DNA from: Terriglobia bacterium
GTDB lineage: Bacteria > Acidobacteriota > Terriglobia > UBA7540
Reading direction: 5' to 3'
Assembly: GCA_030040515.1 (NCBI GenBank)
Contig: JASHTO010000348.1
Span: 1-49,823 of the forward strand
DNA: 49,823 nt
The notes under the pieces were generated by a model. The model was not told where the DNA came from and made no database searches. It saw nothing but the letters and a program-made list of their open reading frames with translations. How positions within the stretch are numbered: the stretch's first letter is position 1; each line of letters opens with the position of its first letter. A program made the position numbers and the translations under genes. Positions 1 to 49,823 of this stretch are shown here, piece after piece.

Positions 1-91
1 GGATGGCGCGGTAGGGGTGCGCTTCGCCGCACCCGATCAGGTTGTCCATTTTATCCGCAGCAACCAGTGTTGAGGGGAGGATAGTTCTATT

Positions 92-2146
92 ATGATGAAT
101 AAACTTTTCGGATTATTTTGTGCGCTCATGTTATCCAGCGCGATAGCAGCGCCGGCCGGTCCGGCTCTCACGCCCTATCCGAATCAAATCGAGATCGGCT
201 CAGGCATTTTCAAGACCGGGCGGAGCGTCGCCATTGATGTTGCGGGCAACAATGAGGATGACCGCTTCGCCGCGTCGCTGCTCGCCGAGGACTTGAAAAC
301 TCTGGACGGTGTGGATACGGCCGGCCGGAAGGGCGCCGCGCGCATTGTTCTGGCGCGGGCCGACAGCGGCGCGGGGAAACAGATTCTGGACAAGTCGGGA
401 TTGCAGCTTCCTGAGGCGGCGGAGGAAGAGGGCTACGTTCTGTGGGTCACGCCGCGCGAAGCTTCTGTCGTCGCGAAGACAGCGGCGGGCATCTTCTACG
501 GCGTCCAGACGCTCCGCCAGTTGTTTCATCCCTCGACGGACGGTGGAGCAGAGTCGCAGGAAGTGCGCATCGTCGATTGGCCGGCTGTCCGCTGGCGCGG
601 GGTGAGCCTGGACATCAGCCGCGGGCCGATACCAACCACCGCGTCCTTCAAGCGGGAGATTGCGCTACTGGCGGAGTACAAGATCAACGTGGTCTCACCC
701 TACATGGAGAACACCTACGCCTATCCGAGCCTGCCGAACGTGGCGTTTCCCGGCGCGGCGATCACGCCCGACGAGGCCAAGGAGCTTGTGACCTACGCCG
801 CGCAGTATCACGTGATCATCCTGCCGGAGCAGGAATCGTTCGGCCACCTGCACCTGGCGCTTCAGGAGGAGCGCTATCAGGACCTGGCGGAAGTGCCCTA
901 CGGCCACGTGCTCACGCCCACAGCGCCGGGCTCGTTCACGTTCATCGGCAGCATGTTTCACGACCTGGCGGCGGCGTTCCCCGGGCCCTTCTTCCACATC
1001 GGCGCGGATGAAACGCAGGAGTTGGGCGAGGGCCGCACCAAATCCGACGTGGATGCCCAGGGCTACGGCAAGGTCTACATCGATTACCTGCGCAAGATTG
1101 ATGAGACGCTCGCGCCCTATCATCGCAAAGTCCTGTTCTGGGGCGACATGGGCGTTCAGCACCCCGAGCACCTTCAGGATTTGCCGCACGATATGGTCGC
1201 CGTGGCTTGGGATTACGGCGCCCGGCCGTCATTTGTGAATCTCATCAAGCCCTTTCGCGACGTGGGGCTTGAAACCTGGGTGGCGCCCGGCGTGAGCAAC
1301 TGGAGCCGCATCTATCCTGACTATCCCACCGCGCTCGCTAACATCCGGCAATTCGTGACCGACGGGAAGGCGCTCGGCGCGACCGGCGTACTGAACACCA
1401 CGTGGATGGATGATGGCGAGGGAATGATCAACTTCACCTGGTACGGGCTTGCTTACGGCGCTGCGCAAAGCTGGCAGAAGACTGTGGACGACGACCAGTT
1501 CGACGACAGTTGGGATTGGACGTTCTATCGCGCCGATGAGCACCACTTCGTGGGCGAGGTGAAAAGTCTCGGCCAAATTCACAACCTGCTGCGCCAGGCG
1601 ATTCACACGGACGGCAACGACTCGCTGATCTGGCACGACGCCCTGAGCGCCGAAGGGCAGAGCTTCTACCTGCCGCTTGAGCCCGCCGCGCACCAGATTC
1701 GCCTGACCGCCGAAGACGTGGAAGCCGACCTTTTGACGAACGAGCACCTGGCGCACCGCAATGGCGACCTGCTGGATTACACGGAATTCGCGGCGCGGCG
1801 GTTTGATTACCTCGGGCAGAAGGCGATTTATTCAAAGTATATCGCGGACCTCTACGCCCAGGCGCAGGCGAGCACGGCAAAGCCCTCCGCCGTCCGCCAG
1901 ATTCTGGGCCGCATCAATGGCGGCAACAGCCTGATTCAGGATATGCGCGGGCAGACCTACATTCTGCGCGATATGTACCAGAAACTGTGGCTGGGTGAGA
2001 ATCGCCCGTATTACCTGGGCAACATTCTGTCGCGATACGACGAGGAGGAGCGGCGCTGGGAGGCCGCGTCAGACCGCCTCAGCAAGGATCGGATGCTTTT
2101 TGAGCATCCGACGCTGCCGCCGCTGATCGGGCCGGCGGAAAAGTAG
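92..2146 (+). CDS. Secreted glycoside hydrolase family 20 beta-N-acetylhexosaminidase-like protein
   Basis: 684-aa ORF. ATG at 92 lies 11 nt after GAGGGGAGG. N-terminal signal peptide ([18 protein letters not shown]). GH20-type motifs '[12 protein letters not shown]' and 'FFHIGADE' (H-x-G-x-D-E catalytic pair). Confidence 0.8.
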
Positions 2147-2150
2147 TCCG

Positions 2151-2376
2151 CCGGCCGGCGCAGACTCCTGGGGTAGGGAGTCTGCGATCTCGAACTGACG
2201 CTTATCTTGCAGTTTCAAACGCAGAGATTGAAATGCATCTCTGCGCCAGCCGCGATTCCGCTGGCTGGCGCAGACTCCTGGGGTAGGGAGTCTGCGATCT
2301 CGAACTGACGCCTATCTTGCAGTTTCAAACGCAGAGATTGGAAGGCATCTCTGCGCCGGCCGCGATTCCGTGGCTG
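2151..2376. repeat. Tandem direct repeat, 2 x 110 nt plus the start of a third unit; each unit holds two perfect stem-loops
   Basis: Units 2151-2260 and 2261-2370 differ at 6 of 110 positions. Each contains GCAGACTCC-N8-GGAGTCTGC and GCAGAGAT-N8-ATCTCTGC. The loop of the second hairpin differs between copies (tgaaatgc vs tggaaggc) while the stems are intact. Located in the convergent intergenic gap 2147-2572. Confidence 0.9.
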
Positions 2377-2543
2377 CTCATGGCTCGCGAAACCAATCCC
2401 TCAACCCACTCACGTTCGCTATTCCATCGTCGCCCTGGCCACGTCGGTCAATCTGCTTTGCTACTCCGACTGGACGGCGATTGCCGTGGCGGCGCCGGTG
2501 TTTCAGAAGGAGTTGGGCTTCGCTCCGGCGCGCCCCTATGTTT

Positions 2544-2568
2544 CAGCGCTCATAGAGCGCCGCTACAA
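2544..2568. repeat. REP-like palindromic unit (single-hairpin copy), possible terminator for the minus-strand gene ending at 2573
   Basis: GCGCTC-ATA-GAGCGC followed by CGCTACAAT. The reverse complement (ATTGTAGCGGCGCTCTATGAGCGCTG) matches 24 of 26 nt of the element at 38329-38378. Confidence 0.6.
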
Positions 2569-2572
2569 TCGA

Positions 2573-3829
2573 TTAATAGCGCTTGAAGCGCATTTGCACT
2601 TCCACGGGCTTGCCGGTGAGTTCGATGGGTTTACGAATGATGAGGGAATTGTCACGGCCGTCGCGCGCGAGCCACAGGCCTTTGGGATTGTCGGGCGCAA
2701 GACCTTTGGGCGCGTGGACGTAAATGCCGCCCTCGTGCCCGGCGGGCCGCTGGGCGCGGATGGTGAGCGTCATGGCGTCCTGGTCCCAATTGCAATCGAG
2801 AATCTCCGCCTGGCCCTGCCGCACGTGCATATCCGTCGAAATCAGCCAGGGATGATCGCGATACGGCGCGATGCGCAGCAGCTTGACGCTGTCGGGCGGG
2901 ACTTCGACGGAAATCGAGCCGCTGGTTTCAACGCCCTGATAGCGCAGGTTCCAGAAATCGAAGACGGAGTACTGGCCCTTGGGGTCGAGCTTCAGGCGTT
3001 CGAGCGGAAACGTGCGGGCCATGGTGTGGTCGCTCAGGTTGAAGACGGCAAGCAAGTCCCGGTATTCCCACTCGCGCTCGACTTTCATGTGAAAGACCTG
3101 GGGGTAATCGAGCTCGGCGTAATCGAACAGGTCGAGCGGGCGCGCGCACTCGGGCAGGCGCGGGAAGATCATGCGGACCATCAACATGCGGTCTTCATCC
3201 ATGCGGTCAACGTCGTCGCCGAGCATCACGGGCCCGCCGTTGATGCCGAAGATGGTCACGCTGATCTGCGCGTCGCCGAGGGGAATGGGCTTGTCGATGG
3301 TCATCACGCTGCCGCTGTCGGCCAGATAGAGCTTGCGGTGGGCAAAGTAATAAATCAGCGAGCAGAGTCCGGTGCGGTGTGAGGTCCAGTAATCGGGCTT
3401 GTTGATGACGAACGTGCCGGGATAGAAGCCCTTGTTGGGTCCGTAGCGCGCGCGACCCTCGCCCAGCTTGAGCGGCTGATGGCCGCGATTCTCAATCCTG
3501 GAGCTGACGATCAGTGCCTGGCCGTCGGATTCCCAACTGAATTGAACTTGCCACTCGATTGCGGGTGATTGAAACGTGAATTTGGCTTCGCCGGTTTCTT
3601 CGCCGCTCCACTCCGCGTGAGAGGCATCATCCGCCCAGTGGGTGATGCCATCAATTTCAATTCCCATGCGAACGTTTTTGAGCCCGATATCTCCGGGAAT
3701 CGAGTATCGCCGGGTTTTCAGACCGAATAGAAATCGGCCTATAGCCGCTGCGGGCGTTTTGCCGGTAGCCAACTTCGCACCCGCCACGGCCGCGAAATAG
3801 GCCGTGGGGAAGAAATCTCCGCGGTTCAT
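2573..3829 (-). CDS. Hypothetical protein, glycoside-hydrolase-like (GH27/GH36 alpha-galactosidase-like C-terminal region); possibly truncated
   Basis: 418-aa ORF, the longest frame here (the antisense 2486-3382 ORF is judged a GC shadow). 'GGPVMLGDDVDRMDEDRMLMVRMIFPRLP' and the downstream beta-sandwich-like tail resemble melibiase-type enzymes. No clear full TIM-barrel length and a weak RBS. Confidence 0.4.
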   Translation of the reverse strand: MNRGDFFPTAYFAAVAGAKLATGKTPAAAIGRFLFGLKTRRYSIPGDIGLKNVRMGIEIDGITHWADDASHAEWSGEETGEAKFTFQSPAIEWQVQFSWESDGQALIVSSRIENRGHQPLKLGEGRARYGPNKGFYPGTFVINKPDYWTSHRTGLCSLIYYFAHRKLYLADSGSVMTIDKPIPLGDAQISVTIFGINGGPVMLGDDVDRMDEDRMLMVRMIFPRLPECARPLDLFDYAELDYPQVFHMKVEREWEYRDLLAVFNLSDHTMARTFPLERLKLDPKGQYSVFDFWNLRYQGVETSGSISVEVPPDSVKLLRIAPYRDHPWLISTDMHVRQGQAEILDCNWDQDAMTLTIRAQRPAGHEGGIYVHAPKGLAPDNPKGLWLARDGRDNSLIIRKPIELTGKPVEVQMRFKRY

Positions 3830-4277
3830 CTTTATGCGGAATTGCTCTCCTCAAGTTCTTGGGGGAAGAGGGCGCTTCGAGTGGCCCTGGAGCGCAAGCG
3901 AAGCGCTTGTCCAGCGCGCCGCACACCAGCCATTGAAAAGTGGCACTCCCGCCGCCGAGGAGGTATGGAGGTACGTCTCCACGGCCTCATAGCCGAAGAA
4001 AAATGGTCGATGTATCATTCGGCGGGATTGCGAAAACTTCCTTACCAAGGGTTCTGAAAAATGGTCTACTGTGGTTATGCTATTCCTCTTGGGTGGTCTT
4101 GCCAAGGTAACATCGTCCTTCCAGTACTGGGAAAGCACCTAAAAAATTCATATGGCCTTTGATTGGTCTAATGTGGACCAAAATTGGGGCAGAGGATTGG
4201 CGCCCGTTGCGGTCCAATGATGTGCCCCTCGGAGGCGCGAATGTTCAAATGGCCACTAGCTGCAAGGGCCTTCCGGC

Positions 4278-5390
4278 CTACCTTAACGGCGTTCTGGGGT
4301 ATTCAGGACTTCGGTTGGGGGCATTTCTTTCCGCATAGGCGGGCAGAGGCGGCGCCGCGTGGGCGCCTTCCTGGTACCAGAATGCCACGCTGGTGTAATC
4401 GTCATGGCTGGGCACTTGTTTGCCGTCTTCATTGCGCTGATTCTGGATTTCAACTTTGAGGGATTTCTGAAAGCGCACGGGATTGGCGAGATACCATCGG
4501 TACATGCGGTTCTGCCCTTCATCCATTTGAATATATCCGCTGTAGATGTACGAGTAGGTATGCTCAAAACCCCAGCAGGACCCGTATTCGTCCTCCGTCC
4601 CCGGAGTGTGGGTGACGGAATTCCCATCAACGTGGAAGATGGTATCGCCTTCGCCCCACCAACCTTGATACCGGGTGTCCACTTGAAGGAAATTGCCGAT
4701 GTACTGGCCGGTGCCTTTGATTTCCAGCAAATTGTGCATGCCGTCCGTGGGATTCGAGCGGTTCCAGGCGGCGTGCAGACGGCTTTTTTCGTCGGCGAAG
4801 GCGGGGTCAGACTCATAATCGATGCCATACGCCACGGAGCGAATGTATTCTTCGTCGCCGTCATTCGCTAGCACCCAGCGCGCCCGGCGCGAAAAGGGCA
4901 TGGGAAGATAACACATGAAATTGTAGTGATTGATCTGCATGGGCAGCGACTGATATTCGATGGCTTTGTGGTTGAAGACTCCGAAGAAAGCCCAAAGCGG
5001 GACGCGAATGCTGGGCTCGGGGGCGTCATCCCAATACACTTTCAGCACCAGCCCCGCGTACATCGCACCCGAGCCATCTGTTCCGTGCTTGTAGCTGCTA
5101 TCGGTGAAATAGAAGTAGGTGATTTTGCCGGGCCCCGCAATGTCCGCCAGCACGTACTCTTTCCCGGGTGGCAAGTCGATTTGGTGATACTCCACATGGC
5201 TGGCGAATGAGCCGTGGGTGATGCGAAAGATGTCATTCACCTGGGCCCATGTGCGTGAGCCGGAAATCATCGTGAACGCCCAGGTCAACATCAGGAGTTT
5301 GGCAAACGTCGGCCACGAGTTATGCCTCAGATCCGGGTCAGACGGCGCTATCCTCTGGCAATGTTCCGCATACTTGAGACAATTCAACAT
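4278..5390 (-). CDS. DUF2961 / GH172-family protein
   Basis: 370-aa ORF. 'QGWWGEGDTIFHVDG...TPGTEDEYGSCWGF' matches the GEGD...DG...GTEDY signature remembered for DUF2961. Start is uncertain; an in-frame Met at 5291 would give a signal-like N-terminus. Confidence 0.65.
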   Translation of the reverse strand: MLNCLKYAEHCQRIAPSDPDLRHNSWPTFAKLLMLTWAFTMISGSRTWAQVNDIFRITHGSFASHVEYHQIDLPPGKEYVLADIAGPGKITYFYFTDSSYKHGTDGSGAMYAGLVLKVYWDDAPEPSIRVPLWAFFGVFNHKAIEYQSLPMQINHYNFMCYLPMPFSRRARWVLANDGDEEYIRSVAYGIDYESDPAFADEKSRLHAAWNRSNPTDGMHNLLEIKGTGQYIGNFLQVDTRYQGWWGEGDTIFHVDGNSVTHTPGTEDEYGSCWGFEHTYSYIYSGYIQMDEGQNRMYRWYLANPVRFQKSLKVEIQNQRNEDGKQVPSHDDYTSVAFWYQEGAHAAPPLPAYAERNAPNRSPEYPRTPLR

Positions 5391-5929
5391 GTGGGTTCTC
5401 CCTCAGGGCGGGATGAATATCAGATTCCCACACTTCATTGCAACACAGTAATAACGAGATTCAATTTGGCGGAACTCAGTGATGGCCGAGCACAAGGCAT
5501 CGAGCGCGGCTACGACTCCGAATTGCGCCACAGCCAGCGCGCCTGTGGGAACGGCATCGGTGCAGGGCGATAGGTTCTGTAATCCCTTTTTGCGGGAGCA
5601 AGAGGCTCGTGCTACGGACTAATAGGTTTTAGAGAAGGTAAACCTGGGGTGCCAGTGCCATTATCTAAAGATAGTCCACCGATACCTTGTCAAGATTCTC
5701 CGAGCATTGGGAAGTCCATTGTTCAGCCACAGGGTGCCATGGATCGCGGGGAGGGTGCTATATCTCGATAGTGATAAAAATAAATATTTTCCTTGAAGAC
5801 CTGCGGGGTTTAGGTTAATCTTTAGTTGTTCCTGAAGTTTGAATGTGATAAAGCAGCGAGGAGGGTCAACCCTACCCCCCTCGATTTGCCATTTCCAAGC
5901 ACGTTTCCCCGCCCACGCCAAGGGAGATA

Positions 5930-7840
5930 GTGCTATTCGTATGTCACCCCAACGGACACGGCGAGTGGTGCTGCATGAGCATGCGCGGTATGTTGCTCGA
6001 AGACAGGGGAATGGGGATGAAGCGAGGATCCCGTGATCAGGACTATTTGCTTGCGCATGCCTGCTTAGTAATTGCCTTTGCCTGCCTCCTTACCAGCTAC
6101 CTTTATCCTGCCGTTCTGGGTAAGCATGCAACTTCTTGCCGGGTTTTGATTTTCATTTATTTCGCTTACGCCATTTTGAACTTGGGCGTTGTTCTGCTCA
6201 GGAGGCCGATCAGCCTGGTGTGGCGCTTGAGCTTGCACGCAGCCGACATCGTCGTCGCATCGTCAATTATTTTACTGACCGGGGGAGCCCACAGCCCCTT
6301 TCTGCCGCTTTACTTTTTCGTGCTCCTCGCCGCGGCAAGCCGGTGGGGAGTTGCCGGGGCTTTCCCGACGCTCTGCGCCTGCATCATGGTCTTACTTTTG
6401 GAGTCTGCCGCGCCCTTTCCCTGGTCTGCGGGAATGCTGCACTGGACGGGGGGAAGCGGGTATTTGAACGCCATCATCGCCCTTCTGGTGCTTTCGGCTT
6501 ATCTATTCGGATTGCTTTTGATGGACCGGGAGAAGAAGCTGCATGCGGAAGCTGGCATCGTCACCCGGCTGGTGCGGCAGGCGCTCCACGAGCCGAGTTT
6601 GCGCGTCAATATCGGCAACATCCTGATTTCCGTGCGGGAGTATTTTGATGCGGATCAAGTGGGGCTGGTAACTCAGGAAATCAAAGCCGAGCAGGCCTTC
6701 TTATGGGAAGCGAGCCGGCCAAGTCCTGACCAGACCAACAATGAAGTCAAATCCTGGACGCTGACCGGGCTTAAGCGCGAGGCGTATTTCACCATGTTGC
6801 CGGAGGGGATGTGGCGGATGCTCGGGCTGCGGCGCATCGGGGGGGACCCGAAGCTTCGGGCGGAGGCCGCCGCGAGACGTGAAATTGAATTGCAGAGTCC
6901 GCTCCGCGCGGCGCTGGCCGGGTTCCTTGCTCCGGAGCAGGATTACGACGAACTCTACGACATGCGCATTGTCAGCGAACAGCACACGCCCTTCGGGGGG
7001 TTCGGTTCACTGCTGGCCACTTCGTTTTCGCTGGAGAAAAAGTGGTTTGGGCGCCTGACGGTCTACAACCCCGGGAAAAGCAGCGAGGCGAAGGGCAATT
7101 CCCGATTCCTTGCCTCCTTGATCCGCGAGGTTGGACCCGTTATTTACAACAAATTTCTGGTGAGTCGTCTGCGCTCAAGGGCGCAGGCACGGGAGCGGCT
7201 GCGCTTGGCGCAGGAATTGCACGACGGGGTCATACAATCGCTGATCGGGGTGGAAATGCAAATCGACCTCCTGCGGCGGGCTCAGGAAAGGTCGGCGAGC
7301 CCGGCTTTTTCGAACGGCGATTTGAAGCGCTTGCAAGAGGTTATTCACAACGAAATCGTGGATTTTCGGGAGCAGATGCAGCGCGTTAAACCGCTGGAGG
7401 TGGATCCCACGCACCTGTTGGACTGCATTGCCGGAACGGTTGAGAGGTTTCGGCGCGACCTGGGAATTTCAGCCAGTTTTGTCTCCGAAGCTGAGGAAGT
7501 TTCCCTTCCGCCCCGAGTATGTTCGGAGTTGGTGCGAATCGTGCAAGAGGCCCTGGCCAATATCCGCAAGCACAGCGGAGCACACAAGGTTCAAGTCGTT
7601 TTTGTGCGGGGGAATGAACACTGGAAACTCCGCGTGGAGGATGACGGCCGCGGTTTTGGTTTTGCCGGCCGCCTTACGTTGGCCGAGCTGGAACATGTTC
7701 CCGAGTGTCCAATTGTCATTAAGGAGAGGGTTCGGTCGATCGGAGGGGAACTGATGATTGAGTCCATCCCCGGTTCCGGCGCCAAATTGGAAGTATTGCT
7801 ACCCTTGGCCACAAATGGAAGATCAACTTACCCAAATTGA
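5930..7840 (+). CDS. Membrane sensor histidine kinase, NarL-partner (HisKA_3) type
   Basis: About 5-6 hydrophobic helices at the N-terminus and a GAF-like middle region. H-box 'AQELHDGVIQSL'. HATPase motifs 'QEALANIRKH', 'EDDGRGF', 'GGELMIESIPGSGAKL'. Start is uncertain (GTG 5930; in-frame ATGs at 5975 and 6017). Confidence 0.85.
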   Translation: MLFVCHPNGHGEWCCMSMRGMLLEDRGMGMKRGSRDQDYLLAHACLVIAFACLLTSYLYPAVLGKHATSCRVLIFIYFAYAILNLGVVLLRRPISLVWRLSLHAADIVVASSIILLTGGAHSPFLPLYFFVLLAAASRWGVAGAFPTLCACIMVLLLESAAPFPWSAGMLHWTGGSGYLNAIIALLVLSAYLFGLLLMDREKKLHAEAGIVTRLVRQALHEPSLRVNIGNILISVREYFDADQVGLVTQEIKAEQAFLWEASRPSPDQTNNEVKSWTLTGLKREAYFTMLPEGMWRMLGLRRIGGDPKLRAEAAARREIELQSPLRAALAGFLAPEQDYDELYDMRIVSEQHTPFGGFGSLLATSFSLEKKWFGRLTVYNPGKSSEAKGNSRFLASLIREVGPVIYNKFLVSRLRSRAQARERLRLAQELHDGVIQSLIGVEMQIDLLRRAQERSASPAFSNGDLKRLQEVIHNEIVDFREQMQRVKPLEVDPTHLLDCIAGTVERFRRDLGISASFVSEAEEVSLPPRVCSELVRIVQEALANIRKHSGAHKVQVVFVRGNEHWKLRVEDDGRGFGFAGRLTLAELEHVPECPIVIKERVRSIGGELMIESIPGSGAKLEVLLPLATNGRSTYPN

Positions 7841-8489
7841 AATCGTAATTTCGGATGACCACCCGGTTTTCCGTGACGGCTTGCGGAGATTGCTTGAGTC
7901 CGAGGAAGGGATCCGTGTTGTGGCGGAAGCCTGCGACGGCGAAGAAACCATCCGGTTGGTCCGTCAATACAAGCCCCGGATCCTGCTCCTGGACCTCGCC
8001 ATGCCGAAGGGCACCGGGCTTGAAACCCTTCGCGTCTTAAGCCAATCGGGGATTTCTACTCGAACCATCCTGCTTACCGCCTCGATAGAAAAGGAGCAAG
8101 TGCTTGAGGCGCTGCAATTGGGGGCGCGCGGAATAGTTCTGAAGGATTCCACGATACAGGTTATTTTGAAAAGCATCCGTTGTGTGAACGAAGAGCAATT
8201 TTGGGTGGGCCAGGAGAGCGTCTCAGACCTGATTCAAGCCCTGAGACGGTTGATGCCGCAGCACCGCGCCTCAGAGGCCAAGAAGAATTTTGGGCTTACC
8301 TCACGCGAATTACAGGTTATTGCCCTGATCGTCGCCGGCTACACCAATAAAGATCTCGCCACAAAGCTGGGCATTAGCGAACATACTGCCAAACACCACC
8401 TTACCAACATTTTTGACAAGCTGGGGGTTTCCAACCGCTTGGAATTGGTGCTATTTGCCATCAACCAACAGCTCATCAAAGAGGAATAG
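7815..8489 (+). CDS. Response regulator, NarL/LuxR family (REC + HTH)
   Basis: In-frame ATG at 7815 gives 'MEDQLTQIEIVISDDHPVFRDGL...LLLDLAMP' (REC domain). C-terminal 'LTSRELQVIALIVAGYTNKDLATKLGISEHTAKHHLTNIFDKLGVSNRLEL' (LuxR HTH). Overlaps the kinase stop by 26 nt. Confidence 0.9.
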   Translation: MEDQLTQIEIVISDDHPVFRDGLRRLLESEEGIRVVAEACDGEETIRLVRQYKPRILLLDLAMPKGTGLETLRVLSQSGISTRTILLTASIEKEQVLEALQLGARGIVLKDSTIQVILKSIRCVNEEQFWVGQESVSDLIQALRRLMPQHRASEAKKNFGLTSRELQVIALIVAGYTNKDLATKLGISEHTAKHHLTNIFDKLGVSNRLELVLFAINQQLIKEE

Positions 8490-8575
8490 CACCCACCCTG
8501 GACTTGGCCTGACCCTCATCTGACTCCAAGCGCACGTAACCCATTGAAACTAAAAAGCGTCTAGGTGCTAGCGGA

Positions 8576-8666
8576 CACGGTCCATTAGTGCTATTCCGAT
8601 TGTACCATCGGGCTATTGTCAGGGTTTTTTAATTCGCTAAGCTAGGGTGCCATGGCGTATGGTCCG
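8576..8666 (+). promoter_or_regulatory. Conserved intergenic box 1, copy A: sigma70-like promoter candidate (TTGTCA-N16-TAAGCT) with a conserved upstream half-site
   Basis: Collinear with 13556-13645. 16-nt identical core ATCGGGCTATTGTCAG (8607-8622). -35 TTGTCA at 8616-8621 and -10 TAAGCT at 8638-8643. Upstream CACGGNCCATTAGT is conserved. Confidence 0.5.
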
Positions 8667-8884
8667 TGGCCAGACGGTGCGGCCCATGGAGCGGAGAAAT
8701 CTGGGAAGCATACTTTGCGGGATAGCGGTTTGGACTAAGGCGTAATGACGTCGGATGCGCATTGTGGAGTCGTTGAGGTTTAAGGAACTTCCCTGTGCTC
8801 AACTGCCTCTACACCATGAATTGACACAGCGTTAGGCGTCAGTACTCGAGCGAATCATAGATCGGCTTACTGGGCAAGCTTAAT

Positions 8885-8911
8885 TGTAAGTCAAGGGGCG
8901 GAGCTTTATCT
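8885..8911 (+). promoter_or_regulatory. Conserved box 2, copy A (27 nt, 25/27 identical to 13889-13915): ops-like element or second promoter
   Basis: TGTAAGTCAAGGGGCGGAGCTTTATCT, 43 nt before the PilZ-like start codon. Contains GGCGGAGC (compare ops GGCGGTAGC). Also reads as TTGTAA-N17-TATCTG. Confidence 0.4.
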
Positions 8912-8953
8912 GGAATCTTAGAGGCTCCGCGTGGATGAACATACTTTGATTTC

Positions 8954-9337
8954 ATGCGGGACAAAAAGATGCTGACTAAGACGTTGGTCCAAGCCGTGGG
9001 TCGGGCTCGGCGGTTTACGCTCCACCTTCGAGTCCTATACCGGGAGCTCGAAAGTCAGGATTGGCTGGAAGGGTGGACAGAAAACATCAGCCGGACGGGG
9101 ATGCTGTTCAAGTGCGAAGTCCCCCTCGCCGTCGATACGGTCGTGGAGTTGAAATTGCAGCTTGCCTCCGGGGGTGGAAAGGACGGTCATCCTGCCGAGG
9201 TTCTTTGCAAGGGCACCGTGGTGAGAGTGGAGCAAGTTGGAGGGTTGGACGCATCCACGGTCATGGCTGTGACGATCCACCCTTATCGCATTACGCGCGG
9301 AGGGTTGTCCTCAAAGAGCGTAATCCCATTTTCCTGA
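8954..9337 (+). CDS. Small PilZ-domain-like protein (paralog 1)
   Basis: 127 aa. 'GRARRFTLHLRVLY...GWTENISRTGMLF' carries the (D/N)xSxxG motif (NISRTG), but the arginine motif is RxxR rather than RxxxR. About 45% identical by eye to the 14109-14462 product. No obvious SD; an alternative ATG lies at 8969. Confidence 0.6.
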   Translation: MRDKKMLTKTLVQAVGRARRFTLHLRVLYRELESQDWLEGWTENISRTGMLFKCEVPLAVDTVVELKLQLASGGGKDGHPAEVLCKGTVVRVEQVGGLDASTVMAVTIHPYRITRGGLSSKSVIPFS

Positions 9338-9383
9338 AGAACGAAGGGGCAAGAGTTTGAATGGCAGTCCCAAGGAGAAACTA

Positions 9384-10007
9384 ATGCCGATCGAAGAAAC
9401 GGGGGCGGAAGGAACCTCCAGCGTGGTGAAAGTGAGCTGGCATGCCCTTTACACCCGCCACCAGCATGAAAGGCTGGTAGCCCATGCTTTGACCGGCAAA
9501 GGCTTTGATATATTCTTGCCGCAGTATCGCACGGTTCATCGTTGGAAGGACCGTTGGAAGGAACTCGAATTGCCCCTTTTCCCCAATTACGTTTTTGTCC
9601 TGGGCGGACTGGATCGTATGTTAAACATTCTGACGACGCCGGGCGTCCACTCCATGGTGTCCTGGGGAGGGCGACCGGCCGACATCCCGCAGCATGAAAT
9701 TGAGGCGGTACGCAGGCTGATTGAAAGCCCATTACGAGTTCAGAAGCACCCTTTTATCAAGTGCGGCGACAGGGTTCGGATAAAGTCGGGTCCCCTGGAA
9801 GGAATTGAAGGCATCCTGGTGCGCAGCAAAAGTGCCTACCGGCTGGTCCTTTCGGTCGAAATGCTGGCGCGGTCTGCAGCCGTCGAGGTAGATGTTAACA
9901 TGGTCGAGCGGGTGGGCGGGGCCGAAGCGTTTCGAAAGGATAGGTTGAAGGCAGACACGGCAAGTCAGAGCTCGCAGCCAATTCGCATACCTGAATTTCA
10001 GCCTTAA
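9384..10007 (+). CDS. NusG-paralog transcription antiterminator (UpxY/RfaH-like, NGN + KOW)
   Basis: ATG 9384 lies 5 nt after AAGGAG (the track ORF begins at TTG 9357). 'WHALYTRHQHERLVAHALTGKGFDIFLPQY...LFPNYVFV' (NGN domain). 'GDRVRIKSGPLEGIEGILV' (KOW domain). Sits at the head of a polysaccharide operon. Confidence 0.8.
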   Translation: MPIEETGAEGTSSVVKVSWHALYTRHQHERLVAHALTGKGFDIFLPQYRTVHRWKDRWKELELPLFPNYVFVLGGLDRMLNILTTPGVHSMVSWGGRPADIPQHEIEAVRRLIESPLRVQKHPFIKCGDRVRIKSGPLEGIEGILVRSKSAYRLVLSVEMLARSAAVEVDVNMVERVGGAEAFRKDRLKADTASQSSQPIRIPEFQP

Positions 10008-10077
10008 ACAGCAAGAGGAAAACAACTCGGGAATTCAATTGACTTTATAAAGGGATATTCACGAAGGGCTCTAAGAG

Positions 10078-10797
10078 ATGAAATTCGATCACATGGATCT
10101 ACGAAAAAGTATCCTGCGGGACGCGGGAGCCAGCCATCGCCTGATCCGAGCCAGATTCTGGGCGGGGCTGACGGTCGCAATGATCTTGATTCTGGGACTG
10201 CGATCCGGAAAGGCAAGGGAATTGCCTCGCATCCAAGGTGTGCCTAAAGTTGCGGCAACAGGGCAGAACGCGCCGGCGGATGCCGGCGTGCCACAGTCCA
10301 AGTCGAAGGAGGCGGCCTACCTTATCGGACCGTCCGATGTCCTGGCGATCAGCGTGTGGAAGGATAATGAGCTCACTCGAACGATTCCAGTGCGCCCGGA
10401 TGGAAAGATCACTCTGCCCTTGATTGGGGATCTAGCCGTGAGCGGATTGACGGCAGAGGCTGCACAGCAGCTCATTGCACAAAAATTGAAGGAGTTTATT
10501 TCCGATCCGCAAGTTACCGTGATCGTGCAGGAAGTCAAAAGCAGAACTTACAGCATTTTGGGCAAAGTCGCCAAGCCCGGGGCCTACCCCTTGGGGAAAC
10601 CCACGACAATTATTGAAGCCATAGCAATTGCCGGCGGCTTCCAGGATTTCGCCCGGGAGAATAAGATTTACATCTTGCGACCCAAGAGTGACGGTTCGGA
10701 TCAGACGGTTCCGTTCGATTACAAGAAGGCCATCCGGCGGCACAATCCCGAAGAGAATATCGAGCTCCAGAGCGGCGATACAGTCATCGTTCCTTAA
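10078..10797 (+). CDS. Polysaccharide export protein, Wza/Poly_export + SLBB type
   Basis: 239 aa. 'IGPSDVLAISVWKDNELTRTIPVRPDGKITLPLIGDLAVSGLTAEAAQQLIAQKL' is the classic Poly_export motif. The SLBB-like C-terminus ends 'LQSGDTVIVP'. Confidence 0.85.
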   Translation: MKFDHMDLRKSILRDAGASHRLIRARFWAGLTVAMILILGLRSGKARELPRIQGVPKVAATGQNAPADAGVPQSKSKEAAYLIGPSDVLAISVWKDNELTRTIPVRPDGKITLPLIGDLAVSGLTAEAAQQLIAQKLKEFISDPQVTVIVQEVKSRTYSILGKVAKPGAYPLGKPTTIIEAIAIAGGFQDFARENKIYILRPKSDGSDQTVPFDYKKAIRRHNPEENIELQSGDTVIVP

Positions 10798-10821
10798 GAA
10801 TGATTCAGGAGGTCGAAATCC

Positions 10822-12432
10822 GTGGTGGAACAAGAAGAAAACCTTGATGAAATGATCAGTAAGGGGCTGCGCGCCGCGGCGAAACACCGCTGGTGTCTGT
10901 TGTTGCCTACGATTCTGGGAGGGCTCGTGGCATGCGGGGTTTCGCGAGTGCTTCCCAATCGTTACGAGTCCGAGGCCACGATTCTTGTGGAGCACCAACA
11001 GGTGCCCGAACGATATGTAACACCCAACACCACCGCGGATATGCGCGAGACCGTGCTGATCACCACCGACGCCATCCTTTCACGCACCCAGTTGCTGAAA
11101 ATCATTGATGAATATAATCTTTATCCAAATGAGCGGAAGCGGCTCTCTCCCGAGGAATTGGGCTCTCTCATGCGCGGTAAGATCGCCATAAAACCCTTGG
11201 ATGAGTTAGGGGGCACCAAGTCGCTCGAGGAATTCAAGATTTCCTATATGGGCACCAGTCCTCTCATGGCTCAGGAGGTCACTCGCAAACTTACAACACT
11301 TTTCATTCAAGAGAACGACCGGTGGCAGGGAGACCAGGATCGGGTCACAACGCAGTTCCTGGAACAGCAGGTTGAAGCCGCTGCCGCTGAGTTGAAGAAA
11401 ATGGAAGACCAGGTTCGGGAATTCAAGATGAATAATCTTGGCGCCTTGCCTGAGCAACAGCAGGGAAACCTGGGCATTCTTACCGGATACCAGATGCAGC
11501 TTCAAAATACCCAAGCGGCGCTTGGCCGGGCAAAGGAGCAGCAGGTTTATATCGAATCTCTGCTGGCGCAATACCAGCAATTGGGCGCCGAGGAGGTTCC
11601 CGCGCCGGGTGCGGGGGGTACAGTTACGGCGGATCCTGTCCAGACGATCAAAGCGAAGTTGGCCGACCTGAGGAGCCAAAGGGCCACCTTGCTGGCGGAC
11701 CACACGGAAAAATATCCTGACGTCGTCAGGATTGAAGAAGAGATCAAGGAATCAGAGGCCTTGTTGGCGGCCGCCCTAAAGAAAACTCCCGGGCCTTCCA
11801 CGGATGGCGCCGGCAAGGAATCCGCTGAGACGGCAGATTCCTCCGCGAACAATGCTGCCATGGCCCAATTGAAGAGCCAACTCCAGGCAAACCAACTCGA
11901 AATCCAAAACAATGAGACGCTGGAAAAACAACTACAAGGACAAATTGCCGAGTATCGGAATCGCCTCAACCTGACTCCGGTTCGCGAGCAGCAACTCGCC
12001 GAGTTAAATCGGAATTATGAACTGACCAAGAAAAACTACGATGATCTGCTGACCAGAAAGCAGGCGTCGGAATTGGCCACGGACCTTGACCAGCGGCAGC
12101 AGGGCCAGCGATTCCGCACCATCGACCAGCCCAGTCTGCCCATGAAACCCGCCTGGCCGAACCATATGGCCATCGCCTTGGGCGGTTTGGGGGCGGGCCT
12201 GGCCTTGGGCATCGCATTGGTTTTCATTCTATACTTCCAGGATCACTCCGTGATGAATGAGAAGGAGTTGGGTCGCTTCTTTTCTTTTCCTTTATTGATA
12301 GGCGTTCCGTCTCTTCCTACAAGGGCCGACGTCCGAAGGCGTTCTCGGATGCATGTGGTAGAGTGGGTGCTAGGTTTCGCCTTGTTTGTGGTCGTCTGCG
12401 CATCCGAGTACTTTGTATATCGTCGGGGCTAG
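10822..12432 (+). CDS. Polysaccharide chain-length determinant (Wzz/GumC-type, kinase-less half of a split Wzc)
   Basis: 536 aa. AGGAGG lies 8 nt upstream of GTG 10822. N-terminal TM helix plus 'NRYESEATILVE'. Long coiled-coil middle region and a C-terminal TM helix (AIALGGLGAGLALGIALVFILYF). Confidence 0.8.
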   Translation: MVEQEENLDEMISKGLRAAAKHRWCLLLPTILGGLVACGVSRVLPNRYESEATILVEHQQVPERYVTPNTTADMRETVLITTDAILSRTQLLKIIDEYNLYPNERKRLSPEELGSLMRGKIAIKPLDELGGTKSLEEFKISYMGTSPLMAQEVTRKLTTLFIQENDRWQGDQDRVTTQFLEQQVEAAAAELKKMEDQVREFKMNNLGALPEQQQGNLGILTGYQMQLQNTQAALGRAKEQQVYIESLLAQYQQLGAEEVPAPGAGGTVTADPVQTIKAKLADLRSQRATLLADHTEKYPDVVRIEEEIKESEALLAAALKKTPGPSTDGAGKESAETADSSANNAAMAQLKSQLQANQLEIQNNETLEKQLQGQIAEYRNRLNLTPVREQQLAELNRNYELTKKNYDDLLTRKQASELATDLDQRQQGQRFRTIDQPSLPMKPAWPNHMAIALGGLGAGLALGIALVFILYFQDHSVMNEKELGRFFSFPLLIGVPSLPTRADVRRRSRMHVVEWVLGFALFVVVCASEYFVYRRG

Positions 12433-12492
12433 GAGAGCGAATGAACTTCCCTCGAAGAAGCGCCGAGTCGAATGTGAAAGGATGCTGATCTC

Positions 12493-13326
12493 GTGCATAA
12501 TCGCACTCTCAAAGCCGAATCAGAAAAGGACGAAATCCTTGAGACAACTTCGGATGAGTTTTTGAAGGGATTGGAAAGAGCAGACAGTGATTTGCCTTTC
12601 CCAGTGGAAACCATTTCTGTCCCTGAAGAAAGCCGCTTGGTTATCCAAACCGAACCCCGAAGCGCGGGTGCGGATCGATTCAGATTGGTGCAGATGCGCC
12701 TTCGCCATCTGCAAGCTTCCAAAAAGCTGAGAACCCTCCTGATTACAAGTCCTCTGCCTGGCGATGGCAAGAGCACCGTGTCTTTGAATCTGGCTGCTGC
12801 CTTGGCCGAAAAGGGGAAAAGGCCCGTCCTCTTGCTGGAAGCCGATGTCTACCGGCCTTCATTGTTGAAGAAACTGGGTCTTAGCCCCTGGGCAGGTTTG
12901 ACCGAATGTCTGGATAACAAAAGCGACCCCATGCTGGCTATTCGGCGGGTAGATCCCATGGGGTTTTACATTTTGCCCGCCGGGAGCCCGACGCTGGGGG
13001 GTAACTTCCTCCAATCTACCCTCACCCCCCAATTTTTTGAGGGTTTGGCAACGACTTTTAAGTGGATTATCGTCGATTCTCCCCCCACCACCCCCATGGC
13101 TGAAATCCTGGCGCTGAAAGTCCTGACCGATGCCACGTTGCTGGTGGTTCGGGCCGGCGGTACCCCTCGTGAGGCGATCGAGACGGCGACTCAGACCCTG
13201 GGTCGGGAACACATTATTGGGATCGTACTCAACGACGTCGAAGGGCTCGAGAAAGTCTATTCGAAATACTATGGGTACACGCAACCTGCCCACGGCCCCA
13301 AAGGTGCAAAGTCTATTCGAAAGTAG
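12493..13326 (+). CDS. BY-kinase-type tyrosine autokinase / P-loop ATPase (CpsD/CapB-like)
   Basis: Walker A 'PLPGDGKST', A' 'VLLLEADVYRP', Walker B 'WIIVDSPP'. Tyr-rich tail 'KVYSKYYGYTQ'. Confidence 0.85.
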   Translation: MHNRTLKAESEKDEILETTSDEFLKGLERADSDLPFPVETISVPEESRLVIQTEPRSAGADRFRLVQMRLRHLQASKKLRTLLITSPLPGDGKSTVSLNLAAALAEKGKRPVLLLEADVYRPSLLKKLGLSPWAGLTECLDNKSDPMLAIRRVDPMGFYILPAGSPTLGGNFLQSTLTPQFFEGLATTFKWIIVDSPPTTPMAEILALKVLTDATLLVVRAGGTPREAIETATQTLGREHIIGIVLNDVEGLEKVYSKYYGYTQPAHGPKGAKSIRK

Positions 13327-13555
13327 CCGCCTGAAAACTTTTAATGCCGATTGGAATTGCTTCTTGCTTAAAAATCAATTGTTTGGGACCCTGGCAAAAT
13401 CTTAAGATTTCCCCCAGCTTTGCTTTCATAATGAGCGGTTGCAACAGGCGGCGTGCCACGACAGCCGAGTGCCATAGGTTGCAGATAGCAGCTTTACTTC
13501 TTTGCTACCTGAACTCCTAATCTGATGTAAACATGGCATTTTAGTGCCAGGCAAG

Positions 13556-13645
13556 CACGGGCCATTAGTACCATTTCACCCCAACTATCGGGCTATTGTC
13601 AGATTTCCTTAATACCCTAAACTGGTTGTGCGCCCCAGTGGTCCG
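13556..13645 (+). promoter_or_regulatory. Conserved intergenic box 1, copy B: sigma70-like promoter candidate (TTGTCA-N16-TAAACT)
   Basis: Same register and same 16-nt core as copy A. -35 at 13596-13601 and -10 at 13618-13623. Lies in the 782-nt non-coding gap 13327-14108. Confidence 0.5.
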
Positions 13646-13888
13646 CAGATCTGCTCGAAAAGTCATGCGGCGGGTTGCCGGAAGAGAAGTGGGTGGTCAG
13701 TAATTTACCCACCAGAAAGTGTACTCAGTTCAGGATTGGCGCGAATGATGGCGAATGCGAAAAGCAAGGGTATCGTAAAGAGTGAAAGGCGTGCGCAACC
13801 CTTGCATTCCTTTTTGGCAAGTGGAGTATCAATCCTAAGGGTCGCTCTTCGCTCAAACTTAAGTTAAGGCCTACAGATCAAGTGTTTC

Positions 13889-13915
13889 TGTAAGTCAAAG
13901 GGCGGAGCTGTATCT
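13889..13915 (+). promoter_or_regulatory. Conserved box 2, copy B (27 nt): ops-like element or second promoter
   Basis: TGTAAGTCAAAGGGCGGAGCTGTATCT, 193 nt before the second PilZ-like start codon. Also reads as CTGTAA-N17-TATCTT. Confidence 0.4.
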
Positions 13916-14108
13916 TTCTGCCTGCACCATCTTCCGATTGAGAAGTCTTCGCCCTTGTCTTAACGAGTCGATTTCAAGAGGGCCTGCAATTGCGATTTAA
14001 AGCATCACCCCGAACTTCCCCTGAGCGTTGCGTACTAAATCAGACCAAATAGCCAAGAGAAGGAGACGCGGAATTCCGGAAGTTGAATAATCATCCGCGA
14101 TTTGAGCC

Positions 14109-14462
14109 ATGACTGATCCCCGCCCCAACGTAGTCATGAAAGGAACTCCCAGAGCTGAGCGCTTTCCGATCAGCATTCCGGTACGCTATCGCGAACCGAA
14201 CCGCTCCGAGTGGCTCCAGGGTAAGACCGAGAACATTAGTCGGTCGGGAGTTTTATTGCTCACGGAAGCCTCATTAGAGCCAAAGATTGCAATCGAATTG
14301 AGGTTTGAACTTCCTATTTCTGTCCTCGGAGAGGGGCGCGGGCAGATTGTTTGCAAGGGAACGGTGGTCCGTGCGGAGGAGAATCCCCTCTTGGACCCAC
14401 CGACTACCCTGGCGATTGCAATTCGCAGTTATCGTATGACGCGCGGAGGGCAGGTTCATTAG
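14109..14462 (+). CDS. Small PilZ-domain-like protein (paralog 2)
   Basis: 117 aa. 'PRAERFPISIPVRY...GKTENISRSGVLL...IVCKGTVVRAEE...YRMTRGG' parallels paralog 1 block for block. Confidence 0.6.
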   Translation: MTDPRPNVVMKGTPRAERFPISIPVRYREPNRSEWLQGKTENISRSGVLLLTEASLEPKIAIELRFELPISVLGEGRGQIVCKGTVVRAEENPLLDPPTTLAIAIRSYRMTRGGQVH

Positions 14463-14486
14463 CCCAAAGAAGGGGAACACCACTTC

Positions 14487-15875
14487 ATGCAGCAAAGTGG
14501 GAAACAAGAGGGTGGGCGGAATGCGGTTTCGTGGAGAGGCCAGTTGAACAAGCTCATTCCGCTTGCCATTTTCATCACCTTGACACCTTTGACCATTCAC
14601 GCCCAAGTTTCTTCTTCCGGACTGTCGGCCTTGGCGTCTCCTGTGGCCATCGGCAATGGGTTGCAGGCTCCGTTGCGATTTTCGAATGAGGCTGTCCCAA
14701 CCAACCAGGTCTCGGTGAGCATGGGCGCCTCAATGATCTACAACGATAACGTCTTCGATGAAAATTCGGATCGGGTTGCAGACGAGGCCGCTTCCATTAC
14801 TTCCCACTTTGCTTTCCTGCGGCAAACTCGGAACGTATCTTTCAATTTCAATTACTCGCCCAGCTTTTTTCTCTACAAGAACACGACCCAATATGACCGC
14901 CTCAATCATATGGGCAACCTGGACCTTGAGTACAGGTTCAGCCCCCGATGGGTACTCACCTTGGACGATGGGATCAGCTATCAAAATGGCATCTTCCAAT
15001 CCCTGGTGGGGCAGCAAATTTCCTCGGGGCTGGGATCCCCTACCGGCCTGAATCAGTCCGTCTTTCCGTATACGGACAGAACGCTTACGAATACGAGTGG
15101 GTTCGACCTGATCTTTGTGAAGAGCCATCGAACATCCATAGCACTGACGGGTGGGTACAATGTGCTCCAATTCGGAAGCAGCCAGATCGCGGGCGAGCCG
15201 TTGTATAACGGCCGCTCTGCAAGCGGCGGGATTCAATATCAATATCACATCACCGAGCACACGAGTTTCGGGATTTCCGTCCTTCATGAGGATTCTACGT
15301 ACAAAGGGGGTGACGCCATTGGCAGCCTCGAACGATATCAAACCGAAAGCGCTCTCATTGCCCTTCAGTCGCACTTTACCCCGAGCGTGACGGTGTCGTT
15401 TTTCGGCGGACCGCAATACATAACCACCTTTGGTGAGTCGGCGGGCGTAAGCGCAACGGAACACTTTCAAGGAGCAGGCGGGGGAAGCATCACCAAGGAA
15501 GTCAGAAAAACGGCTTTCGATATTACTTTAGAAAGAAGGGTCTCTGACAGCGGGGGCATCTACGGGCAAGTGGAATACACGTCGGCGACCTTAGGAGTCC
15601 GTCGACACCTCGTGGGGCATTGGGAAGCTGATTTCCGCAATGGCGCCACCCGGATCGACACGCTGTATTCGCAGTTGGGAACAGGGCGGACGGATGGTTT
15701 GCTGGGTAGTTTTGAACTCGTGCGCCCCTTCGCAAATGGTGCGACCTTCCGCGTTTCATACCAAAATGGCCATCAACTCAGTTCAGGAACATTGCCCATT
15801 GCGGAAAAATACGACTTGAATTTGGTGACGTTAGCAATTGACTTCCGGCTGAAGTCCATTCCGATTGGCCATTAG
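14487..15875 (+). CDS. Putative outer-membrane beta-barrel protein of the EPS export apparatus
   Basis: 462 aa with a signal peptide (LIPLAIFITLTPLTIHAQ). Alternating hydrophobic/polar beta-strand pattern throughout, rich in Y, G, S, T, N. No enzymatic motifs. Confidence 0.45.
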   Translation: MQQSGKQEGGRNAVSWRGQLNKLIPLAIFITLTPLTIHAQVSSSGLSALASPVAIGNGLQAPLRFSNEAVPTNQVSVSMGASMIYNDNVFDENSDRVADEAASITSHFAFLRQTRNVSFNFNYSPSFFLYKNTTQYDRLNHMGNLDLEYRFSPRWVLTLDDGISYQNGIFQSLVGQQISSGLGSPTGLNQSVFPYTDRTLTNTSGFDLIFVKSHRTSIALTGGYNVLQFGSSQIAGEPLYNGRSASGGIQYQYHITEHTSFGISVLHEDSTYKGGDAIGSLERYQTESALIALQSHFTPSVTVSFFGGPQYITTFGESAGVSATEHFQGAGGGSITKEVRKTAFDITLERRVSDSGGIYGQVEYTSATLGVRRHLVGHWEADFRNGATRIDTLYSQLGTGRTDGLLGSFELVRPFANGATFRVSYQNGHQLSSGTLPIAEKYDLNLVTLAIDFRLKSIPIGH

Positions 15876-16012
15876 ACAGGCGACTTCAGACTCCCCATCA
15901 CTGCCGAACAGCAATTCGAAAAAAGCCCGGTGCAATTCTTCATATCCTCTTAATCAAGGTTTTTGGGTTTTAGGTCATTTTACTTTACCCCAGGTGAATC
16001 AGGAGAGACGAG

Positions 16013-17200
16013 ATGATTGCTGACATTTTTCAATCGAAGAAACCGTGGAAAAGAATCACGGGCAACGGGATGGCCTTTGGTCCCCAAGTCAGGGCAGAAT
16101 CCGACAGCGAGGATGCGGGATTTTCACTCGTGTCGGAGGATCTGTTCCGGAGAGTGCTCACCATTGAGCGCAAACGGAGTGAGCGGTCCCGGCAGAGGTT
16201 TGTGCTCATGCTGCTCCATGTGGGCAAGGTCATCGACACGGGGCGGGGGAGAGTGATCCTGGAAGGAATTACGGAGGCACTTTCCAACTCGGCGCGGGAG
16301 ACGGATTTGCATGGCTGGTATGAGGACGGATCCGTCATCGGAGTCATTTGCACGGAAATCGGCAGGGGCGATCTGGCTTCGATCCTGAGTGCCTTAAACT
16401 CCCGGATGAGGGCTGCCTTGCAGACCTGCTTGCAGCTTGAGCAGATTGAATCGATCCATATTACTTTCCACGTCTTTCCCGATGACATGGAAGTTGGCAA
16501 GGGTGGCCGTTCAACCGACATCAGCCTTTACCCTGACCTCCTGACCAAGGACCAGGCTTCCTCGACTTATCGCTTGATCAAGAGAGCCATCGATGTGGTC
16601 GGCAGCTTTCTTGCCCTGATTATCCTCTCTCCTCTTTTTGCGGTCATTGCCATTGCCATCCGGCTGACCTCAAAGGGGCCGATCTTGTTCAAACAGGACC
16701 GTGTCGGTCAGTACGGTGAACCCTTTTCCTTCCTCAAGTTCCGGTCGATGTATTTCCAGAACGACGCGAGGATTCATCGGGACTATGTTCGCCGCCTCAT
16801 TTCCGGGAAGGGAGTGACGAAAGGGGATGAAAAGAATGCACCGGTCTACAAGTTAAAGGATGATCCCCGGATCACACCGGTGGGAAGATTTCTGCGCAAG
16901 ACCAGTCTGGATGAACTGCCGCAATTCTTCAACGTCCTCAGAGGAGAGATGTCGCTGGTGGGGCCACGTCCCCCCATTCCTTATGAGGTCGAGGTCTACG
17001 AAATATGGCATCGGCGGCGCTTCCTCGAAGCGAAACCTGGAATTACCGGGTTGTGGCAGGTGGAGGGTCGCAGCAGGACCAAATTCGACGAGATGGTTCG
17101 TTTGGACCTGCGCTATGTCAAGACCTGGTCGCCGTGGTTGGACATCAAAATCCTCTTGCGAACCCCTGCCGCCGTGCTGAAGGGAAATGGAGCCTATTGA
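16013..17200 (+). CDS. Priming phosphoglycosyl transferase (Bac_transf/WbaP-PglC type) with an N-terminal degenerate GGDEF-like domain
   Basis: C-terminal '[18 protein letters not shown]...[25 protein letters not shown]...[37 protein letters not shown]'. The N-terminal ~190 aa is cytoplasmic and GGDEF-like (see findings). Alternative start at 16070. Confidence 0.85.
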
Positions 17201-17244
17201 GCTTTGGCAAGGTGACCTCGGGATTTGAGGTCAAAGGAGAGACC

Positions 17245-25940: not shown

Positions 25941-27048
25941 AGCGGCCATTGTCGGATGCGGAAAAGTTGCCGATGCGCACGCATCGCACATCCTGTCGAC
26001 GGGATCTGAAATCGTCGGAGTGTGTGACCGCGAGCCGCTGATGGCCAAGCAGCTCTATGAGCGATTCCCGGTTAAAGCCTATTACACCGACCTGGCGGAA
26101 ATGGTGAGCGAATCGAAGCCAGAGGTGGTTCACATCACCACCTCACCGGCAAGTCATTTTGAAGTCGCCCGATTCTGCCTGGAAAAGGGATGCCACGTTT
26201 ATGTGGAAAAGCCGTTTGCGCTCAATGCCGCTGATGCGCAGCATATGGTCGACCTGGCCAAGGCGAAAGGAGTGAAGTTGACGGCGGGTCACAACCACCA
26301 GTTCAGCCACGTGGCCCGGCGCCTGAGGGCTGCCGTGGCGGACGGCTACCTGGGTGGGCCTCCCGTCCACATGGAAAGTTATTACTGCTACAACCTTGCC
26401 GATCCCAGTTACGCTCGCGCCTTGTTGGGGGATAAGCGGCACTGGGTGCGAAAATTGCCGGGCCGGCTACTTCACAACATCATCAGCCACGGCATCGCGC
26501 GGATCGCGGAATTCCTGACCACCGATTCGCCGCAGGTGATCGCCTATGGGCACGTCAGCCCGCTTTTGAAAAGCATCGGAGAGACGGATATCGTGGATGA
26601 GCTTCGCGTCATCCTCAGCGAGGAGGAGCGAACCACGGCATACTTTACTTTCTCGTCGCAGATGCGGCCTTCGCTGCACGAATTCCGAATCTACGGCCCG
26701 AAGAACGGTTTGATCATGGATCACCATCACGAAATCCTGATCCGGTTGCGGGGCGCAAAGTACAAGAGCTATGCCGATCACTTCATTCCTCCGGTTTCGT
26801 TTGCCCAACAACATCTTGCCAACCTGATCGGGAACGCGAAGCTGTTTCTGGGCAGGGATTTCCGCATGGACTCCGGCATGAAGTTCTTGATTGAGTCCTT
26901 CTACCGCTCCATCCGCGAGGGCGCTCCCCTGCCGATTTCTTATCGCGAGATTCTGCTCACGGCTCGCATCATGGATGCCATTTTTCAGCAGGTCGGTTCC
27001 GCTCAGCCGCTCCGCAGAATTTCTTCGCACGCGCAGCCGGTCATGTAG
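25933..27048 (+). CDS. Gfo/Idh/MocA-family oxidoreductase
   Basis: ATG 25933 overlaps the upstream stop (ATGCTTAA). 'MLKAAIVGCGKVADAHA' and 'HVYVEKPF'. Confidence 0.75.
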   Translation: MLKAAIVGCGKVADAHASHILSTGSEIVGVCDREPLMAKQLYERFPVKAYYTDLAEMVSESKPEVVHITTSPASHFEVARFCLEKGCHVYVEKPFALNAADAQHMVDLAKAKGVKLTAGHNHQFSHVARRLRAAVADGYLGGPPVHMESYYCYNLADPSYARALLGDKRHWVRKLPGRLLHNIISHGIARIAEFLTTDSPQVIAYGHVSPLLKSIGETDIVDELRVILSEEERTTAYFTFSSQMRPSLHEFRIYGPKNGLIMDHHHEILIRLRGAKYKSYADHFIPPVSFAQQHLANLIGNAKLFLGRDFRMDSGMKFLIESFYRSIREGAPLPISYREILLTARIMDAIFQQVGSAQPLRRISSHAQPVM

Positions 27049-27272
27049 GTGACCGCACCGGGCGAAACGATTCCCGGACGCTCGCGCGGGTTGACGCGGG
27101 TGGCGGCTGAAAAAACTGACCGCCAAGTGCCACAATCGCCCGGCTGGAACCCCCTATTGTGGATAATCCAGTATTTCCCAAACCTGCTCGCAGTTGGACG
27201 AAGCCGGGAAGTTTTACAGTGTGAACACGACGAAATGTCCGTTGATTTTACGGACAAAAAGTCAGAGTTAAG

Positions 27273-28709
27273 ATGCCTCCGCATGTAGCGCTACTTTTGT
27301 GGTTCGTCCTGCTCCTGGCGCTGTTTCTTTTCGATCCCGCTAAGGAGCCCAAGGTTTCGGCGGCCTTGTGGGTGCCGCTGACATGGATGTTCTTCATGGG
27401 TTCGCGGCAGCTCACTGCCTGGTTGGGCTGGAGTGGCACCGAGGGATTGAACTCCATGGCTCAAACACTTGAGGAAGGGAATCCCACCGACCGAACGGTG
27501 GAGCTTGCTCTGTTATTCCTGGCGTTAGTCATTCTGATCTCCCGATCTTTCAAGTGGGGTGGTTTCTTGAGACAGAATTGGGCGCTCACGCTGTACCTGC
27601 TCTTCGCTCTCCTGAGCGTTGTCTGGTCCGGTTTTCCCTTTGCCGCCTTCAAGAAATGGTTCAGAGATCTCGGCACCTACGTCATGGTATTGGTCATCCT
27701 CACGGATCCTTATCCGTTAAAGGCACTGGGGACATTTCTTCGCAGGTTTGGGTACCTTTTGGTTCCTCTATCGGTTGTCCTCATCAAGTATTTCCCGGAC
27801 CTGGCCCGGCAGTATGACCCGTGGACGGGCATTCAAACATTCACCGGAGCTACAACGAGCAAGAATATGCTGGGCATCGTCTGCTTGGTTTGCGGTACCT
27901 ACTTCTTTTGGGACACGGTGGTCAGGTGGCCTGATCGCAGGAATAAGCGGCAGAAACGAATCCTCCTCGTGAACGCCTTGCTCATCGGGATGGTCATCTG
28001 GCTGCTCAATATCTGCGACAGCGCCACATCCCGCACGACGCTGATGATCGCCTGTATGGTAATCCTGGCGGCTCACAGCAAGTTGGTCCAACGCCATCCG
28101 CGAATCCTGACCGTGGGAATCCCCGCCGTTTTCTTGACCTATGTCTTCCTGTTTTTCGGGCTGGGGTTGAGCACAGAGTTTGCGGAGGCGGTGGGCCGCA
28201 CTTCCCTCTCCGGCCGTGACATTATCTGGCAAATCGTTCTCAGCCACCAGGCGAATCCCCTGGTAGGGGCCGGATACGAAAGCTTCTGGCTGGGTCCGCG
28301 GCTTCAGGCGATCTGGGCCAGCGGGCAGGGCGCAATCAATGAGGCGCACAACGGGTACCTGGAGATTTACCTCAATTTAGGCTACATAGGGGCCTTTCTT
28401 GCTCTCTTATATGTGGGTGCCATGTATCGGAACATTTGCAAAAGGTTCAAACCCTTTTCGAGCATGGCCTCGTTCAGCCTGGCGATCTGGACGGTTTTCC
28501 TGTTCCACAATTGTACGGAAGCCGACTTTCGAAGCGGGCCGATGTGGTTCACATTTGTCTTTGCATGTTGGGCCGTCACGGCGGTCGGCCGCCAGGAGGC
28601 GAGCGAGGCGGCGACCCTCCAAGATGCAGGCGGGGTGGCACAAATTTCACCCTCATTGGGTAAAGAGTCCGAGGACGTGATAGCCCACTTATCTCCCTGG
28701 GCCCTATGA
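27273..28709 (+). CDS. O-antigen ligase/polymerase-like (Wzy_C domain) integral membrane protein
   Basis: 478 aa with about 10-12 TM helices. 'INEAHNGYLEIYLNLGYIGAFLAL' is the typical Wzy_C/O-antigen ligase motif. Confidence 0.6.
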   Translation: MPPHVALLLWFVLLLALFLFDPAKEPKVSAALWVPLTWMFFMGSRQLTAWLGWSGTEGLNSMAQTLEEGNPTDRTVELALLFLALVILISRSFKWGGFLRQNWALTLYLLFALLSVVWSGFPFAAFKKWFRDLGTYVMVLVILTDPYPLKALGTFLRRFGYLLVPLSVVLIKYFPDLARQYDPWTGIQTFTGATTSKNMLGIVCLVCGTYFFWDTVVRWPDRRNKRQKRILLVNALLIGMVIWLLNICDSATSRTTLMIACMVILAAHSKLVQRHPRILTVGIPAVFLTYVFLFFGLGLSTEFAEAVGRTSLSGRDIIWQIVLSHQANPLVGAGYESFWLGPRLQAIWASGQGAINEAHNGYLEIYLNLGYIGAFLALLYVGAMYRNICKRFKPFSSMASFSLAIWTVFLFHNCTEADFRSGPMWFTFVFACWAVTAVGRQEASEAATLQDAGGVAQISPSLGKESEDVIAHLSPWAL

Positions 28710-28800
28710 TCCCCATTTCGGACGCCCACAGCTCCGCATCCGGTGGGCCGGCCCCGGGTGCGGCCCGATTTTACGCAAGACCCTCCGGGAAGGAAGTTCA

Positions 28801-30102
28801 ATGAATCGTCTACGGATACTGCTGTTGGCCCCGGGCGCCAATCCGGAAACGATCTCTGCATTTTACGTGGCCTATTGCCACGCGGAGGCGCTGGCTCGCC
28901 TTCACGACGTGACCCTGGTTATCCAGGCGGCGAATGAGGAGCCCATTCGCCGCGCGGGGGCGCCGTTCCACGCCATTGAGGTGGTTCGCCAGCCCTGGTT
29001 GGACCGGATATTTAACTGGTGCCTGCGTAAGATTTTCAAGAATAACTGGCGCACGCAGGTTCTGACCGCCTTCATGTATCCGTTCGCGGTGGCTTTTGAA
29101 TGGGGGGCCTGGCGGCGGCTGCGGAAGCGGATCAAGGCGGGTGAATTCGACGTTGTCCTGCGCCTTTTGCCCGTCAATTCGGTTCAGCCCAGCCCGTTCG
29201 GCTTTTTCCTGCGCAAGGGTCCCATACCGTTCGTGGTGGGGCCGATCAACGGTGGCCTTCCCTGGCCTCCGGGGTTCAGCCAGGCGGAGAATCAGAAGGA
29301 ATGGATCTCCCGGCTGAGGGATGTCTACCATTACCTGCCCTTTGCCCGGTCAACCTTTCGCTATGCCTCGGCAATTCTGGCCGGCTCGTCGTTTACCTGC
29401 GCGGAGTTCGCGGCATACAAGGATAAGGTTTTCTTTGTCCCGGAGAATGGCGTCAACCGTTCCATTTGCCAGCGCGATGCCGCAGGCCCGGAGAGCAACG
29501 GCAAGCTGGAATTGATCTTCGTCGGGAACCTGGTTCCGTACAAAGCTTGCGACCTGGCGCTGCGCGGTGCGGCTCCACTGTTGCAAAGCGGTTCGGCCCA
29601 CTTCACCATTCTGGGCGATGGCCCGGAGCAGGGCCGCCTGGAGGAGCTCGCCCGTTGCCTGGAAATCGAAAAAGCGGTTTCGTTCTGCGGATTTGTGAGC
29701 CACGACGAAGTCATGCGGAGGCTGCGAACTGCGGACGTTTTGGTGTTTCCGTCGGTCCGCGAATTCGGCGGAGGAGTGGTTTTTGAGGCTCTGGCGGTCG
29801 GCGCCGTCCCCGTGGTCGCCGATTTCGGCGGTCCCGGGGATATCGTCGATCCCCAGGTAGGACGCAAGGTTTCTCTCACCAACGAAAGCGACGTGGTTGC
29901 GCAACTGGAAAAAGTCCTTACCAGTCTCGCCGGGGATCGGGACCTCCTGGCGTGTTTACGACAGCAAGGCATCGCTTATGCCGGGGAACGCTTAAGTTGG
30001 GATGGCAAGGCGCAGATTGTGACCGAGATCCTGAATTGGGCGTTGCGCCGCGGCGCAAAGCCGGACCTCCCGGCGCCGAAGGCGCTGCCGATCGGCGGAT
30101 AA
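28801..30102 (+). CDS. Family 4 (GT-B) glycosyltransferase
   Basis: 'LELIFVGNLVPYKACDL...VLVFPSVREFGGGVVFEALAVGAVPVVADFGGPGDIV' (E-x7-E region). Confidence 0.8.
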   Translation: MNRLRILLLAPGANPETISAFYVAYCHAEALARLHDVTLVIQAANEEPIRRAGAPFHAIEVVRQPWLDRIFNWCLRKIFKNNWRTQVLTAFMYPFAVAFEWGAWRRLRKRIKAGEFDVVLRLLPVNSVQPSPFGFFLRKGPIPFVVGPINGGLPWPPGFSQAENQKEWISRLRDVYHYLPFARSTFRYASAILAGSSFTCAEFAAYKDKVFFVPENGVNRSICQRDAAGPESNGKLELIFVGNLVPYKACDLALRGAAPLLQSGSAHFTILGDGPEQGRLEELARCLEIEKAVSFCGFVSHDEVMRRLRTADVLVFPSVREFGGGVVFEALAVGAVPVVADFGGPGDIVDPQVGRKVSLTNESDVVAQLEKVLTSLAGDRDLLACLRQQGIAYAGERLSWDGKAQIVTEILNWALRRGAKPDLPAPKALPIGG

Positions 30103-30178
30103 GCGAATCGTTGCGCCACCGGCAGGCGGGAGGGAGAGGAACCCGGCAGCCCGGAGGTGCAGATTAAAGGAGCAGGAT

Positions 30179-30931
30179 ATGGCACGGCCCTGGAAGCCTC
30201 GGGATTTCGACTCGTTGTATGAGCGTTACGTTTGCCAGGATGAGCTGGAGTTTGGGGGGCGAGAGTATTACCTGCGATACCGTTCACGCTACAAGGAGTG
30301 CATTCGGCGGATCGCTTCCCTGGCTCCGTCGCACCCGGTGGATGTCCTGGACATCGGCGGAGGACAGCTTGCCCTGCTGTGCATGAAAATGTGGGGTGAC
30401 AAAGGCGCGGTGGCGGACCTCCTGGGGCCGCACATGACGTACATGGCCAGCCATGGCGTGGAGACGATCGAGTGGAACCTGTGCAAGGCTGACCCACCTT
30501 TTTCCGCAAGATTCGACTTCGTCTTTTTTTCAGAGGTGATCGAGCACTTGCCCATTCCCGGTTACATTGTCCTTGCGCGTCTGCGGAAAACTCTGCGGCC
30601 TGGCGGCGCCATTATCTGCACCACACCCAATCTCTACCGTCTCCGCAATCTGGTTTATATCGCGCTCGGGATCCCCATCTTCGACTATTTTCGCTATCCG
30701 GATGACGAGAGCTCACTGGGTCATGTGATTGAATATAGCCGCGATCATCTCGACTGGCAGATGCAGAAGGCGGGATTCACCGCATGCCGGGTGGAATACT
30801 CGCAAATGCACCATTCACCTACGCGAGCCATCTATCGCCCGCTCGCGTGGCTGGGCTATCCACTGCACCTTGTTCCCCACTGGCGCGACAACCTGGTGGC
30901 GACCGCGTACGCGCCCGGTGAGACCCGATAG
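30179..30931 (+). CDS. Class I SAM-dependent methyltransferase
   Basis: AAGGAG RBS. 'VDVLDIGGGQLALL', 'FDFVFFSEVIEHLP', 'LRPGGAIICTTPN'. Confidence 0.75.
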   Translation: MARPWKPRDFDSLYERYVCQDELEFGGREYYLRYRSRYKECIRRIASLAPSHPVDVLDIGGGQLALLCMKMWGDKGAVADLLGPHMTYMASHGVETIEWNLCKADPPFSARFDFVFFSEVIEHLPIPGYIVLARLRKTLRPGGAIICTTPNLYRLRNLVYIALGIPIFDYFRYPDDESSLGHVIEYSRDHLDWQMQKAGFTACRVEYSQMHHSPTRAIYRPLAWLGYPLHLVPHWRDNLVATAYAPGETR

Positions 30932-31014
30932 GCGGGCCGGCGAAAACGGCTCCGCCGCCCCCGGAAGACGCCCGTCGAAATGAAAAACCTCAGCGGGACC
31001 GGGAAGATCGCCGG

Positions 31015-33114
31015 TCAGAAAACCTGGGCACTCAGTACCGGGGAATTGGGGTATGTCAGCGGGTGGGGATAGGAATAAGGCACATAGTGGAGCGTCCAGG
31101 TATTCAGGGCCGTGCAAACAAAAAGTTCGCCCTGCCCGAAGCCGTTTCCGCTGGAATTCCAACTCCCCTGGTCGGTAGCGAAATATCCGACGCTTGGAAT
31201 ACAGGTCGCAGGCTTGTTTCCGAGCAAGCCAAAGCCGACGCCGGTTGTGCCATTGAAAGGGGTTGCGTCCGTGGTCTGGGCCTGCGGGCTGCCGTTCGAC
31301 CCGTCCGTATACCAGTCGCGGTTGGCAATGGTGCGCCCCGTGTCGGTGCCAATGTTACCGCCATTTAAGTTGTGGGCAGTGTCGTCCCATTCGTAAATCG
31401 GGTCCAGCGCCTGGTTTGATGCCGATGCCGGTGTAGGACCATTGGCGCCGGAAAAAAGAGTTCCAGGCCCCCGCCCGCCCTGGTCGGTACAGACGGTGGA
31501 ACGAAGAATGCGATAGGTGTCACCGGAGGAGAACGAGTTGTTTTGCTCAGGAATACTTGACGCTATGGTCAGCGAGGTGATGGTGTTTGAGGCAATTTCC
31601 GCCCAAAAGTTTTGCGTAACATCATAGACCGAGAAGGGGGCGCCGGAAGGGATGAACTGATTTGCAACCCAGACTTGCGATGTATCGTTCAGCGTTACGC
31701 CCGATGAACCGCTTGTTGCCGTGCCGCTGAAATAGAGGGTGCTGCCCACGATCACGTAGGAATCGCCCGACGCGGGTGACCAATTCGAATTCGTCGCAAC
31801 CGTCAGGGTGTTTGCCGTGTTCGAGGCGATTTCCGCTGCTACCCAGTTGCCGGTCGAGCGGGTGATATCGTAAACAAGATAGAGCTTTGAGCCTGGCGCA
31901 AACTGGTTGGTCGTCCAGGATTGTGATGAGTCCGTGACGGTCCCGCTTCCCACCGCAGTGAGCGTACTGGCCGAGGTAACTGAAGCACCATCATTAATGT
32001 CGTAGGGACTGGAGCCGCCACAGGGCCCCCAACCGCCCGTTGCCGTATACACGGTGCGGTAAACCGTCATGTCCGCGACATTGTCGAAGAATCCTCCGGT
32101 TGCGGTATAATTCGCTTCCAGGTTGTTGCCAAATACAATGCCTGTTCCGCTCCTGAAGCCGGCGACGCCGCCACCGCAACTCCCATTCTGGCAATTAATC
32201 GTATTCCCGTAGGCTTCAATGCTGCGGCCACCCTGATTCCGGCCTGTCGTGTCGAGCCCGTGGAACGTAAAGGCAACGAAAAATCCGTTCGTCGGGTTGA
32301 TTTGGTTGAAACGCCCCGCTACCCGGCCACCGCCGATGCCTCCTCCTACCGGTGCAAATTCGGCGTCGTTGACGGATTCCTGGGTGTAGATGGAATTATT
32401 TTCCATATACAGTTCGTTGCCCGTCCCGAACGAATCCGCCTGCGCCCAGGAGTTGTCGCCAAAACTGCCGACTCCCAGGTAAGACGAGAGGCTGATGTTG
32501 GCAAACCATACGGTACTCCCCGTCGGTTGAGTGTTGTGGTCAAGGACGCCGAAGATGTTGTCGCAACGCAGCATCGTCGCCGCATTGGAACTGTTGCCAG
32601 ATTCGTTCCATTGCGTCGTCAGGCCCAGCCCGATGTTGTCGACGCGCACATTCGGGCAACCGCTGGAGGTGCAAGTTCCGGCAATACTGATGGGCGAAAA
32701 AAGCGAGGTCGTTGATGATTCCGGCTCGATGTCGAGCGTGGTCAGCCGGAACAGAGCCCCGGAGACGTAGGGAATTTCAACTTGGAACAGCGGCCCCGTG
32801 GAGGGAACGTCGTCGAGGATGATCGTGTCGAGTGTTCCCGCTCCGAACGTGCTCGGTCCGGCGTTGGGCGACCCGCTGCCGGCGAGCGTGATGGAGACGT
32901 TGATGGTAATCCCGCTGGTCCAGGTGCAGGTGCCGGCGGGAATTACGATAATGTCGCCGTTTACAGCGGTGTGGGTCGGACCATTGATGAGGGTGTTGAC
33001 GGCACTCTGATTGCATGATTCGGCGGTATAAACATTCTGGGCAAATGCGGCCGGACCAACGAAGGCGACGAAAACAAGTGCGATGAAAGTCCCTTTCACG
33101 AACCTGATAAACAT
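31015..33114 (-). CDS. Secreted Gly/Thr/Ser/Asn-rich beta-helix-like protein with internal ~65-aa repeats (candidate EPS depolymerase or modifying enzyme)
   Basis: Start ATG at 33114 follows GGAGGA (track ORF starts at 33228). Signal peptide 'MFIRFVKGTFIALVFVAFVGPAAFAQ'. N-terminal 'GDIIVIPAGTCTWTSGITINVSITLAGSG'. Two tandem modules 'W..NQF.....Y.VYD.T......AEIASNT..(S/T)LT.A......SGD.Y.I'. C-terminal 'YVPYSYPHPL'. The only minus-strand gene inside the locus. Confidence 0.5.
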   Translation of the reverse strand: MFIRFVKGTFIALVFVAFVGPAAFAQNVYTAESCNQSAVNTLINGPTHTAVNGDIIVIPAGTCTWTSGITINVSITLAGSGSPNAGPSTFGAGTLDTIILDDVPSTGPLFQVEIPYVSGALFRLTTLDIEPESSTTSLFSPISIAGTCTSSGCPNVRVDNIGLGLTTQWNESGNSSNAATMLRCDNIFGVLDHNTQPTGSTVWFANISLSSYLGVGSFGDNSWAQADSFGTGNELYMENNSIYTQESVNDAEFAPVGGGIGGGRVAGRFNQINPTNGFFVAFTFHGLDTTGRNQGGRSIEAYGNTINCQNGSCGGGVAGFRSGTGIVFGNNLEANYTATGGFFDNVADMTVYRTVYTATGGWGPCGGSSPYDINDGASVTSASTLTAVGSGTVTDSSQSWTTNQFAPGSKLYLVYDITRSTGNWVAAEIASNTANTLTVATNSNWSPASGDSYVIVGSTLYFSGTATSGSSGVTLNDTSQVWVANQFIPSGAPFSVYDVTQNFWAEIASNTITSLTIASSIPEQNNSFSSGDTYRILRSTVCTDQGGRGPGTLFSGANGPTPASASNQALDPIYEWDDTAHNLNGGNIGTDTGRTIANRDWYTDGSNGSPQAQTTDATPFNGTTGVGFGLLGNKPATCIPSVGYFATDQGSWNSSGNGFGQGELFVCTALNTWTLHYVPYSYPHPLTYPNSPVLSAQVF

Positions 33115-33492
33115 CCGTTTTATCCTCCCCGAGGGGTGGTATTGTCTGCCTAAACGAAGGGGCTCGTGCCGAAGTTGAGAAGATAATAAGGCACTTTGGC
33201 AAGAAAAAAAAGCAATTTGTTGGTCCATTCGGGGCGTCGATTATTTTTTACTAAGGATTGTATGATGGACTGACCGAGGTTCATCGTAGCGCCGCTCCCG
33301 CGGGGCTGGCGCTTCAGGCCATGTCACAATGTCTTGCAGATTGACGACACGCAAGGCCGTGCACACAAGCCCCGGGAGCTTACGAATGAGTTGCCCCTTC
33401 ATACACCACATCTGCTTTTACCTTGACACCCTGAGGAAAATCGGGCACCCTCCGTTTTTTGGAGGCTTCGCCGAACTCCGCACCCAAACTCA

Positions 33493-34221
33493 ATGAAACT
33501 AGTTAAGCACTTAAAGCGCTCCCAATTCATAGTGGGCGTGGTTAGAACCCTGCGGGGATTAAGAGGGGACCTGCAGGTGGTTGTCTGGCGCAGCAAACGA
33601 AACAGCAGGATCGCCGCCTACCTCAAAGCTCATTCGGTTAAGAAAATGCAGCTCGCGACCAGCAACAATCTTCTTGACGGATGGCTGAATACCGATATCT
33701 TTTTGAATCACGATCCGGTCGTCTATTTGGATGCAACACAGCGCTTTCCTTTCGGTGACAATACGCTCGACTACATCATCGCCGAGCACATGATCGAGCA
33801 CATCGATTACGAAGCGGGACAGTTCATGCTATCGGAGTGTCTTCGCGTGCTGAAACCGGGGGGGCGCGTGCGGTTCGCAACTCCCGACCTGACGGTCATA
33901 CTCTCCCTGCATGCCAAAGAAAAAACTGAGGTTCAAAGATTTTATATCGATTGGTCCATAGCACGATCGATGCCGGAAGTGCGCGAGTGTAAAGACACTT
34001 TTGTGATTAACAACATGTTCCGCGCCTGGGGCCATTGTTTTCTGTATGATCGCCAAACGCTGCAACACGCCTTGGACGCTTCCGGATTCCGCGATATCAA
34101 GTTTTACAAGCCGGGCGAAAGTGAGGACCCGAACCTCAGGAACGTGGAAGCCCATGGGAGGGAAATAGGGTCCGAGGATATGAATCAATTCGAGACCATG
34201 GTGGTGGAAGGCTGCAAGTGA
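33493..34221 (+). CDS. Methyltransferase-domain protein (Methyltransf_11/23-like)
   Basis: 'DYIIAEHMIEHIDYEAGQFMLSECLRVLKPGGRVRFATPDL'. The position expected for motif I reads 'MQLATSNNLLDGWLNTD' (no GxGxG), so SAM binding is not certain. Start uncertain. Confidence 0.6.
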   Translation: MKLVKHLKRSQFIVGVVRTLRGLRGDLQVVVWRSKRNSRIAAYLKAHSVKKMQLATSNNLLDGWLNTDIFLNHDPVVYLDATQRFPFGDNTLDYIIAEHMIEHIDYEAGQFMLSECLRVLKPGGRVRFATPDLTVILSLHAKEKTEVQRFYIDWSIARSMPEVRECKDTFVINNMFRAWGHCFLYDRQTLQHALDASGFRDIKFYKPGESEDPNLRNVEAHGREIGSEDMNQFETMVVEGCK

Positions 34222-34383
34222 AATTACGATTGCGCTGGGAGTATGCGTTTACCGTAGCGCCGCCCTGGAGTCAACTTGTTCCGTCGCGCCTCGGCGGCAC
34301 CGTCGCTACCGAGGACGTCACGATATCTTGCAGCACTCCGTAGGTTTCCCCCCGTCTCCATATTATTCCGATATAAGGCCTTG

Positions 34384-35466
34384 ATGATGAACCCTCTGGT
34401 CTCAATCCTGATCCCTGCCTATAACGCCGAGGAATGGATTGAATACACACTGAAGTCGGCGACGGAGCAGACTTGGCCCAACAAGGAAATCATTGTTGTG
34501 GATGACGGGTCAAAGGATCGCACCGCCGAGATTGCGCGCCGTTTTGCCTCAAAGAACGTGAAGGTGCTGTCGAAGCCGAATGGTGGGCTGTCGTCCGCGG
34601 TCAACGCCGCCTACCGGGAATGCCAGGGTGAATACATTCAAGAATTAGATTCGGATGACATGATGGTGCCGAATAAAATTGAACGGCAGCTTGCCGCGCT
34701 GCGGGAAGGCGACAGTAAACGGCTCCTGCTTTCTTCGCCCTGGGCATACTTTTTTTACCGCACGCGGACCTCACAGTTCGTCAATACCTCCCTTTGCCAG
34801 GACCTTTCCCCGCTCGAATGGCTCCTCCGAAAGCTGGGGGAAAATCTGCACATGCAGAACGCCACCTGGCTGGTAAGCCGCGAGCTTGCCGAAGCCGCAG
34901 GGCCTTGGGATGAGAGCCTGGTATACGACCAGGACGGCGAATATTTTGCCCGTGTGCTTCTGGCCTCGGAGGGCACGCGGTTCGTGCCCGAAACCGGAAT
35001 ATTCTACCGGGCCCTCGGCACGGGCAGGATCAGTTACATTGGCAGCTCACGCAAGAAAAAAGAGTCGCTGCTGCGTTCCATGAAATTTCACATCCAATCT
35101 CTTCGGGCCCTCGAGGACAGTGAACGAGTAAGCAAAGCTTGCGTGACCTACATGCAAAATTGGTACGTAGTTTTCTATCCGTCGCAGCCGGATCTTGTCG
35201 ACGAGTTGCAACGCATGGCAGCGGAGCTCGGCGGCCGTTTGGTGCCCCCTCCTTTCTCTTGGAAATTCGCGTGGATTGCCACGATTTTTGGGAGGAGCGC
35301 TGCGGGAGCGGTTCAAAGAGGGCTTTCGGAATTCAAGTTTTCATTGGCAAGGTCATGGGACGAAATGATGTTCAAGTGGGAATCTCGCCAGGCCGGTGCG
35401 GCGCCCGGCGCTTCCGCTTCACCCTCCCTGGCGAAAGATAAGTCTGCAGACACCGAGCACCCTTAA
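34384..35466 (+). CDS. Family 2 glycosyltransferase
   Basis: ATG 34384 gives 'MMNPLVSILIPAYNAEEWIEYTLKSATEQTWPNKEIIVVDDGSKDRT'. 'ELDSDD' is the DxD motif. Confidence 0.85.
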   Translation: MMNPLVSILIPAYNAEEWIEYTLKSATEQTWPNKEIIVVDDGSKDRTAEIARRFASKNVKVLSKPNGGLSSAVNAAYRECQGEYIQELDSDDMMVPNKIERQLAALREGDSKRLLLSSPWAYFFYRTRTSQFVNTSLCQDLSPLEWLLRKLGENLHMQNATWLVSRELAEAAGPWDESLVYDQDGEYFARVLLASEGTRFVPETGIFYRALGTGRISYIGSSRKKKESLLRSMKFHIQSLRALEDSERVSKACVTYMQNWYVVFYPSQPDLVDELQRMAAELGGRLVPPPFSWKFAWIATIFGRSAAGAVQRGLSEFKFSLARSWDEMMFKWESRQAGAAPGASASPSLAKDKSADTEHP

Positions 35467-35519
35467 GGACTTCTGCCCTGCCCAAAGCGAATCGTTCAGC
35501 TGTAATTGAAAGGATTCGG

Positions 35520-36740
35520 GTGGCGCTGCTGACCGGTGGCGGCGACAGACCGTATGTGCTGGGGCTTGCTCCGGCGCTCATGAACCAGGGTGTGGTGCTG
35601 GACCTGATCGGCAGCGACTATCTTGACGCGCCGGAGTTCCACGGCAACCCTCAGGTAAACTTTTTCAACCTGCGAGGCGATCAGGGACAGCGGGCGAGCG
35701 CGCTGAAAAAGGTTTTGCGGGTATTGTCCTATTATGTGAGGTTGATTCGCTACGCCGCCACGGCGAAGCCCAAGGTCTTTCATATTCTTTGGAACAACAA
35801 ACTTCAGGCGCTCGATCGAACCCTCTTGATGTTTTATTACAAGCTTCTGGGGAAGCGTATTGCCCTGACGGCGCACAATGTCAACGCGGGAGTGAGAGAT
35901 TCCGGGGATACGCGTATCAACCGGCTTACGCTGCGCATCCAATACCGGCTTTGTGACCACCTGTTTGTGCATACCGAAAAGATGAAGAAGGACCTGGTCG
36001 AGGGATTTGGAGTCTCCCCGGAGCGGGTGACGGTGATCCCCTTCGGGGTCAACAGCGCTCTCCCCAATACCGGCCTTACGCCCGCCGGGGCGAGGCAGCG
36101 TTTGGCCCTCAAAGCCGGGGAGAAGGCAATTTTATTTTTTGGAAACATCGCGCCCTACAAAGGCCTTGAATACCTTGTGGAGGCGTTTCAGCGGCACCTG
36201 TCCCGAAACGGTGAGTACCGCCTGATCATCGCCGGCATCCCCAAGAATTGCGCGACCTACTGGGCCGGCATCCAGCAGGGGATTCGTGAGGACGTGCGGA
36301 AGGGGCGAATCATTCTGAGGGCGGAATTCATTCCCGACGCGGAGGCGGAGGTTTACTTCAAGGCTGCGGACGTTGTGGTGCTTCCCTACCGTTATATTTA
36401 CCAGAGCGGGGTCCTGTTCACAGGATTCAATTATGGCCTGCCGGCTTTGGTGGCCGATGTGGGCTCGCTGCGCGAGGAGATCATCGAGGGCGAGACCGGA
36501 TGGGTGTTCCGGCCGGAAGATCCCGCGGATTTGGCGCGGGCCATTGAAAAATATTTTGCCAGTGAACTGTTTGCGAACCTGACCGCCCGCAGGCCGGGGA
36601 TCCGCGATGGCGCCATTGCCAGCCATTCGTGGGATCGGGTCGCCCAGATTACCCAAAACGCCTATGCGGGCGTGCTTTCCAAATCCGCCCGGGGGAAAGT
36701 GTCGAACCCGCAAGCGTCAGGCGGCAGTGTTTCGGTTTAA
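35520..36740 (+). CDS. Family 4 (GT-B) glycosyltransferase
   Basis: GTG 35520 lies 6 nt after GAAAGGA. 'ILFFGNIAPYKGLEYLVEAF...VVVLPYRYIYQSGVLFTGFNYGLPALVADVGSLREEIIEGETGWVF'. Confidence 0.8.
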   Translation: MALLTGGGDRPYVLGLAPALMNQGVVLDLIGSDYLDAPEFHGNPQVNFFNLRGDQGQRASALKKVLRVLSYYVRLIRYAATAKPKVFHILWNNKLQALDRTLLMFYYKLLGKRIALTAHNVNAGVRDSGDTRINRLTLRIQYRLCDHLFVHTEKMKKDLVEGFGVSPERVTVIPFGVNSALPNTGLTPAGARQRLALKAGEKAILFFGNIAPYKGLEYLVEAFQRHLSRNGEYRLIIAGIPKNCATYWAGIQQGIREDVRKGRIILRAEFIPDAEAEVYFKAADVVVLPYRYIYQSGVLFTGFNYGLPALVADVGSLREEIIEGETGWVFRPEDPADLARAIEKYFASELFANLTARRPGIRDGAIASHSWDRVAQITQNAYAGVLSKSARGKVSNPQASGGSVSV

Positions 36741-36802
36741 ACCTGGGGCAGCCAATTCGCCTCCGAGGATCGAGGCCTTGAGACGCGTTGAAACCTTCTT
36801 TC

Positions 36803-38311
36803 ATGTCCGCATCACCACAATCACCAGACGCGCTGGCTACCGAGCACCTGCAAGCCGACTTGAAGGGTCGGTCGGTTCGTGGGGGAATGCTGACGCTTTT
36901 CGCGCAGGCCTTCACCTTCGTGATGAGCTCGGTCTCCACGATTGTGCTGGCACACCTGCTGACTCCGGCGGATTTCGGGTTGGTCGCCATGGTTACCGCC
37001 CTTACCGGGCTGGGGCAGGCATTTGCGGATCTCGGCCTGTCGGAGGCGACAATCCAGCGGCAGGAAATCACTCATCAGCAGGTCAGCATGTTGTTCTGGA
37101 TCAACGTCGCCATCGGGACGCTCCTGATGCTGTTGACAGCCGGTTTGGCCCCGGCGTTGGTTTGGTTCTATCGCGAACCGCGCCTCGAAGACATCGCCTT
37201 CCTGGCATCGCTGACGTTTCTTTTTGGCGGGCTCCGGGTGCAGCACAATGCGCTGCTGATGCGTCAAATGCGCTACGTGGCCATGGTCACGCGCGACATC
37301 ATATCCATCGCTGTGGCGGTGCCTCTGGCCATCATCGTAGCCTTGCGAGGATGGGGATATTGGGCCATTCTTGTTCTCCCCCTGACGTTCAATTTTCTTC
37401 AAATGGCGCTTTCCTGGGTGATGGTTCGATGGATTCCGAGCTTTCCCCGCCGCGGCGCCCAAGTTCGTTCCATGGTGGCCTTTGGGGGGAAGGTTGCCGC
37501 CTCGTATTTGGTAACCAACATCAACCGCAGCGCGGACAGCGTGCTGATCGGCTGGCACTTGGGAGCGCATTTGCTGGGACTGTACTCGCGGGCCTACAAT
37601 CTCCTGATGCTTCCTGTTCGGCAGCTCAGCGGGCCGGCCACGAGGGTTGCCGTACCGACTTTCAGCCGCCTTCAGAACGATCCCGAGCGCTTTGCCCGAT
37701 TCTACCTGCGGGCTTCAAATTTGATGACCTGGATTACCACGCCCGTCTTCGGTTACCTCTTCGTCGCCGCCGAGCCCGTGATTGTGCTGGTGCTGGGACG
37801 CCAGTGGCGGGATGCGGCGCCGGTATTTCAGATTCTCGCCATCGCAGCACTGGGGCAACTGTTCCTCGATTCGACGATGTGGCTGTTCGTGAGCCGTGGG
37901 CAATCGGCACGAATGCTCAAGCTGTTGCTTTACACGTCGCCCATCATTGTGGGCAGCTTTGCCGTGGGCTTGCCTTTCGGGATTAAGGGTGTGGCTTTCA
38001 CCGGTTCATTTGTGCTCGTTGCCATTTTCCCATGGTTTCTCAAGTACACTTTTCACGGAACCCTTTTGACCCTCAAAGACTTCGGGCGGGCGATCGCGCC
38101 CCCGATTGCACTGTGTTTCGCCGGTATCGGTTTTGCGGAACTGGCGCTTCGGCTGGTCCATCCCCAGAAGTTGATTTCACAGCTTTTGGTTTCAGCCGTG
38201 GGGTTTGCGGCGGCCTATCTGTTGGCGGCGGCCCTCCCCCCAATACGGAGGGAGGTCTCAGCCCTCCAGAAACTGCTGCAGGAGTTGCGCTATTCAAGGC
38301 AAGCCATCTAA
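36803..38311 (+). CDS. Wzx-type polysaccharide flippase (MOP superfamily)
   Basis: About 12-14 TM helices. 'LKGRSVRGGMLTLFAQAFTFVMSSVSTIVLAHLLTPADFGLVAM'. Start is either ATG 36803 or TTG 36788. The overlapping 459-aa Arg/Pro-rich frame (36607-37986) is rejected. Confidence 0.75.
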   Translation: MSASPQSPDALATEHLQADLKGRSVRGGMLTLFAQAFTFVMSSVSTIVLAHLLTPADFGLVAMVTALTGLGQAFADLGLSEATIQRQEITHQQVSMLFWINVAIGTLLMLLTAGLAPALVWFYREPRLEDIAFLASLTFLFGGLRVQHNALLMRQMRYVAMVTRDIISIAVAVPLAIIVALRGWGYWAILVLPLTFNFLQMALSWVMVRWIPSFPRRGAQVRSMVAFGGKVAASYLVTNINRSADSVLIGWHLGAHLLGLYSRAYNLLMLPVRQLSGPATRVAVPTFSRLQNDPERFARFYLRASNLMTWITTPVFGYLFVAAEPVIVLVLGRQWRDAAPVFQILAIAALGQLFLDSTMWLFVSRGQSARMLKLLLYTSPIIVGSFAVGLPFGIKGVAFTGSFVLVAIFPWFLKYTFHGTLLTLKDFGRAIAPPIALCFAGIGFAELALRLVHPQKLISQLLVSAVGFAAAYLLAAALPPIRREVSALQKLLQELRYSRQAI

Positions 38312-38328
38312 TACAGAGCGACATAAAT

Positions 38329-38378
38329 TGTAGCGGCGCTCTACGAGCGCCGACCGGCGGTCATAGACCGCCGCTACA
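38329..38378. repeat. REP-like compound palindrome (two 8-bp hairpins closed by a 5-bp outer stem), 18 nt after the flippase stop
   Basis: TGTAG-CGGCGCTC-TAC-GAGCGCCG-AC-CGGCGGTC-ATA-GACCGCCG-CTACA. The left arm recurs, reverse-complemented, at 2544-2568. Confidence 0.7.
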
Positions 38379-38578
38379 GCCAAATATGCAAACACTTATG
38401 TCGTTCCGTATAGAAACAATCGCCGGTTAACGCCACTGCCGGAAGGCATTTCGGAAAGTGACATGCCGGTGCCCAGACCGGACGGTAGAGTGGAGAAATT
38501 AGGAAAGCGCATGACTGCTGCAACCTGACGCGTTAACAAGTCGGATCGTTCCGTGAGAATGTGGGCAATTTCGCCATT

Positions 38579-39616
38579 ATGATTATTACCAGCACTCCCT
38601 TACGCATCTCGTTCTTTGGCGGCGGTACAGATTACCCGGTCTGGTATCGCGAGCATGGAGGCTCGGTGTTGGCCACCGCCATTGACAAGAGTTGCTACAT
38701 AACGGTGCGCAACCTGCCGCCGTTTTTCGAGCACCATAGCCGCGTCTCCTATTCGCGAGTGGAAAATGTGGCGAGGAACGACGCGATTGAGCATCCCTCG
38801 GTGCGCATGTGCCTGAAGTTCCTGGGCATTGAGCAGGGAGTGGAGATCCATCACGTGGCGGATTTGCCTGCGCGCACGGGCCTGGGCACCAGTTCCGCCT
38901 TCACCGTCGGCCTGCTCCTCGGACTGTATGGGCTGAAGGAGCAAATGCGCGACAAGCATTCGCTGGCCGCCGATGCCATCCACGTGGAACAAAACTTGAT
39001 CGGGGAGGCCGTGGGCTCGCAAGACCAAGTCACCGCCGCTTATGGAGGATTTAATCGCATTCACTTCAATACGGACGGGGGCATCGAGGTCAGGCGGGTA
39101 CTCATACCCCAAAACCGACTGGTAGAACTTGAGCGGCACTTGGCGCTCTTCTTCACCGGATTTTCGCGCACCGCTTCCGAAGTCGCTACCGAACAGTTGA
39201 AAGTAACGCCGAGCAAAAAGCAGGAATTGAACGCCATTTTGCAACTGGTGGACGAAGCCGAGGCCCTCATCGCCAATCCCCGCTGTTCGCTGCACGAATT
39301 TGGGCGATTGCTGCACGAAAGCTGGCAGATTAAACGCACGGTGACCCAAAAAATCTCGAACGCCGCCATTGATGAAATCTATGAGGCCGGCAGGAGCGCG
39401 GGGGCGGTGGGCGGAAAGTTGCTGGGGGCGGGCGGGGGCGGTTTCATGCTGTTTTTCGTACCCCCTGAGAGGCGACAGGAGCTCAGGATGCGTTTAAAGA
39501 AGCTTTTGTGCGTTCCCTTCACCTTCTCCAGCCAGGGAAGCCACATCGTCGTGTATGAGCCTGAAAAAGAGTATGATCAATCGCTTGCCGATGAAAGGCG
39601 AAACGTCTATTCCTGA
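38579..39616 (+). CDS. GHMP-family sugar kinase (HddA-like D-glycero-D-manno-heptose 7-phosphate kinase type)
   Basis: ATG 38579 gives 'MIITSTPLRISFFGGGTDYP'. GHMP motif II 'DLPARTGLGTSSAFTVGLL' and motif III 'KLLGAGGGGFMLFF'. Confidence 0.75.
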   Translation: MIITSTPLRISFFGGGTDYPVWYREHGGSVLATAIDKSCYITVRNLPPFFEHHSRVSYSRVENVARNDAIEHPSVRMCLKFLGIEQGVEIHHVADLPARTGLGTSSAFTVGLLLGLYGLKEQMRDKHSLAADAIHVEQNLIGEAVGSQDQVTAAYGGFNRIHFNTDGGIEVRRVLIPQNRLVELERHLALFFTGFSRTASEVATEQLKVTPSKKQELNAILQLVDEAEALIANPRCSLHEFGRLLHESWQIKRTVTQKISNAAIDEIYEAGRSAGAVGGKLLGAGGGGFMLFFVPPERRQELRMRLKKLLCVPFTFSSQGSHIVVYEPEKEYDQSLADERRNVYS

Positions 39617-39685
39617 GCTGCCGGATGCCGTCATCCGCTGCGCAGACGCCGGCAAGCGCTTGAGGGGAGTAAGGGAAAATCCCCG

Positions 39686-39724
39686 GCGGTGGCGGTCAGG
39701 CCCTTTTGAGGGGCCAGCCACCGC
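39686..39724 (+). other. GC-rich nested hairpin in the 155-nt gap between the kinase and SDR genes
   Basis: GCGGTGGC...GGCCC-TTTTGAG-GGGCC...GCCACCGC, with no U-tract following. Confidence 0.5.
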
Positions 39725-39771
39725 AAAGACCCCCGGCTTTGCCGGAGGATGATGACTCGCGAGGATCAAAC

Positions 39772-40734
39772 ATGAGGGTTCTGATTACAGGCGCCACGGG
39801 CTTCATTGGCAGATTTCTCACCCAACATTGCTTAGAGGCTGGAAGTACGGTAATGGGAATCGACCGGCATGGGTTGGAGGAGGCCTTGCCCGGCGCCACT
39901 CTGGAAGGTTGTGACGTTCGGGATGCCGTGCGCTTATCCGAGGTTTTGTCGACCTTTCGGCCCGACCGTATATTCCACCTCGCGGCACAAAGTTATCCCA
40001 CCGTGTCGCTCGAGCATCCGCGCGAGACCCTGGATATCAATGTGGGGGGAACCATCAATCTATTCGAATCGCTGCGCTCGGCGGGGATGAATCCGGTGGT
40101 GGTGGTGGCCTGCTCAAGCGGGGAATATGGGCCGGTGGCGGCCGAGGACTTGCCGGTGCGCGAGGATCACGCCCTCCGTCCCTTGCACCCCTATGGCGTG
40201 AGCAAGGTGGGGCAGGACTTGCTGGCCGCGCAGTATTTTGCCAACTACGGCATTCCCGCCGTGCGCATTCGGATCTTCAATTGCACGGGGCCCGGCAAGC
40301 TGGGCGATGTTTGCTCCGACCTCAGCAAGCGGGCGATTGAAATCGAACGGGGCAATCACCCGCCTTCCCTGCGAGTGGGAAACCTCGATAAACGCCGGGC
40401 CATCGTCGACGTGCGGGACCTCGTGCGGGGGCTCTGGCTGGCCGGCGAGAAGTGTGAAGCGGGTGATGTTTACAACCTCGGCGCTGACCAGCATTATTCC
40501 GTTCAAGAGATCATCGAGGCCATTCGCGCCCGAGTGAGCGTAGCCTTCCGCCTTGAGCAGGACCCGCAACTCGTGCGAAAATGCGATGAACCAGTCATTT
40601 CCGGAGACATTTCGAAGTTCCGAAGGCGAACCGGGTGGAAAACGGAGTTCAACCTGGCGAAAACATTGGAAGACATGCTGAACTGGTGGAGAATTCGAAC
40701 TGCCTCGGCCGCGCCGGCACGCACCCCTGCCTAG
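39772..40734 (+). CDS. Extended SDR, GDP-4-keto-6-deoxy-D-mannose reductase (Rmd)-like
   Basis: ATG 39772. 'MRVLITGATGFIGRFL', 'YGVSKVGQD' (YxxxK), 'RIFNCTGPGK...LRVGNLDKRRAIVDVRDLV' typical of the GMD/Rmd clade. Confidence 0.65.
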   Translation: MRVLITGATGFIGRFLTQHCLEAGSTVMGIDRHGLEEALPGATLEGCDVRDAVRLSEVLSTFRPDRIFHLAAQSYPTVSLEHPRETLDINVGGTINLFESLRSAGMNPVVVVACSSGEYGPVAAEDLPVREDHALRPLHPYGVSKVGQDLLAAQYFANYGIPAVRIRIFNCTGPGKLGDVCSDLSKRAIEIERGNHPPSLRVGNLDKRRAIVDVRDLVRGLWLAGEKCEAGDVYNLGADQHYSVQEIIEAIRARVSVAFRLEQDPQLVRKCDEPVISGDISKFRRRTGWKTEFNLAKTLEDMLNWWRIRTASAAPARTPA

Positions 40735-40787
40735 GCTGAGTAACCCGCTGAAATCACGCCTCTACAACGCGACGAAAGGATCGGACA

Positions 40788-42101
40788 TTGAGGATTAGCG
40801 TTTTTGGATTGGGCTATGTGGGAACGGTGTCGGCAGGGTGTCTTGCCCAGGATGGGCATGAAATTATCGGAGTTGATCCGGTTAAAACCAAAGCAGACCT
40901 CATCAATGAGGGGCGCACGCCAATTGTTGAAGCGGAGATCGGCGAAATCATCCTGGCGGCCCGGCAAGCGGGCCGATTGCGCGCCACTTCCGACCCGATT
41001 AAGGCCATCCGGGAAACGGAACTATCTTTCATCTGTGTCGGCACGCCCAGTCAGCCGAATGGCAATCTTGACTTGAGGTATATCCGGCGCATTTGCGAGC
41101 AGATTGGCGAAGCGCTGAAGACCAAGACGACGCGCCACGTTGTGGTGATTCGCAGCACCATCCTGCCCGGAACGATGCGGAAGATCGTCATCCCGACGCT
41201 CGAGGATTTTTCGCACAAAAAGGCGGGAATTGACTTTGGCATCTGTAACAATCCCGAGTTCTTGCGAGAAGGTACGGCCGTCAGGGATTTCAGGCGTCCA
41301 CCGAAGACCGTCATCGGTGAAATGGAATCCTCGAGCGGAGACAAGCTCGCTGAAATCTACGCGAAACTGGATGCGCCGCTGATTCGGACGGACCTGGAAA
41401 CCGCCGAAATGGTCAAGTACGTCGATAACTGCTGGCACGCGGTCAAGATCGGTTTCGCCAATGAAATTGGCGCTCTTTGCAAATCCATCGGAATCGACGC
41501 GCACCAGGTGATGGCGATATTCTGCCGTGATGAAAAGCTGAACATCTCCAGGGCGTACCTCCAACCCGGGTTTGCCTTTGGCGGTTCCTGCCTGCCCAAT
41601 GATCTCCGTGCGTTGAGCTATCAGGCAAAATTACAGGACATGGAATTACCGATCATCACCTCCGTTTTGCCCAGCAATGAGCGGCATATTTCCCGCGGTC
41701 TCCAGCTCATTACGGAAAAGGGCTCGAAACAGGTCGGCATTCTCGGATTCAGTTTCAAAGCGGGGACGGATGATTTGCGTGAAAGCCCCATGATCGAGGT
41801 CATCGAGCGGCTTATCGGCAAGGGGTACGACCTGCGAATCTACGACAAAAATGTAAGCCTGGCCAGCCTGGTGGGTGCGAATCGGGACTTCATCCTCAAC
41901 CATATACCGCACATTTCCAGGCTCATGGTGGACAGTGTGGAGGCGGTTTTGAGTCATGCCCACACGGTGGTGGTCGGCAATGACGATCCGGCGTTTCGAG
42001 GTGTGCTGGAGAAATTGCAGGACGGCCAGGTTCTCGTGGATTTTGTGCGAATTACCGACGGCAAGAGCGAAGAGGGCAAATATGACGGCATCTGTTGGTG
42101 A
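40788..42101 (+). CDS. Nucleotide-sugar 6-dehydrogenase, GDP-mannose 6-dehydrogenase (AlgD)-like
   Basis: TTG 40788 follows AAAGGA. 'MRISVFGLGYVGTVSAGCLAQDGHEIIGVDPVKTKADLINEGRTPIVE' closely parallels the remembered AlgD N-terminus. Catalytic 'AFGGSCLPNDLRAL'. 437 aa. Confidence 0.75.
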   Translation: MRISVFGLGYVGTVSAGCLAQDGHEIIGVDPVKTKADLINEGRTPIVEAEIGEIILAARQAGRLRATSDPIKAIRETELSFICVGTPSQPNGNLDLRYIRRICEQIGEALKTKTTRHVVVIRSTILPGTMRKIVIPTLEDFSHKKAGIDFGICNNPEFLREGTAVRDFRRPPKTVIGEMESSSGDKLAEIYAKLDAPLIRTDLETAEMVKYVDNCWHAVKIGFANEIGALCKSIGIDAHQVMAIFCRDEKLNISRAYLQPGFAFGGSCLPNDLRALSYQAKLQDMELPIITSVLPSNERHISRGLQLITEKGSKQVGILGFSFKAGTDDLRESPMIEVIERLIGKGYDLRIYDKNVSLASLVGANRDFILNHIPHISRLMVDSVEAVLSHAHTVVVGNDDPAFRGVLEKLQDGQVLVDFVRITDGKSEEGKYDGICW

Positions 42102-43293
42102 GCGATTGGAATCCACAGTCCGGGAGGGCCATTCGAAGGACCGGATTTGGGGTTCCATCCAGAGGCTTTGCGATTGGCTGGAAAAGAACGACTACCGGGG
42201 CTACGACACGTTTGATGGTTTGAGCTCAAAGGCACTGCGCCCGCTGACCTTTGAGAAGCCGTTTCTGCGCCAGGTCGTCCAACAGGGGGTACGCCGTTTT
42301 CCCTTCAATATTCGCCCGATTTTGGGAATTGGCAAGAGCCGTTCGACAAAAGGTATGGGGTTTCTGGCGCGAGGATTCATGCGCCTTGAGGAAGCCACGG
42401 GTGATGCGGCCTGGCGATCGAAAGCCGAGATGGCGCTTCAGTGGCTGACCAATAACAAATCCTCAGGCTATTCCGGGGCGTGCTGGGGAAACCATTTTGA
42501 TTATCAGGCGCGCGGGAATTTTTATCTGCCCAAAGGCATGCCAACCGTCGTGTGGACATCCCTGATCGGTCAAGCCTTTCTGGATGCCTTTGATCGGTAC
42601 AAGAGGGCCAGCTACCTTCAGGTGGCGGTCAGTGCTTGTGAGCACCTCCTGCGCGAGGTGGGAACGACCGCTGAGGAGGACGCGGTTTGCATCGGATACA
42701 CCCCCGCCCATTGCAGCCTGGTTCATAACGCGAGCACCCTTTCCGCCGCCCTGCTGGCTCGCACCTATTCGCACCAGCCGGAAGAATCTTTTCGAACGCT
42801 TGCCGAGAAGGCCCTTAAATACACCGCCCGGCACCAGCGGCCGGACGGGGCCTGGCCTTACGGTGAAAAACCCAATCAACAGTGGGTCGATAATTTTCAC
42901 ACCGCGTACGTGCTGGATTCCTTCAAGTGCTATGCCCAGGGAACAGGGGATCAACAATTTCACAAGACGATGATGGACGGGTACGCCTACTGGAAGGAAA
43001 CATTTTTCCTCGCCGACGGTACCCCCAAATACTATAACCACAAGACCGCGCCACTGGACATTCAGTGTTGCTCGCAGGCGATCGACACCCTGGTTTTTTT
43101 CCAAGATCTTGATGCGGATAGTCTGCCGCTTGCGCTGAATGTGGCGCTTTGGACAATTCAGAACATGCAGGACCGTTCGGGATATTTCTATTACCGGCGA
43201 TATTCACGTTGGTTGGTCAATAAAACCCCTACGCTGCACTGGGGGCAGGCAACAATGCTTTGCGCCCTTGCCGGCCTCTACAAACTCCTTTAG
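42082..43293 (+). CDS. Hypothetical protein, (alpha/alpha)-toroid-like; function unknown
   Basis: In-frame ATG 42082 overlaps the dehydrogenase stop by 20 nt. 403 aa, helix-rich and Trp/Tyr-rich ('CWGNHFDYQARG', 'RPDGAWPYGE', 'WVDNFHTAYVLD'). No family recognised with confidence. Confidence 0.3.
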   Translation: MTASVGERLESTVREGHSKDRIWGSIQRLCDWLEKNDYRGYDTFDGLSSKALRPLTFEKPFLRQVVQQGVRRFPFNIRPILGIGKSRSTKGMGFLARGFMRLEEATGDAAWRSKAEMALQWLTNNKSSGYSGACWGNHFDYQARGNFYLPKGMPTVVWTSLIGQAFLDAFDRYKRASYLQVAVSACEHLLREVGTTAEEDAVCIGYTPAHCSLVHNASTLSAALLARTYSHQPEESFRTLAEKALKYTARHQRPDGAWPYGEKPNQQWVDNFHTAYVLDSFKCYAQGTGDQQFHKTMMDGYAYWKETFFLADGTPKYYNHKTAPLDIQCCSQAIDTLVFFQDLDADSLPLALNVALWTIQNMQDRSGYFYYRRYSRWLVNKTPTLHWGQATMLCALAGLYKLL

Positions 43294-43311
43294 CGAAACG
43301 GGATCCCCAGC

Positions 43312-44502
43312 ATGGCCAGGAAAGTCCTTATCGTTGAGGAAAACTCCACGGTTCCCTTCGACCCGCGAGTCTGGAAGGAAGCATTATCCCTGAATCAGAA
43401 CGGCTACCAGGTGACCGTGCTGGCTCCGCGGGATAAGAGGGGCAAACTGGGGCACCATGTGATCGACGGGGTCCACATTTACACTCATCCTACTCCCAAT
43501 GAGGGCAGCACCCTCTTCGGCCATCTCTTGGAATTTGCCAGTGCGCTGTTTTGGGAGGTTCTTTTCACCTGGTGGATTTATTTCCGTCGCGGATTTGATG
43601 TTATCCAGGGTTGTAACCCCCCGGATACGATCTTTCTTGTGGCGCTGCCGTTTAAACTTTTTGGAGTGAAATACATTTTTGACCACCACGACGCCAGCCC
43701 GGAGCTTTACCTTTCGAAATACGACAAGAAAGGATTTCTCTACCGGGTGCTCGTATGGCTTGAAAAGCAGACGTTTCATTTCAGCGACGTGGTGATGGCT
43801 ACCAATAACAGTTACAGAGACCTGGCGATCAGCAGAGGGGGCGTTGAACAAAAGAACGTATTCGTGGTCCGAAATGGGCCCGAGAAGACCTTTAAACCGG
43901 TTACCCCCAACCCTGCCCTGAAATGCGGCAAGTCTTTCCTCATCGGCTATGTGGGAAATATGAATACTCAAGATGGTCTGGATCTTCTACTGGATGTTGC
44001 GTCGAACCTCAAAAACTCGGGCCGTAACGATATCCATTTCCGATTAGTGGGTGGGGGGCCGTCGCTGCCAGACCTCAGAAGGATGACCAAGGAAAAAGGG
44101 CTCGAGGAAATGGTTACCTTCACGGGCAGAATCTCAGACCCGGACATGTTGGAGAGTCTGTCCACTTCCGATGTCTGTGTGAATCCCGACAAGCCCTGCA
44201 AAATGAACGATATTTCCACCATGATTAAAATCATGGAATACATGGCGCTCGGAAAACCCATCGTTCAATTCCGCTCGACAGAGGGACGACACAGCGCGAT
44301 GGAGGCATCCCTCTACGCAGACGGTGATGACCCGGTGGCGGATTTCTCCAAAAAAATCGCCTGGTTGCTCGACAATCCCGAGGAAAGGAAGAAAATGGGG
44401 GAGTCCGGGCGAAGGAGAGTCGAAAGCGAACTGGCGTGGGAGTATTCGGTTCCAAACCTTCTCGCCGCATACGAGCGGGCTTTCAGTATGAGGCGACGCT
44501 GA
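43312..44502 (+). CDS. Family 4 (GT-B) glycosyltransferase
   Basis: 'MARKVLIVEENSTVPFDPRVWKEALSL', 'LIGYVGNMNTQDGLDLLL', 'CVNPDKPCKMNDISTMIKIMEYMALGKPIVQF'. Confidence 0.8.
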   Translation: MARKVLIVEENSTVPFDPRVWKEALSLNQNGYQVTVLAPRDKRGKLGHHVIDGVHIYTHPTPNEGSTLFGHLLEFASALFWEVLFTWWIYFRRGFDVIQGCNPPDTIFLVALPFKLFGVKYIFDHHDASPELYLSKYDKKGFLYRVLVWLEKQTFHFSDVVMATNNSYRDLAISRGGVEQKNVFVVRNGPEKTFKPVTPNPALKCGKSFLIGYVGNMNTQDGLDLLLDVASNLKNSGRNDIHFRLVGGGPSLPDLRRMTKEKGLEEMVTFTGRISDPDMLESLSTSDVCVNPDKPCKMNDISTMIKIMEYMALGKPIVQFRSTEGRHSAMEASLYADGDDPVADFSKKIAWLLDNPEERKKMGESGRRRVESELAWEYSVPNLLAAYERAFSMRRR

Positions 44503-44572
44503 TCGTCCCAGAGGTCTCGGGCCACTGATTCGTCAGGTGGACCGTGGCCGAAAATTTCCATAATCCGAACCT

Positions 44573-49823: not shown

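Follow-up and report, generated by a model that had tools for sequence, protein, structure and literature searches.

Antiterminator landing sites on long polysaccharide operons are a known kind of control, which has not been described before in Acidobacteria. The ops element of E. coli reads GCGGTAGC (PMC11685472), and JUMPstart has a stem-loop 5' of ops as well (PMC2864571); as we verified, the 39-nt JUMPstart sequence is located 76 nt upstream of the E. coli rfbB gene. In Bacteroides, the opsX sites that UpxY recognises (Saba et al. 2024) consist of a region encoding a pause hairpin and the sequence 5'-YGCGNAGCR, to which the start codon of the Y gene can be as near as 9 bp (PMC11685472). 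Duplicated leader elements at the heads of polysaccharide operons are already known from both Enterobacteria (JUMPstart/ops) and Bacteroides (opsX), and the duplicated leader-plus-PilZ module, which a first-pass annotation of the locus described here had regarded as no textbook feature, has precedents as far as its leader elements are concerned (PMC11685472; PMC2864571).

The window, by which we mean the whole stretch of 49,823 nt of Terriglobia DNA that was analysed, contains two gaps that indeed share the same parts, namely the two boxes 1 and 2 and a small PilZ gene with a paralog in the other unit, all on the forward strand. The distance from the -10 hexamer of box 1 to box 2 is 242 nt in unit A and 266 nt in unit B, as had been noted before. 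The PilZ-A gene (8969-9337) most likely starts with the ATG at 8969, which yields a protein of 122 aa like all called orthologs, and gap A was therefore revised to 8490-8968. PilZ-A and the 117-aa protein PilZ-B (14109-14462) are paralogs (41% identity, E = 2e-28) and both score above the Pfam PilZ gathering threshold. Pfam and NCBIfam also confirmed the names given to the neighbouring genes. In unit A, a NusG paralog with NGN and KOW domains (9384-10007), whose most likely start is the ATG at 9384 with an AAGGAG motif in front, precedes the export genes of operon A (10078-13326) for a Wza-like protein (10078-10797), a Wzz/PCP protein (10822-12432) and a BY-kinase (12493-13326). In unit B, the start of operon B (14487-17200) encodes an outer-membrane protein (14487-15875) and a priming glycosylphosphotransferase (16013-17200), and leads into a long series of biosynthetic genes.

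The explanation that we favour, with a probability of roughly two in three for the whole of it, is that both gaps are composite regulatory leaders, each made of two independent cis modules, box 1 and box 2. Most likely, box 2 is an ops-type site at which the UpxY-family NusG paralog is loaded in both leaders, which would make transcription of the export and synthesis genes processive, and the PilZ genes would simply be the first cistrons after box 2 in this clade, without being required by the element. Box 1 and box 2 are near-invariant in orthologous loci, whereas the PilZ proteins encoded there are only 64-90% identical. Since the heads of both operons have homologous regulatory DNA in common that is under purifying selection, coordinated control of export and synthesis is implied, in agreement with the earlier proposal.

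Box 2 consists of an RNA hairpin (GGCTTACAG / CTGTAAGTC), a spacer of 5 nt and the core GCGGAGC. Box 2A extends from 8845 to 8916, with the hairpin arms at 8864-8872 and 8884-8892, a 21-mer at 8885-8905 and the core at 8898-8904; box 2B extends from 13849 to 13920, with the arms at 13868-13876 and 13888-13896, the 21-mer at 13889-13909 and the core at 13902-13908. The two copies are 77% identical over 48 nt (8864-8911 and 13868-13915). When up to 3 mismatches were allowed, the 21-nt core pattern matched the window only at these two positions, as compared to 0.02 matches expected by chance, and a covariance model of box 2 detected solely box 2B (61.4 bits) and box 2A (47.5 bits), the next best score being 7.4 bits. 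In the alignment of the hairpin, 87% of the cells are paired as compared to 22-45% in slid controls, and the substitutions are compatible with wobble pairing. A change from GC to AU affects the outer pair in 11 sequences, and pair 4 changed from U-A to A-U in loci L062 and L067; the compensatory evidence comes from a few divergent copies. The core varies as GCGAAGC in four copies, which affects just the N of GCGNAGC, and as GCAGAGC in one.

Box 2 occurs throughout the Terriglobia, with at least 119 genomic stretches containing it, nearly all of which come from metagenome-assembled genomes (MAGs) of Acidobacteriota/Terriglobia. The invariance of the 21-mer over these stretches is partly by construction because the search pattern itself fixed most of it. 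Among 133 unique instances, the first gene after box 2 encodes a NusG paralog in 76, a PilZ protein in 32, Wza in 5 and a priming transferase in 2, and the PilZ-first instances mostly have a NusG paralog next. Other first genes include those for a Wzx-like flippase, an ABC-2 permease, a T2SS-type ATPase and an ATP-grasp enzyme. In 60 of the 133 instances, an ATG or GTG located 3 nt past the element opens the UpxY-family NusG-paralog ORF, and the GGAG inside the core then lies 4 nt upstream of this start codon. Part of the core conservation at these loci could reflect ribosome binding. The short, conserved and hairpin-capable boxes recur within one genome, as REP- or MITE-like dispersed repeats without a specific regulatory role would do. 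However, exactly two copies of box 2 are present in 49.8 kb and 1-3 per MAG, in every classified case the element lies upstream of polysaccharide genes and on their strand, and its distance from the start codon of the NusG paralog is fixed. The reading of the boxes as a generic repeat is effectively refuted.

The layout of box 2, a pause hairpin followed by GCGNAGC, agrees with that of Bacteroides opsX and neither with E. coli ops nor with the Rfam JUMPstart family. As in Bacteroides, the site lies in the leader of a polysaccharide operon, it is bipartite with a hairpin-encoding region upstream of a GCG-N-AGC core, and in most Terriglobia loci an UpxY-family NusG paralog comes first and begins in the immediate vicinity of the site. 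However, box 2 belongs to another phylum, the Acidobacteriota, and several features differ: the spacer between hairpin and core has 5 nt instead of about 2 nt, the flanks misfit the Y...R of YGCGNAGCR, and a PilZ gene lies between site and paralog gene in the clade of the window. The locus also has neither an upxZ gene nor an invertible promoter. Moreover, whereas Bacteroides has eight Y/ops pairs, the Terriglobia sequence hardly varies from locus to locus or between species, and therefore does not look locus-specific but rather like the target of one factor with many sites. In this respect it resembles the RfaH/ops system, in which a single dedicated NusG paralog acts on several long operons for the envelope or for polysaccharides, with the same short leader element in each. 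Box 2 and ops also share a GGCGG...AGC core, but the GCGGAGC of box 2 lacks the T that is read by RfaH, and in most Terriglobia loci the gene for the factor lies in cis, right behind the site. The 12-nt ops consensus of E. coli and the Rfam JUMPstart model had no match in box 2; the similarity of the Terriglobia consensus to JUMPstart was not significant (shuffle p ~0.09), and unrelated tiles of the window scored equally.

The proposed trans-acting factor for both box 2 copies, the NusG paralog, belongs to the UpxY family, as it scores 116.2 bits against NCBIfam NF033644 (cutoff 100). It stays below the cutoffs of the models for RfaH (76 vs 144.5 bits), LoaP (64 vs 125 bits) and NusG, and its sequence relatives in the PDB are NusG and RfaH. 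A gene for an UpxZ-like partner was not detected at the locus. In MAGs with several copies of box 2, often a single copy adjoins a NusG paralog. For instance, this is the case for the copy at L045 but not for those at L115 and L116 in MFD03323.bin.2.49, and for the copy at L073 but not for those at L042 and L061 in SPRUCE 381.

We infer a mechanism in which transcription would start at box 1, where a response regulator may bind the palindromic sites of both leaders and one signal would thereby fire both operons. By analogy with RfaH-ops and Bacteroides UpxY-opsX, RNA polymerase would pause at box 2, about 245-270 nt into the transcript, the hairpin would steady the pause, and GCGGAGC, folded into a GCG/AGC mini-hairpin, would be displayed by the non-template strand. 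The NusG paralog would then bind and travel with the polymerase, which would suppress termination and polarity along the export operon for the NusG paralog itself, Wza, Wzz and the BY-kinase and, in trans, along the synthesis operon of about 17 kb.

Box 2 might also act purely at the RNA level, with the leader hairpin and the single-stranded GGGCGGAGCU being bound by the NusG paralog through its KOW domain, as has been proposed for LoaP, or by a translational repressor, or it might be a translation-initiation operator by which the NusG-paralog gene is autoregulated. The wobble-compatible and partly compensatory changes in the hairpin and the GGAG in front of 60 of the 133 NusG-paralog starts would fit this reading. 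Furthermore, both units have a complement of the core further downstream with which pairing is possible: the core of box 2A with GCTCCGC at 8924-8930, and GGGCGGAG of box 2B (13900-13907) with CTTCGCCC (13947-13954). At least 6 contiguous pairs of this kind are possible in 61 of 130 instances as compared to 37 of 130 after shuffling, which is a slight enrichment, but the complement varies in position and sequence. The 21-mer is also conserved where no start codon follows, as in both units of the window, in which ATG is changed to ATC and the next gene is 65-220 nt away; a ribosome-binding role can therefore not explain the 21-mer. In its GCG-N-AGC core and in the spacing of the core from the hairpin, box 2 also fits ops-type sites that are read in the DNA. 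We consider these RNA-level and translational readings unlikely. The LoaP hairpin and the EAR/epsC RNA of Firmicutes likewise provide processive antitermination of long polysaccharide or antibiotic operons via a leader hairpin; however, they lack the ops-like single-stranded core of box 2, and the Rfam epsC/EAR model gave no match.

The first-pass annotation had treated leader and PilZ gene as a single unit, with the PilZ protein as effector. A c-di-GMP-responsive module of this kind, in which the leader would act through PilZ on export and synthesis, is a somewhat fainter possibility. It is in line with the recurrence of the order motif-PilZ-motif-NusG at L013, L016, L018, L062, L067, L068 and L117, with PilZ being the first gene after 32 of the 133 elements, and with the retention of the NxSxxG motif in both proteins, which read TENISRTG (PilZ-A) and TENISRSG (PilZ-B). 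Box 2 together with a PilZ gene is a recurrent arrangement, but not an indivisible one. In only 47 of 133 instances (35%) does box 2 have a PilZ gene within 900 nt, which is on the same strand and never antisense, and the two do not always travel together. In 76 instances box 2 directly precedes the NusG-paralog gene with no PilZ gene in between, and the PilZ-B gene of L005 lies inside an operon and lacks its own leader. The earlier reading was partly right, the three parts being separable modules. In addition, the canonical RxxxR motif is replaced throughout the family by RAxRF (RARRF in PilZ-A, RAERF in PilZ-B), a search for a c-di-GMP riboswitch found none, and no connection between PilZ and NusG was found in the literature. 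Like c-di-GMP receptors by which exopolysaccharide output is controlled, for instance the PilZ domain of BcsA, Alg44 and YcgR-type proteins, these small PilZ proteins (PF07238) of an EPS locus have an intact NxSxxG motif; apart from RAxRF, they differ in being stand-alone proteins of about 120 aa encoded by leader-proximal first cistrons that adjoin an antiterminator gene. A role in c-di-GMP signalling is a candidate function only.

Box 1 is a predicted sigma-70-type promoter (TTGTCA, 16 nt, TAAGCT/TAAACT) with imperfect operator-like palindromes, which lie upstream and overlap the -35 hexamer. Box 1A (8553-8650) contains imperfect repeats (AGCGTCTAGGTGCT near 8556-8571, CCATTAGTGCTAT at 8582-8594 and GGGCTATTGTCA) followed by the -35 hexamer TTGTCA (8616-8621) and, after 16 nt, the -10 hexamer TAAGCT (8638-8643). 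Box 1B (13530-13630) contains the palindrome TGGCA-N6-TGCCA (13534-13549), CCATTAGTACCAT, TTGTCA (13596-13601) and, again after 16 nt, TAAACT (13618-13623); a promoter scan matched at 13596-13623. Both boxes are 74% identical over 68 nt without gaps (8576-8643 and 13556-13623), and among 34 copies of box 1, 32 have a spacer of 16 nt. Box 2 itself could be viewed as a promoter or double-stranded operator of the NusG-paralog/EPS operon, since its arms CTTACA and TAAGTC bear a loose resemblance to the hexamers of a promoter (-35 and -10) and many loci have the start codon of the NusG paralog no more than 23 nt downstream, which would make for a short leader. However, in contrast to box 1, the arms are mostly 13-15 nt apart (range 2-33) and only 15 of 96 copies have 16-18 nt, TAAGTC does not end in the T that is invariant in -10 hexamers, and changes in the arms are mutually complementary as for base pairing and unlike two independent hexamers. 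A promoter function of box 2 is therefore very improbable.

Genes for a sensor histidine kinase (5930-7840; HisKA_3 and HATPase_c in Pfam) and a NarL/LuxR-family response regulator with a receiver and a GerE HTH domain (7758-8489; Pfam, NCBIfam), both on the forward strand, precede box 1A. This two-component system is always found before A-type box 1 copies, in L001-L011 as well as in more distant loci, and the response-regulator gene is directly upstream in every case with enough upstream sequence, even at 45-68% protein identity. Synteny thus points to the response regulator as a candidate regulator of box 1. B-type copies have the BY-kinase gene upstream, and box 1 also occurs without box 2, at 17241 in L003 and at about 8715-8812 in L005.

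Between the boxes, the likeness of the two leaders that had been noted earlier is essentially confined to one weak patch (8740-8761 and 13741-13761), which falls within a block kept in orthologous leaders; the interiors are only 45% identical in the window, which is near the alignment background. In leader B (13757-13852), RNAalifold predicts a long-range helix of GCGAAAAGCA (13757-13766) with CGCTCTTCGC (13843-13852), which forms 8 of 10 pairs and encloses about 75 nt immediately 5' of box 2. The corresponding arms in the interior of leader A (8757-8849), which includes part of the patch, are degraded to 5 of 10 pairs (8757-8766 and 8840-8849). Across the clade, the long-range helix is 85% paired as compared to 34-62% in slid controls, and in 6 of its pairs both partners have changed.

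Both operon heads of the exopolysaccharide (EPS) locus are best read, by analogy with known systems and from the sequence data at hand, as a regulated promoter followed by an ops-type loading site for an UpxY-family antiterminator. The heads lie in the gaps at 8490-8968 (unit A) and 13327-14108 (unit B). Unit A is preceded by genes for a histidine kinase and then a NarL/LuxR response regulator, and followed by PilZ-A (8969-9337), the NusG paralog (9384-10007) and the Wza-like, Wzz-like and BY-kinase genes. Unit B is followed by PilZ-B (14109-14462), an outer-membrane protein, the priming transferase and a long biosynthetic run. Pfam/NCBIfam-type profile matches in the window bear out the neighbouring gene calls of the first-pass annotation, and the start codons probably have to be corrected to 8969 for PilZ-A and 9384 for the NusG paralog. 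The two small PilZ-like ORFs are indeed paralogous (41% identical, E = 2e-28), and both exceed the Pfam PilZ threshold.

The first-pass annotation also described a promoter-like block (box 1; delimited here at 8553-8650 in A and 13530-13630 in B) and a second box (box 2; here 8845-8916 in A and 13849-13920 in B) as paired between the units. A repeat finder applied to the window recovered both pairs, i.e. box 1 at 8576-8643 and 13556-13623 (74% over 68 nt) and box 2 at 8864-8911 and 13868-13915 (77% over 48 nt), which ranked second and seventh, respectively, among the direct-repeat families of the whole window. The reported distance of 242 and 266 nt from the conserved -10 hexamer to box 2 could be reproduced, and box 2 precedes the first gene of the window units by 65-220 nt. 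A generic dispersed repeat was rejected, since there are two copies in the window and one to three per metagenome-assembled genome. The 21-nt core of box 2 has two matches within the window, with 0.02 expected by chance. In all, 26 orthologs of PilZ-A (64-90% identity) were found, and their contigs share the order histidine kinase, response regulator, gap, PilZ, NusG paralog, Wza, Wzz, BY-kinase, gap, PilZ, outer-membrane protein and transferase. Homologous leaders with both boxes are present and conserved in these loci; ATCGGGCYATTGTCAG and TGTAAGTCMMAGRGCGGAGYT are near-invariant in both units, and conservation extends beyond the cores, over about 110 nt in the case of box 1 and about 95 nt in that of box 2. 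The proposed feature is real and non-random, and selection acts on the two boxes.

In Bacteroides, the upxY gene is followed immediately by the gene of the UpxZ inhibitor, and the pause-hairpin region of the opsX site is required. The opsX sites at which UpxY loads measure about 40 bp, and in them a region encoding a pause hairpin is followed by the non-template-strand mini-hairpin 5'-YGCGNAGCR; the distance from opsX to the upxY start codon can be as short as 9 bp, and the E. coli ops element is GCGGTAGC (Saba et al. 2024, PMC11685472). The Terriglobia box 2 is built like opsX, part for part and in the same order. It is located on the coding strand of the leader, between the promoter, which is predicted from sequence, and the first gene. 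Its core GCGGAGC (8898-8904 and 13902-13908) fits GCGNAGC and contains the GCG and AGC halves capable of forming a mini-hairpin on the non-template strand; the flanking Y and R of YGCGNAGCR are absent. Core variants are GCGAAGC (four copies), in which N alone differs, and GCAGAGC (one copy). Upstream of the core and separated from it by a 5-nt spacer (ACAGG or AARGG), GGCTTACAG(G) and (C)CTGTAAGTC form the arms of a hairpin, the loop of which mostly measures 7-13 nt. Eight or more contiguous pairs are formed in 63 of 113 instances vs 1 of 113 in shuffled sequence, and in an alignment of 132 sequences 87% of the cells are paired vs 22-45% when the partner columns are slid. Variation of the 5' arm is almost confined to G-U wobble positions that keep the pairing, and the outermost pair changes from GC to AU in 11 sequences. 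Since the search pattern had a fixed 3' arm, a covariance model was built and divergent copies were sought. In two of the genomic stretches compared with the window (L062 and L067), CTGTATGTC is combined with GGCATACAG or GATATATGG, which is a true compensation from U-A to A-U. Thus, at the sequence level, box 2 encodes an upstream nascent-RNA hairpin with a putative role in pausing.

Other readings of box 2 were considered as well. A promoter was rejected on the spacing of the arms, and a general hairpin downstream of the core was only weakly enriched and conserved in neither sequence nor position. The E. coli ops/JUMPstart element (RF01707; 12-nt consensus GGCGGTAGnnTG) does not describe box 2, the core of which lacks the T. 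When compared with a JUMPstart copy verified upstream of E. coli rfbB, box 2 of unit A aligned at 17 of 21 positions, but the Terriglobia consensus reached a shuffle p of only ~0.09 and other tiles of the window scored equally. JUMPstart homology was therefore rejected, and the shared GCG..AGC core alone is retained from this comparison. Rfam searches returned no match in 7500-15500 at E up to 10, nor in 8820-8970 (151-nt query), and the sole match in the whole window at gathering scores was a tRNA. This lack of Rfam matches in either leader excludes the GEMM-I and GEMM-II riboswitches, JUMPstart, EAR/epsC and Acido-1.

Further pairings are possible around box 2. In unit B (13900-13961), GGGCGGAG pairs with CTTCGCCC (13947-13954), which is followed by TTGTCTT; this long-loop, terminator-like hairpin lies directly past the ops-like core and is not kept in B-type orthologs. 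In a subgroup of the compared stretches (L014, L015, L028, L040, L049, L056, L065, L074, L077, L081, L087, L103-L105, L114 and L124), GGCTTAC has a CGTAAGTC- or CGCAAGCT-like sequence before it, about 20 nt upstream of the 5' arm of the hairpin. Pairing of this sequence with GGCTTAC could yield an alternative, attenuator-like hairpin that competes with the box 2 hairpin.

The candidate factor for the proposed loading site is encoded within the same locus. The product of the gene at 9384-10007 scored 116.2 bits against the NCBIfam model NF033644 (UpxY; curated cutoff 100), which places it in this family, and remained below the cutoffs of the NCBIfam models for RfaH, LoaP and housekeeping NusG. 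Comparison with PDB sequences revealed a full protein with NGN and KOW domains. The genome thus carries a specialised NusG paralog in or beside a proposed target operon. Among the neighbouring proteins no match to the UpxZ family was found; the paralog gene lies between those for PilZ-A and the Wza-like protein. The Terriglobia system differs from Bacteroides opsX in lacking a upxZ gene and in having a site that is identical everywhere.

The distribution of box 2 was assessed by scanning one genome per species with a 21-mer pattern, for which about four chance matches are expected from its information content. The 21-mer was found in at least 119 stretches, nearly all from Acidobacteriota/Terriglobia metagenome-assembled genomes (MAGs). 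Among the 133 unique matches listed, the first same-strand gene downstream encodes a homolog of the NusG paralog in 76 cases, PilZ in 32, Wza in five and the priming transferase in two, and in about 24 further instances the paralog is the second gene, behind PilZ. Downstream genes outside these classes encode, for instance, a Wzx-type flippase, an ABC-2 permease, a T2SS-type ATPase and an ATP-grasp enzyme. All classified instances among these matches have the same orientation as the downstream polysaccharide genes. Furthermore, in 60 of the listed matches an ATG or GTG located exactly 3 nt past the 21-mer opens the ORF of the NusG paralog (median 201 aa). In units A and B of the window, this ATG has decayed to ATC and the 21-mer is still present, so that ribosome binding cannot be the only role of the 21-mer. 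In the listed MAGs with two or three box 2 sites, often just one adjoins the paralog gene; in this respect, the Terriglobia sites resemble the single-factor regulon of RfaH. Box 2 is thus a class-wide element that is tied to the NusG paralog, and its link to PilZ is real but secondary. Outside the Acidobacteriota, the 21-mer was detected in a Desulfatiglandales MAG (L021, 1.27-Mb contig) and, in two copies, in a Nitrospiraceae MAG (L069, 1.45-Mb contig), upstream of genes for a T2SS-type ATPase and an ABC-2 polysaccharide-type permease. These copies could be chance matches, given the four or so expected, or could reflect horizontal transfer or a wider distribution.

Whether the leader and the PilZ gene always travel together, a check proposed in the first-pass annotation, has a mixed answer: PilZ is a recurrent neighbour, and the order motif-PilZ-motif-NusG recurs in several loci, but a same-strand PilZ gene lies within 900 nt in only 47 of the 133 matches listed. 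PilZ c-di-GMP receptors bind their ligand via the motifs RxxxR and (D/N)xSxxG. The PilZ pair of the window scored 28.6 and 37.0 bits against PF07238 (gathering cutoff 22.5). All 32 aligned family members have a conserved TENxSxxG, and in all 32 RxxxR is replaced by a conserved RAxRF with the arginines three residues apart. No solved relative of these proteins was found by sequence. It seems rather improbable to us that the RAxRF-type PilZ proteins modulate the NusG paralog or its loading at box 2, as a counterpart of UpxZ that responds to a nucleotide second messenger. If they did, processive antitermination of EPS operons in Terriglobia would be gated by c-di-GMP. A literature search yielded no publication linking PilZ to NusG. 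With PilZ as a recurrent neighbour, a possible connection of second-messenger signalling to transcription elongation becomes testable.

Box 1 has the features of a sigma-70-type promoter conserved across orthologs, with TTGTCA and TA(A/G)NCT 16 nt apart in 32 of 34 copies, and a generic promoter scan picked up the copy of unit B (13596-13623). Imperfect palindromes are located upstream of it, such as TGGCA-N6-TGCCA at 13534-13549 in unit B and ATAGCAC-N6-GTGCTAT in loci of the L045 type. Box 1 is therefore predicted to be a regulated promoter with operators. The A-type copies lie directly 3' of the NarL/LuxR response regulator gene wherever enough upstream sequence is available, and this arrangement is kept even when the regulator is only 45-68% identical to that of the window; the B-type copies are placed after the BY-kinase gene. 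The synteny suggests that the response regulator may bind box 1. Copies of box 1 without box 2 occur in L003 (17241, before the transferase gene) and L005 (about 8715-8812), the latter having PilZ-B at an internal position. The two boxes and PilZ can thus be separated, and leader and PilZ gene do not form an indivisible unit.

The distance between box 1 and box 2 is about 300 nt in most units and 147 nt in the A-type leader of L001, which has lost about 130 nt. The interiors of leaders A and B are 45% identical in the window and 79% identical in L003 (9649-9950 vs 14571-14876), where they are closer to each other than are the A-type leaders of several species, suggesting recent duplication or gene conversion between the operon heads in the L003 lineage. 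A large structured leader RNA was rejected because folding was no better than that of shuffled sequence (z = -0.18 for leader A and +1.13 for leader B). A single 10-bp long-range helix, for which covariation support is moderate, joins a patch of weak similarity pointed out previously (8740-8761 vs 13741-13761) to the stretch immediately 5' of the box 2 hairpin; this helix has been kept for the most part in unit B and has decayed in unit A. A 5-bp pairing of TCCGY near the 5' end with GCGGA was dismissed for want of covariation. Likewise, a conserved small ORF was rejected, since the 79-aa ORF at 13628-13867 is absent from orthologs and the similarity in the B-type leader of L092 is split over two frames. 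B-type leaders (14063-14075 in the window; also L001 and L003) have a conserved block in common, AAGGAGACGCGGA, which precedes the start codon of PilZ-B by about 35-45 nt and is thus too far away to be its Shine-Dalgarno sequence. There is no obvious Shine-Dalgarno sequence before either PilZ gene; in front of the NusG paralog, AAGGAG is found 5 nt from the ATG.

With a regulated promoter and an ops-type site at both heads, the export and synthesis operons would be switched on together and transcribed to their ends, the polymerase presumably pausing at box 2, where the paralog would bind and confer antitermination. A system of this kind is already known; in this phylum it had not been described before. 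Acidobacteriota are abundant in soil and peat, and their exopolysaccharides matter for soil aggregation and carbon retention. To our knowledge, almost nothing is known about the regulation of EPS loci in this phylum, and we found no publication linking NusG paralogs to EPS loci of Acidobacteria. The analysis yields a class-wide conserved, sharply defined cis element (about 45 nt), a UpxY-family NusG paralog as candidate factor and a candidate two-component switch upstream. Besides Bacteroides and Enterobacteria, from which it is known, the design of a pause hairpin plus GCG-N-AGC now extends to a third phylum, which suggests that this way of transcribing long envelope operons is ancient or has been reinvented repeatedly. 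The motif may serve as a sequence tag for EPS operon heads and the paralog regulon in Terriglobia MAGs, and a new RNA/DNA motif family could be founded on the covariance model.

Two minor observations concern other parts of the window. A tRNA-Gly(UCC) gene (21836-21911, forward strand) is located amid the same-strand EPS biosynthetic run, flanked by ORFs that end at 21788 and start at 22122; this place is unusual and may reflect an old integration site or the boundary of an operon. Moreover, a 110-nt unit with internal inverted repeats is tandemly repeated 2.1 times (94% match) at 2147-2376 on the forward strand, and follows directly on the stop codon of the gene at 92-2146, which encodes a GH20 glycoside hydrolase.

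Follow-up and report, generated by a model that had tools for sequence, protein, structure and literature searches.

The DNA considered here, referred to below as the window, is a stretch of 49,823 nucleotides from a Terriglobia bacterium and forms one of the 777 contigs of a MAG. Acidobacteriota rank among the most abundant bacteria of soil, where aggregation and the retention of carbon are shaped by their exopolysaccharides. To our knowledge, the transcription of the very long polysaccharide operons of these organisms is unstudied. The window contains a polysaccharide locus with two leaders, A and B (Table 1). Leader A precedes a 4.4-kb export operon that consists of PilZ-A, a NusG paralog of the UpxY family, Wza, Wzz and a kinase. 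Leader B precedes PilZ-B and the synthesis genes, an operon from which a paralog gene of its own is absent. The synthesis genes had initially been taken as an operon of more than 30 kb, a description that does not hold for one unit since a minus-strand ORF of 737 amino acids interrupts it; the stretch directly served by the element in leader B is ~17 kb. A covariance-model scan of the window gave no further element before position 33493 in the synthesis region.

Table 1 Features of the polysaccharide locus and its two leaders (window coordinates; strand where given)
Feature	Position	Strand	Remarks
Histidine kinase	5930-7840		
NarL/LuxR-type response regulator	7758-8489		Adjoins leader A
Box 1A, promoter-like core TTGTCA-N16-TAAGCT	8616-8643	+	From sequence
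Element copy A	8864-8905	+	Leader A; sequence and covariance-model match 8845-8911, 49.2 bits
Element A, 5' arm GGCTTAC	8864-8870		Followed by 15-nt loop
Element A, 3' arm GTAAGTC	8886-8892		Followed by linker AAG
Element A, core GGGCGGAGCT	8896-8905		GCG-G-AGC at 8898-8904
Box 2 copy A, TGTAAGTCAAGGGGCGGAGCTTTATCT	8885-8911	+	3' arm, core and 6 non-conserved bases
GCTCCGC	8924-8930	+	Complement of core 8898-8904; duplex energy p=0.01, 200 shuffles
PilZ-A, small PilZ-domain ORF	8954-9337	+	Pfam PilZ; between element A and paralog gene
NusG-like paralog, UpxY family	9384-10007	+	Pfam NusG NGN domain; own Shine-Dalgarno
Wza	10078-10797		Gene next after paralog
Wzz/GNVR	10822-12432		
P-loop kinase	12493-13326		
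Box 1B, promoter-like core TTGTCA-N16-TAAACT	13596-13623	+	Consensus scan; conserved in orthologs L015 and L017
Element copy B	13868-13909	+	Leader B; sequence and covariance-model match 13849-13915, 56.2 bits
Element B, 5' arm GGCCTAC-AGA	13868-13877		Followed by loop
Element B, 3' arm TCT-GTAAGTC	13887-13896		Followed by linker AAA
Element B, core GGGCGGAGCT	13900-13909		GCG-G-AGC at 13902-13908
Box 2 copy B, TGTAAGTCAAAGGGCGGAGCTGTATCT	13889-13915	+	25/27 identical to copy A
CTTCGCCCTT	13947-13956	+	Complement of 13898-13907 (AAGGGCGGAG, one G-U pair); duplex energy p=0.01 against shuffles
PilZ-B, small PilZ-domain ORF	14109-14462	+	Pfam PilZ; first gene after element B
Unknown 462-aa protein			After PilZ-B, synthesis operon
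Priming sugar transferase	16013-17200		
737-aa ORF	31015-33228	-	Interrupts the synthesis genes

The starting point is a 27-nt box, box 2, which the initial annotation had reported from both leaders and which is indeed found there in two copies that agree at 25 of 27 positions. When up to three mismatches are allowed, these remain the only matches in the 49.8-kb window, against 0.00 expected from 100 dinucleotide shuffles, and a covariance model run with its filters off returns the same two copies (56.2 and 49.2 bits), with the next match at 10.6 bits. In a pairwise alignment of leaders A and B, box 1 and box 2 stand out as strong islands. Copy A lies 48 nt before the PilZ-A ORF and copy B 199 nt before that of PilZ-B. 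The limits first drawn for the box need to be moved: its 3' arm and core are conserved, but the unit begins 21 nt further upstream and ends at the T of GGAGCT, and the last six nucleotides of the box (TTATCT in one copy and GTATCT in the other) vary across loci. An alignment of orthologous loci, which had been proposed as a check, likewise finds GGGCGGAGCT to be nearly invariant and the six bases after GGAGCT to be variable, and it brings out a hairpin that had been missed. Box 2 is part of an element of ~42 nt, which comprises the hairpin (GGCTTAC-loop-GTAAGTC), A-N-N and the almost invariant GGGCGGAGCT. Across 56 copies, GCG-G-AGC varies at only one of its seven bases, the loop base, which is G in 54 and A in two (L090 and L091).

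The evidence for the hairpin comes from the manner in which its arms change. In the motif-anchored copies a conserved GGCTTAC stands 13-17 nt upstream of GTAAGTC and forms with it an inverted repeat, and the arm variants change together, with GGCTC facing GGGAGTC, AACTTAC facing GTAAGTT, CACTTA facing TAAGTG and, around a 6-nt loop, GGCCT facing AGGTC. The same is true of the upper stem, where AGG/CCT, AGA/TCT, ATG/TAT and GAG/CTC are found. Loops differ in length and sequence among copies, and RNAalifold applied to the MAFFT alignment did not return the hairpin, only a trivial GGC/GCT helix, because the variation in loop length misaligns the upper stem. The hairpin was tested instead by named structure and by per-sequence folds. 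For a 10-bp helix in the 56-sequence alignment, 80.5% of cells are paired, compared to 20-45% when the partners are slid; double-sided changes number 30, against 13.3±3.0 in shuffles (0/500), and the covariation score is 0.27, against 0.195 (0/500 shuffles). Realignment of 71 copies to the model gives compensatory changes in eight of the ten pairs, amounting to 44 cells against 18.4±3.6. When 65 copies are folded singly, the minimum-energy hairpin of 41 stops exactly at the C of AGTC, a fixed point 3 nt before GGGCGGAGCT, and in 52 it stops no more than 2 nt away. To judge from these comparisons, the leader element is real and conserved, and it is undescribed in the phylum.

How widely is the element distributed, and what genes does it accompany? 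The 20-mer GTAAGTCAArGGGCGGAGCT, with up to three mismatches, is present in 27 of 28 genomes of the same genus at 1-5 copies each and in six of eight other genera of the family, with a reversed-pattern control giving 0-4 matches. The related loci all come from uncultured Acidobacteriota / Terriglobia of peat and soil, and the element is in sense orientation throughout, in the leaders of polysaccharide loci. Allowing up to two mismatches, AGTCAnnGGGCGGAGCT is found upstream in sense orientation in 53 of 65 fetched public paralog loci and in antisense orientation in none. The nearest copy (52 loci) starts 17-100 nt before the start of the protein match, or 490-800 nt before it where a PilZ ORF intervenes. 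There are two layouts, termed direct, in which the paralog ORF starts 0-2 nt after GGAGCT, and PilZ-type, in which a PilZ ORF lies between the two, as in the window; of 25 genus loci, 13 have a PilZ ORF behind the element.

Across 25 genomes of the genus the model has 57 matches, alongside 76 UpxY-type paralogs at ~100 bits or more. A paralog lies within 1.5 kb downstream of 32 of the 57 elements, while the other 25 are orphans that precede different polysaccharide genes, such as PilZ-B and the 462-aa protein behind leader B and its orthologs, or Wza (L012, L025 and L028). A third copy in the host genome, on contig C637, lies between Wzz and an array of GDP-mannose dehydratase, Wzy, Wzx and methyltransferase genes, and all four copies in this genome are within polysaccharide loci. 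In an alignment of leader B from three species (with L015 and L017), the element, box 1 and the PilZ ribosome site stand out as islands of conservation, the remainder having diverged or been deleted, and on this pattern orphan copy B is clearly under purifying selection in all three.

From the side of the paralogs, only 32 of the 76 in the genus have a model-type element at E≤0.01. Among 20 that the model missed, ~11 have the same core with a different short hairpin, seven have AGTCAGGCAGsC and the rest have no clear site. The covariance model is lineage-specific and misses variants with other hairpins, and a phylum-wide scan of 301 genomes with strict filters added only four matches, at least two of which are upstream of paralogs, in two genomes from another family of the class. 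The host genome itself has a variant site in front of its second paralog (contig C165, 121.6 bits with the UpxY model), where a short GTCCC-GGCAT-GGGAC hairpin is followed by CCAGA and then by GGGCGAAGCT, with A as the loop base, and ATG. Co-resident sites differ either in the hairpin arm, with GTAAGTC, GTGACTC, GGAAATC and GGGAGTC occurring within single genomes, or in the loop base (G/A). Paralog sites that share a genome have nearly the same core, which therefore cannot alone give paralog specificity.

The description of the paralog in the window as a NusG/UpxY-like factor is borne out by the NCBIfam UpxY model NF033644, which it passes with 116.4 bits (cut-off 100). It remains under the cut-offs for RfaH (TIGR01955, 76.4 against 144.5), LoaP (NF033641, 64.3 against 125) and NusG (41.7 against 135.7), and the closest solved structures are NusG and RfaH, at E-values of 1e-9 to 1e-6 only. 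UpxZ (PF06603) has no match in the host genome, the B. thetaiotaomicron control being positive, and a literature search found no paper on NusG paralogs in Acidobacteria. The UpxY-family paralog is presumed to be the factor that acts at both elements, and the arm and core that copies A and B share fit with one paralog serving the two, given that the other paralog differs in hairpin and loop base.

Fundamental to what such a factor could do is whether the element is transcribed. In 31 of 35 direct loci an ATG located 0-2 nt after GGAGCT opens a frame that runs through the NGN domain of the paralog, and the N-terminus of the L061 protein, MPIEE, is that of the window's paralog. The start codon directly after GGAGCT indicates indirectly that the element in these loci is in the mRNA. 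In the window, an identical 14-mer, CGGGCTATTGTCAG, is common to both leaders and marks box 1, which is found in PilZ-type loci only, 180-313 nt (or ~665 nt) upstream of the element. Box 1 is likely to be the promoter, which would place box 2 ~250 nt into the 5' leader.

The best parallel for this arrangement is found in Bacteroides. In B. fragilis, RNA polymerase pauses at a single leader site, opsX, where a nascent RNA hairpin together with NusA stabilises the pause (Saba et al. 2024, Nat Commun, PMC11685472). The pause hairpin reaches to between -12 and -9 in class 1 and to -14 in class 2, with outliers at -12 or -16, and the start codon of the Y gene lies at +41/42 (class 1) or +9 (class 2) (PMC11685472). 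UpxY reads an exposed non-template mini-hairpin, 5'-YGCGNAGCR, with GCG..AGC stems as in E. coli ops (GCGGTAGC), and it reads duplex DNA further upstream as well, in the hairpin-encoding region (PMC11685472). A further source on UpxY, as cited in PMC11685472, is Chatzidaki-Livanis et al. 2009. What had been noticed in box 2 as an ops element with one gap is the published non-template form of Bacteroides opsX, GCG-N-AGC (PMC11685472).

The likeness to opsX extends over several features. A polysaccharide operon carries the gene of a UpxY-family paralog at its head, and an RNA hairpin lies just upstream of GCG-N-AGC, which is GCG-G-AGC in the window and YGCGNAGCR in Bacteroides. The upstream hairpin ends 14-15 nt before the presumed pause, compared to -9 to -16 in Bacteroides: the value is -15 if AGC occupies -5 to -3 as in ops, which puts the invariant GG of the core at -11/-10, and becomes -14 with the pause placed at the T of GCT. 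The stretch encoding the 3' arm is conserved in sequence, which fits with an upstream-duplex contact, and the start codon, at +9 in class 2 of Bacteroides, would lie at about +2 to +4 in the direct loci. There are also differences. The phylum is another one (Acidobacteriota, Terriglobia) and UpxZ is absent; the core, which is locus-specific in Bacteroides, is almost invariant here among paralogs and species; and the bases flanking GCGNAGC are G...T here rather than Y...R. Unlike in Bacteroides, the core doubles as a Shine-Dalgarno sequence in direct loci, and a PilZ gene stands between the site and the paralog gene in the genus of the window. Further, orphan copies stand in front of second operons within one cluster, so that the layout of the regulon is nearer to that of RfaH than to that of Bacteroides. 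A Bacteroidaceae locus, L098, was looked at for a direct comparison with opsX and proved uninformative.

With RfaH and its ops site in E. coli (GGCGGTAGnnTG, with the non-template hairpin GCGGTAGC, in JUMPstart), the element has in common the GCG...AGC stems, a G-rich 5' half and a position in long polysaccharide-operon leaders, as well as, by the proposal made here, the use of one factor for several operons through the same site. However, the 12-nt ops sequence with its T6 is not found, the core being GGCGGAGCT with the T absent in all copies of the genus. The ops loop is GT, whereas the loop here is one base (G), without the T6 that RfaH flips into a pocket. Moreover, ops is a hairpin-less class II pause, in contrast to the RNA hairpin present here, and the paralog is encoded in cis and falls under the RfaH cut-off. 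The Rfam JUMPstart family (RF01707) has no match on the leaders at E≤10, its genome-wide matches being elsewhere and below cut-off. In the window Rfam at its gathering threshold returns tRNA only, and at E≤10 JUMPstart, LOOT, c-di-GMP and the Acido motif are all absent from the three leader loci.

The reading that we prefer, with a probability of roughly two in three, is that box 2 makes up the downstream two-thirds of a site, similar to opsX, at which the UpxY-family paralog of the locus loads, most likely in the form of a hairpin-assisted pause. The original suggestion of an ops-type recruitment site gains support in this way from comparative evidence, namely the family of the factor, the association in 53 of 65 loci and the GCG-N-AGC core. 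In outline, transcription would start upstream, probably at the box 1 promoter, and the nascent RNA would fold into the GGCTTAC...GTAAGTC hairpin when RNA polymerase arrives at GGGCGGAGCT. The hairpin and the G-rich upstream half of the core would then hold the polymerase in a pause, during which the non-template strand of the open bubble would show GCG-G-AGC, able to form a mini-hairpin for NGN domains of the RfaH/UpxY type. The conserved 3' arm (GTAAGTCA) would be in the upstream duplex, which would probably also be read by the paralog and which contributes to specificity in Bacteroides. Once loaded, the paralog would replace NusG on the clamp, travel with the polymerase and, along the whole of these long operons, keep it from pausing or terminating. 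Because the same site is in both leaders, a single factor could serve the export operon of 4.4 kb, in which it is encoded, as well as the ~17 kb of the synthesis operon. Two observations on the core count against this reading: in most copies the bases after GGAGCT mismatch the elemental pause consensus at Y(-1)G(+1), and in direct loci GGAG is also at the Shine-Dalgarno position, such that part of the conservation could be translational.

The latter point leads to a different explanation, an unlikely one, in which the element serves translation initiation or mRNA stability of the paralog gene, with GGAG as Shine-Dalgarno, the hairpin either protecting the 5' UTR or gating the ribosome, and the paralog possibly regulating its own expression; where no paralog ORF adjoins the element, as is true of both copies in the window, the copy would then be a relic of rearrangement. 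It draws on the ATG that follows GGAGCT at 0-2 nt in 31 of 35 direct loci, on the tendency of the downstream sequence in these loci to avoid complementarity to the core (mean z +0.56), as would be expected for an accessible ribosome site, and on the TAT after GGAGCT in the window, which resembles a decayed TATG. Yet 25 of 57 genus elements have no neighbouring paralog ORF, the window copies have no ATG, GTG or TTG start within 10 nt after GGAGCT, and orphan copy B is clearly selected in three species in which its flanks have diverged. Ten invariant bases also far exceed the four nucleotides that a Shine-Dalgarno needs, and a dual role as Shine-Dalgarno and ops is compatible with the loading-site explanation and does not replace it.

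A signal at the level of RNA is no more probable than this. Here the hairpin and the single-stranded GGGCGGAGCU would be bound as RNA, by the paralog in the manner of LoaP, by another protein or as part of a ligand switch, and in the switch form a free core would alternate with a core paired to a downstream complement. The covariation of the stem does demonstrate a single-stranded nucleic-acid structure, most simply RNA, and LoaP provides a precedent, since this NusG paralog binds an RNA hairpin with a UNCG tetraloop and antagonises NusA at intrinsic terminators (PMC12691694). With the dfn/mln leader hairpin of Bacillus (PMC12691694) the locus also shares the combination of a specialised NusG paralog, a leader hairpin and a long biosynthetic operon. 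In contrast to LoaP, conservation resides in the single-stranded GCGGAGC core and not in the loop, which varies in sequence and length, unlike the UNCG hairpin; the paralog, moreover, fails the LoaP model, and Rfam has no match. The equivalent hairpin in Bacteroides works via pausing and through its encoding DNA, not through RNA recognition (PMC11685472). As for the switch, significant anti-core complements do lie downstream of both window copies, and GCTCCGC behind copy A could sequester the core in RNA. Significance is restricted, however, to four of 27 spaced loci, and the complement behind copy B is not conserved in its ortholog L017. A general anti-core switch was therefore rejected, the window copies being significant and the family not, and the complements of the window copies are treated as a local feature.

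Another suggestion, speculative and with the odds well against it, concerns the small PilZ proteins, of which each leader has one encoded directly behind the ops-like site. They might modulate the loading of the paralog, or the paused complex, in dependence on c-di-GMP, and so take the role that UpxZ has in Bacteroides. If true, this would couple the second messenger directly to the elongation of exopolysaccharide operons.

The competing interpretation in the initial annotation, that box 2 is itself a sigma70-type promoter (TTGTAA/CTGTAA-N17-TATCTG/TATCTT) with box 1 driving a separate RNA of ~250 nt, is disfavoured and appears very improbable. It accounts for the -35-like and -10-like hexamers with 17-nt spacing in both window copies, and TATATT, TATACT or TATAGT follows GGAGCT in several PilZ-type loci. 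Conservation, though, runs contrary to what such a promoter would have: the would-be spacer is invariant, whereas the -10 varies (GTGCGA, GCTTTC, GAAGGT and others), and the -35 region covaries with the upstream arm, which is not a promoter property. In the 31 of 35 direct loci the start codon of the paralog falls within the would-be -10, so that the transcription start would be inside the ORF, and a consensus scan calls no promoter at box 2. More improbable still is that a dimeric regulator, such as the NarL/LuxR-type response regulator, binds the inverted repeat GGCTTAC...GTAAGTC as duplex DNA. The repeat is conserved in sequence, and many loci do have a response-regulator gene upstream of the element. 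However, the arm spacing varies widely and the arms change compensatorily, which is unexpected for a protein-read palindrome, and in direct loci and on C637 the element is present although no response regulator is matched within 1.5 kb. The invariant GGGCGGAGCT is also left unexplained.

Read as a loading site, the element provides a concrete candidate cis site for an antiterminator of the UpxY type. It also offers natural variation with which specificity could be dissected, as the loop base is G, A or GT and the hairpin arms differ between co-resident sites, and the orphan copies, which share the arm of the paralog-linked copy, are useful in the same respect. The architecture of a hairpin plus GCG(N)AGC, established experimentally in Bacteroides only, is present in a third phylum, and this argues for an old and general loading code of specialised NusG factors. 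More speculatively, NusG paralogs of Pseudomonadota, Bacteroidota and Acidobacteriota might share the non-template hairpin GCG(N)AGC as a recognition code of ancient origin. Of ten paralog loci in other families of the class, six have GCG(N1-2)AGC at a distance of 90-170 nt ahead of the NGN domain, and one genome of another family combines two GCGGAGC sites with a single GCGGTAGC of the E. coli type, upstream of a paralog.

The genome that carries the window holds a further copy of the element, the leader signal of hairpin and conserved core, on another of its contigs, where genes for Wza (1196 aa) and Wzz stand together on one side of it and an array of GDP-mannose 4,6-dehydratase, Wzy, Wzx and FkbM-methyltransferase genes on the other. 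The gene order is that of the window, namely export genes, element and synthesis genes. The same genome also encodes a second UpxY-family paralog, which is associated with its own variant site, consisting of a short hairpin, GTCCC-GGCAT-GGGAC, followed by CCAGA-GGGCGAAGCT-ATG, where the loop base of the GCG-N-AGC core is A rather than G. A P-loop kinase-like gene lies upstream of this paralog.

Features in the window and on two other contigs of the same genome
Feature	Location	Strand	Description
Box 1, both leaders	8576-8666 and 13556-13645		promoter-like, TTGTCA-N16-TAAGCT/TAAACT
Core A and downstream complement	8898-8904 with 8924-8930		GCGGAGC/GCTCCGC, potential pairing
Core B and downstream complement	13898-13907 with 13947-13956		AAGGGCGGAG/CTTCGCCCTT, potential pairing
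737-aa ORF	31015-33228	minus	
Second UpxY-family paralog (locus L112)	C165:4976-5558	minus	121.6 bits
Third element copy (locus L004)	C637:6211-6277		26.8 bits, GTAAGTGACAGGGCGGAGTT

Seven loci from the same genus (L117, L119, L120, L123, L126, L131 and L133) encode a distinct group in which the N-terminal NGN domain starts with WYALYTR, and here the upstream motif is (G)AGTCAGGCAGsC in place of GGGCGGAGCT, which may represent a diverged site class. In a single genome from another family of the class, three paralogs (L141, L145 and L146) have GCGGAGC in two cases and the E. coli-type GCGGTAGC in one, located 93-123 nt before the NGN domain and each preceded by a different hairpin.

Within the window both cores could pair with a downstream complement, the duplex energy differing from that of shuffled sequences at p=0.01 for copy A and likewise for copy B. 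Among 27 spaced loci, only 4 show such pairing at a significant level, and the ortholog L017 lacks it.

Broken paralog ORFs occur at L085 and L093, where the reading frame begins directly after the element and stops early (after 9 and 76 codons, respectively); these are either pseudogenes or assembly errors. Besides the downstream PilZ ORF, L014, L023 and L026 have an extra one at about -560 to -225 relative to the element, which is therefore flanked by PilZ genes. Further along the window, the 737-aa ORF, for which a Pfam match is absent, opposes a glycosyltransferase/methyltransferase array that is elsewhere entirely plus-strand, and the genes that resume at 33493 have neither the element nor an obvious leader ahead of them.

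The two copies of the promoter-like box 1 share an identical 14-mer, CGGGCTATTGTCAG, with a conserved CCATTAGT block upstream. Box 1 is restricted to loci of the PilZ type, where it precedes the element by either 180-313 nt or about 665 nt. At L031 one reverse-complement copy sits inside the paralog ORF, 44 nt past the element.

Follow-up and report, generated by a model that had tools for sequence, protein, structure and literature searches.

The fusion gene and its surroundings

The window, i.e., the whole stretch of 49,823 nucleotides analysed, comes from a soil acidobacterium and contains a gene whose product joins a GGDEF-like domain to a monotopic phosphoglycosyl transferase (PGT). Public records name the proteins of this family just 'sugar transferase'. 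An earlier note, made from the sequence of the window, had proposed that a degenerate GGDEF-like domain with an inhibitory site is fused here to a priming transferase; the open reading frame and all the peptide strings that it quoted are present, with RETD at residues 95-98 and EDGSV at residues 104-108. A Shine-Dalgarno-like GGAGAG lies 7 nt upstream of the open reading frame. The gene and its parts are as follows.

16013..17200, + strand: fusion gene, GGDEF-like domain plus monotopic PGT, 395 aa (ORF list, sequence, Pfam, TIGR03025)
16013..16123, + strand: N-terminal tail, residues 1-37, predicted to be disordered (pLDDT 34-57) and poorly conserved
16124..16546, + strand: degenerate GGDEF-like domain, residues ~38-178 (AF2, Foldseek, hhalign; subthreshold in Pfam)
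16574..16672, + strand: amphipathic or re-entrant membrane helix of the PGT, residues ~188-220, with a Ser-Pro break (hydropathy, conservation)
16580..17182, + strand: PGT catalytic domain, Bac_transf (Pfam PF02397, conserved motifs)

The transferase half is recognized without difficulty. PF02397 (Bac_transf) matches residues 190-390 over the full profile (E 2.5e-69, 233 bits), and the product scores 311 bits with TIGR03025, above the cut-off of 295.55. The motifs FLKFR, SLDELPQ (which holds the Asp-Glu dyad), MSLVGPRPP, and KPGITGxWQV are conserved, and judged by these catalytic motifs the product is an intact monotopic PGT. The sole hydrophobic segment of the protein (Kyte-Doolittle values of at least 1.6 at centres 197-217) coincides with the PGT helix, in which K190, R191, and D194 are invariant among homologues; no hydrophobic segment was found by the same measure in residues 1-185. 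Since the PGT is monotopic and has one re-entrant helix, the N-terminal domain is cytoplasmic. The full-length AF2 model (pTM 0.48) shows the PGT helix as a long helix, 174-219, and its catalytic half is of low quality, the alignment being shallow in that part. At the other end of the protein, the columns of the tail are variable or gapped among homologues.

The earlier note held that the N-terminal domain replaces the membrane or CoA-binding-like region usual in large WbaP-type enzymes and is followed by one transmembrane or re-entrant helix and the catalytic domain. Pfam and hydropathy agree with this arrangement. The four-helix transmembrane bundle of the large monotopic class was not found in the N-terminal half, and for residues 1-190 Pfam returned a weak GGDEF match alone, with no CoA_binding_3-type domain detected. 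The equivalog models for WbaP, WcaJ, and EpsZ gave scores far under their cut-offs with the fusion protein. Membership in an XrtA/PEP-CTERM system was considered and rejected, as the PGT scored 170 bits against the TIGR03013 cut-off of 393 and XrtA-associated models matched Wzc and the kinase below their cut-offs.

The genes around the fusion belong to export, chain-length control, and sugar modification.

10078-10797, + strand: Wza, export gene of the same cluster
10822-12432, + strand: Wzc-like co-polymerase, chain-length gene of the same cluster
12493-13326, + strand: BY-kinase of the same cluster, closing a Wza-Wzc-kinase block at 10078..13326
14109..14462, + strand: stand-alone PilZ-domain protein, 117 aa, two genes upstream of the fusion (PF07238, E 4.4e-9)
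17245-18246, + strand: GFO/IDH/MocA oxidoreductase, best NCBIfam match UDP-GlcNAc 3-dehydrogenase, subthreshold
18243-18740, + strand: hexapeptide acetyltransferase of the downstream sugar module
18749-19999, + strand: DegT aminotransferase of the downstream sugar module
17245..19999, + strand: downstream sugar module as a whole (oxidoreductase, acetyltransferase, aminotransferase)

Much of this arrangement recurs in 80 related loci. Genes of the sugar module adjoin the fusion in most of them (oxidoreductase in 68, acetyltransferase in 72, aminotransferase in 66), and Wza, Wzc, and BY-kinase genes lie upstream in 44-52. The setting of the family is almost always a sugar module within a Wza/Wzc/Wzx/Wzy cluster. 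The fusion gene is best read as encoding the polyprenyl-phosphate sugar-1-phosphate transferase that carries out the priming step for a Wzx/Wzy-dependent exopolysaccharide cluster. Links of the neighbourhood to c-di-GMP are limited: the PilZ gene occupies the same place in 12 of the 80 loci, all from close Terriglobia relatives, and a cyclase gene adjoins the fusion in one or two, e.g., an active-looking GGEEF cyclase that is divergently adjacent in locus L062.

Fold and homology of the N-terminal domain

Single-sequence searches recognize the N-terminal domain poorly. The GGDEF model PF00990 reached 12.9 bits (E 0.095), below its gathering cut-off of 23.8, and among 35 family members it gave 11 matches, the best at E 0.0032 and still below threshold; no competing Pfam family appeared among the same 35 members. 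A search of NCBIfam with the N-terminal 190 residues alone gave no match, and the PDB sequences matched by this segment (Cas5, an ABC-transporter binding protein) were at chance level and were discarded as noise. With a family profile, the sole HMMER match among PDB sequences was the cyclase SiaD (7e6g, E 0.045), with ReTDlhG paired with REYDLCG.

Profile-profile alignment and structure prediction point the same way more firmly. With hhalign, a profile of 77 sequences aligned to PleD plus two further GGDEF domains over 136 columns (Prob 94%, E 2e-8), and in the alignment with PleD a stretch of 14 residues was paired with RAIDLPCRYGGEEF. A profile of 22 sequences set against PleD alone found the correct register over just 38 columns, with a probability of 1.9%; the convincing result needed both the 77-sequence profile and the small GGDEF alignment. 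The AF2 core of the domain has pLDDT values of 80-92 when 35 sequences are used and of 91-97 when 67 are used. This core (42-155) runs helix-strand-helix-strand-strand-helix-strand, and an LYPD segment is aligned to the last GGDEF helix. When the model was compared with the PDB by Foldseek, each of the top 50 matches was a GGDEF domain (E 7e-6 to 1.8e-3, probability 1.00), with PelD (4dn0) at rank 46 (E 1.4e-3).

The fold proposed in the earlier note is thus upheld, and its hand alignment to PleD was reproduced by three independent computations (HMMER against SiaD, hhalign against PleD, and Foldseek). The PF00990 search that it recommended remained subthreshold, whereas profile-profile alignment and the AlphaFold model came out GGDEF-like. 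On these profiles and models, residues ~38-178 are a divergent, evolutionarily degenerate GGDEF domain.

Loss of the cyclase active site

Two segments correspond to the catalytic elements of active cyclases; PleD residue numbers, here and below, were checked against PDB sequences.

16217..16225, + strand: H69-V70-G71, counterpart of the metal-binding DxD (HMMER against SiaD, hhalign)
16322..16336, + strand: EDGSV (104-108), degenerate counterpart of GG(D/E)EF, aligned to PleD GGEEF 368-372

The replacement of the GGDEF motif by EDGSV, as claimed earlier, agrees with the alignment to PleD, and the EDGSV columns vary among homologues. Also correct was the claim that the metal and GTP residues are missing, but the proposed pairing of LHVGKV with DIDHFK did not stand: in the profiles H69-V70-G71 stands opposite the DxD of DIDFFK and is followed by a six-residue deletion, which removes the FKxxND GTP-binding segment including the equivalents of PleD K332 and N335. 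Position 69, which corresponds to PleD D327, is H in 23 homologues, D in 21, E in 13, S in 11, and N in 7, and the equivalent of PleD D344 is variable in the family. With the motif, the metal aspartates, and the guanine-binding segment lost or deleted, the domain is predicted to be no longer able to make c-di-GMP.

These losses bear on the improbable alternative that another nucleotide or signal controls the transferase, such as GTP in what is left of the active site, a different cyclic dinucleotide, (p)ppGpp, or the UDP-sugar that serves as substrate. Some degenerate GGDEF domains are known to sense GTP, e.g., that of the phosphodiesterase PdeA/CC3396, and the invariant tryptophan and extra arginines of the family could shape a modified pocket. 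The nucleotide-binding accessory domain of large PGTs offers a precedent at this position in the protein (PMC11626204). However, the elements that hold GTP are gone, FKxxND being deleted and the equivalents of D327, D344, and GGEEF being variable. The site that the family does conserve binds c-di-GMP in every characterized case.

The inhibitory site and other conserved residues

The inhibitory site (I-site) residues and the most conserved positions beside them are the following.

16166..16189, + strand: E52-R53-K54-R55-S56-E57-R58-S59, invariant basic end of helix 1 (hhalign, HMMER against SiaD)
16295..16306, + strand: RETD (R95-D98), RxxD motif of the primary I-site, equivalent to PleD R359-D362 (RAID)
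16313..16321, + strand: G101-W102-Y103, family-specific invariant triplet just after RxxD, where PleD has C-R-Y
16403..16405, + strand: R131 in helix 3, equivalent to PleD R390, the third residue of the primary I-site (hhalign)

In the hhalign alignments to PleD, RETD lies five residues before the GGDEF-equivalent motif, the spacing given in the earlier note. An RxxD in one sequence is weak evidence, and its conservation across the family is more telling. Among 77 full-length homologues R95 is kept in 76 and D98 in all 77, and the extended motif RxxDxxGW[YFH] occurs in 140 of the 146 domain instances of metagenome representatives. Position 131, which in the model is residue 11 of helix 121-139, is R in 50 homologues and K in 26 (R or K in 76 of the 77). 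R55 is aligned to PleD R313 of the secondary I-site; its equivalence, like that of R131 with R390, rests on sequence-profile alignment and helix position rather than on superposed coordinates. In the basic end of helix 1, E52, R53, R55, and R58 are found in 77/77 homologues and K54 in 76/77. In the triplet, G101 and W102 are present in 77/77, and position 103 is Y, F, or H in all.

This conservation stands out from a domain whose median pairwise identity is 39% across the 77 homologues. Columns at least 95% identical number 14 of 123, and R55, R95, and D98 are all included. The chance that three pre-specified positions fall within the 14 is ~0.001 (14x13x12 / 123x122x121), which is approximate because the counts use related sequences. 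Judged from the alignments, the inhibitory site is retained complete, with R95, D98, R131, and R55. A degenerate GGDEF domain may keep RxxD and still not bind c-di-GMP.

The strongest family-specific conservation, namely G101-W102 and R53/K54/R58, is without counterpart in known I-sites. It could indicate a different or an extra function, for example, a protein or membrane interface. Alternatively, the GGDEF-like domain might be a ligand-free structural module, e.g., a domain for constitutive dimerization or for scaffolding, or one on which Wzc/BY-kinase or other proteins of the cluster dock, and the conserved RxxD, GW, and basic-helix residues would then form a protein-protein or protein-membrane interface instead of a nucleotide site. 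This explanation is unlikely. In its favour, G101-W102 and E52-R53-K54-R55..R58 lie outside the canonical I-site definition, the tandem variants described below suggest that pairing of domains matters, small PGTs normally do without an extra domain, and a basic helix near the re-entrant helix could touch anionic lipids. Against it, the four residues that bind c-di-GMP in PleD are all conserved columns while the other surface and the active site drift, a pattern not easily accounted for unless a nucleotide is the ligand. Moreover, the known degenerate GGDEF domains that keep RxxD beside polysaccharide machinery, such as that of PelD, are c-di-GMP receptors.

Distribution and variants of the family

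The fusion of a GGDEF-like domain to Bac_transf, whose spread the earlier note had proposed to survey, is carried at 76 of the 80 genomic loci, in at least six phylum-level lineages including Acidobacteriota, Desulfobacterota, Nitrospirota, and Fibrobacterota. The domain family comprises 2,234 clusters at 50% identity (E<=1e-3). Bac_transf follows the domain in 37 of 50 informative metagenome representatives, and in many of the other 13 the KRxxD helix begins and the sequence then diverges in a frameshift-like manner. The fusion is a large unannotated family with a real, stable architecture.

Apparent exceptions were set aside. Proteins that seem to consist of the domain alone (matches of 180-270 aa) are contig-end truncations and frameshifts, diverging after the KRxIDxxGS helix start. 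A 905-aa protein (P0123) that combines aspartate kinase, ACT, the domain, and PGT is a probable read-through or mis-called gene.

There are also tandem variants with two copies of the domain, each with ERKR..RS and RxxDxxGWY, which would be consistent with domain pairs as the functional unit. These variants, the wide distribution, the counterparts at R/K131 and R55, and the upstream PilZ gene go beyond the earlier note, in the same direction.

That note knew of no description of such an architecture, and full-text literature searches found none, although surveys of PGT fusions may list it. Papers on the PGT superfamily (PMC11626204) and on PGT regulation (PMC12802240) make no mention of a GGDEF-PGT fusion.

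Proposed function and significance

The best explanation, with a probability of roughly 0.6 and drawing on conservation, structural models, and analogy, is a priming PGT that senses c-di-GMP through a GGDEF domain reduced to its I-site. PelD provides the precedent for degenerate GGDEF I-sites acting as c-di-GMP receptors for polysaccharide machines, and EpsW~P-EpsZ in Myxococcus the precedent for regulating a PGT by way of dimerization (PMC12802240). We infer ligand binding and its stoichiometry, as well as the sign and mechanism of regulation, along the following lines. The N-terminal domain would bind c-di-GMP, in the likeliest case in the form of an intercalated dimer like that in PleD, WspR, and PelD. 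Occupancy would be passed to the fused transferase, so that initiation of the polysaccharide and use of undecaprenyl phosphate follow the cellular c-di-GMP level. The most likely route is a ligand-bridged pairing of two GGDEF-like domains, in which c-di-GMP in the primary site of one domain is gripped at the same time by its partner's secondary site (R55). Such pairing could dimerize or re-orient the transferase, activating it at high c-di-GMP.

The sequence is compatible with either sign of this regulation, and c-di-GMP might instead bind and inhibit or sequester, the cross-linked domains locking the transferase in an inactive state and limiting the use of undecaprenyl phosphate. The same cross-link of primary and secondary sites is inhibitory in the cyclases PleD and WspR, and equivalents of both sites are conserved in the fusion family. 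This option nevertheless has a low probability, given that nearly all known systems, including the I-site receptor PelD, respond to high c-di-GMP with stimulated exopolysaccharide production (for synthase pathways, PMC12802240).

Extended to the family as a whole, direct c-di-GMP sensing through the fused I-site-only GGDEF domain has about an even chance of describing a large, unannotated set of priming PGTs from several phyla. Post-translational regulation of Wzx/Wzy pathways is incompletely understood, and direct control by c-di-GMP has been characterized for synthase-dependent systems (PMC12802240). If the proposal is true, c-di-GMP would gate the committed, undecaprenyl-phosphate-consuming step of Wzx/Wzy pathways post-translationally, probably by ligand-bridged dimerization. 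The fused domain would be the first c-di-GMP switch to act in cis on a PGT, and direct c-di-GMP control would reach from synthase-dependent to Wzx/Wzy pathways. A receptor domain inside the priming transferase would place the signal where scarce undecaprenyl phosphate is committed, which makes for a simple and testable model.

Members of the family abound in Acidobacteria from soil and peat and in anaerobic Desulfobacterota and Nitrospirota, groups with little genetics and ecologically important exopolysaccharides. Because Pfam misses the domain and the records say 'sugar transferase', the c-di-GMP effectors of these phyla are likely to be under-counted. For domain evolution, the family shows a GGDEF domain of which little more than the allosteric site has been kept, and the signature ERKRxxRS ... 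RxxDxxGW[YFH] could seed a new profile.

Comparison with known systems

By analogy, the fusion would be a variation on the theme of degenerate GGDEF receptors, of which PelD from the Pel system of Pseudomonas aeruginosa is the nearest example. Both are dead GGDEF domains that keep RxxD and a downstream arginine (in PelD the I-site residues are R367/D370/R402, from published structures), and both are physically part of an exopolysaccharide machine. PelD, however, is a separate inner-membrane protein with transmembrane helices and a GAF domain, belongs to a synthase-dependent system, and is not fused to an enzyme, whereas here the putative receptor domain lies in cis on the undecaprenyl-phosphate priming transferase of a Wzx/Wzy-dependent pathway. 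Beyond the fold, sequence similarity between the two is not detectable, and the fusion family has a GW motif and a basic ERKR helix of its own.

The cyclases PleD, WspR, SiaD, and DgcB have the same fold and the same RxxD five residues before the GGDEF position, and the fusion domain shares counterparts of PleD R390 in the primary and R313 in the secondary site. Active cyclases differ in having GG(D/E)EF, the metal Asp pair, FKxxND, and a terminal strand after the last helix, all of which the fusion domain is without. The output would differ as well, being the fused transferase instead of feedback on cyclase activity.

Among monotopic PGTs, the small PglC and the large WbaP, WcaJ, and EpsZ have in common with the fusion a catalytic domain with the Ser-Pro break of the re-entrant helix, the DE dyad, and PRP. 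The fusion fits neither the small class, which is the catalytic domain alone, nor the large class, which carries a four-helix transmembrane bundle together with a domain that binds nucleotides. In the bifunctional class, as described, the added domain is an enzyme (PMC11626204), while that of the fusion is a soluble domain of signalling type. The closest regulatory parallel is found in Myxococcus xanthus, in which the single-domain response regulator EpsW~P activates the large PGT EpsZ post-translationally (PMC12802240). There, too, it is the PGT initiating a Wzx/Wzy pathway that is regulated, and promotion of an active dimer is the proposed mechanism (PMC12802240). In that system the regulator is a phosphorylated receiver acting in trans, whereas the fusion would be regulated in cis, by a predicted second-messenger signal.

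The fusion gene and its transferase half

The gene of interest joins a GGDEF-like domain to a monotopic phosphoglycosyl transferase (PGT). The ORF and both motifs that the earlier note had quoted are present in the sequence:

16013-17200, +, PGT fusion, 395 aa
16295-16306, +, RETD, residues 95-98
within the same ORF, +, EDGSV, residues 104-108

The ATG is directly preceded by GGAGAG, which resembles a ribosome-binding site. Residues 190-390 form a complete Bac_transf domain (Pfam, E 2.5e-69), and the ORF scores above the cut-off of the NCBIfam model TIGR03025, exopolysaccharide polyprenyl glycosylphosphotransferase. In a Kyte-Doolittle scan, residues 1-185 contain no hydrophobic segment; the only one in the protein is centred on residues 197-217 and reads [30 protein letters not shown]. 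It has the Ser-Pro break that is characteristic of re-entrant helices in monotopic PGTs. Conserved catalytic motifs ([21 protein letters not shown] and KPGITGxWQV) are also present. These features point to an intact transferase half and to a cytoplasmic location of the N-terminal 185 residues.

A divergent GGDEF domain

In single-sequence searches, PF00990 reaches 12.9 bits (E 0.095; threshold 23.8 bits), NCBIfam gives no match to the N-terminal domain, and PDB sequences return noise only. Residues 1-190 as query recovered 34 homologues; among the resulting 35 aligned sequences, 11 carry subthreshold GGDEF matches and no competing family appears. Run against the PDB, the family profile matches one protein alone, the cyclase SiaD (7e6g, E 0.045), whose REYDLCG is paired with ReTDlhG of the profile. 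The AlphaFold2 core has a pLDDT of 80-92 with 35 sequences and of 91-97 with 67, in the order helix 42-59, strand 63-69, helix 79-93, strands 99-103 and 108-113, helix 121-139 and strand 149-155. The GGDEF-like character proposed in the earlier note is borne out by Foldseek, where the best 50 PDB matches are all GGDEF domains (top 5llw, E 7e-6, probability 1.00), including c-di-GMP-bound cyclases and the receptor PelD (4dn0, E 1.4e-3). It is likewise borne out by hhalign, in which a 77-sequence profile of genomic homologues was aligned to PleD and two genuine GGDEF domains from the fetched loci (probability 94%, E 2e-8); the 136 aligned columns cover nearly the whole GGDEF domain. The N-terminal domain is thus a divergent member, below the Pfam threshold, that passes profile-profile and structural tests, and profiles and models together make its GGDEF fold and homology nearly certain.

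Residues were paired with PleD, whose sequence and numbering were verified against PDB entries, through the hhalign alignment; the register is the same in the other alignments, including that with SiaD.

Residues of the PGT fusion and their PleD counterparts
R95-E-T-D98: R359-A-I-D362, primary I-site (RxxD)
R131: R390, third residue of the primary I-site
R55: R313, secondary I-site
Y103: Y367, just before the GGEEF motif
E104-D-G-S-V108: G368-G-E-E-F372, active-site motif
H69: D327, metal ligand

The active site is degenerate, as had been noticed: EDGSV stands at the GGEEF position, H69 replaces the metal ligand D327, and a six-residue deletion removes the FKxxND segment with K332 and N335. 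R80 stands in the place of PleD D344. GGDEF domains end in an ALYxAK helix, to which the conserved LYPD (172-175) aligns; by this alignment the domain extends to about residue 178, where it abuts the first PGT helix.

Conservation of the inhibitory site

Among 77 full-length homologues (domain pairwise identity 22-100%, median 39%), the RxxD that the earlier note had singled out is kept, with R95 in 76 and D98 in all 77. R55 is likewise found in 77/77; at position 131, R occurs in 50 homologues and K in 26. Position 69 varies (H/D/E/S/N), and positions 80 and 104-108 are mixed. Identity reaches at least 95% in only 14 of the 123 domain columns, which include three of the four predicted I-site residues; the chance of this for three pre-specified positions is roughly 0.001, an approximate value as the sequences are related. 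A frozen allosteric site beside a decayed catalytic site is the pattern that would be expected of a GGDEF domain kept as a c-di-GMP receptor. Sequence and modelling together show an intact PGT fused to a cytoplasmic GGDEF-fold domain that has lost its catalytic apparatus and kept the residues of the primary (RxxD and helix-3 Arg) and secondary (helix-1 Arg) I-sites.

Binding of c-di-GMP by this domain is put at a probability of about 0.65, judged from sequence. A ligand-free scaffold or interface domain is an unlikely explanation of the same domain; a different ligand is less likely still, and the deletion of the GTP site speaks against it. The invariant G101-W102-(Y/F/H)103 and the conserved basic stretch E52-R53-K54-R55-x-x-R58-S59 lie beyond what the canonical I-site explains.

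Distribution and architecture of the family

One genome per GTDB species was scanned, which yielded 101 relatives, chiefly in Terriglobia and other Acidobacteriota, and further in Syntrophobacteraceae, Desulfarculales, Nitrospirae/Thermodesulfovibrionales, Fibrobacterota, Spirochaetia and Candidatus Raymondbacteria. Eighty were fetched as loci; 76 carry the domain and a full Bac_transf in one ORF of about 350-410 aa, and the remaining four appear to be truncated or frameshifted. When 1.84 billion cluster representatives were searched exhaustively with HMMER for the domain, 2,234 proteins reached E<=1e-3; 1,328 passed at E<=1e-10 and 112 at E<=1e-30. The survey of such fusions suggested earlier thus reveals a large, cross-phylum and currently unannotated family, whose members are publicly named only 'sugar transferase' or 'lipopolysaccharide/colanic/teichoic acid biosynthesis glycosyltransferase'.

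Architecture was checked in 143 representatives among the matches listed. Fifty extend at least 60 aa past the domain, 37 of these with Bac_transf; many of the other 13 start the KRxIDxxGS helix, then diverge, and look frameshifted. RxxDxxGW[YFH] occurs in 140 of 146 domain instances from representatives among the matches listed. Three proteins (P0035, 628 aa; P0036, 558 aa; P0038, 505 aa) have two tandem domains before the transferase, both copies retaining ERKR..RS and RxxDxxGWY, which hints that a pair of domains may be the functional unit.

A large share of the metagenome-derived database homologues (P0001-P0034 and P0078-P0174) are fragments or frameshifted calls, in which the KRxIDxxGS helix begins before divergence. 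Apparent stand-alone domain proteins were rejected, as fragments and frameshifted metagenome calls of the fusion mimic them; an aspartate kinase-ACT protein joined to the fusion (P0123, 905 aa) is probably a mis-call.

Gene neighbourhood

The fusion gene sits within a Wzx/Wzy-type cluster:

5930-7840, +, HisKA_3 histidine kinase, head of the EPS cluster
7758-8489, +, NarL/LuxR-type response regulator, head of the EPS cluster
9357-10007, +, NusG-like protein, after the two regulators
10078, +, Wza, export
10822, +, Wzc-like co-polymerase, chain length
12493, +, BY-kinase, export/chain-length group
14109-14462, +, stand-alone PilZ-domain protein, 117 aa (PF07238, E 4.4e-9), two genes upstream of the PGT
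14487-15875, +, 462-aa ORF between the PilZ gene and the PGT
17245-19999, +, sugar module: GFO/IDH/MocA oxidoreductase, hexapeptide acetyltransferase, DegT aminotransferase
27273, Wzy, and 36788, Wzx, among assembly genes that also include glycosyltransferases, methyltransferases and an AsnB-like amidotransferase

The position of the histidine kinase, the regulator and the NusG-like protein at the cluster head suggests transcriptional and anti-termination control in addition to the proposed post-translational switch. Wza, Wzc and the BY-kinase lie upstream of the fusion gene in 44-52 of the 80 loci. No Pfam or NCBIfam family matches the 462-aa ORF, a possible outer-membrane component of the export machinery. 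It is kept in 36/80 related loci, within the cluster upstream of the PGT, and adjoins the PGT gene in the closest relatives.

The oxidoreductase (68/80), acetyltransferase (72/80) and aminotransferase (66/80) follow the fusion gene across phyla, forming with it a four-gene module common to several phyla. The best match of the oxidoreductase is UDP-GlcNAc 3-dehydrogenase, subthreshold. These conserved neighbours suggest a UDP-2,3-diacetamido-2,3-dideoxy sugar, or a close relative, as PGT donor.

Contextual links to c-di-GMP are anecdotal. The PilZ protein has NISRSG as its NxSxxG-type motif and, by eye, an N-terminal RAER (RxxR), not the canonical RxxxR; its gene is kept in position in 12/80 loci only, all close Terriglobia relatives. 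An active-looking cyclase (GGEEF, RDSD I-site) lies divergently 254 nt from the fusion in a Fibrobacterota MAG (L062, 4749-5684, -), and in a Raymondbacteria MAG a REC-GGDEF protein (L069, 3542-4531, +), its motif degenerated to NGGML, is encoded 1.3 kb upstream.

The best NCBIfam models of the chain-length determinant and tyrosine kinase (10822-13326, +) and of the AsnB-like amidotransferase (22886-24832, +) are XrtA/PEP-CTERM-associated (TIGR03007, TIGR03018, TIGR03108), all matches falling below cut-offs. The left end of the window holds glycoside-hydrolase-type genes of GC ~0.60-0.62, against ~0.52-0.58 in the EPS cluster:

92-2146, GH20 hexosaminidase
2573-3829, -, Melibiase_C-containing protein
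4278-5390, -, DUF2961 protein

Proposed mode of regulation

Ligand binding to the GGDEF-like domain would make PGT activity depend on c-di-GMP. In PleD and WspR, two GGDEF domains are held together by an intercalated c-di-GMP dimer, bound by the primary site of the one and by the secondary-site arginine of the other. Given this precedent, the conservation of both sites and the tandem variants, the most economical model is that two GGDEF-like domains would pair through the bridging ligand, so that the transferase dimerises or is re-oriented. Control of a PGT in this way has a precedent in Myxococcus, where EpsW~P is proposed to stabilise an active dimer of the PGT EpsZ (PMC12802240). The full regulatory model, read from sequence, is about as likely as not, or slightly likelier. 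Exopolysaccharide systems such as PelD are by default expected to be activated when c-di-GMP is high, and by that analogy c-di-GMP may activate the PGT fusion; inhibitory control is improbable. Altogether, the earlier interpretation of a degenerate GGDEF domain serving as c-di-GMP receptor on a priming transferase is supported as far as computation reaches.

Comparison with known systems

The enzyme half is an ordinary monotopic PGT, whereas the whole protein falls outside the described classes, namely small (catalytic domain only), large (four-TM bundle and nucleotide-binding domain) and bifunctional (fused enzyme domain) PGTs (PMC11626204). PGTs fused to regulatory domains, e.g., receiver domains, have already been catalogued, and c-di-GMP control is known for synthase-dependent pathways, whereas post-translational regulation of Wzx/Wzy pathways is poorly understood (2025 mBio, PMC12802240). 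Full-text literature searches returned no paper tying GGDEF or c-di-GMP to a PGT fusion. An earlier listing of this N-terminal region under another name, as in the primary survey of PGT architectures (O'Toole et al. 2021), is possible.

The closest structural relatives of the domain are active cyclases with I-sites. Functionally, its nearest analogue is PelD, a degenerate GGDEF domain that acts as an I-site receptor within a polysaccharide machine; PelD, however, belongs to a synthase-dependent pathway and is a separate protein of TM-GAF-GGDEF architecture, whereas the domain in the window is fused in cis to the PGT. Conservation and modelling support a putative GGDEF receptor, reduced to its I-site, that sits in cis on the priming transferase of Wzx/Wzy pathways.
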